Part shown: positions 1-32,000 of the stretch, one piece after another | Numbering within the stretch: the stretch's first letter is position 1 | Layout of the letters: each line of letters opens with the position of its first letter | Assembly (NCBI GenBank): GCA_016205145.1 | Contig: JACQJH010000002.1 | Span: 330,001 to 362,000 of the forward strand | DNA length: 32,000 nt | Source of the DNA: Candidatus Iainarchaeum sp. | Lineage (GTDB): Archaea; Iainarchaeota; Iainarchaeia; Iainarchaeales; JACQJH01 | Direction of reading: 5' to 3' | Position numbers and translations under genes: made by a program | The notes under the pieces: generated by a model | What the model was told of the DNA's origin: nothing | What the model saw: only the letters and a program-made list of their open reading frames with translations | Databases searched by the model: none

Positions 1-588
1 CAGCAGGAGTTCCGGCGGAATTTCCTTCGCAACGGATGAAGCCTTTTTGCCCGAAATTATTGCCGGGCCGGCGCTCATGAAATATCCGAGGGCGGAGGCC
101 CGCTTCACGGTTTCGGCGGAATTCGTGCACCAGTGCAGCAAAACCTTTCTGCAGCCCAGGCCTTCAAGCATGCTTAGGCATTCGCTGTCAGAATTGCGCG
201 AATGCACGACAACCGGCTTTGAAGCCTTTTTCGCGAGGGCGGCGAAAAACCCGAAGGCTTCGGCCTGCAGTTTTTTTTCGGTTCCGCTTTTTGCACGCAT
301 GAAATCCAGGCCTACTTCGCCGATGCCGGCTGCGTTTCCAATGTTCTGCGAAACAAGCGCCCTGGCTTTTTCGATTTCGGCGGGCGGCATCGACAGCAAA
401 TCGGCGGGATGAATGCCGAGGCAAATCTCTATTTCGCTGAATTCCTGCGCAAGCAAAATGTGCTTTTGAATCGACAGAAGGTTTGTTGAGCAGGAAACGA
501 TTTTTTTTACGCGAGTCGCGCCGGCCTCACGCACCGCCGCTTCCGGCTCATTGAACCAGTCCAAGTGGCAGTGCGCGTCAACGAACAT
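1..588 (-). CDS. tatD: TatD-family metal-dependent hydrolase (3' end runs off the window)
   Basis: Absent from the ORF track because it is open to the window edge. Reverse-strand translation from ATG at 588 reads MFVDAHCHLDW...IGEVGLDF...PVVVHSR...VLLHW, the TatD/amidohydrolase metal-ligand pattern. A TATA-like box lies about 28 nt upstream. Confidence 0.8.
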   Translation of the reverse strand, partial: MFVDAHCHLDWFNEPEAAVREAGATRVKKIVSCSTNLLSIQKHILLAQEFSEIEICLGIHPADLLSMPPAEIEKARALVSQNIGNAAGIGEVGLDFMRAKSGTEKKLQAEAFGFFAALAKKASKPVVVHSRNSDSECLSMLEGLGCRKVLLHWCTNSAETVKRASALGYFMSAGPAIISGKKASSVAKEIPPELLL

Positions 589-612
589 TCGCAAAAACGA
601 TTGCGGGAAAGG

Positions 613-620
613 TTATAAAG
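613..620. promoter_or_regulatory. TATA-like box (TTATAAAG) shared by divergent genes (TatD ATG 588, thioredoxin-like ATG 652 / TTG 637)
   Basis: It is the only AT-rich box in the 63-nt divergent spacer, is near-palindromic, and lies about 28 nt from the TatD ATG. Confidence 0.4.
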
Positions 621-651
621 CTTTTTTTGCAAGGAGTTGTTGGGAAAAACG

Positions 652-1875
652 ATGCCTGAAAAAGAAAACCAGCCGGAGGAAACCGCTGAAGCTGGACCGG
701 AAAAAAATCCGGAGCCGCAGAAAAATCCGGCGAAAAATTCCGCACAGCAAAAGCCGCCCGCGTATTTCTGGGCCCTGCTTGTAATCGCACTGCTTGTCGC
801 GTTCGGCCTCATTGCAAAGCTTTCCGTGCCCGAACAGCAGTTGAAGCTCAAATCCCAGGATTCCGGGCCGCAACCGGAATATCTGCGCATCATTCTCATA
901 ACCTCGAAGGATTGCGTGGCGTGCGACAAGGAGCACTCGTTCATGGTTTTGCTGAAGCAGAACAAGATTCCGACGCAATTGCAGCAGTTCGACGCGAACA
1001 GCGCTGACGGAAGCAAGATATTGCGCGATTTCGGCATAAAGGATGTTCCGGTCGTGCTGGTCGGAAAGCCAACTATCAGCGACAAGTTCCTTGTGAAGAC
1101 CAAGTCAAGCGGCTTCGCCAAGCTGGAGGACGTCATAAAGTTTTACCAGAAAACCAATCCAGGCATAGTCTTCACGGACAACACGATTGTGATTCCAGAG
1201 ATCGGTTTTGACTCCGTGCCTAGGACGACTTTCCTGCAGGACAACGCGTCCTGCGGCAGCGCCAGCCAGGCGCAGGTTTTCGTCTTCACCGACCCGTACT
1301 GCGAAACATGCATTGTCTCGGAAGCCCTGCTCGACAAGTTCAGGCTCGACTTCAACTCCGATAACTCGAATGTTTCAATGGACTATTATTTCATTCCCAC
1401 CACTTCCGCGGAGCTTGACGCCAAAAACAAGTCCACCGACGCAGCGCTTGCGGTCAACTACCTGCAATGCGCGCAAACCGCCCGCGGCCTTGACGCATTC
1501 AGGAAAAGCTTTTACACAACCTACTGCGGCTACATAGGCAAAGTCGAGGACAACAACCCCGATTACCTCACGTGCCGCATGCTGAACAACCGCTGGATGC
1601 AGCCGTTAACGCAGGAAGAGCTCGGCAAAAGGCTTGACGAGGCGAAAGTCAACAGGGACGTTTTCGACCAGTGCATTCCGCATGCCGGCGATGACATAGA
1701 ATCGAACAAGGCATTGGCGGTCAAGGACAACATCGACGTGACCCCGCTTGCGGTGGTTGACTGCCAGTACAAGACGCCGGTGGAAAACCTCGCCTCGACT
1801 GTCTGCGCACTGCACCCGGAATTCCTGGCGTGCAAAAAATTCTCAGATTCAAATTCAACGTCCACGGCGCAGTGA
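652..1875 (+). CDS. Membrane-anchored protein with two thioredoxin/DsbA-like CxxC modules
   Basis: ORF 637..1875. There is one N-terminal TM segment (FWALLVIALLVAFGLIA). CVAC and FVFTDPYCETC motifs sit in thioredoxin-fold-like contexts. ATG at 652 is preferred over TTG at 637. Confidence 0.65.
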   Translation: MPEKENQPEETAEAGPEKNPEPQKNPAKNSAQQKPPAYFWALLVIALLVAFGLIAKLSVPEQQLKLKSQDSGPQPEYLRIILITSKDCVACDKEHSFMVLLKQNKIPTQLQQFDANSADGSKILRDFGIKDVPVVLVGKPTISDKFLVKTKSSGFAKLEDVIKFYQKTNPGIVFTDNTIVIPEIGFDSVPRTTFLQDNASCGSASQAQVFVFTDPYCETCIVSEALLDKFRLDFNSDNSNVSMDYYFIPTTSAELDAKNKSTDAALAVNYLQCAQTARGLDAFRKSFYTTYCGYIGKVEDNNPDYLTCRMLNNRWMQPLTQEELGKRLDEAKVNRDVFDQCIPHAGDDIESNKALAVKDNIDVTPLAVVDCQYKTPVENLASTVCALHPEFLACKKFSDSNSTSTAQ

Positions 1876-1881
1876 ACAAAT

Positions 1882-2502
1882 TTGCCGACAAAGGCCTTTT
1901 TCCGCGATCTCGAACTGGTTGTGCTGGACAAAGTCTTCGACCCGCAGGAGGACTCTTTCCTGCTGGCTGAAACAATCGCGGGCCAGCCTTCCCTTGAAGG
2001 CAAACTCTGCATGGATATAGGCACGGGCTGCGGCATCCAGGCAATCGTCTGCGCAAAAAAAGGCGGAAACGTCCTCGCCGCAGACCTGGACGGAAAATGC
2101 GTTGAAAACGCCTTGCTCAACGCAAAACTTCTTGGGCTGCAGGAAAAAGTGAATGCAAAAAAAAGCGACCTTTTTTCGGCGGTTCCAAAAGGCAAAAAAT
2201 TTGACCTCATTGTCTTCAACCCGCCTTACCTTCCCAGCAAAAAGCCGGAAATACTTGCATTGGATGGCGGAAAAAACGGCAGGGAAATCCTCGACAGGTT
2301 TTTGGCCGGACTCCCGCAAAGGCTTGCCCCGCGCGGCACTGCACTGTTCCTGCAGAGCTCTCTGAACGGCCTGCAAAAAACCAAAAAAAAGCTCAGGGAA
2401 AACGGCCTAGCCGGAAAAATCGTCGCAAGGCAAAAACTTTTTTTCGAGGAACTCGTGGTGTTCGAGGCAAACCACATGCCGCGCCATACTGCAAGCCCCT
2501 GA
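1882..2502 (+). CDS. HemK/Mtq2-like N5-glutamine (release factor) SAM-dependent methyltransferase
   Basis: Contains the SAM motif I DIGTGCG and the catalytic NPPY motif (LIVFNPPYLPS). Length is about 200 aa. The start (TTG 1882 or a downstream GTG) is uncertain. Confidence 0.75.
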   Translation: MPTKAFFRDLELVVLDKVFDPQEDSFLLAETIAGQPSLEGKLCMDIGTGCGIQAIVCAKKGGNVLAADLDGKCVENALLNAKLLGLQEKVNAKKSDLFSAVPKGKKFDLIVFNPPYLPSKKPEILALDGGKNGREILDRFLAGLPQRLAPRGTALFLQSSLNGLQKTKKKLRENGLAGKIVARQKLFFEELVVFEANHMPRHTASP

Positions 2503-2527
2503 AATTTAAAAAAGAACCGGCATACTC

Positions 2528-2577
2528 GGCTTATTGCATCAGCAATAAGCCTTAGTTTCGCACCCGCCGGGCGAAAC
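2528..2577 (+). terminator. Two consecutive hairpins after the methyltransferase gene
   Basis: GGCTTATTGC-atca-GCAATAAGCC forms a 10-bp perfect stem at 2528-2551. GTTTCGC-N9-GCGAAAC follows at 2555-2577. A terminator or processing role is inferred only from position. Confidence 0.3.
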
Positions 2578-2590
2578 CGGCGAAAGAAGG

Positions 2591-2598
2591 CATAAAAG
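2591..2598 (+). promoter_or_regulatory. TATA-like box for the DRG GTPase gene
   Basis: CATAAAAG is centred about 26 nt upstream of ATG 2621, matching the spacing seen at many genes in this window. Confidence 0.4.
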
Positions 2599-2620
2599 TT
2601 TTTGCGCACAATCTCTTTGC

Positions 2621-3772
2621 ATGCCGGCAAATGTCACAGTTGAATTCGGGCTCGCGCAGTTGAAATACGAGCAGGCGAAGTCTCCGCAGGCGAAGCTTGA
2701 GGCCCTGCAGGAAATGTGGAAAAGCGCGCCCAGCCACAAGGGCGCCGAAAAACTGCGCGCGGAAATATCCAAAAAAATCGCGCAGGCGCGCCATGAAATA
2801 GAGAAGCAGCGCGACCAGCAGAAAAAGACCGCTTCAAAACAGGATCTGCACATAAAAAAGGAGGGCTGCGGGCAGATCGCGCTTGTCGGGTTTCCGAACA
2901 GCGGGAAAAGCTTCCTGCTCAAGGCGCTCACGAACGCCGACGTGGAAGTGGCGCCCTACCCTTTCACTACAAAAAAGCCCCAGGTCGGAATGGCCCCTTT
3001 CAGCGGAACCAAGCTCCAGATAGTTGAAGTGCCGGGCATAATCGAGGGCAGCTCGGAGGGCAGGGCTTCCGGCACGCAGTTTTTGGGCGCCGTGAGGAAT
3101 GCCGACGCCATCGCGATAATCGTGACCGGAGGCAACGCACTGCACGAGCTTGCGGTCATAGAAAACGAGCTGAAGGCGGTGTACATTTTTGCAAACCGCG
3201 AAAAGCCCAAAATAGCCATAAAGCAGTCCGGCTTCAAGGGCATAACCGTTTCAGGGAAAACGTTTTTGAAAATCCCGGAAAAGGAATTCACCGAATTCCT
3301 GAAAAGCCACGGAATAAAAAACGCGTCCGTCATTCTCGGCGAGGAAACCACGATCGACAAGATTTCTGAAACCCTCAACGAAAAAATCGCATACAAAAAG
3401 GCGCTTGTGCTGGTGAACGTTTTTTCCGGGATGCCGGAAGAAAAAGCGCTTGCCGCCATAAGGAAAAAATGGAACACAATCGTTTATTCCGGGCCTTCGC
3501 CGGAATTCCTGGGAAACGTGAAAAACAGGATGTTCTCGATGCTTGGAAAAATACTTGTCTTCACGAAAAGGCCGGGGCAGGAACCGGACATGGATGAGCC
3601 GCTCATTTTGAAGGAAGGCGCGACAGCCAAAGACGTTGTCACTACCCTGCACAAGGACTTCGCGCAAAACCTCAAATTCGTCAGGGTATGGGGTTCGACG
3701 AGGTTTCCGGGCCAGAAGGTTTCAAAAAACTATAAAATGAAAAACATGGATGTCGTGGAAATCAGTTCCTAG
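2621..3772 (+). CDS. DRG/Rbg-type OBG-family GTP-binding protein with C-terminal TGS-like domain
   Basis: Contains the P-loop GFPNSGKS, followed by PYPFTT (G2) and VEVPGI (G3), and a C-terminal TGS-like end (VRVWGS...GQKV...MDVVEI). Confidence 0.85.
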   Translation: MPANVTVEFGLAQLKYEQAKSPQAKLEALQEMWKSAPSHKGAEKLRAEISKKIAQARHEIEKQRDQQKKTASKQDLHIKKEGCGQIALVGFPNSGKSFLLKALTNADVEVAPYPFTTKKPQVGMAPFSGTKLQIVEVPGIIEGSSEGRASGTQFLGAVRNADAIAIIVTGGNALHELAVIENELKAVYIFANREKPKIAIKQSGFKGITVSGKTFLKIPEKEFTEFLKSHGIKNASVILGEETTIDKISETLNEKIAYKKALVLVNVFSGMPEEKALAAIRKKWNTIVYSGPSPEFLGNVKNRMFSMLGKILVFTKRPGQEPDMDEPLILKEGATAKDVVTTLHKDFAQNLKFVRVWGSTRFPGQKVSKNYKMKNMDVVEISS

Positions 3773-3830
3773 CCGGTTTCGTCCGGCTGGTTCGACGACG
3801 GGTACGCCGCTACGCGCCGTACCCATCTGC
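3773..3830 (+). repeat. 58-nt two-hairpin element, copy 1 (copy 2 at 12901-12958)
   Basis: 53/58 nt are identical to 12901-12958 in the same orientation. Hairpins are TCGTC/GACGA and GGGTACG/CGTACCC. It is followed by TTTATTTTTT and lies between convergent genes. Confidence 0.7.
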
Positions 3831-3877
3831 TTTATTTTTTCTATTAAAAATTTCGGCGGCCATTCAATTGAGAGTAC

Positions 3878-4837
3878 CTATTTGAACTTGTTCAGCTTTT
3901 CTCCGTCAGCCGGCGGTTTTGGCGGGGCGGGAGGCGCTTTTGCCGCGGCCCTCTTGGCGGCCAGGCCGGGATTGAACCATTTCGGGTCGGAAATTTTTTG
4001 GAATGCGAAAAACAGGAAAACCGCCGCGACCACCAGGAAAATGGCGATGTTGAAGTCGAGGCCTATGACCGGCAGGCCGATGGCGAAAGAGCTGTCCGCC
4101 TTGAGCGGCAATTCAATCGTCCGCATTGTTCCGTCAGCCATTGAAAAGCCTGCATCCAGCAGGACTTCGGCTTTGCCTTTTGGTTCAGGCTCGGAATTGA
4201 ACGCAATCGAAAAATCTTTTCCTTCGCCTGCCGCGAGCGTGCCGATGAAAACATCCGGCTTTGCCGAAAACAGGCCGCTTGCGAGAACCGCTTTGGCTGA
4301 AACATTCCGGAGGGTTTCCTTTGAAACGTTTTTTGTGGAAACGCTTATTTTCGCGTCGTTTCCGGATGAAAGGCCGGAAGCGTCAACCGAAACCGAGATT
4401 TGCAGGGGGCTTTTCACGACAGGAAAGCCGAATGACTGCAGGGGAATGAGCTTTTGCGTTCCTGCAAAGGCGGCCATTGAAACATTGGAGTCGGCAGGGG
4501 CGTTTTCCGCCACAACGATTTCCGCCAAAAACTTTTTTTTCTCCCTGGGATTCAGGTTTTCCTGGCCGAAAAAAAACCTGCTGCGCCCGAAGCCCTGTGA
4601 AAAAAAGAGGTTGTCGGAAGCCTCAAGCCGGACGCCGAAGCCTTGCAGAGAAACATCCGAATCGTTTGAAACCGTTATTTCAATCCGCGTTTTTTCCCCG
4701 GCGAAAAGCGGCGTTCCATCCGGCAGGCCGAACAATTTCACGGAAACCCCTGCCTGCGCAACAGCGGAAGCCGCGGCAAAAAAGCAGGAAAGCAGCAAGG
4801 CCGTTGCCGCAAGCCTAATAATGCGGGTTGCCTTCAT
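3878..4837 (-). CDS. Secreted, C-terminally anchored surface protein (Ig/CARDB-like beta-rich repeats, Pro/Ala/Lys tail)
   Basis: Has a signal peptide (MKATRIIRLAATALLLSCFFAAASAVA), a C-terminal TM (IAIFLVVAAVFLFFAF) and an APPAPPKPP tail. The long + strand ORF 3750..4865 is judged a shadow. Confidence 0.65.
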   Translation of the reverse strand: MKATRIIRLAATALLLSCFFAAASAVAQAGVSVKLFGLPDGTPLFAGEKTRIEITVSNDSDVSLQGFGVRLEASDNLFFSQGFGRSRFFFGQENLNPREKKKFLAEIVVAENAPADSNVSMAAFAGTQKLIPLQSFGFPVVKSPLQISVSVDASGLSSGNDAKISVSTKNVSKETLRNVSAKAVLASGLFSAKPDVFIGTLAAGEGKDFSIAFNSEPEPKGKAEVLLDAGFSMADGTMRTIELPLKADSSFAIGLPVIGLDFNIAIFLVVAAVFLFFAFQKISDPKWFNPGLAAKRAAAKAPPAPPKPPADGEKLNKFK

Positions 4838-6143
4838 TCAAATCAACCTCTTCTGGCCCCTGTGACAGGGCCGCGGCAATCTTTTTGCGTTTTCCGAAAA
4901 CGAACAGCAGTACAAGCAGGGCTGCAAGGATTGCCGCAATGCCGAGCAGAATGCCGTTGTCGAAAGGCGCCGGCGCTTCGGAAATGCCCGCGGAATAAAC
5001 GTCGGCAACGTCTTTTTTGGATTTTTCAGCGTACGCCAATGCGAGATCGTATTTTCCGCTTTTCAGGAAAACCTGGGTTTTCGCCCAGTCATCCTTCAAT
5101 TGCGCCACCCCTGCTTGGTCCGCCCACAAAAACTCGTTTTCTTCTGCCAGGACTATTGCAATGGCGCCTGAAAGCGAGGAAAATTCCGGCCGCGTTTTTT
5201 TCACCAAAGCGTCGTCCCTGCCGTTTATGGCCTTGAGCGCGGAGCTTTTCTTCACCCTGGTTTCAAGCTTCGATGCGAAAAGCAGTGACTTGGAGTCCGC
5301 GTCGTCAAAAGAATCCGAAATCCTCTGCTTCAAAGAAACCGCGATATTTGAAAACGACGGCAGCCTGCGCGTCTCGTCCGGTGCCTGCAAAAGATTGCTT
5401 ATGCTCGTCTTTTCCTCGATTGACAGGCCGGTCGAGGCGACGGCCTGCTTGAGCTTGTCGGCATCATCAAGGTACGCCTGGACCGCGTCATTGAACGCGA
5501 AAAAACCGGAAAACGACGAGTCAAAATTTTCGCGCAATTTGTCAATGGAATTCGTGTCGGGCGATTCGAAGAATTCGCGGCGCCTCTGTTCCGTTTCAAA
5601 AAAGCCGCTGCCCGTCGAGGAAGCCAGGGAAACAAGCGAGTCAAGCCTGCCCGCAAGCCTGCCCGCGTCGGCCTCCACTGCAGGATAGCCTGCCAAAACT
5701 GATTTGGCGGTGAGAATGTCGGATTTCTCGTTCCTGAGCGAATCGGCGAAAGAATCGAAAAACTTGACGTTGATGTCGTCAAAAAGCCAGCCGCTTGACT
5801 GCGCGTCAAAAGACTGCTTTGTCTCAAGGACCGACCTCAAAACGAATGCGGTGCGCAGAAGCTCCCTGCGCAGGAAACCGCTTTCAGGGATTTTCGGATC
5901 CTTTTCATCGGACAACGGAATGAAATCCGAAACCGAGCCGTTCTCCAAAACCGCGGCAACCCAGTAATTGCGCCCCGCGCTTGCAACCGTGGTTTCAGGC
6001 AGTATCTGTGCCTGCTCGCCAGAATCCAGGAGACTCTCCGACCGGACAAAATTCAGCACGTCCTTGGATGAAAGCACGGAAGCCGAGGCGAAAACTGCAA
6101 AGCCCAGGACAAGCAAAAACGCCAATGCAACGCGTGAGCGCAT
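4815..6143 (-). CDS. Secreted, C-terminally anchored hypothetical protein
   Basis: ORF 4815..6161. ATG at 6143 (MRSRVALAFLLVLGFAVFASA) lies about 25-30 nt downstream of a TATA-like box (rc CTTTATTAATAC). C-terminal TM is GILLGIAAILAALLVLLFVF. It overlaps the downstream gene by 23 nt. Confidence 0.6.
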   Translation of the reverse strand: MRSRVALAFLLVLGFAVFASASVLSSKDVLNFVRSESLLDSGEQAQILPETTVASAGRNYWVAAVLENGSVSDFIPLSDEKDPKIPESGFLRRELLRTAFVLRSVLETKQSFDAQSSGWLFDDINVKFFDSFADSLRNEKSDILTAKSVLAGYPAVEADAGRLAGRLDSLVSLASSTGSGFFETEQRRREFFESPDTNSIDKLRENFDSSFSGFFAFNDAVQAYLDDADKLKQAVASTGLSIEEKTSISNLLQAPDETRRLPSFSNIAVSLKQRISDSFDDADSKSLLFASKLETRVKKSSALKAINGRDDALVKKTRPEFSSLSGAIAIVLAEENEFLWADQAGVAQLKDDWAKTQVFLKSGKYDLALAYAEKSKKDVADVYSAGISEAPAPFDNGILLGIAAILAALLVLLFVFGKRKKIAAALSQGPEEVDLNEGNPHY

Positions 6144-6243
6144 GAAATACAAGAAAGGCAATTTGTATTAATAAAGGTTTATTGGCGCCCTTGCACTGCC
6201 GGAAAAACCAATAAAAACCCAACCGCGCACTCTTTTACCTGTC

Positions 6244-6568
6244 GGGGTCATGGGGTAATGGCAGCCCGATAGGCTCCAGAGGGCCCTTTTTCTTTCTTGC
6301 GAAGAAAGAAAAAGTGCTCCAGCCCAAAAAGAAAGAAAACTTTTCTTTTATGGTTGGGGTTTTTGTCTTTGGAGCGACGAGTCCGCGATGCGGGCGATGA
6401 CGAGCTACAGGTACTACGAGTTTTGCAGAAGCGAAACGATGACAACAAAAAAAGCGTGATTCGGCCGGCAGAGGGTTCGAGCATTGCGAGGACCCTCAAC
6501 TTCGCACTCGCCGGGCGATGACGGCGCGGGGTGACCTGTAGGTCTGGGTTCGATTCCCAGTGATCCCA
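6244..6568 (+). tRNA. tRNA-Trp (CCA) interrupted by a 254-nt intron at the canonical 37/38 site
   Basis: Exons are 6244-6279 and 6534-6568. Stems are acceptor GGGGTCA/TGATCCC, D GGGT/GCCC and anticodon ATAGG/CCTGT. The anticodon loop is CTCCAG|A and the T arm is CTGGG-TTCGATT-CCCAG. A BHB-like motif forms when CTCC (nt 32-35) pairs with GGGG 6528-6531, flanked by 3-nt bulges AG|A and TG|A. Confidence 0.8.
6280..6533 (+). ncRNA. tRNA-Trp intron carrying box C/D-like guide elements
   Basis: Guide 6370-6375 (TGGAGC) is complementary to tRNA nt 31-36, and guide 6405-6412 (CTACAGGT) to nt 38-45. Each is followed by ACGAG. CGAUGAC boxes lie at 6395, 6437 and 6516. There is a 13-bp perfect hairpin at 6286-6314. 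Confidence 0.5.
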
Positions 6569-6570
6569 AA

Positions 6571-6600
6571 GGCGGAGGGGGCTCCGCCCCCCAATTTTTT
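6571..6600 (+). terminator. GC hairpin plus T6 tract after tRNA-Trp
   Basis: GGCGGAG-gggg-CTCCGCC is followed by CCCAATTTTTT. Oligo-T tracts are the usual archaeal termination signal. Confidence 0.45.
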
Positions 6601-6632
6601 GCGAAACCAAGGTTTTGGAAAATTTGAAAACA

Positions 6633-6641
6633 ATTTTATAC
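6633..6641 (+). promoter_or_regulatory. TATA-like box for the 6665 operon
   Basis: ATTTTATAC is centred about 28 nt upstream of ATG 6665. Confidence 0.4.
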
Positions 6642-6664
6642 CTCTTAAGCCCTAATGTCTTTTT

Positions 6665-7225
6665 ATGTCACGGCATCTCGCCAAGCGCGTTGAGGAAATT
6701 TCGAAAGAGTTTGCGCGCAAGAATGAGGTCAAGCTCAGGATGATTGCGAACCGCACATTGAGCCAGGCCGTGCTGTCCAACGACATGATTTTGGCGGAAA
6801 TCGCGCTCATCGCCTATTGTTTGCACAAGCTTTCGGTCAAGGAGCATGTCGTGAAGAACCCTAAATGGAAGATTGCGCGCCAGCAGATTCTTTCAAACCT
6901 TTCCTCCGCGGCGTATGCGGTGAAAGGCGAGGACCTCAGGCCGTTTGTGCGGCAGCTTGACTTCACGGTAACGCGCATTGAGGCCATTGACACCAGGCTC
7001 GGCCATTTTGCGGTGAACCTTTTCGATCGGGCCAGGGTCAAGCTTGCGTCCGATGCCTATTCGCTGGGGCTGTCATTGAGCAGGGCGGCCGAGCTCACGG
7101 GCTGTGACAAGCGCAAATTGCAGGAATACATCGGCATCACGAAAATGCATGACGAGGAAGGCGAAACTTTCGGCATTGGCGAAAGGCTTGACTCGCTTGA
7201 AACTGCATTGGCAGGTGCACAATAA
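6665..7225 (+). CDS. Hypothetical protein with C-terminal HTH-like segment
   Basis: ORF of 186 aa with its own TATA-like box. LSLSRAAELTGCDKRKLQEYIG resembles a helix-turn-helix. Its stop overlaps the next start (TAATG). Confidence 0.55.
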   Translation: MSRHLAKRVEEISKEFARKNEVKLRMIANRTLSQAVLSNDMILAEIALIAYCLHKLSVKEHVVKNPKWKIARQQILSNLSSAAYAVKGEDLRPFVRQLDFTVTRIEAIDTRLGHFAVNLFDRARVKLASDAYSLGLSLSRAAELTGCDKRKLQEYIGITKMHDEEGETFGIGERLDSLETALAGAQ

Positions 7226-7902
7226 TGGCAAAACCGGAAATCGTCTTCGATTCAAGCACAATCATCGCGGTTTCGAACAGCTGCATAATAAACATCCTCG
7301 GCGCGCTCAGAAAAAGCACTGGTGCCGGTTTTGTCATTCCGTCTGGAGTCGAATATGAGACCGTCACAAGGCCGGTTGCAATAAAAAAATTCGAGCTCAA
7401 CGCCGTGCGGATAAGGCGTGCCATCGGCTCCGGCGTCTTCGAGGTCGACCGGCAGAACCTTTCCAGCCTGAACGAAAAAATCGCCGGGCTGGCGAACAAC
7501 TCGTTTTTTGCGGGAAGCAATCCTATTGAGCTCATCCAGCTTGGGGAGATTGAAAGCCTGTCGCTGATCCTTAAAAGGAAGGCGAAGGCGCTTGCCATAG
7601 ACGAAAGGACCGCGAGGATGCTTGTCGAAGACCCGAAAGGCCTGAAGTCCCTGATGGAAAAAAGGCACGGCGTCAGGCTCAGCGCCGACTGGCAGAAACT
7701 CGACGAGCTGCGCGAAATGTTTTCCGGCATAACCATTGTTAGGTCAACCGAGCTTGTGGCAATGGCTTTCAGGCGCGGCCTGTTCCAGCCGGAACTGGAG
7801 CAGTCGCGGCAGGGCCTTGAAGCCGCATTGTTTGCCGTGAAATTCAACGGCTGCGCAGTTACGACGCCGGAAATAGAAAAGTTTGTGGCTGGTGCAAAAT
7901 GA
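7225..7902 (+). CDS. PIN-like domain protein (putative nuclease fold)
   Basis: The N-terminal IVFDSSTIIAV, then GEIESL and LAIDERTAR, give the D...E...D acidic pattern of PIN domains. It is translationally coupled to both neighbours. Confidence 0.45.
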   Translation: MAKPEIVFDSSTIIAVSNSCIINILGALRKSTGAGFVIPSGVEYETVTRPVAIKKFELNAVRIRRAIGSGVFEVDRQNLSSLNEKIAGLANNSFFAGSNPIELIQLGEIESLSLILKRKAKALAIDERTARMLVEDPKGLKSLMEKRHGVRLSADWQKLDELREMFSGITIVRSTELVAMAFRRGLFQPELEQSRQGLEAALFAVKFNGCAVTTPEIEKFVAGAK

Positions 7903-8354
7903 TTTTCGGAAAGGCAAGGAAAGAGGATCTGCAGGAAATCCTGCGGATGGTGGAAAAGGATTTCGCATACACGGGCTTCGACCTGAAAAAGCTTGAAAAG
8001 CGCCTGTCGGATTCAACGCTCACCATGTTCAGGTTGTCCCTCGACAAACGGCTTGCGGGCTTTTCCGAAATAGAGTTTTTCCCGGATGGCTACGCAAGGC
8101 TGAACGCCATAAGCATTGACGAAAAGCTCAGGGGAAAAAACCTTGGAAAACGGCTGCTTGGCCTCACAATCGCCGAACTTAAAAAATCGGATGTTGAAAA
8201 GGTTTTTTTGCTAGTCAAAAGGGAGAATGCCGTGGCAAAAAGCATTTACAGCCGCGTGGGGTTCAGGTTTGCGGGATTCCACGACAGCAAAATAGAAAAT
8301 TCAACCGTGGAGCGCATGGAACTCGAACTCAGCCGGCCCGCGATTGCAAACTAA
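7899..8354 (+). CDS. GNAT-family N-acetyltransferase (RimI/Ard1-like size)
   Basis: Contains acetyl-CoA motif A LRGKNLGKRLLG and ends with YSRVGFRFAG. Length is 151 aa. It has an ATGA overlap with the upstream gene. Confidence 0.75.
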   Translation: MIFGKARKEDLQEILRMVEKDFAYTGFDLKKLEKRLSDSTLTMFRLSLDKRLAGFSEIEFFPDGYARLNAISIDEKLRGKNLGKRLLGLTIAELKKSDVEKVFLLVKRENAVAKSIYSRVGFRFAGFHDSKIENSTVERMELELSRPAIAN

Positions 8355-8420
8355 GCGGCAATAGCAGAACAAGGGATTCTGAAACGCATTTGCCAAAAAA
8401 ATTGCCCAAGCCAAAAGGGG

Positions 8421-9926
8421 TCAATAGCTTTTCGCAAAATACGCCTTTTTTTCCGCGCGCTTTCCGCACACAACGCACTTTCCGCCGGAAGGCTTTTGGC
8501 CGAATGGGACGCAGCGGCTTGACGCGGTTGTTTCCGCCTTGATTTTTTCCTCGCAATCCCTTGACATGCAGAATGGCGCCAGAACCATTTTTTTTGCTTC
8601 AAGCGCCTTCACAAGTTCGGGGTGCGATGACGCTTCGCAGGTGTTTTCCTTCAAAAACCTTTGCGCGTTTTTGAGCAGGCATTCCTGCATTTCAGCAAGC
8701 GCTTTTTCCGCTTCCGCGGCGATGGCGGAGACGCTGACAAACTCTTTTTTGCCCGTGTCGCGCCGGACAATGACCGCCTGCTTTTTTGCCATGTCCTTGG
8801 GGCCGATTTCAATGCGCAAAGGAATCCCCTTCAGCTCCCATTCGTTGAATTTCCATCCCGGCGAATAGCCTTCGCGGTCGTCAAGAACCGGGTTGAGCGA
8901 TGCGAGCTTTTTTTCAAGCTCCTTCGCCGCCGCCAGAACCTTTTCCTTGTCCGTGTCGAAATAAATGGGCACAATGACGCACTTGTTGAACGCAACATTT
9001 GGCGGAAGCACAAGGCCCTTGTCGTCGGAGTGCACCATTATGGTTGCGCCAATCAGCCTTGTTGTGAAGCCCCACGAATTCTGCCAGGCAAAATGGCTTT
9101 CCTTGTCCTTTCCGAGAAATGAAATGCCGAACGCCCTTGCAAAATTCTGCCCGAGATTGTGCGAGGTGCCCATCTGCAACGCCTTCCCGTCAGGCATCAG
9201 CGCCTCGATAGTGAAAGTCTGCTTTGCGCCCGCAAATTTCTCCGACTCGGTTTTTTCGCCGGTAATGACGGGAATTGCAAGCAGTTGCCCGCACAATTCC
9301 CGGTATTCCTCCAAAAACATCAGAGCTTCCTTCACGCACTCTTCCTCTGTTTCGTAGACGCAGTGGCCTTCCTGCCACAGGAATTCCCTTGTGCGCAGGA
9401 AAAGCTTTGTCTGCTTGACCTCCCAGCGCAGAATGTTGCACCACTGGTTGAGGCGCAGGGGCAAATCGCGCCACGAGCGAATCCACTTGGAATATGCGTC
9501 GTACATTATGGTTTCGGACGTCGGCCTGATCGCAACCCTTTCACCCGAGCCTTCCTTTCCCTCGACCCACGCAAGCTCGGGGGCAAAGCCTTCCGCGTGC
9601 TCGGCTTCCTTTGAAAAAAACGATTCCGGAATCAGCAAGGGAAAGTACGCGTTCAAAACGCCTTTTGCCTGGATGACTGCGTTGAATCGGTCCTGAATTT
9701 TCTGCCACACCATGTAAGCGCGCGGCCTCACAATCATGAAGCCGGCTACCGGCGCGTAATCCGCAAGCTCGGCCTTGAGCACGACCTCGTTGTACCAGTC
9801 CGAAAAGTTTTCGGACTTTTTTACGGTCATGCCCTCGGTGTTTTTAGCGTTCTCAGAAGCCTTGCCGCCCGCCATGGCTTTTGCATCGTTGCCGTGGATT
9901 TTTTCCTTTCCAGCCATTCCAATCAC
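8421..9926 (-). CDS. proS: Prolyl-tRNA synthetase, archaeal/eukaryotic type (no INS editing domain)
   Basis: Begins NFSDWYNEVVLKAEL. It has a class II core (FLRTREFLWQEGH) and a C-terminal Zn-type domain ending AYFAKSY. The maximal ORF starts at GTG 9926 (GTGA overlap with proB). ATG 9917, or ATG 9830 preceded by GAGG, are alternatives. Confidence 0.9.
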   Translation of the reverse strand: MIGMAGKEKIHGNDAKAMAGGKASENAKNTEGMTVKKSENFSDWYNEVVLKAELADYAPVAGFMIVRPRAYMVWQKIQDRFNAVIQAKGVLNAYFPLLIPESFFSKEAEHAEGFAPELAWVEGKEGSGERVAIRPTSETIMYDAYSKWIRSWRDLPLRLNQWCNILRWEVKQTKLFLRTREFLWQEGHCVYETEEECVKEALMFLEEYRELCGQLLAIPVITGEKTESEKFAGAKQTFTIEALMPDGKALQMGTSHNLGQNFARAFGISFLGKDKESHFAWQNSWGFTTRLIGATIMVHSDDKGLVLPPNVAFNKCVIVPIYFDTDKEKVLAAAKELEKKLASLNPVLDDREGYSPGWKFNEWELKGIPLRIEIGPKDMAKKQAVIVRRDTGKKEFVSVSAIAAEAEKALAEMQECLLKNAQRFLKENTCEASSHPELVKALEAKKMVLAPFCMSRDCEEKIKAETTASSRCVPFGQKPSGGKCVVCGKRAEKKAYFAKSY

Positions 9927-10720
9927 TTCAGGAAAAGCGTTCCGTTCTGCCTGCCAGAAAAAATTTTTCCAAGCGCGCCGGTTTCGCCTTTCGTAATGAT
10001 TAGGGGAATCCCCTTTTTTAAAACGATTTTCGCGGCCTGCATTTTGGTTTCAAAGCCGCCCCTGCCCAAAGCGGATTTCCCTTTCAGCGATGCCCCGACT
10101 TTTGAAATGTCGGAAACCACTGGAATGATTTTCGCGTCGCCGTTCGTCAAGGGATTCTTGTCATACAGGCCATCCACATTCGTGAAAATTACAAGCAAAT
10201 CAGCTTTCAGGTGCACTGCCACGAGCGCGGACAAAACGTCGTTGTCGGAAAAAGCCTTTTTCGATGCAAGCTCTTCGACAGCCACGGCGTCATTTTCGTT
10301 TACGACCGGCACTACGCCGAGCCTGAGAAGCTCCCCGAAAGTGTTTTTCAGGTTTTTCAAAGCTTTCCGGTTGTCAAAGTTGTGCTGGGTAAGCAGGATC
10401 TGCGCTATTTTAAGCCCCGGCTTTGAAAACGCCTTGCCGAATTCGCGCATCAGGATTTTCTGGCCCACCGCCGCAACCGCCTGCTGCAATGGAACGGGCA
10501 TGGGCTTTCCGTTCAGGCCAAGCTCCTGCGCGCCCAAACCGATTGCGCCGCTTGAAACAATGACGAATTTCCTGCCATTGGCACTCTGCTCCGCAATGGT
10601 CTGCGCAAGGCCCTCCGCAAAAGAAAAATTGAATGAGCCGTTCTCGACCGCAACCTGCGTGCCAAGCTTGAGCACGACAAGCCTTGCGCCCGCAAAATCG
10701 TTAAACTTGCGCACAGTCAT
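9923..10720 (-). CDS. proB: Glutamate 5-kinase (short form, no PUA domain)
   Basis: Has the amino-acid-kinase N-terminus VVLKLGTQV and the VIVSSGAIGLG motif. It has an ATGA overlap with proA. Confidence 0.85.
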   Translation of the reverse strand: MTVRKFNDFAGARLVVLKLGTQVAVENGSFNFSFAEGLAQTIAEQSANGRKFVIVSSGAIGLGAQELGLNGKPMPVPLQQAVAAVGQKILMREFGKAFSKPGLKIAQILLTQHNFDNRKALKNLKNTFGELLRLGVVPVVNENDAVAVEELASKKAFSDNDVLSALVAVHLKADLLVIFTNVDGLYDKNPLTNGDAKIIPVVSDISKVGASLKGKSALGRGGFETKMQAAKIVLKKGIPLIITKGETGALGKIFSGRQNGTLFLK

Positions 10721-11970
10721 TCCCTCACCTGGCCGTGGCCTTCAACTATAAACTTCACAGAAGTCAACTCCTTCAGCGCAAACGGCCCCCTGCAATGCAG
10801 CTTCTGAGTCGAGATGCCCATCTCCGCGCCCAGGCCGAAAACGCCGCCGTCAGTGAAACGCGTGCTTGCGTTGGCGTAAACCGCCGCCGAATCAACGTTG
10901 GCCAGGAATTTGCGGATATTTTTTTCGTCCCCTGAAACAATCGAATCCGAATGGTGCGTGCCATGCGCATTGATGTGCGCAATCGCCTCGTCAACGCTTC
11001 CGACCTGCCTGACGGCAAGAATCAGGTCCAGGAATTCGGTATCGTAATCCTTCGCCTTCGCAGCCTTCACTCCGGCAAGGCCCTTAAGCAACGCCAAAGA
11101 TTTTTTGTCAACGCGCAGTTCAACGCCTTTTTCCAGCAATGCCTTCGCAGCAACGGGCAGGAAAGACCGGGCAATTTTTTCGTGCACAAGCAGTGATTCC
11201 ATGGCGTTGCAGACCGAGGGCCTCTGCGTCTTCGCATTCACGCAAATCCTGACAGCCGAAGCAGTGTCCGCGCTTTCGTCGACGAAAACATGGCATATTC
11301 CGGAACCGGTTTCAATTACGGGCACACGCGAATTTTCGACGACAAAGCTGATGAGCTTTGCTCCGCCACGCGGAATAATCAAATCAACCATGCCGCGCGC
11401 GTCGAACATTTTTTTTACCGCCCCATGCCCGGCCTCGCCGAACAATTGCACGCTGCCGTCAGGCAGGCCGGCTGAAGAGATTGCCTTGCGCATCACTTCA
11501 ACGATTTTCCTGTTCGAATTTATCGTCGAAGACGAGCCGCGCAGAATGACCGCGTTCCCGGATTTCAGGCACAGCACCGCCGCATCAACCGCAACGTTCG
11601 GCCTCGCCTCAAAAATCATGCCAATCACACCCAAAGGCACGCGCACCTTTCTGATGTGCAGGCCGCCTTTCTGCGAGTAATCCTCCAAAACTTCCCCGAC
11701 CGGGTCCGGCAGGACAACGATGTCATTGATTGAATCCGCAATCGCCGCAACCCTCTTTTCGTCCAGAGACAGCCTGTCAACCAGGGAATTCGAATCGCCC
11801 CGCTTTCGCGCAGCCCTGACATCCAGTGAGTTGGCCGCAAGAATCGCCTTTTCATTTTCCCGCAACGCACGCGCAACTGCCTTGAGCGCGCTGTTTTTTT
11901 GTTCCGTTGACGCCTGGGCCAAGGCAAAAGCCGCTTTTCTCGCGGCACGCGCAATTTTTCCGAACGTCAT
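10717..11970 (-). CDS. proA: Gamma-glutamyl phosphate reductase
   Basis: Contains IFEARPNV and the catalytic-Cys context CNAMESLLVH. Length is 417 aa. It has an ATGA overlap with proC. Confidence 0.9.
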   Translation of the reverse strand: MTFGKIARAARKAAFALAQASTEQKNSALKAVARALRENEKAILAANSLDVRAARKRGDSNSLVDRLSLDEKRVAAIADSINDIVVLPDPVGEVLEDYSQKGGLHIRKVRVPLGVIGMIFEARPNVAVDAAVLCLKSGNAVILRGSSSTINSNRKIVEVMRKAISSAGLPDGSVQLFGEAGHGAVKKMFDARGMVDLIIPRGGAKLISFVVENSRVPVIETGSGICHVFVDESADTASAVRICVNAKTQRPSVCNAMESLLVHEKIARSFLPVAAKALLEKGVELRVDKKSLALLKGLAGVKAAKAKDYDTEFLDLILAVRQVGSVDEAIAHINAHGTHHSDSIVSGDEKNIRKFLANVDSAAVYANASTRFTDGGVFGLGAEMGISTQKLHCRGPFALKELTSVKFIVEGHGQVRE

Positions 11971-12764
11971 TCTCCCAGCTCCCTGGAACGCCTGACAGCC
12001 GCAAAAACCGCTTCCCTCAGCTTTTCACGCACGCCCGCATCCTGCAAAACCTTCAATCCGGCCTCGGTCGTTCCGCCCCTGCTTGCAACCATTGCAATCA
12101 AATCACCGGCGGACAGATTCTTTTCAAGCAGGATTCTGCCTGTGCCAAGCATTGTCTGCCCTGCAAGCAGCCGCGCCTCATTCTCGGACAGGCCGGATTC
12201 AACCGCGGCCTCGCAGAACGCCTGCATTGCAAACGCGAAAAAAGCGGGGCCGCTTCCGGACAAAGCCGTGACCGCGTCAATTTTTTCCTCGGCAACCTCG
12301 ACGATTTTCCCGCAGCTGCCGAACAGGAATTCGACAAGCTTCCTGTCTTTCACCGTGGCCTTTCCCCCAAGCGAATAAGCTGCCGCCATCTCCTGCACAA
12401 GGCAGTTCACGTTCGGCATGACGCGCACGACACGCGCACCGGAAAGCCTCGGCTCGATGAACGCAATGCCTTTGCCCGCGCAAATCGAAATGACAAGATG
12501 CTTTCCGGAAACCGCCCCGGAAATTTCATCCAGGACTCCGGCAAGGTTCTGCGGCTTGACCGATAAAACCACGACAGACGATTTTCCTGCAAGCTCAACG
12601 TTCGACGAAACCGCATTGCACTTCACTGCTTTCTTGAACGCGCCAAGCCTTTTCGCGTCCACGTCGCTGGCAAGAATGTCCTTGGCATGGCACCGCTTGC
12701 CGGCAACAAAGCCTTTCGCCAGGGCCTCAGCCATTTTTCCCGCGCCAATGAAACCGATCTTCAT
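11967..12764 (-). CDS. proC: Pyrroline-5-carboxylate reductase
   Basis: Contains the Rossmann motif IGFIGAGKMAEAL and the C-terminal SRGGTTEAGL motif. A TATA-like box (rc AAAAATAAAAG) lies about 26 nt upstream of the ATG. Confidence 0.9.
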   Translation of the reverse strand: MKIGFIGAGKMAEALAKGFVAGKRCHAKDILASDVDAKRLGAFKKAVKCNAVSSNVELAGKSSVVVLSVKPQNLAGVLDEISGAVSGKHLVISICAGKGIAFIEPRLSGARVVRVMPNVNCLVQEMAAAYSLGGKATVKDRKLVEFLFGSCGKIVEVAEEKIDAVTALSGSGPAFFAFAMQAFCEAAVESGLSENEARLLAGQTMLGTGRILLEKNLSAGDLIAMVASRGGTTEAGLKVLQDAGVREKLREAVFAAVRRSRELGE

Positions 12765-12808
12765 CGCACAACACTTTGCATTCCATTGCTTTTATTTTTT
12801 TGCATGCA

Positions 12809-12882
12809 TGGGAGAGAGGAGATTCGAACTCCTGTCGCTGCCACCCCAAGGCAGTATACTGACCAGGCTATACTACTCCCCC
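12809..12882 (-). tRNA. tRNA-Pro (GGG)
   Basis: The reverse complement folds with acceptor GGGGGAG/CTCTCCC, anticodon stem CTGCC/GGCAG, loop TTGGGGT and T arm AGGAG-TTCGAAT-CTCCT. The discriminator is A and no CCA is encoded. Confidence 0.85.
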
Positions 12883-12900
12883 TCGCCGACACGTCCGCAG

Positions 12901-12958
12901 CCGATTTCGTCCGGCTGGTCCGACGACGGGTACACCGCTGCGCGCTGTACCCATCTGC
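12901..12958 (+). repeat. 58-nt two-hairpin element, copy 2
   Basis: Same orientation as 3773-3830. The five differences fall in loops or flank, or form a compensatory pair (G:C at 3806/3818 becomes A:T at 12934/12946). It lies 18 nt upstream of the tRNA-Pro(GGG) 5' end on the minus strand. Confidence 0.7.
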
Positions 12959-13033
12959 GCTGTTAATTTGACTCATCACGCACCCTACAAAAACCCTGCA
13001 CGCGTGGTATCGCAATGCGATACCACAAGGCTC

Positions 13034-13064
13034 CACACGCGCGAGCAGGCGCGTTGGGGCTGCC
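13034..13064 (-). pseudogene. Duplicated fragment of the tRNA-Pro(UGG) 3' end plus its trailer hairpin
   Basis: CACACGCGC-N6-GCGCGTTGGGGCTGCC at 13034-13064 matches 13163-13193 (25/31). Only the 6-nt hairpin loop differs. No complete cloverleaf can be folded around it. Confidence 0.5.
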
Positions 13065-13183
13065 GGCTTCAAACGCAGGGGGCTCCGCCCCCTCGCACGC
13101 CCCTGAAACATTTAATACTGGCCTACTCGGCGTGTCGCATCGGCGGCACGCCTTGGTTTCGGCACACGCGCCCGAAAGCGCGT

Positions 13184-13258
13184 TGGGGCTGCCCGGATTT
13201 GAACCGGGGTCGCCAACTCCCAAAGCTGGTATCCTGGACCAGGCTAGACTACAGCCCC
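13184..13258 (-). tRNA. tRNA-Pro (UGG)
   Basis: The reverse complement folds with acceptor GGGGCTG/CAGCCCC, anticodon stem CCAGC/GTTGG, loop TTTGGGA and T arm CCCGG-TTCAAAT-CCGGG. The discriminator is A. Confidence 0.88.
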
Positions 13259-13393
13259 GAAAAGCGCCCGAATGGCTAAAGCAAGCCGAAAAATCTGATG
13301 GCTGCCAAAAACTCCGAAAATCAGCAAAGGTTTGCGTGCACGACTGGAAGTCGCTCACTTTGGCAGTTCATAAGCAAGCTTTTGCCGGGAAAA

Positions 13394-13403
13394 GTATTTA
13401 AAG
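13394..13403 (+). promoter_or_regulatory. TATA-like box for the DNA ligase gene
   Basis: GTATTTAAAG is centred about 30 nt upstream of ATG 13428. Confidence 0.4.
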
Positions 13404-13427
13404 CTTGGTTTGGGCAATTCATTTGTT

Positions 13428-15281
13428 ATGCGCTTTGAAAAGGCCGCGGAAATGTTTGAAAGGCTGGAGAAGGTTTCCTCGCGCCTCGAAATGACCGCCA
13501 TCCTGGCGGAAACGTTTTCCGAAGCGAAAGCCGAAGACGTGGACAAGATTGTTTACCTTTCACAGGCAAGGCTCGGCCCGGACTATAACACAAGGGAAAT
13601 CGGCCTTGGCGACAGGCTCGTGCAGGAAGCCATAGCAAAGGCAAGCGGCTTTCCCCGGGAAGAAGTGGAAAAGCTTTACAGGGAAAAAGGCGACCTCGGC
13701 CTTGTAGCGGAGCACTGCCTTGCAAAAAAAAGGCAGAGAAGCCTTTTCTCCGAAAAGCTGTCCGTTTCAAAGGTTTTCGAAAACCTGAAACGCATTGCCG
13801 GTTCGGAGGGAAAAGGCAGCCAGGAACTCAAACTCAAGCTGCTCGCGGAATTGTTCAACAGTTCGACTCCGCTTGAAGCCAAATTCATTGCGCGCATTCC
13901 AATCGGAAACCTGCGCCTGGGCACGGGCGAGCCGACGCTCATGGACGCGTTTGCAATCACGTTCATTCCGGAAATAAAAAAGGACAAAAAGCTTCTGGCA
14001 AAATTCGAAGCCGAACTGAAGGAAAAGAAAGAGGAGAAAAGGGACGAGGAACTGGACCGAAAAATAAAGTTTTTCGTGCGCGAAAAAATCGAGGAAAAAT
14101 TCAACGTGCACCCGGACATCGGGAACATCGCCAAAGTTCTGAAAGAGCACGGCCTTGCAGGACTGGAAAAAATCAAAATCACGCCCGGCGTTCCCATCCG
14201 CCCCACCCTGGCGGAACGGCTGCCGAGCGCGGAAGAAATCGTCAAAAAGCTCGGCAGGTGCGCCGTGGAGGGAAAGATTGACGGTTTCCGCTTCCAAGTG
14301 CACAAAGACGCGGATAATGTGACAATTTTTTCGCGTAGCCAGGAAAACATGACGCACATGTTTCCAGAAATCGTCGAAGCCGTGAAAAAGCAGGTCAAGG
14401 CTAAAGAGGCGATTTTCGAGGGCGAGGCCCTTGCATACAACGAGGAAACAGGGGAATACCTTCCGTTCCAGGTCACCATCCAGCGCAAGCGCAAATACGG
14501 TGTCGAGGAAAAGGCGAAAGAGTTTCCTTTGAGATTGTTTGCGTTTGACGTGATGATGGTTGACGGCAAAAACACAATGGAACTTCCATTCATTGAGCGC
14601 CGCAAAAAGCTTGCATCCATAATCGCGAAAGGCGGCACAATCGAACTGACACAAAGCATTGAAACCGATGACGCGGAAAAGATCGAGGCATTCTTCAATC
14701 TGTGCGTGGAAAAGGGGCTTGAAGGAATAATTGCCAAGGACCTGCATGCAAGGTACATTGCGGGCGCGAGAAAGTTTGCGTGGATAAAGCTGAAGCGCTC
14801 CTACAGGGGCGAACTGACGGATTCGATTGATGCCGTGATAATAGGTTATTACAAGGGAAAAGGCAAGAGGACGCAGTTCGGCCTCGGCGCCCTGCTTTCC
14901 GCGGTTTACAACAAGAAGGACGACTGCTTTGAAAGCATTGCGAAAATCGGCACGGGCATGACGGAAGAACAGCTTGTCGAACTGGAAAAAATGCTCAGCA
15001 AACTCAGGGAAAGCAAAAAGCCTGCGCGCGTCAAATCCGGGCTTGAGCCTGACGTCTGGGTTTCGCCGAAAATCGTGATTGAACTCGTCGCCGACGAAAT
15101 AACGAAAAGCCCTGTCCATGAATGCGCGAAAAAGGAGTCCGGCGAAGGCCTTGCCCTGCGGTTTCCGCGCCTGATTTCAATCCGCCTGGACAAGAAACCG
15201 GAGGAAGCAACAACCACCAAGGAAATAGTCGGCTTGTTCGGGCAGCAGAAGCACGTGCAGTTGGATGAAAGGCAGGGCTGA
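13428..15281 (+). CDS. lig: ATP-dependent DNA ligase
   Basis: Contains adenylation motif I EGKIDGFR, then EGIIAKD and WIKLKRSY motifs. ATG 13428 is preferred over TTG 13410 from TATA spacing. Confidence 0.9.
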   Translation: MRFEKAAEMFERLEKVSSRLEMTAILAETFSEAKAEDVDKIVYLSQARLGPDYNTREIGLGDRLVQEAIAKASGFPREEVEKLYREKGDLGLVAEHCLAKKRQRSLFSEKLSVSKVFENLKRIAGSEGKGSQELKLKLLAELFNSSTPLEAKFIARIPIGNLRLGTGEPTLMDAFAITFIPEIKKDKKLLAKFEAELKEKKEEKRDEELDRKIKFFVREKIEEKFNVHPDIGNIAKVLKEHGLAGLEKIKITPGVPIRPTLAERLPSAEEIVKKLGRCAVEGKIDGFRFQVHKDADNVTIFSRSQENMTHMFPEIVEAVKKQVKAKEAIFEGEALAYNEETGEYLPFQVTIQRKRKYGVEEKAKEFPLRLFAFDVMMVDGKNTMELPFIERRKKLASIIAKGGTIELTQSIETDDAEKIEAFFNLCVEKGLEGIIAKDLHARYIAGARKFAWIKLKRSYRGELTDSIDAVIIGYYKGKGKRTQFGLGALLSAVYNKKDDCFESIAKIGTGMTEEQLVELEKMLSKLRESKKPARVKSGLEPDVWVSPKIVIELVADEITKSPVHECAKKESGEGLALRFPRLISIRLDKKPEEATTTKEIVGLFGQQKHVQLDERQG

Positions 15282-15286
15282 AATTT

Positions 15287-15429
15287 GTTTCCGCTAAAGC
15301 TGTTTCGCAAACCTTTTCCAAAGGTTTCCGCTAAAGCTGTTTCGCAAACCTTTTTGCAAAACCTTCAGTTTTGCGAAACCAGCAGAATCTTCGATTCTGC
15401 TTGGGTTTCCAAAGGTTTCCGCGAAAGCT
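15287..15429 (+). repeat. Intergenic tandem repeats (37-nt period, about 2.5 copies) plus a perfect 8-bp hairpin
   Basis: GTTTCCGCTAAAGCTGTTTCGCAAACCTTTT occurs at 15287-15317 and 15324-15354, with a partial third copy (GGTTTCCGCGAAAGCT) at 15414-15429. Each unit contains AAAGGTTT...AAACCTTT inverted arms. The GCAGAATC-ttc-GATTCTGC hairpin lies at 15382-15400. Confidence 0.75.
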
Positions 15430-15437
15430 TAAATAAT
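15428..15437 (+). promoter_or_regulatory. TATA-like box for the M23 peptidase gene
   Basis: CTTAAATAAT is centred about 27 nt upstream of ATG 15459 and abuts the third repeat copy. Confidence 0.4.
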
Positions 15438-15458
15438 GCGGCAGACTAATTTTATCGC

Positions 15459-17045
15459 ATGGCAGACACTTTGAAAATCGTGGTGGTTGCGATTGCCGCG
15501 GCCGCGCTTTTAGGCATTTTTGCCGCAACCTTCGGACCGCTTTTCAACAAGGACCAGGCGATAACCCTTGTCGTTGAAAGGCAGCTGACTGCTGCAGAGC
15601 AGAGGCTTGGCGTTGAAAACACCGTTGAAAACGTGGTCATAAAGCCGGATGAAACAATCCAGGCTAAAACCTACGAATCGGACAAGCGGAGCGTTGCATT
15701 CGAATGCAACAATCCGCAGGTTTGCTGTCCGAAAGGCCAGGCCTGCGGCAGGATTAAATGGGACGAGCGGAGCGTTGCGTTCAACGAATTCAAGGCAATC
15801 CGGACAAGCTCTAGGTGCGGCCTTGAAAACGGAATTTTTTTGTGCAAAATCTATCTCGGCCAGACGCCGGCGCAAATCGACCTGAATGTTTCAATCGAAC
15901 AGGCAACGCTTGACCTTGGCGGGCTTTATGAAGGGAAATCCTCCGTGGAATTGGATTTGAACCTGCCGAAAAAGCTGCCGTTCATCGACCTCGCCAAGGG
16001 GGAAGCCCTGACACTCAGGATTCTGGTCAAAAATTCCGGCAGGACAATGCTGCCGTTCGCAAAAATCAGTGCGGAATTGTTCAGGAAAGAAACGCTTTAC
16101 GGCCAGTTAAAGCTTGAAAAAAGCGACGGGCAGGCAACGACAACCGCAAACATCCTGCCTGATGAAGCGAGGGCGATCCGGCTGCAGGCGCAGATCAGAA
16201 GCCGCAAGCCCGGCGAATACGTCGTAAAAGTCAGGGTGGACGGCGAGGATGCGGGCTTCAGGGAACAGGAAATCCATTTCCAGGTCGTCGACTCGACGCC
16301 GAGCAAATGCGCCGCGGTTGAAGCCGAGGAAGCCGACGTGATAGAGGACATTGAAACCGGCAAATGCAAGTCATACCTCGAATGCAGCGAATGCAGCGCA
16401 TCATACGAATGCGCGGACAGGTGGAAGGAAAAACTGCCCGAAACGGAAATAATTTCCGCGGATGCCGGGCATGCCTGGCAGATAATGCCCAGGCTCGAAA
16501 ACGGCCTGTGCAGGGCGGATTACACTGAAACTCCTGAAGACATTAAGATGTTCTATGACGCGGAGCAGCTTGCGAAACTGCCTGAGAACGCGACGCCGGA
16601 AGAAATACAAAAGTTCAATTCAAGCCAAGTGTGGGTCGTGCCGATTGCCGGAGCGGCAAAAGTGTCCTTTGCCTACGGCGTGAAAAGGGCGCGCTATGCG
16701 GCAGGATACCATACCGGGGCAGACTTTTCGGTTCCGAGCGGCACGCCGGTTCTCGCGGCGGGCGACGGCATAATAACCGAAGTTTCTTCAGACAGCTCGT
16801 TCGGCAAATATGTGAAAATAAAGCACGGCAACGGCCAATACACTTTTTACGCGCATTTGAGCGAACAGCTCGTAAAAAAAGGCGATTTTGTCAGAGCCGG
16901 CCAGACAATCGGATTGTCCGGGGCAACGGGCAATGTCAGGGGGGCGCACCTGCATTTCGAACTGAGGAACGCGCCCGGCGGTTATTACGACAACACGAAC
17001 CCGTGCGTGCTGTTCCCGCAGGTCCAGAATTGCGGCGCAAAATGA
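15459..17045 (+). CDS. Membrane-anchored, Cys-rich protein with C-terminal M23 (LytM-type) metallopeptidase domain
   Basis: Has an N-terminal TM (IVVVAIAAAALLGIFAATF). M23 motifs are YHTGADF (HxxxD) and GAHLHFEL (HxH). Several Cys clusters lie in the middle region. Confidence 0.8.
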   Translation: MADTLKIVVVAIAAAALLGIFAATFGPLFNKDQAITLVVERQLTAAEQRLGVENTVENVVIKPDETIQAKTYESDKRSVAFECNNPQVCCPKGQACGRIKWDERSVAFNEFKAIRTSSRCGLENGIFLCKIYLGQTPAQIDLNVSIEQATLDLGGLYEGKSSVELDLNLPKKLPFIDLAKGEALTLRILVKNSGRTMLPFAKISAELFRKETLYGQLKLEKSDGQATTTANILPDEARAIRLQAQIRSRKPGEYVVKVRVDGEDAGFREQEIHFQVVDSTPSKCAAVEAEEADVIEDIETGKCKSYLECSECSASYECADRWKEKLPETEIISADAGHAWQIMPRLENGLCRADYTETPEDIKMFYDAEQLAKLPENATPEEIQKFNSSQVWVVPIAGAAKVSFAYGVKRARYAAGYHTGADFSVPSGTPVLAAGDGIITEVSSDSSFGKYVKIKHGNGQYTFYAHLSEQLVKKGDFVRAGQTIGLSGATGNVRGAHLHFELRNAPGGYYDNTNPCVLFPQVQNCGAK

Positions 17046-17066
17046 ACAAAAAGCTTTTCGGGAACG

Positions 17067-18170
17067 TCAGGCAACTTTTTCTACAAACTCTGAAAGCGTT
17101 TTCTCGAATTTTTTCATGGACGCGATGCTTGCAAACTCGTCTTTCCCGTGCAGGTTTTTGCCGTCAAAGCCGAAGACCGCTACTGGAAAGTCGCGCGCGG
17201 AAAAAAAGCGCTGGTCGCCGGCGCCGTGCTCTTTCGCAAACGAAGCCTTTTTTCCGACATTCTTTTCAAAGATTTTTTTCAGCAGCAGAAGCCTTTCATC
17301 AGCCTCGTCAATTGAAAGGTTTGGCGTGAAGCGGAAAACCGAAACATTGACGCCTTTCAAAGGCTTTAATGCGCCGCGGATTTTTTGCACGATTTCATGC
17401 GGATTGTCATTTTCGGTGTAGCGGATGTCCAGCGTCATGCTGGCCTTGTCCGGCACCTTGTTGGCGGCTTCCCCGCCGGAAAAAATTCCGAGGTTGAGGG
17501 TCGGAAACCAGTTTTCGCCTTTCACCGAGGTTTTTTTGAACAGCTTTTTGATGCGCGGAAACGCAAGCAGCAGGCTTTCGATCGCATTTTCGCCGAGCCA
17601 GGGCTGCGAGCCGTGACAGGCTTTTCCCTTTGCCGAAACAACCAGGCGGATGACGCCTTTCTGCTTCGTCACTATTGCCGCATGAGAAATGTCAACCGAC
17701 AGAACGAATTCCGGCTTCAATATTTTCGCCAGCCGTTTCGCGCCGTTCTCGCCGCTTGTTTCCTCGTCGGAAGTCAAAAGCAATGCAACCGATTTTGCCT
17801 TGCCCGCGTTCCGGAGAGCGTTCAGGCAGCAGGCGGCCTGCCCTTTCATGTCGCTTGAACCCCTGCCGAAAAGCCTTCCGCCTTTCACGAAAGCCTTGAA
17901 CTGTTCCGGCTCCGCGGGCACAACGTCAACATGCCCGATGACAAGAAGCTTCGGGGCAAGCGTTTTTCCGGTGCAGGCGTAAAGGCTTTCAACGCCGTTG
18001 AAGGAAAACGTTCTGAAATAGAAGCCGCTGCCAAGATATGCCTTGCAGAAGGAAAGGCATTTTTTTATTTGAGCATTCTGCCCGGTAACCGTTTTGAATG
18101 CAATGAGCTTTTTTGCGAGTTCAACCGAAGGCAATGCTTTCAACCGGACACCAAAAAAAATCAGGGACAA
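17067..18170 (-). CDS. M20-family metallopeptidase/deacylase (ArgE/DapE-like)
   Basis: Contains GHVDVVPA, GRGSSDMKG and LTSDEETSG motifs. There is no ATG near the N-terminus, so the start is TTG 18170 or in-frame TTG 18143. Confidence 0.8.
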   Translation of the reverse strand: MSLIFFGVRLKALPSVELAKKLIAFKTVTGQNAQIKKCLSFCKAYLGSGFYFRTFSFNGVESLYACTGKTLAPKLLVIGHVDVVPAEPEQFKAFVKGGRLFGRGSSDMKGQAACCLNALRNAGKAKSVALLLTSDEETSGENGAKRLAKILKPEFVLSVDISHAAIVTKQKGVIRLVVSAKGKACHGSQPWLGENAIESLLLAFPRIKKLFKKTSVKGENWFPTLNLGIFSGGEAANKVPDKASMTLDIRYTENDNPHEIVQKIRGALKPLKGVNVSVFRFTPNLSIDEADERLLLLKKIFEKNVGKKASFAKEHGAGDQRFFSARDFPVAVFGFDGKNLHGKDEFASIASMKKFEKTLSEFVEKVA

Positions 18171-18183
18171 ATTATATTAAAAG
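18171..18183. promoter_or_regulatory. Shared AT-rich TATA-like box for divergent M20 and gatD genes
   Basis: ATTATATTAAAAG lies about 31 nt from gatD ATG 18207 and about 33 nt from the M20 TTG 18143. Confidence 0.4.
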
Positions 18184-18206
18184 AGTTGGTTAATTAGTCT
18201 TACAAG

Positions 18207-19541
18207 ATGGCTGTCAAGGACCTGCTGAAAAAGCACGGGCTCAAAGAATCCGATCTGGTTGAAATAGCCAGTGGCAAAACCGTCCTGAAAGGCACGATCA
18301 TTCCGAGCAAAAACCCGGAAATACTCGAACTGAAGCTTTCAAGCGGCTACAATGCAGGCATCATCGCAAAGGAAATTTCCGGGATAAAGAAGCTGGGCGA
18401 AGGCAAAAGCGTTTCGAAAGCCAAAACGCAAAGCTTTCCACAAAAACCCGGCCTGCCCAGAATCGCAATCCTGCACACCGGCGGAACGATTGCAAGCCGC
18501 GTGGACTACAGGACGGGTGCGGTCTTTTCAAGCTTCCAGACCGAGGACCTGCTGACGATGTTTTCCGAACTGCACGCAATCGCGAACATTTCATCCGAGC
18601 ACCTTTCAAACATGTGGTCCGAGGACATGCGCTTTGACCATTACAAAATCATGGCGAAAGCCGTCGAAAAGGAAGTGAAAAAAGGCGTTGACGGAATCAT
18701 CATCGCGCATGGCACTGACACGATGCATTATTCCTCGGCCGCATTGGCATTCGCATTGGAAAACGTTCCGGTCCCGGTCATACTTGTAGGAGCACAGCGC
18801 AGTTCGGACAGGGGCTCAAGCGATGCCGCCATGAACCTGGTCTGCGCCGCAACATTCATGGCAAAAACCGATTTTGCGGGAGTCGCAATCTGCATGCACC
18901 ACTCCGCGTCGGACGACAGCTGTGCAATCCTGCCTGCATGCAAGACAAGGAAAATGCACACTTCCCGCAGGGACGCGTTCAAGGCGGTCAACGGAAAGCC
19001 AATAGCGCTTGTCGACTTCAGGTCAAGGAACGTCGAGTTCATCGAAAAAAATTTTGCGAAAAAGGGTGCCGGAAAGCTCGCTGTCAAGGACAAGTTCGAG
19101 GAAAAGACCGGCATTTTGAAGGCGCACACCAACATGTTCGCTGAAGAAATAGACTTTTACAGGAAGCAAAAATACAAGGGCCTTATCCTGGAAGGCTTTG
19201 CTCTTGGCCAGTTCCCGATTGCTGCGCCGAACCCGCAGGCGAAAAAAAACCTTGAAGTGAAAAAGGCGCTTGAAAAGCTCATCAAATCCGGCTGCGTTGT
19301 CGTTATGGCCTCGCAGTGCATTTTCGGGCGCGTCCATATGCACGTTTACGACAAGGCGGTTGACCTGCAGAACATGGGCGTGGTTCCGGCGGAGGACATG
19401 ACATCCGAAACCGCGTTCATAAAGCTTGCATGGCTTTTGGGCAATTATCCGAAAAAAGAGGTTGCCGCCCTGGTCGGCAAAAATCTGCGCGGCGAAATAT
19501 CAGACAGGACGGAATTCGAGGAACAATTTCCGGGGGACTGA
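18207..19541 (+). CDS. gatD: Glutamyl-tRNA(Gln) amidotransferase subunit D
   Basis: Has an asparaginase-like core with ILHTGGTIAS and AHGTDTM motifs and an archaeal GatD-type N-terminal extension. Length is 444 aa. Confidence 0.9.
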   Translation: MAVKDLLKKHGLKESDLVEIASGKTVLKGTIIPSKNPEILELKLSSGYNAGIIAKEISGIKKLGEGKSVSKAKTQSFPQKPGLPRIAILHTGGTIASRVDYRTGAVFSSFQTEDLLTMFSELHAIANISSEHLSNMWSEDMRFDHYKIMAKAVEKEVKKGVDGIIIAHGTDTMHYSSAALAFALENVPVPVILVGAQRSSDRGSSDAAMNLVCAATFMAKTDFAGVAICMHHSASDDSCAILPACKTRKMHTSRRDAFKAVNGKPIALVDFRSRNVEFIEKNFAKKGAGKLAVKDKFEEKTGILKAHTNMFAEEIDFYRKQKYKGLILEGFALGQFPIAAPNPQAKKNLEVKKALEKLIKSGCVVVMASQCIFGRVHMHVYDKAVDLQNMGVVPAEDMTSETAFIKLAWLLGNYPKKEVAALVGKNLRGEISDRTEFEEQFPGD

Positions 19542-19544
19542 AAA

Positions 19545-19862
19545 TTGATTGACGAAACAAGGCTTCTGGCAATCGGCATTGCCGGCATTGCACTGCTGCT
19601 GCTTGCATTCGTTCTGGAGCACAGGAAAGGATTGCACAGGAAAGGCGTGTATTTCAACCTGCTCAATTTTGCCGGCTCGGAGCTGCTTGCATGGTATGCC
19701 TTTGAAAAAAGCGACATCGTTTTCCTTGTGCTCAACGCGGTTTGGGCGATGATTGCAGCATACTTCCTGCTGAAAATCCTTTGGGCGAAGCTCGGCAAGA
19801 GGCGCTGGGACCCGGACGACGTGATGGACGACGAGGGCCTGGAAAGGCTGCCGGGCGCGTAA
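19545..19862 (+). CDS. Small three-TM membrane protein
   Basis: Three hydrophobic segments, including the pattern YFNLLNFAGSELLAWY...LNAVWAMIAAYFLLK. The TTG start is uncertain. Confidence 0.5.
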   Translation: MIDETRLLAIGIAGIALLLLAFVLEHRKGLHRKGVYFNLLNFAGSELLAWYAFEKSDIVFLVLNAVWAMIAAYFLLKILWAKLGKRRWDPDDVMDDEGLERLPGA

Positions 19863-19868
19863 AAAAAG

Positions 19869-20906
19869 TCAATCCCTTTCAACGACATGATAAGGCAGCT
19901 GGCTCTGCTCGCGTTCAAAAGCCTCAAGCAGTTCCCTTGCCTTGGCAAGGTCAAGCTTGGCCTCATCAGCCGCCTGCTCCAATCCCTTGCCCCGCCTCAT
20001 TTTAGCTATAAGTGAAAAAAGCTTTCTTCCCTCGACAGCGCCCAAGCCAAGCCGCACCGTCAAATCAGCCCTCATCGCGTCAAGCACCGCGCCCTGCACG
20101 CGCTGGCGAACATATGCCTTCAGGCTTGCCTCGCTCTTTTCCCGGTCGGCTGCGGCCGCAATGCGATAAGACAGCAGCTCAACATCATTGCCGATTTCAT
20201 CAAGCATTTCCGGCTGAACCCAGTATCTGCCGCCATACGCCCTCAGCGCGGTTCTGGCAAGCGGCATCACTGTTTCCGCCCTGACCCGTTCCTGGGGCAT
20301 GGAAAGCTCAGGCAATGGTTTTGCGGGCTTTCGCTTAATCGGCGCCACATATGAATCATACTTGTCGCCCCCGATCGCTTTCCGGATTAGTTTTAAATCA
20401 TAGACAACCGCCGGCACCGACACGCCAAGAATCCGTGCTGTTTCAACCGCGTTCCGCCCGTTCTTTAACTGCTCGAAAACCCGTACCCTGCGCAGACCGC
20501 GCTCTATGCCCTGTCCGGTTATTGCAGTTGGAGAGCGCTGTCCTTTCATGCGATTCCCAGATTCCAACAGATACTGGCTGACACGCCCCTCACTCACACC
20601 AAGCCTTTGGGCTATTTCAACATGCGTCATATGCTCGTTTGTGCTCATCGCGACCGCACGCGCCATTCTTTCCGCGGCAACCCGCCTCTGGCGCAAACGG
20701 CTGGCATTGTCAAACATTCCGCGCTTCCATGGCACGACGCCTCGTTTCAATCCGCTTAAATAATGGTCAACGCTACTCGGGTTAAAACCGGTTTCCGCTA
20801 TGATTTCCGGCCTGGATTTTCCTTCCCGGGCAAGGTCGAAAACCCTGTTCATTTTCCAGGCCCTGGCCTCAACAGCTTCCCGGCTTGCAACACTGCGCCG
20901 CTTCAT
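19869..20906 (-). CDS. Multi-HTH DNA-binding protein with sigma-70-like segments
   Basis: At least three HTH units are present (PEIIAETGFNPSSVDHYL, HVEIAQRLGVSEGRVSQYL, AVETARILGVSVPAVVYDL). There is also a FliA-like segment, YVRQRVQGAVLDAMR. The protein is Arg-rich, unlike its neighbours. A TATA-like box lies about 25 nt upstream of ATG 20906. Confidence 0.7.
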   Translation of the reverse strand: MKRRSVASREAVEARAWKMNRVFDLAREGKSRPEIIAETGFNPSSVDHYLSGLKRGVVPWKRGMFDNASRLRQRRVAAERMARAVAMSTNEHMTHVEIAQRLGVSEGRVSQYLLESGNRMKGQRSPTAITGQGIERGLRRVRVFEQLKNGRNAVETARILGVSVPAVVYDLKLIRKAIGGDKYDSYVAPIKRKPAKPLPELSMPQERVRAETVMPLARTALRAYGGRYWVQPEMLDEIGNDVELLSYRIAAAADREKSEASLKAYVRQRVQGAVLDAMRADLTVRLGLGAVEGRKLFSLIAKMRRGKGLEQAADEAKLDLAKARELLEAFEREQSQLPYHVVERD

Positions 20907-20998
20907 GCAAATAATAGACTCTTAAGAGATTAATAAAAACCGACCCAAACAAGTTTCAATTAAAAGGCTTTTCCTGCCAATTTTTTTCTGGTTTGCCG

Positions 20999-22888
20999 AT
21001 GGAAACTGATTTGCAGAACCCCGGCCTGAAATGCGGCCTCGAAGTGCATCAGCAGCTTGACACAGGAAAGCTGTTCTGCAGGTGCCCGTCGGTGCTCAGG
21101 GACTACAAGCCCGATTTTTCCGTGAGAAGGAAGCTGAGGCCGGTCGCATCAGAACTCGGCGAATTCGACCTGGCCGCATTGGAGGCATTCAGGAAAAACC
21201 TCGAATTCGTTTACGAGGGCTACAACGACACGACCTGCCTCATAGAGCTTGACGACGAGCCGCCGAAAGCCGCGGACAAGGATGCGCTTGAAACGGTTTT
21301 GAAAATCTGCATCATGGCTGGCGCGGACATTCTTGACGAGGTCATTGTCATGCGCAAAACCGTGATTGACGGCTCGAACACTTCCGGTTTCCAGCGCACG
21401 ATGCTCGTTTCCCTGGGCGGAAAATTGAAACTGAAAAACAAGGAGCTCGGCATCCAGACCATTGCTTTGGAGGAGGATGCCTGCAGGCCGTCGCAGAAAA
21501 CCGGCAGCGAGGTTTTTTACAGGCTCGACAGGCTCGGCATTCCCTTGATAGAGCTTGCCACGGAGCCAGGCATAAAGTCGCCGGAAGAGGCCAGGGAAGC
21601 CGCATTGAAGATCGGCGAGCTTTTCCGCAGGACGTGCAAGGCGAGGCGCGGCCTCGGCACGATTAGACAGGACCTGAACATTTCGATTGCCGAAGGGGCG
21701 AGGGTTGAAATCAAGGGAGTGCAGAACCTTGATTTGATGGACGAATTCGTGCGAAGGGAAATCCTGCGCCAGCAGAATCTCATCGAACTGCGCGAACAAC
21801 TCCTGATGCTCGGCGTTTCCGAAGAGGATTTTGCGCTTCCCCCTGAGGACATCACGCCTATTTTTGCCGGAACCAATTCGGGGCTGCTGAAAAAAAGCCT
21901 TGAAAAAGGCGAAAGCATTCTTGCAATCAGGTTCCCGAAAATGGTGGGCCTGCCGGGAATGGAACTGCAGCCGAACCGCAGGTTCGGCACGGAACTGTCA
22001 GACCATGTCAAGGCGAAAGCTGGGTTGCATGGCCTGATGCATTCCGACGAATTGCCCGCTTACGGCATTTCGCACGAAGAGGTTTCGGAAATAAGGAGAA
22101 CGCTTGGCTGTTCCGAACACGACGCATTCGCATTCGTGGTCGGCCAAAAGGAAAAATGCGTTTCCGCCTTGCAGGCTGTTTCGGAAAGGTGCGTTCAGGC
22201 GCTGAAAGGCGTGCCCGAAGAAACGCGCAACGCATTGGATGACGGGAACACTTCCTACAGCAGGCCTCTGCCGGGCGCCGCAAGGATGTATCCTGAAACG
22301 GACATTGCGCCTGTCCGAGTTGACAAAAAATTGCTGAAAGAACTTGAAAAAGACCTGCCATTGACGGTTGAAGAGCGCCTGGACCTTTACAAAAAGCGCG
22401 GCCTGAGCGGCAAGCTTGCGAACGAAATGGGGCTTGACAATTTCGCGGCCTTTTTCGAATCATTGCTGAAAAAAGGCTTCAATGCAACAACCGCGGCAGT
22501 GTTCCTGCTCGAAGGCCTGACACAGCTGAGGCGCGAAGGCCTTTCCGTCGACGGCATTTCAAATGAAACGATTGAAAAAATTTTGTCGGCGGAAAAATCC
22601 GGAAAAATCCTGAAAGACGATCTGCTTGAAACCGCCCGAAGCGTGCTGCAGGGCAAAAGCCTCGATGGCGCGGTCAGGGAAAAGGCGGACGGCAAAGCGG
22701 GAAACAAAGAAATAGAGGAAGCGGTCAAAAGGATTGTTGAACGGAATGCCTTGCTCATCAAGGAAAAGGGAACCGGCGCGTTCGCCGCGCTCATGGGCGA
22801 CGCTATGAAAGAGCTTGGCGGAAAAGCGTCCGGAAAGGACATTTCAGAGGCGTTGAAAAGGGAGCTGCGGAAAAATGCCGGAACCTGA
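20999..22888 (+). CDS. gatE: Glutamyl-tRNA(Gln) amidotransferase subunit E
   Basis: Begins GLKCGLEVHQQLDTGKLFCRCPS, the GatB/E signature. It has the GatE-specific insertion and length. ATG 20999 is preferred over TTG 20993. Confidence 0.9.
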   Translation: METDLQNPGLKCGLEVHQQLDTGKLFCRCPSVLRDYKPDFSVRRKLRPVASELGEFDLAALEAFRKNLEFVYEGYNDTTCLIELDDEPPKAADKDALETVLKICIMAGADILDEVIVMRKTVIDGSNTSGFQRTMLVSLGGKLKLKNKELGIQTIALEEDACRPSQKTGSEVFYRLDRLGIPLIELATEPGIKSPEEAREAALKIGELFRRTCKARRGLGTIRQDLNISIAEGARVEIKGVQNLDLMDEFVRREILRQQNLIELREQLLMLGVSEEDFALPPEDITPIFAGTNSGLLKKSLEKGESILAIRFPKMVGLPGMELQPNRRFGTELSDHVKAKAGLHGLMHSDELPAYGISHEEVSEIRRTLGCSEHDAFAFVVGQKEKCVSALQAVSERCVQALKGVPEETRNALDDGNTSYSRPLPGAARMYPETDIAPVRVDKKLLKELEKDLPLTVEERLDLYKKRGLSGKLANEMGLDNFAAFFESLLKKGFNATTAAVFLLEGLTQLRREGLSVDGISNETIEKILSAEKSGKILKDDLLETARSVLQGKSLDGAVREKADGKAGNKEIEEAVKRIVERNALLIKEKGTGAFAALMGDAMKELGGKASGKDISEALKRELRKNAGT

Positions 22889-23903
22889 TTTCGAAAAGCT
22901 TGCGCGGAAATTCGACAAGAGCGCAATGCTTGCAAAGCTTGACGGTTTTCCGGAACAGGCAATGGATGGCTGGATGCTTGGAAAACGCTTCGGGGCGCCG
23001 GAAGCGCTGGCCGGAAAAAAATTCGGCAAAATATTTTTCCTCGGAATGGGCGGATCGGGAATAGCGGGCATGATTGCCAAAAGCCTGCTGGAAAAAAAAT
23101 GCCCCATTCCCGCATTCCTGGCCGGAACGTATTCCCTGCCGGCTTTTGCGGACAAAAATTCGCTCGCAATAGCTTTAAGCTATTCCGGCAACACTGAGGA
23201 AACGCTTGCCTGCGCAAAAGACGCGAAGGAAAAGGGCATCGAAGTGATCGGCATAACCTCAGGCGGCCTGCTCGCAAAGGAAAACCGGCACAATGTAACC
23301 GTGCCCGGAGGGTTTCCGCCGAGAACCGCGACCGGCTACACGCTTTTCGCCTTGCTTGCAGTGCTTGAAAACCTCGGCATAGCAAACTTCGGCCCTGACG
23401 CGGAAAAAGCAATCGCCCTGGCCGGGAAGAAAAGGGAACTGTTCAGGACGCGCGGACAGGAAATCGGCAAAAAGCTTTTCAAAAAAATTCCGGCAATCTA
23501 TTCAAGCGAATGCCTTGAACCGATTGCATACCGGTGGCACACCCAGCTCGCGGAAAACTCCAAGACGTTCTCGCATTGGGCTGTCCTGCCGGAACTCAAC
23601 CACAATGAAATCGTGGGATACATGCCTTTCGAGGAAAAACTGTGCTTTGTTCTGCTCCGCTCCGGAAATGAGAACGCGCGCATGAAGGAAAGGCTTGACC
23701 TCACCAGACGGATTTGCGCAAAAAAAAGCCTTGTGGAAGAGGTTCTCGGCGGAGGCGAAACCAGCCTTGAAAGGAAAATTTCGCTCATGCTCATCGGCGA
23801 TTACGCGTCATATTACCTTGCCCTGCTCAACGGCTTGGACCCCACGCCGGTTGAAAACATCTCTTTCCTGAAAAAAAGCATCAAGGAAAAAGGCTTTTTC
23901 TGA
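22875..23903 (+). CDS. Bifunctional phosphoglucose/phosphomannose isomerase (SIS domain, archaeal PGI/PMI type)
   Basis: Contains SIS motifs FFLGMGGSGIAG and ALSYSGNTEETL, then W(H)TQLAENSK. It overlaps the gatE end by 14 nt. Confidence 0.8.
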   Translation: MPEPDFEKLARKFDKSAMLAKLDGFPEQAMDGWMLGKRFGAPEALAGKKFGKIFFLGMGGSGIAGMIAKSLLEKKCPIPAFLAGTYSLPAFADKNSLAIALSYSGNTEETLACAKDAKEKGIEVIGITSGGLLAKENRHNVTVPGGFPPRTATGYTLFALLAVLENLGIANFGPDAEKAIALAGKKRELFRTRGQEIGKKLFKKIPAIYSSECLEPIAYRWHTQLAENSKTFSHWAVLPELNHNEIVGYMPFEEKLCFVLLRSGNENARMKERLDLTRRICAKKSLVEEVLGGGETSLERKISLMLIGDYASYYLALLNGLDPTPVENISFLKKSIKEKGFF

Positions 23904-23911
23904 ACAGTTCC

Positions 23912-25222
23912 TTAGTGCAGCCTGAAATGGAAGTTCCTGTGCTGTGCGAAAAAATGGTAGTATGCCGCGCCCGCGGCGATTGCCGCGAAGCCGGCAAGCA
24001 TTACTTCAAGCCTGAGGCTCGCCATCAATGCAAGCGAGGCGATTATTCCAAACAGCGGCAGAACCGGGACATTGAAAATTGAAATCGGTATCCTGAAGCC
24101 CCTTTCAAGGTCCGGCCTTGAAAACCTGAGCCAGATGACGGAAAAGTTGACTATTATGAAGACCGCGAACAGCAGGAAATCCGTTGTTTCGGCGATGAAT
24201 TTTATGTCACCTGAAAAAATTGACATCCAGGCCAGGCCCGTGACAAGGAAAACGGAAAGCCACGGCACCTGCGCCTTCTTGCTGACCATGCACAATTGTT
24301 CCGGCAAAGCGCTGCCCTTCGCCATGCCGAAAACAAGGCGCGAAAGCGACAGCATCAAAAGCAGTACAGTGCTGCCGGTCGACAAAAGCGCGAGCAAGCC
24401 GATTACTCCGAAAGCATTGGCACCATAAGCCTTTGCGGCCACGTCCGCCAGCGGAGCCTTTGACTCGGCAAGGCCATGCGCGCCCAGGACGCCCAAGGCC
24501 GAAAATGCGACCAGAATGTAGATGACAGTGCTTATCACGATTGCAAGCAGCAGGGCCCTTGGAACGTTTTTGCGCGGGTTTTTCGCCTCCTCGCTCATGC
24601 GCGTTATTTCCTCAAATCCCAGGAAAGCGAAAAAGACCAGGGCCGCACCGGACAAAATGCCGCCCGCCACAGGCTCGGATGGAATGATTTTAACGTTCCC
24701 GAAAAAAGGCAGTGAGATGGCGATTATCGCAAGCAGGCCCAGGACCTCAAGCAAGGTCAGGGTTATGCCGATGCGCATGGAAAACTTCACGCCAAACAAC
24801 AGGACAAGGCAGCCGAAAATGATTATCAAAAACGCTGCCTGAAAAGCCGGAAAGCCGAAAACGCTTTCAAAGTAGCCGCCGAAGCCCAGGGCAACTGCCG
24901 CAATTGACACAATGCCCGCAATAGCCGTCATCCAGCCGGCAAGAAAGCCGAACCTGCGCGAAAACGCATGCCTTACATACTCGAATTCGGCCCCGGATTT
25001 CGGGAACATCGAGGAAAGCTCGGAATAGCTCAAGCCGGTTAAGCCTGCCACAATCGCGGCTATGACAAAGGAAACCCAAAGGCCGTCGCCCGCCAAAGCC
25101 GCGGCCTTGCCGATGAGCACGTAAATGCCCGCGCCCAGAATGACGCCGACGCCCATCAAAGTCAGGGACAAAAGGCCGAGTTGGCGTGAAAGCCTTGCGT
25201 CCCTGCACAACTTGTTGACCAT
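23912..25222 (-). CDS. APC-superfamily amino acid permease
   Basis: About 12 hydrophobic segments. The N-terminal signature is GVGVILGAGIYVLIG...SYSELSSMFPKSGAEFEY. ATG 25222 is preferred over TTG 25246. Confidence 0.85.
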   Translation of the reverse strand: MVNKLCRDARLSRQLGLLSLTLMGVGVILGAGIYVLIGKAAALAGDGLWVSFVIAAIVAGLTGLSYSELSSMFPKSGAEFEYVRHAFSRRFGFLAGWMTAIAGIVSIAAVALGFGGYFESVFGFPAFQAAFLIIIFGCLVLLFGVKFSMRIGITLTLLEVLGLLAIIAISLPFFGNVKIIPSEPVAGGILSGAALVFFAFLGFEEITRMSEEAKNPRKNVPRALLLAIVISTVIYILVAFSALGVLGAHGLAESKAPLADVAAKAYGANAFGVIGLLALLSTGSTVLLLMLSLSRLVFGMAKGSALPEQLCMVSKKAQVPWLSVFLVTGLAWMSIFSGDIKFIAETTDFLLFAVFIIVNFSVIWLRFSRPDLERGFRIPISIFNVPVLPLFGIIASLALMASLRLEVMLAGFAAIAAGAAYYHFFAQHRNFHFRLH

Positions 25223-25284
25223 AATGCCACCGGCAAAAAAAAGCAATCCAGCTTAATAATAAAAACACTCAACAGATATTAAAT

Positions 25285-26220
25285 ATGCGCTCCGAATCCG
25301 GGCAGGGCTCGCTTGAATATTTACTGCTTATCGGCGCGGCCGTCCTTCTCGCTGCAATCGCAATAATACTGCTGTCCGGCGCGGCACAGATGGGAAAGGA
25401 AAAAACCGAAAGCTCGGAGCAGGAGCTGGCAGACGCGAGCGCGCCGCTCAGGGCCCTGGCCACAGGCGAATTCGGCACGCCGACATTCCAGGGGCTCATA
25501 TACCACTGCGAGTTCGATGATTCGCTGGAATGCGCGGATTTCGACAAAAACCCTGTTTTTCCAGGCCAGTCAGCCGGAACAACCTACGTGCCCGGCATAA
25601 CGGGAAAGGGCCTTGTTGTTGATGACGCGCACGCCACAATCCTGGCGTACAATACTGCCGGAAACTTCCAATTGGAAGGCGGAACCGTACTAATGTTTTT
25701 CAAGCCGGCGTGGAACCCCCTTGACGGGAAAGCGCACACTTTTTTCGATTTGAGCAAAGGCGGAAAATACTTTTACCTGTCAAAAAGCAGTTCGAACAAT
25801 GACGTGACAGCGGTGGAGAAAATTGTTTTCGGCCTTGAAACCTCCGACGATTCGGATTACAGGCTTTTCGCCGACCCCGCGAAAATAAAGCCGAACCAGT
25901 GGAATTTCATTGCCGCCACATGGAAATACGGTTCGGGCGGAAAAATGGTTGTCTACCTCAACAACGAAAAGATTGCCGAAGGCGACACTTCAAGCCAGGG
26001 ACGAAAACTATCCGATCCGGGGCAAACGCACCCTGAAGGCCAGGTCAACAACGAAATGTTCGTAGGATACACCACAAACCTCTACAACAGCGGCCCGTTC
26101 AATGCCCAGACATTAGGCATAAAAGGAAGAGTCGAAGGCGAAATAGACGAACTCCAGATTTACAGGCGCCCGCTCATTGAAACCGAAATAAGGCAGATTT
26201 ACAACCACTTCAACAAATAG
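25285..26220 (+). CDS. Archaeal type IV pilin-like protein (class III signal peptide) with LamG/concanavalin-like domain
   Basis: MRSESGQGSLEYLLLIGAAVLLAAIAIILL matches the QxSxEYLxLI prepilin motif. The C-terminus EIDELQIYRRPLIETEIRQIYN is typical of LamG-type jelly-roll domains. Confidence 0.75.
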   Translation: MRSESGQGSLEYLLLIGAAVLLAAIAIILLSGAAQMGKEKTESSEQELADASAPLRALATGEFGTPTFQGLIYHCEFDDSLECADFDKNPVFPGQSAGTTYVPGITGKGLVVDDAHATILAYNTAGNFQLEGGTVLMFFKPAWNPLDGKAHTFFDLSKGGKYFYLSKSSSNNDVTAVEKIVFGLETSDDSDYRLFADPAKIKPNQWNFIAATWKYGSGGKMVVYLNNEKIAEGDTSSQGRKLSDPGQTHPEGQVNNEMFVGYTTNLYNSGPFNAQTLGIKGRVEGEIDELQIYRRPLIETEIRQIYNHFNK

Positions 26221-26252
26221 CGGACAACGCCCAAGGCAAAAAAAAACTGCAA

Positions 26253-26474
26253 TCACACCATCTTGCGCGCGCCCTTTTTCATCGAGCGCAAACACTTCTT
26301 GTGCCAATACTGGCCCATCCACTTCTTGTCCGAGCCGGAGCCGCCGCACAAGGAACAGGTTTCATTGTACTTGCCCCCGCCATCACCGCTTTCAGCATTG
26401 GCTTCATTGCCAGCAGGCTTTTTCTCTTCCGCGCCATCCGGCTTTTTGCCGAAAAGTTTTCCAAGCAGACCCAT
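26253..26474 (-). CDS. Small Lys/Gly-rich protein with CxxC...HxxC zinc-knuckle-like motif
   Basis: 73 aa with CSLCGGSGSDKKWMGQYWHKKC. Its own TATA-like box (rc GCAATAATTAAAAATCC) lies about 28 nt upstream of the ATG. Confidence 0.5.
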   Translation of the reverse strand: MGLLGKLFGKKPDGAEEKKPAGNEANAESGDGGGKYNETCSLCGGSGSDKKWMGQYWHKKCLRSMKKGARKMV

Positions 26475-26535
26475 GCTAACCGGAAAAGAAAACGCATTCA
26501 GGATTTTTAATTATTGCGCATGCAAAGGCGAAAAC

Positions 26536-27111
26536 TCATTCCGAAACTTCAACTTTGCCGGAAGCCTTTTTCACGCCCGAAGAAGGCCAATAGCTCGTGA
26601 AAGTGAATGCCTTGTCCGCTACGAATTCAACCGACTGCGATTTTTGCGCATCGCTTTTCCGGTATTTCACCGAAAAATAATCGCTTTTGATGTCAAGCCC
26701 GCCGTAGTATATGTCCTCGTCATTGAAATTGAAAGTTATCTTTACAGTCTCGCCCCTGCTCACGCTAATGGTTGAAGGGTCAAACCTGTGGTCGTCGGCG
26801 AGAATTGAAAACTCCTTTGTTTCAGGCGCGGGCTGTTCCACTGCAACAGGTTCCTGCACGACGGTTTCATCGCCGCCAGTTCCGCTTTCCGGCGCGGGCA
26901 TCGCATCTTCAACAACAGGCTGTTCCTGTGCCCCCGCTTCGGGCGAAACGTTTTCCTGGATTGCCGGCTTTTCCGCTGCGGGCGCCTGCGCCTGCCCAGA
27001 ATCACTGCCGGATTTTTCAGCCGCTTTCTGGCCCTGCGCGCAGCCGGACAACAGCAAAGCCAAAACAAGAGCCAACGCAAAAAAGGCAAAAGCGTTTCGA
27101 GAAAAATGCAT
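26536..27111 (-). CDS. Secreted lipoprotein with cupredoxin-like C-terminal domain
   Basis: Has a signal peptide with lipobox LLLSGC, a low-complexity Pro/Glu/Ala linker, and a C-terminal FDPSTISVSRGETVKITFNF beta-sandwich-like region. A TATA-like box (TTAAATA) lies about 25 nt upstream. Confidence 0.65.
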   Translation of the reverse strand: MHFSRNAFAFFALALVLALLLSGCAQGQKAAEKSGSDSGQAQAPAAEKPAIQENVSPEAGAQEQPVVEDAMPAPESGTGGDETVVQEPVAVEQPAPETKEFSILADDHRFDPSTISVSRGETVKITFNFNDEDIYYGGLDIKSDYFSVKYRKSDAQKSQSVEFVADKAFTFTSYWPSSGVKKASGKVEVSE

Positions 27112-27154
27112 GAATACAAAACCTGCAAAACCGTATTTAAGAATTTTTCCAGAT

Positions 27155-27227
27155 TAGCCCTGGAGAGATTCGAACTCCCGTCTTCGGGTCCAAAGCCCGA
27201 CATCCTTGGCCGCTAGACTACAGGGCT
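27155..27227 (-). tRNA. tRNA-Gln (UUG)
   Basis: The reverse complement folds with acceptor AGCCCTG/CAGGGCT (A1:U72), anticodon stem TCGGG/CCCGA, loop CTTTGGA and T arm GGGAG-TTCGAAT-CTCTC. Confidence 0.88.
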
Positions 27228-27313
27228 TCTAAACGCTCCAAATTCGCTTAAAAAGATTGTCTGGAAGATAGCTTTTATAAGTTAATTATGGGGGATTATT
27301 TCCTGCGGACAAT

Positions 27314-27387
27314 GGGAGTGTAGCTTAGCCTGGTGGAGCACCCGACTGATAATCGGGCGGTCGGCGGTCCAAATCCGCCCACTCCCA
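27314..27387 (+). tRNA. tRNA-Ile (GAU)
   Basis: Folds with acceptor GGGAGTG/CACTCCC, D stem GCTT/GAGC, anticodon stem CCCGA/TCGGG, loop CTGATAA and T arm GGCGG-TCCAAAT-CCGCC. Confidence 0.9.
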
Positions 27388-27447
27388 AGCCCAGAACCTG
27401 TGCAAATAAATAATAGTTCGCCCTATTTTTTTCAGCTTGTGGTTTGC

Positions 27448-28455
27448 ATGGCGGAATCCAAAAAGAAGGCTTACGTTGTCGACAACCTCAGCGTCAAGGA
27501 TTATGGCAAAAGGCTTGAGCTGAGGCTTTCCGCAAAAAAACCGGGCAAAAAGAAGGCAAAGGAAGCCAAAGTGAAAAAAGCCCGGCCAAAAAAATCTTCA
27601 TCCAGGGCCGCGCCAAAGCATTCGGTTGAGACTTTGAAAAGGCTTATAGCGCAAAAAGCTTCATCTCCAAAGCGGGGGGCGGGTCAGGAGTTCCCTAGAA
27701 CTGGGGAGGGGGGCACCCCCTCCGCGGTTCGGCTGGAGGCGTTTCTGAAAAAGGTTGAAAGGCGCGTCAAGGCGGGCAAGGCAAAAAAGCCTAAAGCTTC
27801 TGCAAAAGCTGTTGCGAAGAAAAAAGGCAAAAAGCCCAGGCATCACAAGGCAAGGGTTATAGTTTTGATTGAATCTCCGCCCCAGCTGAAAAAGGAGAAG
27901 GCTGTCATCAGGCGCACGATTGGCGAGATTGTCGACAGGAAAGAGGATTATCTGCCGAAAGGCAGCAGGCTTGTCCTGGCAAACAACGACATTGCAAGGA
28001 GATGGCACCGCTTTTACCGCGCTTCCGGGGTTCCGGAGCCGTTCTGGTTTTTGTACAGCGTCATCCGCTCCGGAAAAGTCCAGCCTTCGCTTGGGCTCAT
28101 AAACAATTATTACAGGATTTTCCCCTTCGATTTGGAGTCAAGCGAATTCAGGCATGAAATCATTGCAATCCGCGGGCGCGAGAGGATTGCGCCTTCGCCG
28201 GGAGTCCTTGACAGGAAACCCGAATCGGAAAGGGATTTGCATGATTTGGAGGAAGGCCTTGCCTTGCGCGAGGTTGTGAGGTTCAAGGAAGAACAGCAGC
28301 GCTATCCGGGCGAGGACGAGTTTGACAGGATTGCGGACAACATTGTCGAACAGCTGCAGAAATCCGCTTTGGAGCCGGAGAATGAAACCGAAGAGGAAAG
28401 CAAGGCGATTCTCGACGAAACCCCGAAACCCAGAAGGCACAGGCACAGAAAATAA
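27448..28455 (+). CDS. Highly basic Lys/Ala/Pro-rich protein with conserved-looking C-terminal domain (function unknown)
   Basis: ORF 27400..28455. ATG 27448 lies about 35 nt downstream of AAATAAATAAT. The N-terminal half is KKPGKKKAKEAKVKKARPKK-type low complexity. The C-terminal half is globular, and the protein ends PRRHRHRK. Confidence 0.6.
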   Translation: MAESKKKAYVVDNLSVKDYGKRLELRLSAKKPGKKKAKEAKVKKARPKKSSSRAAPKHSVETLKRLIAQKASSPKRGAGQEFPRTGEGGTPSAVRLEAFLKKVERRVKAGKAKKPKASAKAVAKKKGKKPRHHKARVIVLIESPPQLKKEKAVIRRTIGEIVDRKEDYLPKGSRLVLANNDIARRWHRFYRASGVPEPFWFLYSVIRSGKVQPSLGLINNYYRIFPFDLESSEFRHEIIAIRGRERIAPSPGVLDRKPESERDLHDLEEGLALREVVRFKEEQQRYPGEDEFDRIADNIVEQLQKSALEPENETEEESKAILDETPKPRRHRHRK

Positions 28456-28470
28456 AAGGGCGTTTTTTTG

Positions 28471-29106
28471 ATGAAATTGCCAAAGCCGGTTTTTTTCGCT
28501 TTTGCATTGCTTGTCCTGCTTTCGGCGGTCTTCGCGCAGGTTTCTGTTGTCGAAGTGTCTCCGCAGCTGAAAGCCAAAAACCTTGAAATCGAAATAATCC
28601 TTTTGAACAAGTCGGATTCTGACGAACAGGCGCGCATAAGCTTTTTTTTCGACGGGCAGGTTTCCGACAACTTTGAGAAGATTCCTGGCCAGGGCACCAA
28701 AAAGCTGACTTATGAGGTGAGAAGCGTTTCCCCCGGCAGCGTGCTATTGGAAATTGAAAGCGACGAGAACAAAAACTTCGAGTTGATTGTGCCATTCGAC
28801 CTCGCCGACGGAAAGGTTGCGGTGAAGGAAATTTCCTCGGAGGAAAAAAGCGCGTTGTTCCGCTCGCAGAAAGGCGAAACCGAAAACTTTGAGAAACTGA
28901 AAAGCGTTTTGCGCGGCTATCTCGGCGAAGGGTACGCAACAATAATCTTTCTCGCCCTTGTCTTCATTGCAATAGCCCTTGTCGTCGGCTTCAAGGCATT
29001 GAAAAAGGACGCCGATTATGCGAAAAAGGAAAAGGAAGTAAAATCAAACATGCTTCTACTCGGCGAATTGGACAAAATAAAGGAAAAAAGGGCAAAGGAA
29101 AATTAG
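28471..29106 (+). CDS. Secreted, C-terminally anchored hypothetical protein
   Basis: Has a signal peptide (MKLPKPVFFAFALLVLLSAVFA), a beta-rich ectodomain, a TM (ATIIFLALVFIAIALVVGF) and a Lys/Glu-rich cytoplasmic tail. Confidence 0.6.
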   Translation: MKLPKPVFFAFALLVLLSAVFAQVSVVEVSPQLKAKNLEIEIILLNKSDSDEQARISFFFDGQVSDNFEKIPGQGTKKLTYEVRSVSPGSVLLEIESDENKNFELIVPFDLADGKVAVKEISSEEKSALFRSQKGETENFEKLKSVLRGYLGEGYATIIFLALVFIAIALVVGFKALKKDADYAKKEKEVKSNMLLLGELDKIKEKRAKEN

Positions 29107-29131
29107 CGGTTACCTGCGCCAAAAAAATTGG

Positions 29132-29683
29132 TCAAACATTATCCCAGACCTGGACAAAGTTGTCCACGAGCTCGTCGACAAAGCTTTCCCTGTAGCCTTT
29201 GAGGAGTTCGGCCGTGCCTACGGGATCTGAAATGAAATAGGCTATTTTGCGGCCGCGCTTGCGCTTGCCGACAATGCCTTTCGACAGCAGTTCGTTCATG
29301 TGCCATGAAACTGTTGAAGGGGACAATTCGCATTTTTTGGAAATCTGGTCGTTTGCCGCGCGCTTCTTTTCAATCAGGAAAAGGACTATCCTCCGCACTG
29401 TCGGCTTCCTGAGGAACGACATCAAAACCTGCTTGTCGCCAAGCTGCGGCCCCCTCACGGAATAAAACCTTGAGAACTTGCCGGTTTTTTCAATCCGCAC
29501 AAGATGGTGGCGCTCAAGCACCTGTAAATGGTATTGCAGTGAGCCGACTGCCATTCCGCTCCGCCTCTGGAGCTCGCGGAAATGCAGGCCCGGGTTTTCC
29601 TCTATCGCCTTGTAGAGCCTGTCCCTGCTTTGCAGTTCCAGCGCCTTTTGGCCTTCGTCAACTGGTTCCGGCATTTTGGTCAC
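29132..29683 (-). CDS. Tandem winged-helix (ArsR-like) transcriptional regulator
   Basis: Two wHTH units are present: LHFRELQRRSGMAVGSLQYHLQVLERHHLV and NDQISKKCELSPSTVSWHMNELLSKGIV. The start is GTG 29683 (GTGA overlap) or ATG 29674. Confidence 0.75.
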   Translation of the reverse strand: MTKMPEPVDEGQKALELQSRDRLYKAIEENPGLHFRELQRRSGMAVGSLQYHLQVLERHHLVRIEKTGKFSRFYSVRGPQLGDKQVLMSFLRKPTVRRIVLFLIEKKRAANDQISKKCELSPSTVSWHMNELLSKGIVGKRKRGRKIAYFISDPVGTAELLKGYRESFVDELVDNFVQVWDNV

Positions 29684-30054
29684 TGCTTTTTGAGCACCGC
29701 GAAAAACAACGCAGCCAATATGAACAAGTCAAAAAGGCTCAGCGTGGTTTCGGACATGAACCTGCCCGGGCTGAAGAAAATGTCGGCCAGGGTGAGCAGG
29801 ATTTTCAGCGAAAACAGGCCGAACGCGCCGGCGAGGAAAAAGAATTTTTTCGAGCCGGTTTTTTTCAGCGCAAGCCATGACAGCGCGAGAAGCGCGGATG
29901 AAAACAGCAAAACCACGAATTTGATGGGCACTTCCAGGTCGAGGGCAAGCTGAGTCACCGGCCGCAGGAAGTCCCACGCCTTGCTTTGCGCAAAAGCGGC
30001 GGACGACAGCAAAACCATGAAAGCAATCGGCAAAATTCTTTTCGACAAAAACAT
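29680..30054 (-). CDS. Small multi-TM membrane protein co-transcribed with the wHTH regulator
   Basis: ATG 30054 (MFLSKRILPIAFMVLL...) is preceded by GGAGGA at about 8 nt. There are four hydrophobic segments. The longer ORF to 30234 is considered a 5' over-extension. Confidence 0.6.
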   Translation of the reverse strand: MFLSKRILPIAFMVLLSSAAFAQSKAWDFLRPVTQLALDLEVPIKFVVLLFSSALLALSWLALKKTGSKKFFFLAGAFGLFSLKILLTLADIFFSPGRFMSETTLSLFDLFILAALFFAVLKKQ

Positions 30055-30265
30055 CAGGAATCCTCCGGAACAAATTATTCCAATTTTGATGCAAATAAAA
30101 TGAACCAAAAAAAAGAAAAGGGCGGAGGAAGGGAAAAAAAGCCTTCCAGCCAGCCTTTTTGGGATTGTGAGGTGTCCAAAAAAGCAACCTATACATATAG
30201 GCTGCCGGGCGCTTATAAAGGAGTTTTGGTACAATTTATGCCCTGGTACAAAAACCGGAATTTGC

Positions 30266-32000
30266 CTATTTGAGCAGTTTGGCGAATTTTTCCCCGAGCT
30301 GCTTTGCGTCGGCCTTTCCGCGCAGTTCGCGCATCGCCAATCCGACCAGGAAGTTCAAGGCCTTTTCCCCGCCATTTTTGTAGTCTGCCGCGGCGGCAGG
30401 GTTTGCCGCGACAACCCTTGCTATTGCCGCATCAACATCCCCCGAGCCGGCGTCCTTCAGCAAATCGTTCTTTTTGAGGAAATCCAGCGGCTCGGCTTTT
30501 TCATTGACGTACGCAATCATCGCTTCCTTGGCGTTCTTTTCTGAAACTTTTCCCTGTTCGAGCAGGCGCAGTAGCCCCGCAATCTTGGCTGGTTCAAGGT
30601 TCAGCCGCTTCAGGTCTAGGCCCGAGCGGTTTGCGATTGCAAGAAGCTCGCGAGTCAGGAAAGAGGCTGCAAGCTTTGGCTCAACGCCTTTCGCTGTTTC
30701 CTCGAACAGCCTTCCAAGCGTTGCGTCGGATGAAAGCACTTTTGCCGTATAATCGTCCAATCCGAATTCCCTGCCGAAGCGCCCCGCCTTATTGGAATGC
30801 AGTTCCGGCAGGCCTTTCTTGATTTCATGCAGTTCCGCTTCCAAAACAACGGTTTTGACCAGGTCGGAATCAAAAATATAGCCGTAGTCGTCCTCGGTTT
30901 CCTTCAGCCTCAGCCTTTTCGTCACAAGGCCTTTCTCGTCAAACGACCTTGTTTCCCTTTCAACTTTTTTCCCCGCTGACAGAACCTTTCTCTGCCTCGC
31001 AATCTCGAATTCTAGGGCCTTTTCGACAAACCGGAAGCCGGAAATGTTCTTGACTTCGACGCGCTCGGAACCCTCGATTGAGGCGTTCGAATCGACTTTC
31101 AAAGTGTTCTTTCCCTGCTCGAAAACTTCCAGGTATTCGAGCATTTTGAGCAGTTCGTCCAGGAATTCGCGCGTTTCCTCCGGCTTTCCGAAATCCGGTT
31201 CCGTGACAATCTCGCACAGCGGAATGCCGGAACGGTTGTAGTCGATAAGGGAATAGGCCGAGCCGTGAATGCCGCCCTCGTGCACCAATGCCGCGGGATC
31301 CTCTTCCAGGTGGATGCGCCTTATGCGGATGGTTTTGCCGGATGGCAGCTTTACACTGCCGTTCTCCCCGACCGGAATCTCGAACTGCGTTATCTGGTAG
31401 TCCTTCGCCAGGTCGGGATAAAAGTATGTCTTGCGGCTGAAAAAAAATTCATTGTTGACCCTGCAGCCCAGTGCAAGGCAAAGCTTCAATGCAAAGTCGA
31501 CGGCTTTCCTGTTCAGGACCGGCTTGCTGCCCGGCATGCCAAGACAGGTTTCACAGCAATGCGAATTCGGCTCAGCTTCGGCAGTGGAACAGCCGCAGAA
31601 AAGCTTTGACTGCGTGTCCAGCTGCACGTGCACTTCTAGGCCCATGACTGGCGCGGGCCCGGAAACCTGTTCAACCGAATAATTGTCAACTGCATTGAGC
31701 AGTTTTTGCGGCGCAATTATTATGCCCGCGGTTTCAATTCCGGCATTGAAGCTTATCTCATTGTTTGAAAACAATGGTTTGTCGAAAATTTTTTTCACGC
31801 CATCAATCACGGGCGGGACGAGGCCTACAACGCAGCCGGTGTGCTTTTCGACTTCCTCGGAACTTGCAAGCCGGACAAGCTTTGCATTCGCGATTTGCAC
31901 CAGCCTTTTCTCGTCAACGCTCCGGTCACCGGACAGGACAACCAGCAACGGCTTTCCGTCCACGATGTACAGCAGGGTCTTGGCAATCTGCCTGAGCTGC
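30266..32000 (-). CDS. gatB: YbaK/ProX-like aminoacyl-tRNA editing domain fused in frame to Asp/Glu-tRNA amidotransferase subunit B (5' end outside window)
   Basis: The reading frame is open from the window edge (QLRQIAKTLLYIVDGKPLLVVLSGDRSVDEKRL...EEVEKHTGCVVGLVPP...ISFNAGIE, a tRNA_edit/YbaK pattern). It continues into the GatB core (MGLEVHVQLDTQSKLFCGCS...) and the C-terminal GatB/YqeY tail, with no stop codon between the two parts. Confidence 0.8.
   Translation of the reverse strand, partial: QLRQIAKTLLYIVDGKPLLVVLSGDRSVDEKRLVQIANAKLVRLASSEEVEKHTGCVVGLVPPVIDGVKKIFDKPLFSNNEISFNAGIETAGIIIAPQKLLNAVDNYSVEQVSGPAPVMGLEVHVQLDTQSKLFCGCSTAEAEPNSHCCETCLGMPGSKPVLNRKAVDFALKLCLALGCRVNNEFFFSRKTYFYPDLAKDYQITQFEIPVGENGSVKLPSGKTIRIRRIHLEEDPAALVHEGGIHGSAYSLIDYNRSGIPLCEIVTEPDFGKPEETREFLDELLKMLEYLEVFEQGKNTLKVDSNASIEGSERVEVKNISGFRFVEKALEFEIARQRKVLSAGKKVERETRSFDEKGLVTKRLRLKETEDDYGYIFDSDLVKTVVLEAELHEIKKGLPELHSNKAGRFGREFGLDDYTAKVLSSDATLGRLFEETAKGVEPKLAASFLTRELLAIANRSGLDLKRLNLEPAKIAGLLRLLEQGKVSEKNAKEAMIAYVNEKAEPLDFLKKNDLLKDAGSGDVDAAIARVVAANPAAAADYKNGGEKALNFLVGLAMRELRGKADAKQLGEKFAKLLK

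Follow-up and report, generated by a model that had tools for sequence, protein, structure and literature searches.

An intron-encoded box C/D dual guide of pre-tRNA-Trp is said to have been described by Clouet d'Orval in 2001 and by Singh in 2004, and studies of the Haloferax tRNA-Trp intron reportedly found the canonical box order there. Among Euryarchaeota, such dual guides reside in the pre-tRNA-Trp introns of Haloferax volcanii and Pyrococcus (PMC4090602, PMC11408192, PMC3326292), and in Haloferax the intron, which persists as a stable circle, directs the methylation of C34 and U39 (PMC4090602, PMC3326292). The intron is 103–105 nt long in Haloferax (PMC7714728, PMC3326292) and 65 nt long in Sulfolobus (PMC3326292); that of Sulfolobus solfataricus is without consensus C/D boxes, keeps complementarities to positions 34 and 39 and also forms a stable circle (PMC3326292). 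Excised tRNA introns are circular in other archaea as well (PMC3326292, PMC7714728). Permuted non-coding RNAs are known as well: the sRNA24 of Nanoarchaeum equitans, a circular C/D sRNA in which the circle alone restores the conventional order (PMC3491384), and the SRP RNA of Thermoproteus, which is restored by bulge-helix-bulge (BHB) cleavage and circularisation (PMC4731332).

The stretch of DNA analysed here, 32 kb in all and called the window throughout, comes from a Diapherotrites (DPANN) archaeon; at 6244–6568 it carries a tRNA-Trp(CCA) gene with an intron between positions 37 and 38 (Table 1). Within that intron, the segment 6366–6445 is, at a probability of roughly 0.7, a dual-guide box C/D-type RNA in permuted order, aimed at C34 and C39. 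The gene was called by ARAGORN once introns were allowed, bearing out the tRNA-Trp with a 254-nt intron that a preliminary description of this DNA had proposed, and its joined exons form a 71-nt cloverleaf. Neither ARAGORN at its default settings nor Rfam's tRNA model found the gene at 6244–6568, and because default tRNA and Rfam searches overlook such genes, similar genomes seem to be without tRNA-Trp; incomplete tRNA sets have been noted in DPANN lineages (PMC5829648). The gene lies at the same place in three independent assemblies from two lineages, namely the window, a 98% strain variant of its lineage (L011, with a homologous intron of 252 nt) and a second lineage (L001-3, with one of 217 nt); 'three sequences' below means the window, L011 and L001. 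Its acceptor stem carries a compensatory change, from U5-A68 in the window to C5-G68 in L001. The block just upstream, which may serve as a promoter, is flanked further upstream by DNA that diverges among the three sequences, and the hairpin and T-run that follow the gene, likely a termination signal as read from the letters, recur in L001 as a G/C hairpin and then a T-run. An overlapping minus-strand open reading frame (6248–6610, 120 amino acids) was dismissed as spurious, because the lineages differ by indels whose lengths are other than multiples of three, and the related contigs have no gene call at this place.

Table 1. Features of the tRNA-Trp locus, in window coordinates.
Feature	Position	Strand	Remarks
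Upstream region, putative promoter	6206..6243	+	TATA-like archaeal AATAAAAA at 6211-6218; identical in window, L011 and L001
tRNA-Trp 5' exon, nt 1-37	6244..6279	+	ARAGORN with introns; anticodon CCA at 6276-6278
BHB central helix, 5' strand CUCC (nt 32-35)	6274..6277	+	Pairs with GGGG 6528-6531
Intron, 254 nt, canonical 37/38 site	6280..6533	+	ARAGORN with introns
H1, perfect 13-bp hairpin	6286..6314	+	Within a ~36-nt indel from which GCTCCAG 6316-6322 also arises; window and L011, absent from L001
H2, hairpin closed by CCCAA/UUGGG	6323..6358	+	Closing helix in all three; variable interior, which covaries
P-link, U-rich strand of closing helix	6360..6366	+	Pairs with A-rich 6445-6451
Guide 1, UCUUUGGAGC	6366..6375	+	10 contiguous pairs with G31-G37 and intron A6280-G6282 in the unspliced precursor
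D' box variant ACGA (consensus CUGA)	6377..6380	+	Invariant in three sequences; GA pairs with G6399-A6400
H3, 6-bp hairpin, C-stem of K-turn A	6381..6395	+	6 contiguous pairs in every sequence
K-turn A bulged strand: G-A-U bulge 6396-6398, box C' AUGACGA 6397-6403 (consensus RUGAUGA)	6396..6403	+	Invariant in three sequences
12-nt spacer with guide 2, CUACAGGU	6404..6415	+	Guide at 6405-6412; 8 pairs with A38-G45
D box variant ACGA	6416..6419	+	Invariant in three sequences
H4, 7-bp hairpin, C-stem of K-turn B	6420..6437	+	U.G (window) to U-A (L001)
K-turn B bulged strand: bulge G-A-U, box C AUGACAA 6439-6445	6438..6445	+	L001: A-A-U, AUGACGA
P-link, A-rich strand	6445..6451	+	Partner of 6360..6366
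H5, 8-bp stem	6471..6497	+	Apical GAGCAWWGCGA (tandem G.A, 2 bp, 3-nt loop), conserved
Local hairpin, third CGAUGAC in loop	6510..6525	+	L001: different stem, loop GUCGAAAA
tRNA-Trp 3' exon, nt 38-73	6534..6568	+	ARAGORN with introns; CCA not encoded
Trailer hairpin 6571-6588, then six-T run 6595-6600	6571..6600	+	Sequence reading; likely termination signal

The segment 6280–6533 is an archaeal BHB tRNA intron: the cloverleaf forms on its removal, the site is 37/38, and the 4-bp central helix stands between two 3-nt bulges, AG/A (6278–6280) and UG/A (6532–6534), just as the preliminary description had drawn them, with a core that is identical in L001. The outer helix on the anticodon-stem side has 5 bp; that on the intron side, described beforehand as having one mismatch, makes four of five pairs in the window and only weak, scattered pairs in L001. 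Relaxed BHB motifs are reportedly accepted by those DPANN endonucleases that carry insert loops (PMC5829648). The length that had been flagged as unusual is indeed so, being 2.4 times the 103–105 nt of Haloferax. Nested or second BHB motifs were also sought, and a permissive finder returned many low-quality matches, among which only the canonical BHB is conserved between the lineages.

The intron carries two complements of the anticodon arm of its own tRNA; as in the Haloferax type, the tRNA-Trp that hosts the guides in its intron is also the one that contains the two targets, 34 and 39. Within guide 1, TGGAGC (6370–6375) is the exact complement of tRNA nt 31–36, and CTACAGGT (6405–6412) is that of nt 38–45; each is followed by ACGAG. 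Both complementarities had been noticed from the letters alone and are exact at those coordinates, and the five-nucleotide count upstream of ACGA, also made then, leads to G6372, which pairs with C34, and to G6411, which pairs with C39, in all three sequences. The two duplexes have the form expected of C/D guides (about 8–12 nt upstream of D or D', with the fifth base on the target), and guide 2 pairs only from N+4, with a single base pair on the D side of its target. In L001 C6405 is replaced by U, and its pairing with G45 is kept as G.U; the alignment of related tRNA-Trp loci that had been called for thus finds both complementarities retained in L011 and L001. Since the guide 1 duplex crosses the exon–intron junction, guide 1 should act on the unspliced precursor. 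When the intron was shuffled 20000 times with dinucleotides preserved, 0.7% of the shuffles held a complement of at least 8 nt and a second one of at least 6 nt to the anticodon arm, a count that ignores the constraint of boxes and offset.

Behind each guide stands a motif with the geometry of a K-turn, defined by a C-stem, a 3-nt bulge and tandem sheared G.A and A.G pairs (PMC5061560, PMC4382518). The two modules, ACGA-H3-GAUGACGA (A) and ACGA-H4-GAUGACAA (B), each comprise a C-stem, a 3-nt RAU bulge, G.A, A.G and then C.C, where ordinary boxes have U.U, and judged by primary sequence and secondary structure both appear K-turn-competent in the three sequences. Hairpins of this competence number 40 per 64000 window positions (both strands), and two of the 40 lie exactly behind the two guides. 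The boxes depart from the consensus: AUGACGA and AUGACAA have one to two mismatches to RUGAUGA, and ACGA, which occurs twice and had been noted before in place of CUGA as the D-like box, has two; the 4b.4n G-C pair of consensus boxes is replaced by G.A or A.A. Differences between the lineages are confined to bulge L1 and position 4b. For a K-turn, all sixteen variants at 3b.3n have been tested for ion-induced folding, and even the G-C variant, which did not fold with ions, folded with L7Ae (PMC4382518).

This geometry depends on the register in which the boxes are read. The preliminary description had seen a C' box between the guides as GCGAUGA at 6394–6400, and that string is present; the box itself is better read three bases downstream, as AUGACGA at 6397–6403. 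The earlier register, in which the GA of 'CGA' would make the sheared pairs, was rejected because it leaves no bulge between the hairpins and the G.A pairs, hence no K-turn, and no other C-stem register is available; it also gives a spacer of 15 nt, and the G-to-A change of L001 (CAAUGAC) would destroy a sheared pair. Moving downstream by 3 nt solves all three problems: a proper 3-nt bulge now follows H3 and H4, which can serve as C-stems of K-turns, and each of the three sequences has exactly 12 nt between C' and D. Two other sources of a K-turn, tandem G.A pairing of CGAG with CGAG and pairing in trans between the modules, were considered and rejected.

The unconstrained MFE structures predicted for the precursors of both lineages contain both guide–target duplexes in cis and lie 17–20 kcal/mol below the fold with cloverleaf and BHB, the splicing-competent one. 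Such folding would also suit an unlikely alternative, namely that the complements act as antisense or chaperone elements without methylation, holding the precursor in a non-BHB fold and thereby timing or gating splicing or shielding the anticodon loop, while the GA-hairpin motifs are structural or bind L7Ae only. Consistent with it are the non-consensus boxes, the outcome of the Rfam check that had been suggested for 6280–6533 (zero matches to the intron and none to a C/D family in either lineage, at the gathering threshold and at E <= 10) and the observation that Haloferax can grow without the intron and its methylations (PMC4090602). What an antisense role leaves unexplained is the K-turn-competent motif behind each of the two complements, the precise offset by which N+5 falls on C34 and on C39, the exact 12-nt spacer from C' to D, and box bases that are invariant against hairpins that vary between them.

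Within the intron, strong conservation between the two lineages is limited to the guides and their boxes. Identity between the window and L001 is 95% for the U-rich tract with guide 1 and D', 96% for C' with guide 2 and D, 86% for box C, 82% for the 3' end of the intron at the BHB and 75% for hairpin H4; the remaining segments fall to 14–52% with many indels. Structure is kept as well: 98.9% of cells are paired, against 42–55% in slid controls, and seven pairs are changed on both sides. H3 and H4 keep six and seven contiguous pairs although their lengths and sequences differ; H3, for example, grows from 15 nt in the window to 21 nt in L001, where C-G replaces a U.G pair. It is conceivable, at quite a low probability, that the intron is instead a decaying relic of a canonical tRNA-Trp C/D intron, expanded, with degenerate boxes and a dead guide, its similarity between the lineages reflecting recent ancestry; the non-consensus boxes would fit such decay, as would the lineage-specific insertion of about 36 nt with H1 and the indels elsewhere, the weak outer BHB helix of L001 and the failure of scans of genome, metagenome and viral contigs to find relatives. 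Against decay stand guides and boxes that are 95–96% identical amid that divergence, the same change of U.U to C.C in both D-type and both C-type boxes, and hairpins that keep their pairing through substitutions, and we take these three as signs of purifying selection. Because just two lineages were compared, the conservation of the boxes rests on few substitutions.

The scans themselves gave zero matches in genome contigs for a pattern of the 5' exon, four chance matches there, in GC-rich bacteria, for a pattern of the intron core, nothing in a metagenome beyond the already known related contig, and zero matches in viral contigs. With these empty, the comparative evidence is that of two lineages and a strain variant. 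More distant homologues of the downstream open reading frame (L004-L009, 38–48% identity) have no adjoining tRNA-Trp, and for a 95% homologue of the upstream gene (L016) the adjacency is lost.

The linear order of the unit is guide1-D'-C'-guide2-D-C, a circular permutation of the canonical C, D', C', D with its terminal stem; H4 stands where an ordinary C/D RNA has that stem. That box C is missing upstream of guide 1, as had been remarked, holds in both lineages, with no C-type box there and none within 12 nt upstream. The preliminary description had also suggested a permuted arrangement, and a permutation is what we find, located in the core unit itself and not in the 3' module to which it had been assigned. 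Box C and guide 1 are separated by the other ~175 nt of the intron, to which both splice sites belong, and the whole tRNA body therefore lies there too in the precursor. This insertion may be closed at its base by P-link, a weak, A/U-rich helix of five to seven pairs: six of six pairs are kept in all sequences, G6365-C6446 of the window is U-A in L001, and in L011 the helix is shortened to five A-U pairs. The C-to-D' spacer is thus broken by ~175 nt, and 11–12 unpaired nucleotides remain of it if the A/U helix forms.

For the dual-guide reading, we envisage that L7Ae would bind both K-turns and that Nop5-fibrillarin would then methylate, at its 2'-OH, whichever nucleotide pairs with the base five positions upstream of a D-type box. 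Guide 1, upstream of D', would select C34 on the unspliced precursor, and guide 2, in the 12-nt spacer upstream of D, would select C39, with the terminal stem replaced by a capped hairpin, the chain left open between box C and guide 1, and the insertion at this open point presumably closed at its base by the helix 6360–6366/6445–6451. After methylation the precursor would refold to the BHB form and be cut by the splicing endonuclease, and the intron would probably be ligated into a circle, linking box C to guide 1 through one continuous closed loop; circularisation of the excised 6280–6533 intron is expected by analogy with other archaeal tRNA introns. Protein binding, methylation, circularisation and this order of events are thus proposed, whereas the gene, its intron, the conservation pattern, the complementarities and offsets, the K-turn-competent geometry and the box order are observed. 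Genes for fibrillarin, Nop5 and L7Ae are absent from the 32-kb window. Fibrillarin and Nop5 belong to a 38-gene set of archaeal single-copy markers (PMC9258230), and for this reason both are likely to be present in the genome. A search of about 100 kb (the window and all loci) for other C/D-like sRNA genes, with canonical or variant boxes, gave only chance matches in coding regions.

Outside the core, several further elements can be discerned. The tetramer CGAG occurs five times in the 254-nt intron, compared with about 4 per kb in the window. The 13-bp hairpin H1, reported earlier at 6286–6314, is present and perfect in the window lineage, and since L001 is without it, it is not a conserved functional part. 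H5 shows five pairs changed on both sides between the lineages, and G6491A in L011 turns a U.G into U-A. Neither H5 nor the 3' hairpin with the third CGAUGAC qualified as a K-loop, the geometry of both being unfit and the box of the latter not conserved.

The preliminary description had built these parts into an architecture of its own, with C' as GCGAUGA at 6394–6400, an internal decoy (GCTCCAG, 6316–6322) and a second C/D unit composed of CGAUGAC at 6437 and 6516 and GUGA at 6456 and 6531. Every string it named occurs where it was placed, and the decoy could make seven pairs with guide 1 in the window. This architecture is nevertheless very improbable: neither the decoy nor the 13-bp hairpin is found in L001, so that both exist in the window lineage only; the box at 6516 reads CGAAAAC in L001; the GUGA at 6531 lies within the BHB, at its end; and the register of its boxes fails as set out above. 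CGAUGAC at 6437, once taken as the partner of the GUGA at 6456, was rejected in that role; it provides the D guide with its box C, and H4 links the two boxes.

There is also a small chance, compatible with the guide explanation, that the ~175 nt outside the core, chiefly H5, form a nested second RNA, an independent functional or protein-binding domain that has nothing to do with tRNA methylation. The doubly changed pairs and conserved apical sequence of H5, the retained closing helix of H2 and the density of CGAG would all suit such a domain, whereas the absence of an Rfam match, the poor conservation outside H5 and H2 with its tolerance of a 36-nt indel, and the lack of any conserved single-stranded stretch fit for a further guide speak against it.

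A bolder extension of the dual-guide reading, possible but doubtful, would treat the locus as a permuted C/D guide with the tRNA exons at its open point, whose splicing matures both the tRNA and a closed guide, with H2 and H5 as accessories and a K-turn flavour particular to the lineage. Were this so, the tRNA body would be, topologically, an insertion in the spacer of a guide RNA, and endonuclease and ligase would simultaneously mature two products, the tRNA and, as a covalently closed RNA, the methylation guide; H2, together with H5 and its GAGCAWWGCGA loop, would represent a new accessory RNP domain and not filler; and the AUGACGA and ACGA boxes with C.C at 3b.3n, being invisible to standard C/D finders, would imply that searches systematically overlook the C/D guides of these DPANN archaea. 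Guides in these lineages would escape C/D finders based on RUGAUGA and CUGA. Should the RNA be active, it constrains what the L7Ae-Nop5-fibrillarin machine needs, and amounts to a natural experiment in which U.U is changed to C.C at 3b.3n, the K-turns are capped, one spacer has 12 nt and the other a ~175-nt insertion, and the order is permuted.

The locus shares with the Haloferax and Pyrococcus introns its host, tRNA-Trp(CCA), and its 37/38 intron site, the presence of two guides in one intron for targets 34 and 39 of the same tRNA, the placing of the position-34 guide upstream of the position-39 guide, and the mutual exclusion of guide-bound and BHB folds. It differs in several respects. First, the intron measures 254, 252 or 217 nt, while the known ones have ~60–105 nt and consist essentially of the C/D unit alone, and here box C is separated from guide 1 by ~175 nt of additional structured RNA. 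Second, the boxes are AUGACGA/AUGACAA and ACGA, there RUGAUGA and CUGA. Third, both K-turns have hairpin-capped C-stems and the boxes run D'-C'-D-C, so that D precedes box C. Finally, the host is a DPANN archaeon. With the Sulfolobus solfataricus intron the locus has in common its non-consensus boxes and the retention of both complementarities; that intron is 65 nt long, and neither K-turn-forming variant boxes nor permutation have been described for it, in contrast to the variant boxes with K-turn geometry found here. With sRNA24 of Nanoarchaeum, likewise from the DPANN, the locus shares a gene order in which box D comes before box C. The sRNA24 gene is free-standing, whereas the permuted unit described here lies within a tRNA intron, for which reason BHB splicing itself would close the circle; unlike in sRNA24, box C and guide 1 would stay ~175 nt apart even in the circle. 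Thermoproteus offers a further parallel: there a permuted non-coding RNA owes its functional connectivity to the enzymes of tRNA splicing, as the guide would here, although what is permuted there in gene order is the halves of SRP RNA, and here an RNA of a different class, a guide inside a tRNA intron. Our finding suggests that Diapherotrites, too, have a tRNA-Trp intron that guides modification of positions 34 and 39, as is known in Euryarchaeota and hinted at in Sulfolobus; the guide in a tRNA-Trp intron is already known, and what would be new here is its length, its variant boxes, its capped K-turns and its permuted order.

Run in a mode that permits introns, ARAGORN places a tRNA-Trp(CCA) gene at window positions 6244-6568, interrupted between positions 37 and 38 by a 254-nt intron (6280-6533) whose removal leaves a clean 71-nt cloverleaf, the same structure as in a preliminary, sequence-only description of the locus. 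The bulge-helix-bulge (BHB) core is likewise as described there, with CUCC (6274-6277) paired to GGGG (6528-6531), 3-nt bulges (AG/A and UG/A) carrying the splice sites, and four of the five outer intron helix pairs formed in the window. Because both ARAGORN at default settings and the Rfam tRNA covariance model miss this gene, automated pipelines would probably list no tRNA-Trp for this genome. Flanking ORFs assign the source to a MAG named Candidatus Diapherotrites archaeon (DPANN lineage).

Relatives of the downstream ORF are very few: a 98% strain variant (L011) with the same tRNA and a 252-nt intron, an 83% lineage of three assemblies (L001-L003) with the tRNA at the same place and a 217-nt intron, and next only sequences at or below 48%. 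tRNA-Trp is absent beside this ORF in the more distant relatives, and pattern scans of genome, metagenome and viral collections yielded no further copies. Between the two lineages, the acceptor stem carries a compensatory change (U5-A68 versus C5-G68), evidence in favour of a functional tRNA gene; from their conservation, the stretches on either side (see table) look like expression signals. A strain-level rearrangement breakpoint lies directly upstream of the putative promoter (~6195-6205): L011 (1-100) keeps the tRNA and downstream genes next to unrelated upstream DNA, and L016 (1-472) keeps the upstream gene (95% identity) followed by unrelated DNA without the tRNA. Downstream, three genes form a conserved unit (6665-7902; also in L001 and L004-L009) that encodes a 186-aa protein matching no Pfam family, one of ~225 aa that matches DUF3368 faintly, and a GNAT acetyltransferase; the three remain linked in distant Diapherotrites relatives that have no tRNA beside them.

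Both intron stretches earlier noted as complementary to the anticodon arm are confirmed as such. Guide 1 (TGGAGC, 6370-6375) is part of a longer stretch (UCUUUGGAGC) that forms ten base pairs, two of them G.U, with G31-G37 and the first three intron bases, and this duplex is identical in L001; since the complementarity crosses the exon-intron junction, the substrate is likely to be the precursor before splicing. Guide 2 (CUACAGGU, 6405-6412) pairs with A38-G45, and a C-to-U change in L001 retains the pairing with G45. As the preliminary description had counted, C34 and C39 each pair with the fifth base on the 5' side of an ACGA, here in all three sequences; the Haloferax intron guide directs methylation at these two positions (PMC4090602, PMC3326292). 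Chance alone is a moderately unlikely source of these matches: a complement of at least 8 nt plus a second of at least 6 nt arose in 0.7% of 20000 intron shuffles, counting complementarity alone with no box or offset constraint.

Features of the window, with identities of intron segments between the window and L001
Feature	Position	Strand	Details	Identity
Upstream 38-nt stretch	6206-6243		AATAAAAA at 6211-6218; resembles archaeal expression signal	
Intron 5' end incl. 13-bp hairpin				14%
H2				50%
U-rich tract + guide 1 + D'				95%
H3 interior				22%
C' + guide 2 + D				96%
Hairpin H4				75%
Box C				86%
A-rich region				47%
H5				52%
3' remainder				36%
Module A C-stem (H3)	G6381-C6395 to C6386-G6390			
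Module A bulge	6396-6398			
Module A non-canonical stem			G6399.A6380, A6400.G6379, C6401.C6378, G6402.A6377	
Module A box C'	6397-6403		AUGACGA	
Module A box D'	6377-6380		ACGA	
Module B C-stem (H4)	from G6420-C6437		7 bp	
Module B bulge	6438-6440			
Module B non-canonical stem			G6441.A6419, A6442.G6418, C6443.C6417	
Module B box C	6439-6445		AUGACAA	
Module B box D	6416-6419		ACGA	
Trailer hairpin then TTTTTT	6571-6600		resembles archaeal expression signal	
Prolyl-tRNA synthetase	8421-9926	minus		
Amino-acid kinase (ProB-like)	9923-10720	minus		
Aldehyde dehydrogenase (ProA-like)	10717-11970	minus		
Pyrroline-5-carboxylate reductase	11967-12764	minus		
tRNA-Pro(GGG)	12809-12882	minus		
tRNA-Pro(UGG)	13184-13258	minus		
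GatD	18207-19541			
GatE	20993-22888			
tRNA-Gln(UUG)	27155-27227			

Three other elements of the preliminary description are real strings and not conserved features, because a ~36-nt indel confined to the window lineage holds both the 13-bp hairpin (H1) and the GCT needed to complete the 'decoy' copy of the anticodon-loop heptamer (GCTCCAG), and because L001 has CGAAAAC in place of the third CGAUGAC (6516). The arms of H1 (CUUUUUCUUUCUU and AAGAAAGAAAAAG) repeat the polypurine arm of neighbouring H2 (AAAAAGAAAGAAAA; window 6286-6339), which suggests that low-complexity sequence may have been locally duplicated or inverted to create the insertion.

Box C' had been read as GCGAUGA. That register leaves no bulge between the G.A pairs and hairpins H3 and H4, so that no K-turn results, and it implies 15 nt between C' and D; it was therefore rejected. 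We prefer a shifted register in which the first G-A-U of GAUGA forms the 3-nt bulge and the sheared pairs come from the second GA, both modules then showing the standard K-turn layout of C-stem, 3-nt bulge, G.A and A.G (PMC5061560, PMC4382518). Several points favour it: C' and D are then separated by exactly 12 nt in all three sequences; between lineages the boxes differ only at bulge position L1 (G versus A) and position 4b; as in RUGAUGA, L2 is a purine and L3 is U; and the recurring CGAG (five copies in the intron versus about 4 per kb in the window) is explained. Motifs of the form GA-hairpin-NNN-GA number 40 in 64000 window positions (both strands), two of them being modules A and B, and no Rfam family matches the intron. 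The departures from consensus are C.C for U.U at 3b.3n in both K-turns and loss of the 4b.4n G-C pair. In a study of ion-induced folding that covered every one of the sixteen 3b.3n combinations, variants with C at 3b were among those that folded in ions alone, and L7Ae binding made even the non-folding G-C variant fold (PMC4382518).

Along the RNA the order is guide1-D'-H3-C'-guide2-D-H4-C. In contrast, ordinary archaeal C/D RNAs run C, D', C', D; here the position of the terminal stem is occupied by a capped hairpin (H4), and the opening in the chain falls between box C and the D' guide. Neither lineage has a C-type box upstream of guide 1, as originally observed for the window. A helix is possible between the A-rich run directly after box C (6445-6451) and a U-rich run (6360-6366) that immediately precedes guide 1; if it forms, 11-12 unpaired nt are left between box C and D'. 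All of its tested pairs persist, with U-A in L001 for G6365-C6446 of the window, and in L011 the helix is reduced to five A-U pairs. Beyond this helix lie H1, H2, H5, the 3' hairpin and both splice sites. In the specified structure 98.9% of cells pair, versus 42-55% in slid controls, and seven pairs are changed on both sides (three sequences, two lineages). H5 (6471-6497) has five double changes between lineages, a U.G that is U-A in L011 and a conserved apical GAGCAWWGCGA, and clearly evolves under selection for pairing. Its apical sequence (C-GAGC-AWW-GCGA-G; L001 ~5809-5835), a tandem G.A flanked by C-G and G-C, is similar to the guide 1/D' stretch GGAGC-GA-CGAG, and could reflect an old internal duplication or serve to bind protein.

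We propose that L7Ae would bind the two K-turns and that a Nop5-fibrillarin dimer would bridge them, methylating C34 on the precursor, and C39; the RNA would then refold to the BHB form for cleavage and ligation, and the intron may be circularised as in other archaea (PMC3326292, PMC7714728). In the unconstrained minimum free energy folds of both precursors, the two guide-target duplexes form in cis, 17-20 kcal/mol below the cloverleaf plus BHB fold, and this predicted thermodynamic difference fits a methylate-then-splice order. No fibrillarin, Nop5 or L7Ae gene lies within the 32-kb window; fibrillarin and Nop5 are nevertheless likely present in the genome, since both belong to a single-copy marker set in standard use for archaea (PMC9258230). 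The window and the related loci examined yielded no other C/D-like RNA.

Elsewhere in the window, a 'proline' gene cluster occupies 8421-13258 on the minus strand, its ORFs overlapping by 4 nt. A GatB-type protein (GatB_N + GatB_Yqey; 30266-31963, minus strand), with GatD, GatE and tRNA-Gln(UUG) in the same window, carries an N-terminal aminoacyl-tRNA editing domain (YbaK-like, PF04073), possibly an unusual fusion.

The closest known system is the euryarchaeal tRNA-Trp intron guide, which shares the host gene, the insertion site and both targets, and whose box order in Haloferax is canonical. The present introns differ in length (254 and 217 nt versus 103-105 nt), in their non-consensus boxes and hairpin-capped K-turns, and in their permuted order, long structured extension and DPANN host. 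In Sulfolobus the consensus boxes are missing from the intron and both complementarities persist (PMC3326292), Nanoarchaeum has a permuted, circular C/D sRNA (PMC3491384), and in Thermoproteus a permuted SRP RNA is restored via BHB splicing (PMC4731332). The locus combines themes of the euryarchaeal, Sulfolobus, Nanoarchaeum and Thermoproteus systems, and is not a new category.

Follow-up and report, generated by a model that had tools for sequence, protein, structure and literature searches.

Does a gene cluster that brings together the enzymes of proline synthesis, the synthetase that charges proline and two of its tRNAs work as one module, and how did such a cluster come about? This question is raised by a locus in the tiny genome of an Iainarchaeales archaeon (DPANN). 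In the window (the whole stretch of DNA that was analysed, 32,000 nucleotides), the minus strand carries tRNA-Pro(UGG), a 301-nt spacer, tRNA-Pro(GGG), proC, proA, proB and proS, in that order (Table 1). The gene identities, shared strand and overlaps given in the original prediction are borne out by ARAGORN, Rfam, the equivalog cut-offs and the junction sequences. The prediction had also raised the worry that the adjacency could be the product of a chimeric contig. The same gene order was found at 100% identity in three Logan assemblies and at 91% identity in one ENA contig. As four independent assemblies have the identical order, the cluster is not a chimera.

Table 1. Features of the proline locus and its surroundings; positions are those of the window, except in the last row.
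Feature	Position	Strand	Basis or remarks
Divergent ATP-dependent DNA ligase, left anchor of the frame	13427..15281	+	Pfam, TIGR00574; adjoins tRNA-Pro pair in relatives
tRNA-Pro(UGG), no intron, no encoded CCA	13184..13258	-	ARAGORN; Rfam RF00005 60.4 bits
tRNA-Pro(UGG) trailer module	13120..13183	-	GC hairpin (loop TTTCGG), GAAACCAAGG, second hairpin, CCGAGTA
Degenerate tandem copy of tRNA-Pro(UGG) 3' half and trailer hairpins, period ~125 nt	12995..13097	-	
58-nt two-hairpin leader module ahead of tRNA-Pro(GGG)	12899..12958	-	Spacer blastn against genome; tRNA flank listing
tRNA-Pro(GGG), no intron	12809..12882	-	ARAGORN; Rfam 57.9 bits
TATA-like box AAAAAAATAAAAG	12789..12801	-	Sequence; predicted promoter of leaderless proC-proA-proB-proS mRNA
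proC, pyrroline-5-carboxylate reductase, 265 aa	11967..12764	-	TIGR00112 235 bits (equivalog cut-off 197 bits); Pfam P5CR_dimer, F420_oxidored
proA, glutamate-5-semialdehyde dehydrogenase, 417 aa	10717..11970	-	NF001221 586 bits (equivalog cut-off 289 bits); TIGR00407 512 bits (equivalog cut-off 317 bits)
proB, glutamate 5-kinase, 265 aa	9923..10720	-	TIGR01027 257 bits (equivalog cut-off 186 bits)
proS, archaeal-type prolyl-tRNA synthetase, 498 aa from ATG 9917 (preferred start)	8421..9917	-	TIGR00408 548 bits
T7 run, resembles archaeal oligo-T terminator	8395..8401	-	Sequence; 20 nt past proS stop, facing convergent GNAT gene
Convergent trio orf186-orf225-GNAT, right anchor of the frame	6665..8354	+	GNAT by Pfam; synteny in relatives
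tRNA-Pro(CGG), 38-nt intron	C2:218470-218583		~124 kb away

Genes and signals of the predicted operon

All four proteins (ProC, ProA, ProB and ProS) score over the curated equivalog cut-offs. ProB matches positions 3-252 of the 363 in the TIGR01027 profile, and thus consists of the kinase domain alone, without the PUA domain. It has the near-invariant residues and groups with a PUA-less Iainarchaeales ProB lineage. proS is present as a single copy in the genome.

The proC/proA and proA/proB junctions are ATGA overlaps, as originally described, and the SD-like motifs GGGAG and GGTGAGGG precede them. For proB/proS, either a GTGA overlap or a short gap with an ATG start had been suggested. The proS reading frame (8421-9926, minus strand) is open from GTG 9926, and we compared its possible start codons with those of relatives. 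In the 91%-identical relative, ATG 9917 and the sequence around it are unchanged (100% conserved), whereas ATG 9875 reads GTT. Translation from ATG 9917 gives the N-terminus MAGKEK, which is like the MA[KE][KE]E of relatives. The best choice of start is therefore ATG 9917, 5 nt past the proB stop, which favours the short gap and not the GTGA overlap. The gap between proB and proS is tight elsewhere too (-26 to +31 nt in 10 other lineages).

The TATA-like box that had been noticed just behind the tRNA is positioned as expected for a proC promoter. Its hexamers are centred 28-29 nt upstream of the proC ATG, and the centres of TATA-like hexamers genome-wide peak at -29 to -26 from ATG (1489 ORFs). 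Equivalent boxes are found in relatives. Along the contiguous four genes there is just this one TATA box and one T-run.

We propose that the four genes from proC to proS form a single leaderless operon with translational coupling. Its transcript would begin ~27 nt past the TATA box, at or very near the proC ATG, continue across both ATGA overlaps and the 5 nt between proB and proS, and end at the T7 run after proS. It is possible that proS has an internal promoter inside proB.

A conserved frame with a variable slot

The adjacency that the original prediction described is kept in relatives across the order. It forms an old order-wide frame which, read along the strand of proS, is Lig(-) / tRNA-Pro(UGG), tRNA-Pro(GGG) -> slot -> proS / GNAT, orf225, orf186(-). 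The ligase too has a TATA box; it lies at 13395-13403, 28 nt ahead of the ligase ATG, in the same layout as for proC. Of 53 genomes sampled from the order, 32, representing 13 families, have a co-oriented tRNA-Pro at most 3.2 kb upstream of proS; the chance expectation is ~0.2, kin not being independent. In 9 of these 32 genomes the tRNA is just 32-131 nt from proS. Unrelated neighbours (the DNA ligase, the GNAT trio and tRNA-Trp) are conserved equally, and thus the tRNA/proS adjacency is most simply explained as inherited synteny.

The contents of the slot between tRNA-Pro(GGG) and proS vary: it can hold proCAB, proCB, proB alone, unrelated genes or nothing. The order proC-proA-proB-proS is present in seven families (f1, f5, f19, f20, f25, f26 and f28), and an eighth (f6) has the variant proC-proB-proA-proS. 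One Woesearchaeote also has proCAB-proS. Within the phylum, proA is present in just 24 of 215 genomes. There are two ProA clades, each of which is found linked to proS, and the clusters carry two ProB lineages, one PUA-less and one PUA-bearing. As slot content varies and the ProA and ProB lineages are mosaic, we reject the idea that the block was inherited or transferred as a unit. We propose that the slot was remodelled across the order, most likely because genes were lost from it piece by piece as the genomes shrank.

The opposite direction of change can also be considered. A PUA-less glutamate-5-kinase may have been fixed beside proS first, as a functional pair, with proA and proC recruited later in some lineages, so that the window would display the end product. 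Some of our data suit this idea. Three families have an orphan proB directly upstream of proS which is catalytically intact, with 271 of 280 invariant positions kept, and has a dN/dS of 0.1-0.2, indicating purifying selection. As this proB-only state is under purifying selection, it has not simply decayed, and it could represent an early step in building the operon. proA and proC are absent from the genomes with an orphan proB, and argC too is absent in two of them. Furthermore, ProB of the window belongs to the same PUA-less lineage as the orphan proteins, and the clusters are mosaic in ProB type. However, stepwise assembly would require proC-proA to have been inserted independently, with identical order and place, in seven families, which is less parsimonious than loss, and DPANN genomes are generally reductive. 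Woesearchaeota and Nanoarchaeota also have the operon order proC-proA-proB, without proS. Last, type-A ProA forms an unresolved grade in the tree, but its monophyly is not rejected (p-AU 0.10); a single origin followed by loss is compatible with this result, if not proven by it, and the two ProB lineages and the two proS-linked ProA clades count against it. On balance, we regard stepwise assembly as unlikely and favour piecemeal loss.

Transcription of the tRNA-Pro genes

ARAGORN and Rfam agree on the positions predicted for the UGG and GGG genes. A third gene, tRNA-Pro(CGG), which it had been suggested to look for, is found elsewhere in the genome, so that each of the three canonical Pro anticodons is represented by a single gene. 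The commonest proline codon is CCG (49%), the codon served by the distant CGG isoacceptor.

The spacer between the two tRNA genes had been described as structured and about 300 nt long, and its fold agrees with this description (MFE -149.5 kcal/mol, compared with -130.8 +/- 5.3 for shuffles; z = -3.5). The trailer module of tRNA-Pro(UGG) is one copy of a genome-wide two-hairpin repeat of ~65 nt, and 16 of its 49 core copies in the genome are directly behind tRNA genes. The degenerate tandem copy was recognized by local alignment of 13222-13122 with 13097-12995, which have an identical GGCAGCCCCAACGCGC core. The leader module ahead of tRNA-Pro(GGG) belongs to a family that precedes other tRNAs and, when reverse-complemented, trails others. 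We believe that the two tRNA-Pro genes are probably separate transcription units, flanked by the genome's generic tRNA leader and trailer repeat modules. The original prediction had cautioned that the tRNAs might form a unit of their own, and this turns out to be the better-supported reading: the TATA box of proC sits exactly at the genome's leaderless distance, and in relatives an oligo-T followed by a TATA box at -26 to -36 separates tRNA-Pro(GGG) from the next gene.

It is also conceivable that one primary transcript extends from tRNA-Pro(UGG) through tRNA-Pro(GGG) into proC-proA-proB-proS, that RNase P and RNase Z processing frees the mRNA, and that all of these elements are co-regulated. 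Every element is on the same strand, the tRNA-Pro/proS linkage is conserved order-wide, and the 70 nt ahead of tRNA-Pro(GGG) show no obvious TATA box; the structured leader module is found there instead. Only 44 nt separate this tRNA from proC, and there is no oligo-T run between them in the window, so that read-through from the tRNA could occur. We consider a common transcript distinctly unlikely, however. In addition to the proC TATA box and the signals in relatives, the spacing from tRNA to gene ranges from 19 nt to >3 kb, with unrelated genes inserted in the slot; the tRNA is on the opposite strand in three genomes; the isoacceptor for the commonest proline codon is far away; and the unrelated neighbours are conserved just as well. 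We likewise found nothing in favour of the earlier proposal that a single module co-supplies amino acid, tRNA and enzyme, against which stand the placement of the TATA box, the variable spacing and the distant CGG isoacceptor.

Known systems and the role of the cluster

The proBA and proBA-proC operons, such as proBA of E. coli and the pairs in Thermoproteota, contain the same three glutamate-to-proline enzymes in contiguous, translationally coupled genes. In contrast, the order here is proC-proA-proB (the DPANN order), the housekeeping gene proS is appended within 5 nt, and ProB has no PUA domain. The 16 Thermoproteota loci examined have proB-proA, without proS or proC alongside.

To our knowledge, pylTSBCD is the only well-known archaeal cluster in which the gene for a tRNA stands next to those for its synthetase and for the three enzymes that make its amino acid. 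In Methanosarcinales, it comprises tRNA-Pyl, PylRS and three pyrrolysine biosynthesis genes (PMC2933860). The proline locus is similar in that tRNA, cognate synthetase and biosynthetic genes are adjacent on one strand. However, pyl is a transferable, self-sufficient cassette for a 22nd amino acid, and its tRNA/aaRS pair is dedicated to it, whereas the tRNAs and ProRS here are the canonical, essential ones and are fixed in position; only the biosynthetic genes come and go, and the tRNAs appear to be transcribed separately. The genome has no dedicated extra tRNA/synthetase pair, only a single proS and one tRNA gene per Pro anticodon. It is very improbable that tRNA, pathway and synthetase are a pylTSBCD-like island that was horizontally transferred and integrated at a tRNA-Pro gene. 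Some observations would suit such an island: proA is patchy, a tRNA 3' half is duplicated within the spacer, a Woesearchaeote has a similar cluster, and ProA of the window is as similar to bacterial ProA (56-57%) as to other Iainarchaeota ProA. Against it, the cluster and its flanking genes contain no integrase or transposase by profile matches; the duplicated tRNA segment is located between the two tRNAs, at 125 nt from its source, and does not bound the genes; the Woesearchaeote ProA falls in the other ProA clade; the sampled bacterial ProA form one separate clade that does not enclose archaeal ProA; the frame of tRNAs and proS is fixed even in genomes without the pathway; and proS is the sole housekeeping copy. 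Over 9-13 kb the GC content is 0.54-0.56; the rest of the window has 0.50-0.56 and the window as a whole ~0.53, with no compositional break across the cluster. Thus, the cluster has none of the marks of a tRNA-targeted island, namely an integrase, bounding tRNA 3' repeats or a deviating composition.

In Bacillus subtilis, proBA and proI are under T-box control by uncharged tRNA-Pro (Brill et al., 2011, as cited in PMC9245794). This bacterial riboswitch ties proline synthesis to the charging status of tRNA-Pro, and acts in trans via tRNA binding. An Rfam scan (E<=1) of 8000-13600 detected neither a T-box (RF00230) nor any other Rfam family besides the two tRNAs. As the mRNA is predicted to be leaderless, and the tRNA is so close to the proC ATG, there would be no room for a leader switch. 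In the gltX-cysE-cysS operon of Bacillus subtilis, an aminoacyl-tRNA synthetase gene shares an operon with a biosynthetic gene for its amino acid. That operon differs from the present one in being bacterial and T-box regulated, in having one biosynthetic gene and not a full pathway, and in lacking adjacent cognate tRNA genes. As to CPR bacteria, no CPR name was present among the best 120 matches to each of the two ProA clades and to the orphan ProB, so that shared ancestry with CPR proline genes is not indicated.

In sum, we consider it reasonably probable that the locus combines a leaderless proCAB-proS operon and separate tRNA units within an old syntenic frame, whose slot was remodelled by piecemeal loss. 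The sole ProRS would then be made off the same mRNA as the glutamate-to-proline enzymes, and proline supply would be tied to charging capacity. A more tentative suggestion, which is probably not correct, is that the conserved functional core is not the pathway but the pair of PUA-less glutamate-5-kinase and ProRS, the kinase having a ProRS-linked role beyond canonical proline synthesis. If so, the kinase might supply gamma-glutamyl phosphate for some other use, or might sense proline and thereby tune charging, and the full proC-proA-proB-proS operon behind tRNA-Pro would be one elaboration of the kinase-ProRS pair.

The proline cluster and its gene junctions

The proline cluster of the window is real and conserved. 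It lies in a genome of 1.25 Mb (two contigs, C1 and C2; 97.8% complete) whose relatives are Iainarchaeota/Diapherotrites, which are DPANN archaea. Four minus-strand ORFs, proC, proA, proB and proS, stand directly behind the tRNA-Pro pair, and each exceeds its curated equivalog cut-off. ARAGORN, Rfam and the equivalog scores agree with the gene identities and shared orientation of the original prediction. The window's ProB is a kinase domain alone, without the PUA domain, and ProS, the only copy in the genome, is of the archaeal type. A divergent ATP-dependent DNA ligase gene and a convergent orf186-orf225-GNAT trio flank the cluster.

The ATGA overlaps noted earlier at proC/proA and proA/proB are present in the sequence, with SD-like GGGAG and GGTGAGGG shortly 5' of them. 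For proB/proS, a GTGA overlap or a short gap before an ATG had been proposed, and the gap is preferred. The best proS start is ATG 9917, 5 nt past the proB stop, because the surrounding block is perfectly conserved in a 91%-identical relative and the resulting N-terminus resembles those of relatives. The overlap, through GTG 9926, is possible and not needed; ATG 9875 was ruled out as a start since this codon reads GTT in the 91% relative.

A chimeric contig or assembly artefact was ruled out, as the gene order is common to four independent assemblies: three Logan assemblies of separate runs contain the same block, 100% identical, and proC-proA-proB-proS is present at 91% identity on an ENA contig of a different sample. 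DNA runs SRR12113383-85 contain the identical sequence. The cluster also recurs in relatives of several families, so it is not unique to this assembly. Local maps place proC-proA-proB-proS in f1 (the window's family), f5, f19, f20, f25, f26 and f28; the order is proC-proB-proA-proS in f6, and proC-proB-proA is located away from proS in f23. Across ten lineages the proB-to-proS gap is -26 to +31 nt. proA occurs in 24 of the 215 genomes of the phylum (5/58 of high-quality ones). Outside the phylum, proCAB-proS was found in one Woesearchaeote, proC-proA-proB without proS at three other Woesearchaeota/Nanoarchaeota loci, and plain proB-proA at sixteen Thermoproteota loci; only 4 of 301 genomes of the Woesearchaeota/Nanoarchaeota class have ProA.

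The closest architectures include ordinary proBA(C) operons and gltX-cysE-cysS. The pylTSBCD cluster of Methanosarcinales, like that of the window, unites a tRNA, a synthetase and three biosynthetic genes (PMC2933860); unlike it, it is transferable as a cassette and has a dedicated tRNA-synthetase pair. T-box control of Bacillus proBA/proI by tRNA-Pro (PMC9245794) is also among the closest systems. A survey of Woesearchaeota reports proline genes in some subgroups, not the window's arrangement (PMC8421398). In agreement with the original prediction, the literature searched held no description of a proCAB-proS operon in Iainarchaeota or Diapherotrites, nor of a housekeeping aminoacyl-tRNA synthetase appended to the complete pathway of its own canonical amino acid.

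Features of the window and of related loci (G5K, glutamate 5-kinase, ProB; L-numbers are loci of relatives)
Feature	Position	Strand	Remarks
tRNA-Pro(UGG)	13184-13258	-	intron-less; ARAGORN and Rfam concordant
tRNA-Pro(GGG)	12809-12882	-	intron-less; ARAGORN and Rfam concordant
tRNA-Pro(CGG)	C2:218470-218583		38-nt intron; outside cluster
DNA ligase start	ATG 13427	+	most likely, over TTG 13410 of ORF list; TATTTAAAG box 13395-13403, 28 nt upstream
~65-nt two-hairpin module	13120-13183	-	first spacer part: GC hairpin (loop TTTCG(T/G)), GAAACYAAGG, second hairpin, CCGAGTA
Degenerate tandem copy	12995-13097	-	3' half of tRNA-Pro(UGG) and trailer hairpins; period about 125 nt
58-nt two-hairpin leader module	12899-12958	-	5' leader of tRNA-Pro(GGG); also window 3773-3830
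Orphan PUA-less G5K gene	L134:9608-10363		directly 5' of proS
Orphan PUA-less G5K gene	L137:7210-7977		directly 5' of proS
Orphan PUA-less G5K gene	L138:9451-10197		directly 5' of proS
Orphan PUA-less G5K gene	L181:9521-10234		directly 5' of proS
Orphan PUA-less G5K gene	L182:7155-7889		directly 5' of proS
Orphan PUA-less G5K gene	L005:3846-4661		directly 5' of proS
ProRS-type loci	L092:11505-12995; L093:14072-15523; L094:5757-7265; L146; L175-L192		two sequence types

Transcription signals and the tRNA spacer

For TATA-like hexamers, the 1489 long ORFs of the window's genome give a sharp peak at -29 to -26 relative to ATG starts; leaderless mRNAs are therefore the norm. The original prediction gave proC its own TATA-like box directly behind the tRNA, and AAAAAAATAAAAG at 12789-12801 bears this out, its hexamer centres lying at -29/-28 from the proC ATG, as in the genome-wide peak. 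No comparable box precedes proA, proB or proS, and a T7 run lies 20 nt past the proS stop. Judged from these signals, an operon is well supported, and the simplest reading is that proC-proA-proB-proS would form one leaderless mRNA. The neighbouring DNA ligase gene has the same promoter-to-ATG layout and is most likely another leaderless gene. Its near-palindromic TATTTAAAG box lies ~130 nt upstream of tRNA-Pro(UGG), and no canonical box is nearer to that tRNA. A scan for bacterial sigma-70 sites and intrinsic terminators found no more sites than in shuffles; these models are bacterial and do not apply to archaeal DNA.

Relatives usually have an oligo-T run, followed by a TATA box at -26 to -36, in the interval that separates tRNA-Pro(GGG) from the following gene; this pattern argues that the tRNA-Pro genes are transcription units separate from the operon. 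No oligo-T run follows tRNA-Pro(GGG) in the window, so some read-through into proC is possible. A coordinated module of tRNA, amino acid and enzyme, as originally proposed, is unsupported. Of all proline codons, 49% are CCG, and the tRNA cognate to it, tRNA-Pro(CGG), the third isoacceptor that was to be looked for, was found outside the cluster. Co-regulation of the operon with the tRNAs is not supported.

The spacer between the two tRNA-Pro genes, predicted to be structured and about 300 nt long, is 301 nt long and its structure exceeds that of shuffles (z = -3.5). It is made of the genome's generic tRNA-flanking repeats. The core of the ~65-nt module has 49 matches in 1.25 Mb, 16 of them on the strand of a tRNA gene, 18-118 nt behind it, and 33 elsewhere; other copies of the module include C1:486187, C1:606494 and C2:218604. 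The stems of its second hairpin are variable, with many compensatory changes, and the module may act in 3' processing or termination, or may instead be a small mobile repeat. The degenerate tandem copy could be what is left of a partial tRNA duplication after decay, or else an old att-like scar. Extra tRNA-Pro copies occur in four relatives (L095, L138, L151 and L163). Members of the 58-nt family are also leaders of the genes for tRNA-His, Ala, Gly and Ser, and in reverse complement they lie behind tRNA-Val(CAC), Ile(UAU) and Thr(CGU) as their trailer. The spacer modules have no Rfam match, and a comparison of spacer and leader with Rfam at E<=1 gave no T-box, riboswitch or other known RNA element.

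A conserved frame with a variable slot

We surveyed +/-8 kb around proS in 60 genomes selected only for flank length and family spread, 53 from the same order and 7 from other orders of the class. A co-oriented tRNA-Pro lies <=3.2 kb upstream of proS in 32 of the 53, from 13 families (about 0.2 expected by chance, kin not being independent), and in nine of these 32 it is merely 32-131 nt away. This linkage was absent from all 7 genomes sampled from other orders. The recurrent frame runs from Lig(-) through tRNA-Pro(UGG), tRNA-Pro(GGG), a slot and proS to GNAT, orf225 and orf186(-), and tRNA-Trp often lies beyond these. Neighbours of unrelated function are therefore as conserved as the tRNAs, and the presence of tRNA-Trp makes the region a long-lived, tRNA-rich syntenic block. 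This tRNA-Trp contains an intron (window 6244-6568, +) and adjoins orf186 or proS in many relatives (L135, L158-L167, L183, L186, L187).

The slot may hold proCAB, proC with proB (L141, with no proA nearby), proB alone (L134, L137, L138, L181, L182), a proC-like gene (L147), unrelated genes (GT2 glycosyltransferases, PEP carboxylase, a Na+/H+ exchanger) or nothing. The PEP carboxylase, of archaeal type, occupies the slot in family f16 (L040/L155:5177-6640); it also lies divergently beside proC in two Woesearchaeota loci (L197:3657-5105; L201:3462-4937), a recurrent association with proline genes. At L141 ~5180 (+), in the position of the tRNA-Pro(GGG) of relatives, ARAGORN reports a tRNA whose anticodon has four bases (cggg); a wrongly modelled intron or an anticodon loop of unusual form may account for it. 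ProRS of two sequence types (55-71% and 35-42% identity to that of the window; both TIGR00408) is found at the same syntenic position in different families, all of this order, which suggests that the synthetase gene was replaced in place.

We favour an old proCAB-proS operon in the slot, which would then have been lost piecemeal in relatives; stepwise assembly of the proline genes in the slot is a live rival. The ProA tree has two deep clades. One is DPANN-wide (f23, f6, Woesearchaeota, Nanoarchaeota); the other comprises type-A sequences as an unresolved grade, alongside two clades of Thermoproteota and one of bacteria, and the AU test does not reject monophyly of type A (p-AU 0.10). The ProBs are a mosaic: a PUA-less lineage specific to Iainarchaeota comprises those of the window, L099 and the orphans, and L091, L093, L100 and L101 have a PUA-bearing ProB of a different lineage. 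A recently integrated island is unlikely, because no integrase, compositional break or bounding repeat was found at the cluster. The best named non-DPANN matches of the window's ProA are from Acidobacteriota and Alphaproteobacteria (56-57%); a recent bacterial origin seems doubtful, as bacterial ProAs, narrowly sampled, group apart in a clade of their own and type A forms a grade with Thermoproteota. CPR names are absent from the top 120 hits of each ProA clade and of the orphan ProB.

Orphan proB genes and significance

Genomes of families f18, f20 and f11 carry an orphan proB beside proS; neither proA nor proC was found in these genomes, which are 81-90% complete. Orphan ProBs retain 271 of the 280 positions that are near-invariant in pathway ProBs, and their dN/dS is 0.1-0.2. 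These two results rule out a decaying relic. ArgC was ruled out as a universal substitute for ProA, since argC is present in only 2/5 orphan-proB genomes.

The usual picture of DPANN archaea is that they do not make amino acids. In this nearly complete DPANN genome of 1.25 Mb, the whole proline pathway is retained, joined tightly to the sole ProRS gene. As the coordinated module is unsupported, we regard this as a moderate comparative-genomics result with no new mechanism. The slot states CAB, CB, B alone and nothing form an unusually clear natural series for the dismantling or building of an operon during genome reduction. The orphan G5K-ProRS pairs, being under selection, pose a concrete question for biochemistry, and the state of the slot is a marker of proline autonomy versus host dependence.

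What the first reader, a model, noticed from the sequence alone, without database searches (positions are those of the whole stretch)
30266..32000. In-frame fusion of a YbaK/ProX-type trans-editing domain to GatB
The minus-strand frame is open from the window edge with no stop codon.
- The first 120 or so visible residues are ...IAKTLLYIVDGKPLLVVLSGDRSVDEKRLVQIANAKLVRLASSEEVEKHTGCVVGLVPPVIDG...ISFNAGIETAGIIIAPQKL.
- This has the hallmark pattern of the YbaK/ProRS-INS aminoacyl-tRNA deacylase fold.
- It runs straight into the GatB N-terminus (VMGLEVHVQLDTQSKLFCGCS).

GatB normally starts at that GLEVH motif. I do not recognise a deacylase for mischarged tRNA fused to the tRNA-binding and kinase subunit of a transamidase as a described architecture. 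The ProRS in this window is the archaeal type and lacks an editing insertion. gatA and gatC are not adjacent, and GatD/GatE are also present. The fusion could proofread or channel misacylated tRNA on a transamidosome-like complex.
Basis: partly seen in the sequence, partly recalled or inferred. Interest (0 to 1): 0.7.

Follow-up and report, generated by a model that had tools for sequence, protein, structure and literature searches.

The report
Editing domain fused to archaeal GatB
An uncultured DPANN archaeon has a tRNA-proofreading (YbaK/ProX-type) domain built into GatB, the enzyme subunit that converts Asp-tRNA(Asn) to Asn-tRNA(Asn); the fusion is real, conserved and not found described in the literature searched, and it may be a previously unseen fidelity checkpoint.

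Summary
The minus-strand frame 30266-31999 is open from the window edge to its stop. It encodes tRNA_edit (Pfam E 1.3e-19), then GatB_N, then GatB_Yqey. The same DNA occurs in two independent assemblies, which give the full gene (609 aa as called, probably about 618).

It is not an artefact. Thirty-three protein clusters from Iainarchaeota (Diapherotrites) carry this domain on GatB, in two architectures:
- N-terminal, as in this window (13 clusters).
- Inserted between the two Cys pairs of the GatB N-terminal knuckle (20 clusters).

The catalytic Lys and the GxxxP loop are invariant. The domain is as conserved as the GatB core. They lie just beyond the window edge, in a bacterial-type aspS-gatC-gatA-gatB operon.

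The nearest relatives of the domain are cradle-less "edit plus GatB-tail" proteins, one encoded directly after a gatB gene. A neighbouring clade is sometimes fused to AspRS. Close relatives (84-89% identical GatB) lack the domain altogether.

Best reading: a deacylase tethered to GatB that acts on tRNA(Asn) held by the GatB tail. The substrate is unknown.

I found no description in the literature searched. I rate it a new variant of a known kind, interest about 0.65.

The parts
30266..32000 (-). Visible part (577 of about 609-618 codons) of the edit::gatB fusion gene. The stop codon is at 30266-30268 and the 5' end runs off the window.
   Evidence: The identical full-length gene is in L001 and L002.
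31661..31999 (-). INS/YbaK-superfamily aminoacyl-tRNA editing domain (tRNA_edit). This is fragment residues 1-113, equal to P0001 residues 33-145. The first ~32-41 residues lie beyond the window.
   Evidence: Pfam PF04073, 71 bits. PDB sequence hit 1WDV, E 2.5e-12. AF2 pLDDT 87-96 and Foldseek TMt 0.83-0.87 to 2CX5, 1WDV and 1DBU.
31979..31981 (-). Codon of the invariant Lys (QIAK motif). It is the equivalent of the catalytic, A76-phosphate-binding Lys of YbaK, INS and ProXp-ala.
   Evidence: Invariant in 17 of 17 aligned fused domains. Aligned to the IVKTL/IVKSL Lys of 1WDV and 2CX5. Its role is taken from published work on the family, not tested here.
31811..31837 (-). The TGCVVGLVPP segment, which is the GxxxP loop of the INS superfamily.
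   Evidence: T86, C88, G91, V93, P94 and P95 are invariant.
31646..31660 (-). Short linker (GPAPV) between the editing domain and GatB strand beta-1.
   Evidence: The linker sequence is not conserved among N-type orthologues.
31643..31645 (-). Internal ATG just before GLEVH. This is where unfused GatB proteins start.
   Evidence: A Met is absent here in 6 of 14 N-type proteins.
30839..31648 (-). GatB cradle (catalytic) domain, GatB_N.
   Evidence: Pfam E 3.8e-88. Foldseek matches to GatB chains 3IP4_B, 3H0L_B, 3AL0_B, 3KFU and 4WJ3.
31544..31597 (-). Four-Cys knuckle (FCGC...CCETC) of the GatB N-terminus. In 20 orthologous clusters the editing domain is inserted between the two Cys pairs (equivalent site about 31571-31582).
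   Evidence: C167, C169, C181 and C184 are invariant in 33 sequences. The insertion is shown. Metal binding is inferred, not tested.
30272..30709 (-). GatB helical/tail (YqeY-like) tRNA-binding domain.
   Evidence: Pfam GatB_Yqey, E 2.2e-32. The tRNA-binding role comes from PMC2811023.
8421..9926 (-). Context: archaeal-type ProRS without an editing insertion.
18207..19541 (+). Context: GatD.
20993..22888 (+). Context: GatE, a GatB paralogue with a GAD insertion.

Best explanation
This is a genuine single-polypeptide fusion. An INS-superfamily aminoacyl-tRNA deacylase domain, closest to A. pernix APE2540 and T. thermophilus ProXp-x, is joined to the N-terminus of the GatB subunit of an Iainarchaeota (Diapherotrites, DPANN) GatCAB. 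The gene is the last of a bacterial-type aspS-gatC-gatA-gatB operon, that is, the machinery for making Asn-tRNA(Asn) by the indirect route.

Proposed mechanism (inferred, not shown):
- GatB's helical/tail domain holds the tRNA elbow, as in other GatCAB enzymes.
- The flexible aminoacyl-CCA end can reach either the kinase/transamidase pocket of the cradle or the deacylase pocket, which is tethered about 10 residues from strand beta-1 of that cradle.
- Aminoacyl-tRNA(Asn) that is not converted to Asn-tRNA(Asn) is hydrolysed instead of being released to the elongation factor. Candidates are un-amidated Asp-tRNA(Asn), or a tRNA(Asn) carrying another wrong residue.

The domain would thus be a cis-acting proofreading site on the amidotransferase. 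GatB supplies the tRNA binding that free-standing INS-like proteins lack.

Shown: the fusion, its conservation, the intact catalytic motifs, the operon, and the recurrent pairing with GatB-type tails.
Inferred: deacylase activity, the target tRNA, and the identity of the hydrolysed amino acid.
For: 1. The fusion is real.
- HMMs.
- Identical DNA in three assemblies.
- 33 fused clusters at 46-62% identity to the window protein, plus the cluster that holds it (P0001, 100%).

2. The two parts function as one protein. In 20 clusters the domain is inserted inside the GatB N-terminal knuckle. AF2 models of both architectures keep both folds (pLDDT 86.2 and 84.7).

3. The domain is probably active.
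- The Lys, the GxxxP loop and the SFNAG motif are invariant.
- Mean pairwise identity is 57.6% for the domain against 54.2% for the GatB core, with r = 0.71 over 496 pairs.

4. It is linked to the Asn pathway. Every fused locus examined whose contig extends far enough upstream carries gatC and gatA just upstream of the fusion; a bacterial-type AspRS gene was confirmed ahead of gatC in L001 and in the unfused sister operons.

5. It is linked to the GatB tail.
- The nearest relatives of the domain by distance are tRNA_edit+GatB_Yqey proteins.
- P0161 is colinear with the window protein minus the cradle.
- P0200 is encoded immediately after a gatB gene, and its tail is 62% identical to that GatB's tail.

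6. A neighbouring clade of the same superfamily is repeatedly fused to the C-terminus of AspRS. This occurs in CPR bacteria and in an archaeal-looking contig, once with gatC-gatA 3 kb away. No ProRS fusion appears among the 150 nearest relatives.

7. There is a precedent. H. pylori GluRS2 hydrolyses excess Glu-tRNA(Gln) in the Gln-transamidosome (PMC3241645).
Against: - No activity or substrate data exist.
- Hydrolysing GatCAB's own substrate would be wasteful unless it is kinetically gated.
- The closest characterised relative, ProXp-x, acts on Abu- and Ala-tRNAs and prefers A73 (PMC11295145). From general knowledge, tRNA(Asn) has G73. The tRNA(Pro) genes in this window have A73.
- The domain is dispensable on evolutionary time scales. 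At least five fused/unfused sister pairs share 84-89% GatB identity, and the unfused genomes show no close free-standing copy.
- The tools gave no coordinates, so I could not measure the distance between the deacylase pocket and the GatB pocket.
- NJ bootstrap support for the sister relationship with the edit-YqeY proteins is weak, at 0.37 or below.
Confidence: 0.5

Rival explanations
1. The domain is a general trans-editing factor that merely rides on GatB. It would be a ProXp-x-like deacylase for small or non-protein residues (Abu, Ala, Cys, Ser) on tRNA(Pro) or other A73 tRNAs. Fusion would give co-expression, stability or unspecific tRNA affinity in a reduced genome. Its targets would have nothing to do with tRNA(Asn) or transamidation.
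For: - The closest solved or characterised relatives are APE2540 and ProXp-x TTHA1699.
- ProXp-x edits Abu/Ala-tRNAs with A73.
- ProRS in the window lacks an editing domain, and both tRNA(Pro) genes have A73.
- No other close tRNA_edit homologue was found in these lineages.
- Patchy loss fits an accessory fidelity factor.
Against: - The fusion partners of this clade and its neighbour are always GatB, GatB-type tails or AspRS. None is ProRS or another synthetase.
- A piggy-back explanation does not predict insertion into the GatB catalytic domain in 20 clusters.
- It also does not predict a cradle-less edit+GatB-tail paralogue next to gatB.
Confidence: 0.3
2. The domain is a non-hydrolytic module that binds the aminoacyl-CCA end. 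It would capture or hand over the acceptor end between AspRS and GatB, or protect the ester bond, so stabilising a transamidosome-like complex rather than editing.
For: - It is placed next to the cradle in both architectures.
- GatCAB is known to protect aa-tRNA ester bonds (PMC3241645).
- It sits in a transamidosome-type operon.
Against: The residues that define catalysis in the superfamily (the Lys, the GxxxP loop) are invariant across 17 diverse fused domains. Binding alone would not require that. Close relatives manage without the domain.
Confidence: 0.12
3. The fusion is an artefact or is not expressed as such. A sequencing or assembly error hides a stop or frameshift between two genes, or GatB is translated only from the internal ATG at 31643-31645.
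For: - A Met precedes GLEVH in this gene.
- One related MAG carries a disrupted copy (P0121 in L004/L009).
Against: - The sequence is identical in three assemblies.
- 33 clusters keep the frame.
- There is no junction Met in 6 of 14 N-type proteins.
- Insertion-type orthologues cannot express GatB separately.
- The ATG at L001:4281, the likely true start, lies just after the same GAAGGGATGA stretch that precedes the gatB start in the unfused relative.
Confidence: 0.03

Closest known systems
INS editing domain of bacterial ProRS (cis-editing; same superfamily)
   Same: It has the same fold and the same catalytic Lys and GxxxP motifs. It is also a deacylase domain built into an enzyme that handles the acceptor end of a specific tRNA. 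In the type-I relatives the domain is likewise inserted inside the host's catalytic domain.
   Different: The host here is a tRNA-dependent amidotransferase subunit, not a synthetase. In the window protein the domain is N-terminal, not inserted. The substrate is unknown.
Free-standing ProXp-x (T. thermophilus TTHA1699, PDB 2CX5/2Z0K) and A. pernix APE2540 (PDB 1WDV)
   Same: These are the closest solved structures. Sequence E-values are 2.5e-12 (1WDV) and 1.4e-6 (2CX5). Foldseek gives TMt 0.83-0.87 and rmsd 1.7-1.8 A over 148 columns.
   Different: They are single-domain proteins that act in trans. Identity is only 25-31%. The GatB-fused domains form their own tight group: profile scores drop from 197 bits for the lowest-scoring member of the fused group (P0121) to 118 bits for the best outsider.
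ProXp-ala fused to the N-terminus of ProRS in lower eukaryotes (e.g. Plasmodium; per PMC11295145)
   Same: An INS-superfamily domain is fused to the N-terminus of a tRNA-handling enzyme.
   Different: The partner is the synthetase that makes the error. Here the partner is the enzyme that repairs a programmed 'error'.
Deinococcus radiodurans GlnRS-YqeY fusion (PMC1865053)
   Same: It shows that a GatB-type tail can be lent to another catalytic module to provide productive tRNA binding. That is the logic proposed here and seen in the edit+GatB_Yqey relatives.
   Different: The catalytic partner there is a synthetase, and no editing domain is involved.
GatE, the GatB paralogue with an AspRS-like GAD insertion (present in this window, 20993-22888)
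   Same: It is a precedent for the GatB/GatE cradle tolerating a synthetase-derived inserted domain.
   Different: GAD is not a deacylase, and the insertion site is different.
Hydrolysis of excess Glu-tRNA(Gln) by GluRS2 in the H. pylori Gln-transamidosome (PMC3241645)
   Same: It is a functional precedent. A component of the indirect pathway removes a mischarged intermediate that escapes amidation.
   Different: That activity resides in the synthetase itself, with no dedicated editing domain.

Membership tests
INS / YbaK superfamily (Pfam tRNA_edit, PF04073) | Profile match above the curated threshold | tested here: met
   71 bits against 25.5, E 1.3e-19, on the truncated window copy. Full-length relatives score 70-90 bits.
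INS / YbaK superfamily (Pfam tRNA_edit, PF04073) | YbaK-type alpha/beta fold | tested here: met
   In the AF2 model, residues 1-148 have pLDDT 87-96. Foldseek gives TMt 0.87 to 1WDV, 0.83-0.84 to 2CX5/2Z0K and 0.83 to 1DBU, with rmsd 1.7-2.7 A.
INS / YbaK superfamily (Pfam tRNA_edit, PF04073) | Invariant catalytic Lys and GxxxP loop | tested here: met
   K39, G91, P94 and P95 are invariant in 17 fused domains. The Lys aligns with that of 1WDV and 2CX5.
INS / YbaK superfamily (Pfam tRNA_edit, PF04073) | Aminoacyl-tRNA deacylase activity | not testable with these tools
   This needs enzyme assays.
YbaK sensu stricto (Cys-tRNA(Pro) deacylase, TIGR00011 / PRK10670) | Equivalog HMM above cutoff | tested here: not met
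   41 bits against a cutoff of 153.25, and 14 against 243. The review says YbaK is found only in bacteria.
ProXp-x | Groups with TTHA1699 to the exclusion of other INS families | tested here: inconclusive
   2CX5 and 1WDV fall near the GatB-fused group in NJ trees, but at Kimura distances of 1.5-1.9 and with low bootstrap support. I had no reference sequences for ProXp-7, -8 or -9.
GatB (TIGR00133 / NF004012) | Equivalog HMM above cutoff, with cradle, helical and tail domains | tested here: met
   503.9 against 338 and 446.4 against 314.8. Pfam GatB_N plus GatB_Yqey. Foldseek TMt 0.72-0.84 to GatB chains.
GatB (TIGR00133 / NF004012) | Encoded with gatC and gatA | tested here: met
   L001 reads gatC-HD-gatA-IMPase-[edit::gatB]. 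gatC and gatA precede the fusion in 9 of the 10 distinct fused loci L005-L016; in L016 and, for gatC, L004/L009 the contig ends first.
Asn-transamidosome (ND-AspRS + GatCAB + tRNA(Asn)) | AspRS gene associated with gatCAB | tested here: met
   A bacterial-type AspRS (tRNA-synt_2 + GAD) lies directly upstream of gatC in L001 and in the unfused sisters L019 and L020; tblastn matches to it lie upstream of gatC in several fused loci.
Asn-transamidosome (ND-AspRS + GatCAB + tRNA(Asn)) | AspRS is non-discriminating, AsnRS is absent, and a physical complex forms | not tested
   This needs whole genomes and biochemistry. Only flanks of 10 kb or less were available.

The most novel reading that the evidence does not exclude
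The domain is a dedicated deacylase for the mischarged intermediate of the indirect pathway, Asp-tRNA(Asn). The GatB tail guides it to tRNA(Asn), and it distinguishes Asp from Asn. That would make it the first dedicated editing site that polices tRNA-dependent transamidation. The AspRS-fused and cradle-less 'edit + GatB-tail' relatives in CPR bacteria and DPANN archaea would then be variants of one hitherto unrecognised Asx-tRNA quality-control system.
Probability: 0.25. Interest if true: 0.85.

Novelty: new variant of a known kind. Interest (0 to 1): 0.65.

Why it matters
Editing of mischarged tRNA is known on synthetases and on small free-standing proteins. The fidelity of the indirect Asn and Gln pathways is currently explained by substrate channelling in transamidosomes and by rejection at the elongation factor. 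Mutations in mycobacterial GatCAB show that this route leaks (PMC8406222 abstract).

A deacylase built into GatB would be a new kind of checkpoint, and it can be tested directly with recombinant protein.

The family also offers unusually clean natural experiments:
- The same domain sits at two permuted positions in GatB.
- There is a paralogue that keeps only the domain plus the GatB tail.
- Several sister pairs share 84-89% GatB identity, with and without the domain.

Databases currently label all of these simply as 'GatB'.

Tried and rejected
1. Sequencing error or frameshift. Rejected: the DNA is identical in L001 and L002, and 33 clusters keep the frame.

2. Split genes in 'unfused' relatives. 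Rejected for P0002, P0102 and P0019. The DNA shows gatB starting within 1-4 nt of the upstream gene, and a clean ~460-bp absence of the segment.

3. A free-standing close copy elsewhere. A profile search of 5.8 billion proteins found only P0121. That turned out to be a disrupted fused gene.

4. The long linker after the inserted domain in type-I proteins as a degenerate relic of a duplicated GatB N-terminal hairpin. No signal: HMM E of about 1.

5. The search for related loci with the 17-sequence alignment failed because it had no conserved stretch. It worked with an 8-sequence subset.

6. The 50%-identity representative library hides most fused proteins inside GatB clusters. Its count of three hits below 1e-30 is therefore not a census.

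7. Phylogeny of the editing domains. NJ bootstraps are too weak (0.37 or below) to order the N-type, I-type, edit-YqeY, P0156 and P0176 groups. I make no claim about which architecture is ancestral.

8. Literature. Searches on GatB+YbaK, Diapherotrites+amidotransferase+editing, ProXp-7/8/9, AspRS+YbaK+fused, APE2540 and PF04073 found no description of this architecture.

9. BLAST of the 38-aa ORF after P0176 against P0161 was uninformative. Its resemblance to the start of the GatB helical domain rests on inspection only.
Full report
**Observation.** The minus-strand frame of window 30266-31999 is open for 577 codons, from the window edge to a stop at 30266-30268. Pfam finds three domains:
- tRNA_edit at residues 3-101 (71 bits against a gathering score of 25.5, E 1.3e-19, profile positions 19-121 of 123).
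- GatB_N at residues 118-387 (E 3.8e-88).
- GatB_Yqey at residues 431-576 (E 2.2e-32).

NCBIfam GatB equivalogs score above their cutoffs. The strict YbaK model does not (41 against 153 bits). The internal Met is at 31643-31645.

The last 4,318 bases of the window are identical to two independently assembled public contigs, L001 and L002. These provide the missing 5' end and give a 609-aa protein, P0001. An ATG 27 nt upstream of the called GTG restores the conserved 'WVK' start of the domain seen in orthologues. It is probably the true start, giving about 618 aa.

**It is a real fusion and it is conserved.** Among the 120 best GatB relatives, 33 clusters of 589-705 aa carry PF04073+PF02934+PF02637. 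All are labelled only 'GatB' in their sources, and where the source names an organism they are from Diapherotrites/Iainarchaeum or unclassified archaeal MAGs. Besides the cluster that holds the window protein (P0001), they are 46-62% identical to it. A scan of one genome per species found 13 loci. Twelve carry the GatB fusion (one disrupted, L009) and L017 is a distant stand-alone homologue. The twelve are labelled Iainarchaeum, Forterrea or 'archaeon', apart from two contigs labelled Chloroflexi and Woesearchaeota that look mis-binned.

Reading the N-termini showed two architectures:
- Type N: 13 clusters, including this window. The domain precedes a complete GatB.
- Type I: 20 clusters. GatB starts normally (GLEIH...KLFCxC). 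The domain plus a ~35-aa acidic linker of low predicted confidence is then inserted before PNSxxCxxCLGxPGSKP, that is, between the two Cys pairs of the four-Cys knuckle. All four Cys are invariant.

Type I settles the question of expression, because GatB cannot be made there without the domain. In type N, 6 of 14 proteins have no Met at the junction.

AF2 models of both types keep both folds. The type N model has pLDDT 86.2 and pTM 0.76. The type I model has pLDDT 84.7. Foldseek matches the N-terminal domain to ProX TTHA1699, APE2540 and YbaK (TMt 0.83-0.87) and the rest to GatB chains.

**The domain looks functional.** In 17 diverse fused domains the Lys of QIAK, the GxxxP loop (TGCxVGLVPP) and SFNAG are invariant. 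Over 496 pairs, the domain is as conserved as the GatB core (57.6% against 54.2%) and the two co-vary (r = 0.71).

**Context.** Beyond the window edge lie bacterial-type aspS (tRNA-synt_2 + GAD), gatC, an HD hydrolase, gatA, an inositol-monophosphatase-family gene, and then the fusion. gatC and gatA precede the fusion in nearly all fused loci of both types where the contig reaches that far, and the unfused sister operons begin with the same bacterial-type aspS.

The window itself holds the following:
- GatD and GatE.
- An archaeal-type ProRS without an editing domain, in a tRNA(Pro)x2-proC-proA-proB-proS cluster.
- tRNA(Gln) with A1-U72.

**Patchy distribution.** Fused and unfused GatB interleave in a GatB-core tree. 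Five fused/unfused pairs share 84-89% identity: P0014/P0093, P0016/P0089, P0010/P0102, P0001/P0002 and P0011/P0101.

For the window's closest relative (P0002, 84%), the DNA alignment shows a clean presence/absence of about 460 bp with conserved flanks, and the probable ATG start of the fused gene lies in the same initiation region as the unfused gatB start. Two other unfused sisters also have no room for the domain.

A profile search found no close free-standing copy. The only candidate, P0121, is a disrupted fused gene. The domain is therefore accessory and is gained or lost repeatedly. I could not tell which.

**Relatives of the domain.** An exhaustive profile search found 5,111 tRNA_edit relatives. 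Scores drop sharply from the GatB-fused group (197 bits or more) to everything else (118 bits or less). Pfam scans of 20 multi-domain proteins among the next 150 gave:
- One divergent type-N GatB fusion (P0156).
- Two tRNA_edit+GatB_Yqey proteins (P0161, P0200).
- Eight AspRS proteins or C-terminal fragments with a C-terminal tRNA_edit.
- No ProRS fusion.

By distance and in NJ trees, the nearest neighbours of the GatB-fused domains are P0156, the edit-YqeY proteins and P0176. Bootstrap support is weak, at 0.37 or below.

Independent evidence ties the edit-YqeY proteins to GatB:
- P0161 aligns colinearly with the window protein over the editing domain (32%) and the helical/tail region (31%). 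It is, in effect, 'type N minus the cradle'.
- P0200 is encoded immediately after a gatB gene, with start and stop overlapping. Its tail is 62% identical to that GatB's tail.
- The 'solo' P0176 is followed, after a single in-frame TAG, by an ORF that by eye resembles the start of the GatB helical domain.

The AspRS-fused domains belong to a neighbouring clade. That clade is mostly free-standing in Patescibacteria and in Nano-/Woesearchaeota. One AspRS fusion sits 3 kb from gatC-gatA on an archaeal-looking contig.

**Mechanism.** Published work places tRNA binding by GatCAB in the GatB helical/tail domain. [quoted passage not shown]

Free-standing INS-like proteins lack a tRNA-binding domain (PMC11295145). 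The common denominator of the GatB-fused proteins and their nearest relatives is a GatB-type tail.

I therefore think the domain is most likely a deacylase that works on the tRNA held by GatB, namely tRNA(Asn). It would sit about ten residues from strand beta-1 of the cradle. From memory of published GatB structures, that strand carries active-site residues of the GLEIH motif. I did not verify this here.

The two permuted architectures are easiest to understand if the N-terminus and the loop after FCxC are neighbours in space. They would be the two ends of one beta-hairpin, so both designs would park the domain in the same place. This is inference, because I had no coordinates.

Which aminoacyl group is removed is unknown. 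The candidates are un-amidated Asp, or a residue mis-loaded by AspRS. There is a precedent for removing an escaped intermediate (GluRS2, PMC3241645).

The main rival is a ProXp-x-like general editor that simply rides on GatB. It is favoured by the affinity to ProXp-x, by A73 in tRNA(Pro), and by the absence of any other editor for the INS-less ProRS.

**Novelty.** None of my literature searches found this architecture. A 2024 specialist review states that INS-superfamily members other than INS are single-domain proteins. The parts are known, while the combination and its variants appear undescribed. I rate it a new variant of a known kind, interest about 0.65.

Noticed in passing
window 8421-13258 (minus strand): A 'proline island': tRNA-Pro(TGG), tRNA-Pro(GGG), proC, proA, proB and an archaeal-type proS, all on one strand. 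Both tRNA(Pro) genes have G1-C72 and A73.
   Followed up: partly
window 13034-13064 and 13163-13193: A 31-nt direct repeat (87% identical, 129 nt apart). It duplicates the 3' end of tRNA-Pro(TGG) plus about 21 nt downstream, and may be a scar of an integration at the tRNA.
   Followed up: no
L001 4281-4310 (just beyond the window edge): The gene caller starts the fused gene at a GTG (MKGWLEG...). An ATG 27 nt upstream gives MQGQKQGAWVKGWLEG..., which restores the WVK motif conserved in orthologues. It lies 3 nt after the stop of the upstream IMPase-family gene.
   Followed up: partly
L004 / L009 2505-4251 (Iainarchaeum MAG JAPLVT010000097): A disrupted copy of the fusion. The editing domain ORF (P0121, 181 aa) runs out of frame into the PNS...CxxC region, and the called GatB lacks its first ~35 residues. 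This is either a pseudogene or an assembly error.
   Followed up: partly
L021, L022, L023, L024 (proteins P0163, P0157, P0302/P0177; fragments P0165, P0168, P0206, P0229, P0264): AspRS with a C-terminal tRNA_edit domain occurs in CPR bacteria and on an archaeal-looking contig (bacterial-type AspRS with GAD, and gatC-gatA 3 kb downstream). I found no description of this architecture either.
   Followed up: partly
L026 3839-6165; L018 6001-6936; L025 483-1142: Cradle-less 'tRNA_edit + GatB helical/tail' proteins. In L026 the gene overlaps the stop of a normal gatB, and its tail is 62% identical to that GatB's tail. In L025 the two parts are separated by a single in-frame TAG.
   Followed up: partly
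proteins P0158 (448 aa) and P0159 (491 aa): These proteins consist of three tandem tRNA_edit domains.
   Followed up: no
L001 1459-2034 and 3495-4277; L019/L004 Lactamase_B gene: Unrelated hydrolase genes are interleaved in the gatCAB operon and conserved across several loci: an HD/YfbR-like gene, one or two inositol-monophosphatase-family genes, and a metallo-beta-lactamase-fold gene.
   Followed up: no
L007 and L011: Contigs that carry the Iainarchaeota-type operon are deposited as 'Chloroflexi bacterium' and 'Woesearchaeota archaeon' MAGs. This is probably mis-binning or mislabelling.
   Followed up: no
window 18207-22888: gatD and gatE are separated by a divergently transcribed 345-aa protein (19869-20906, minus strand) with several helix-turn-helix domains.
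   Followed up: no
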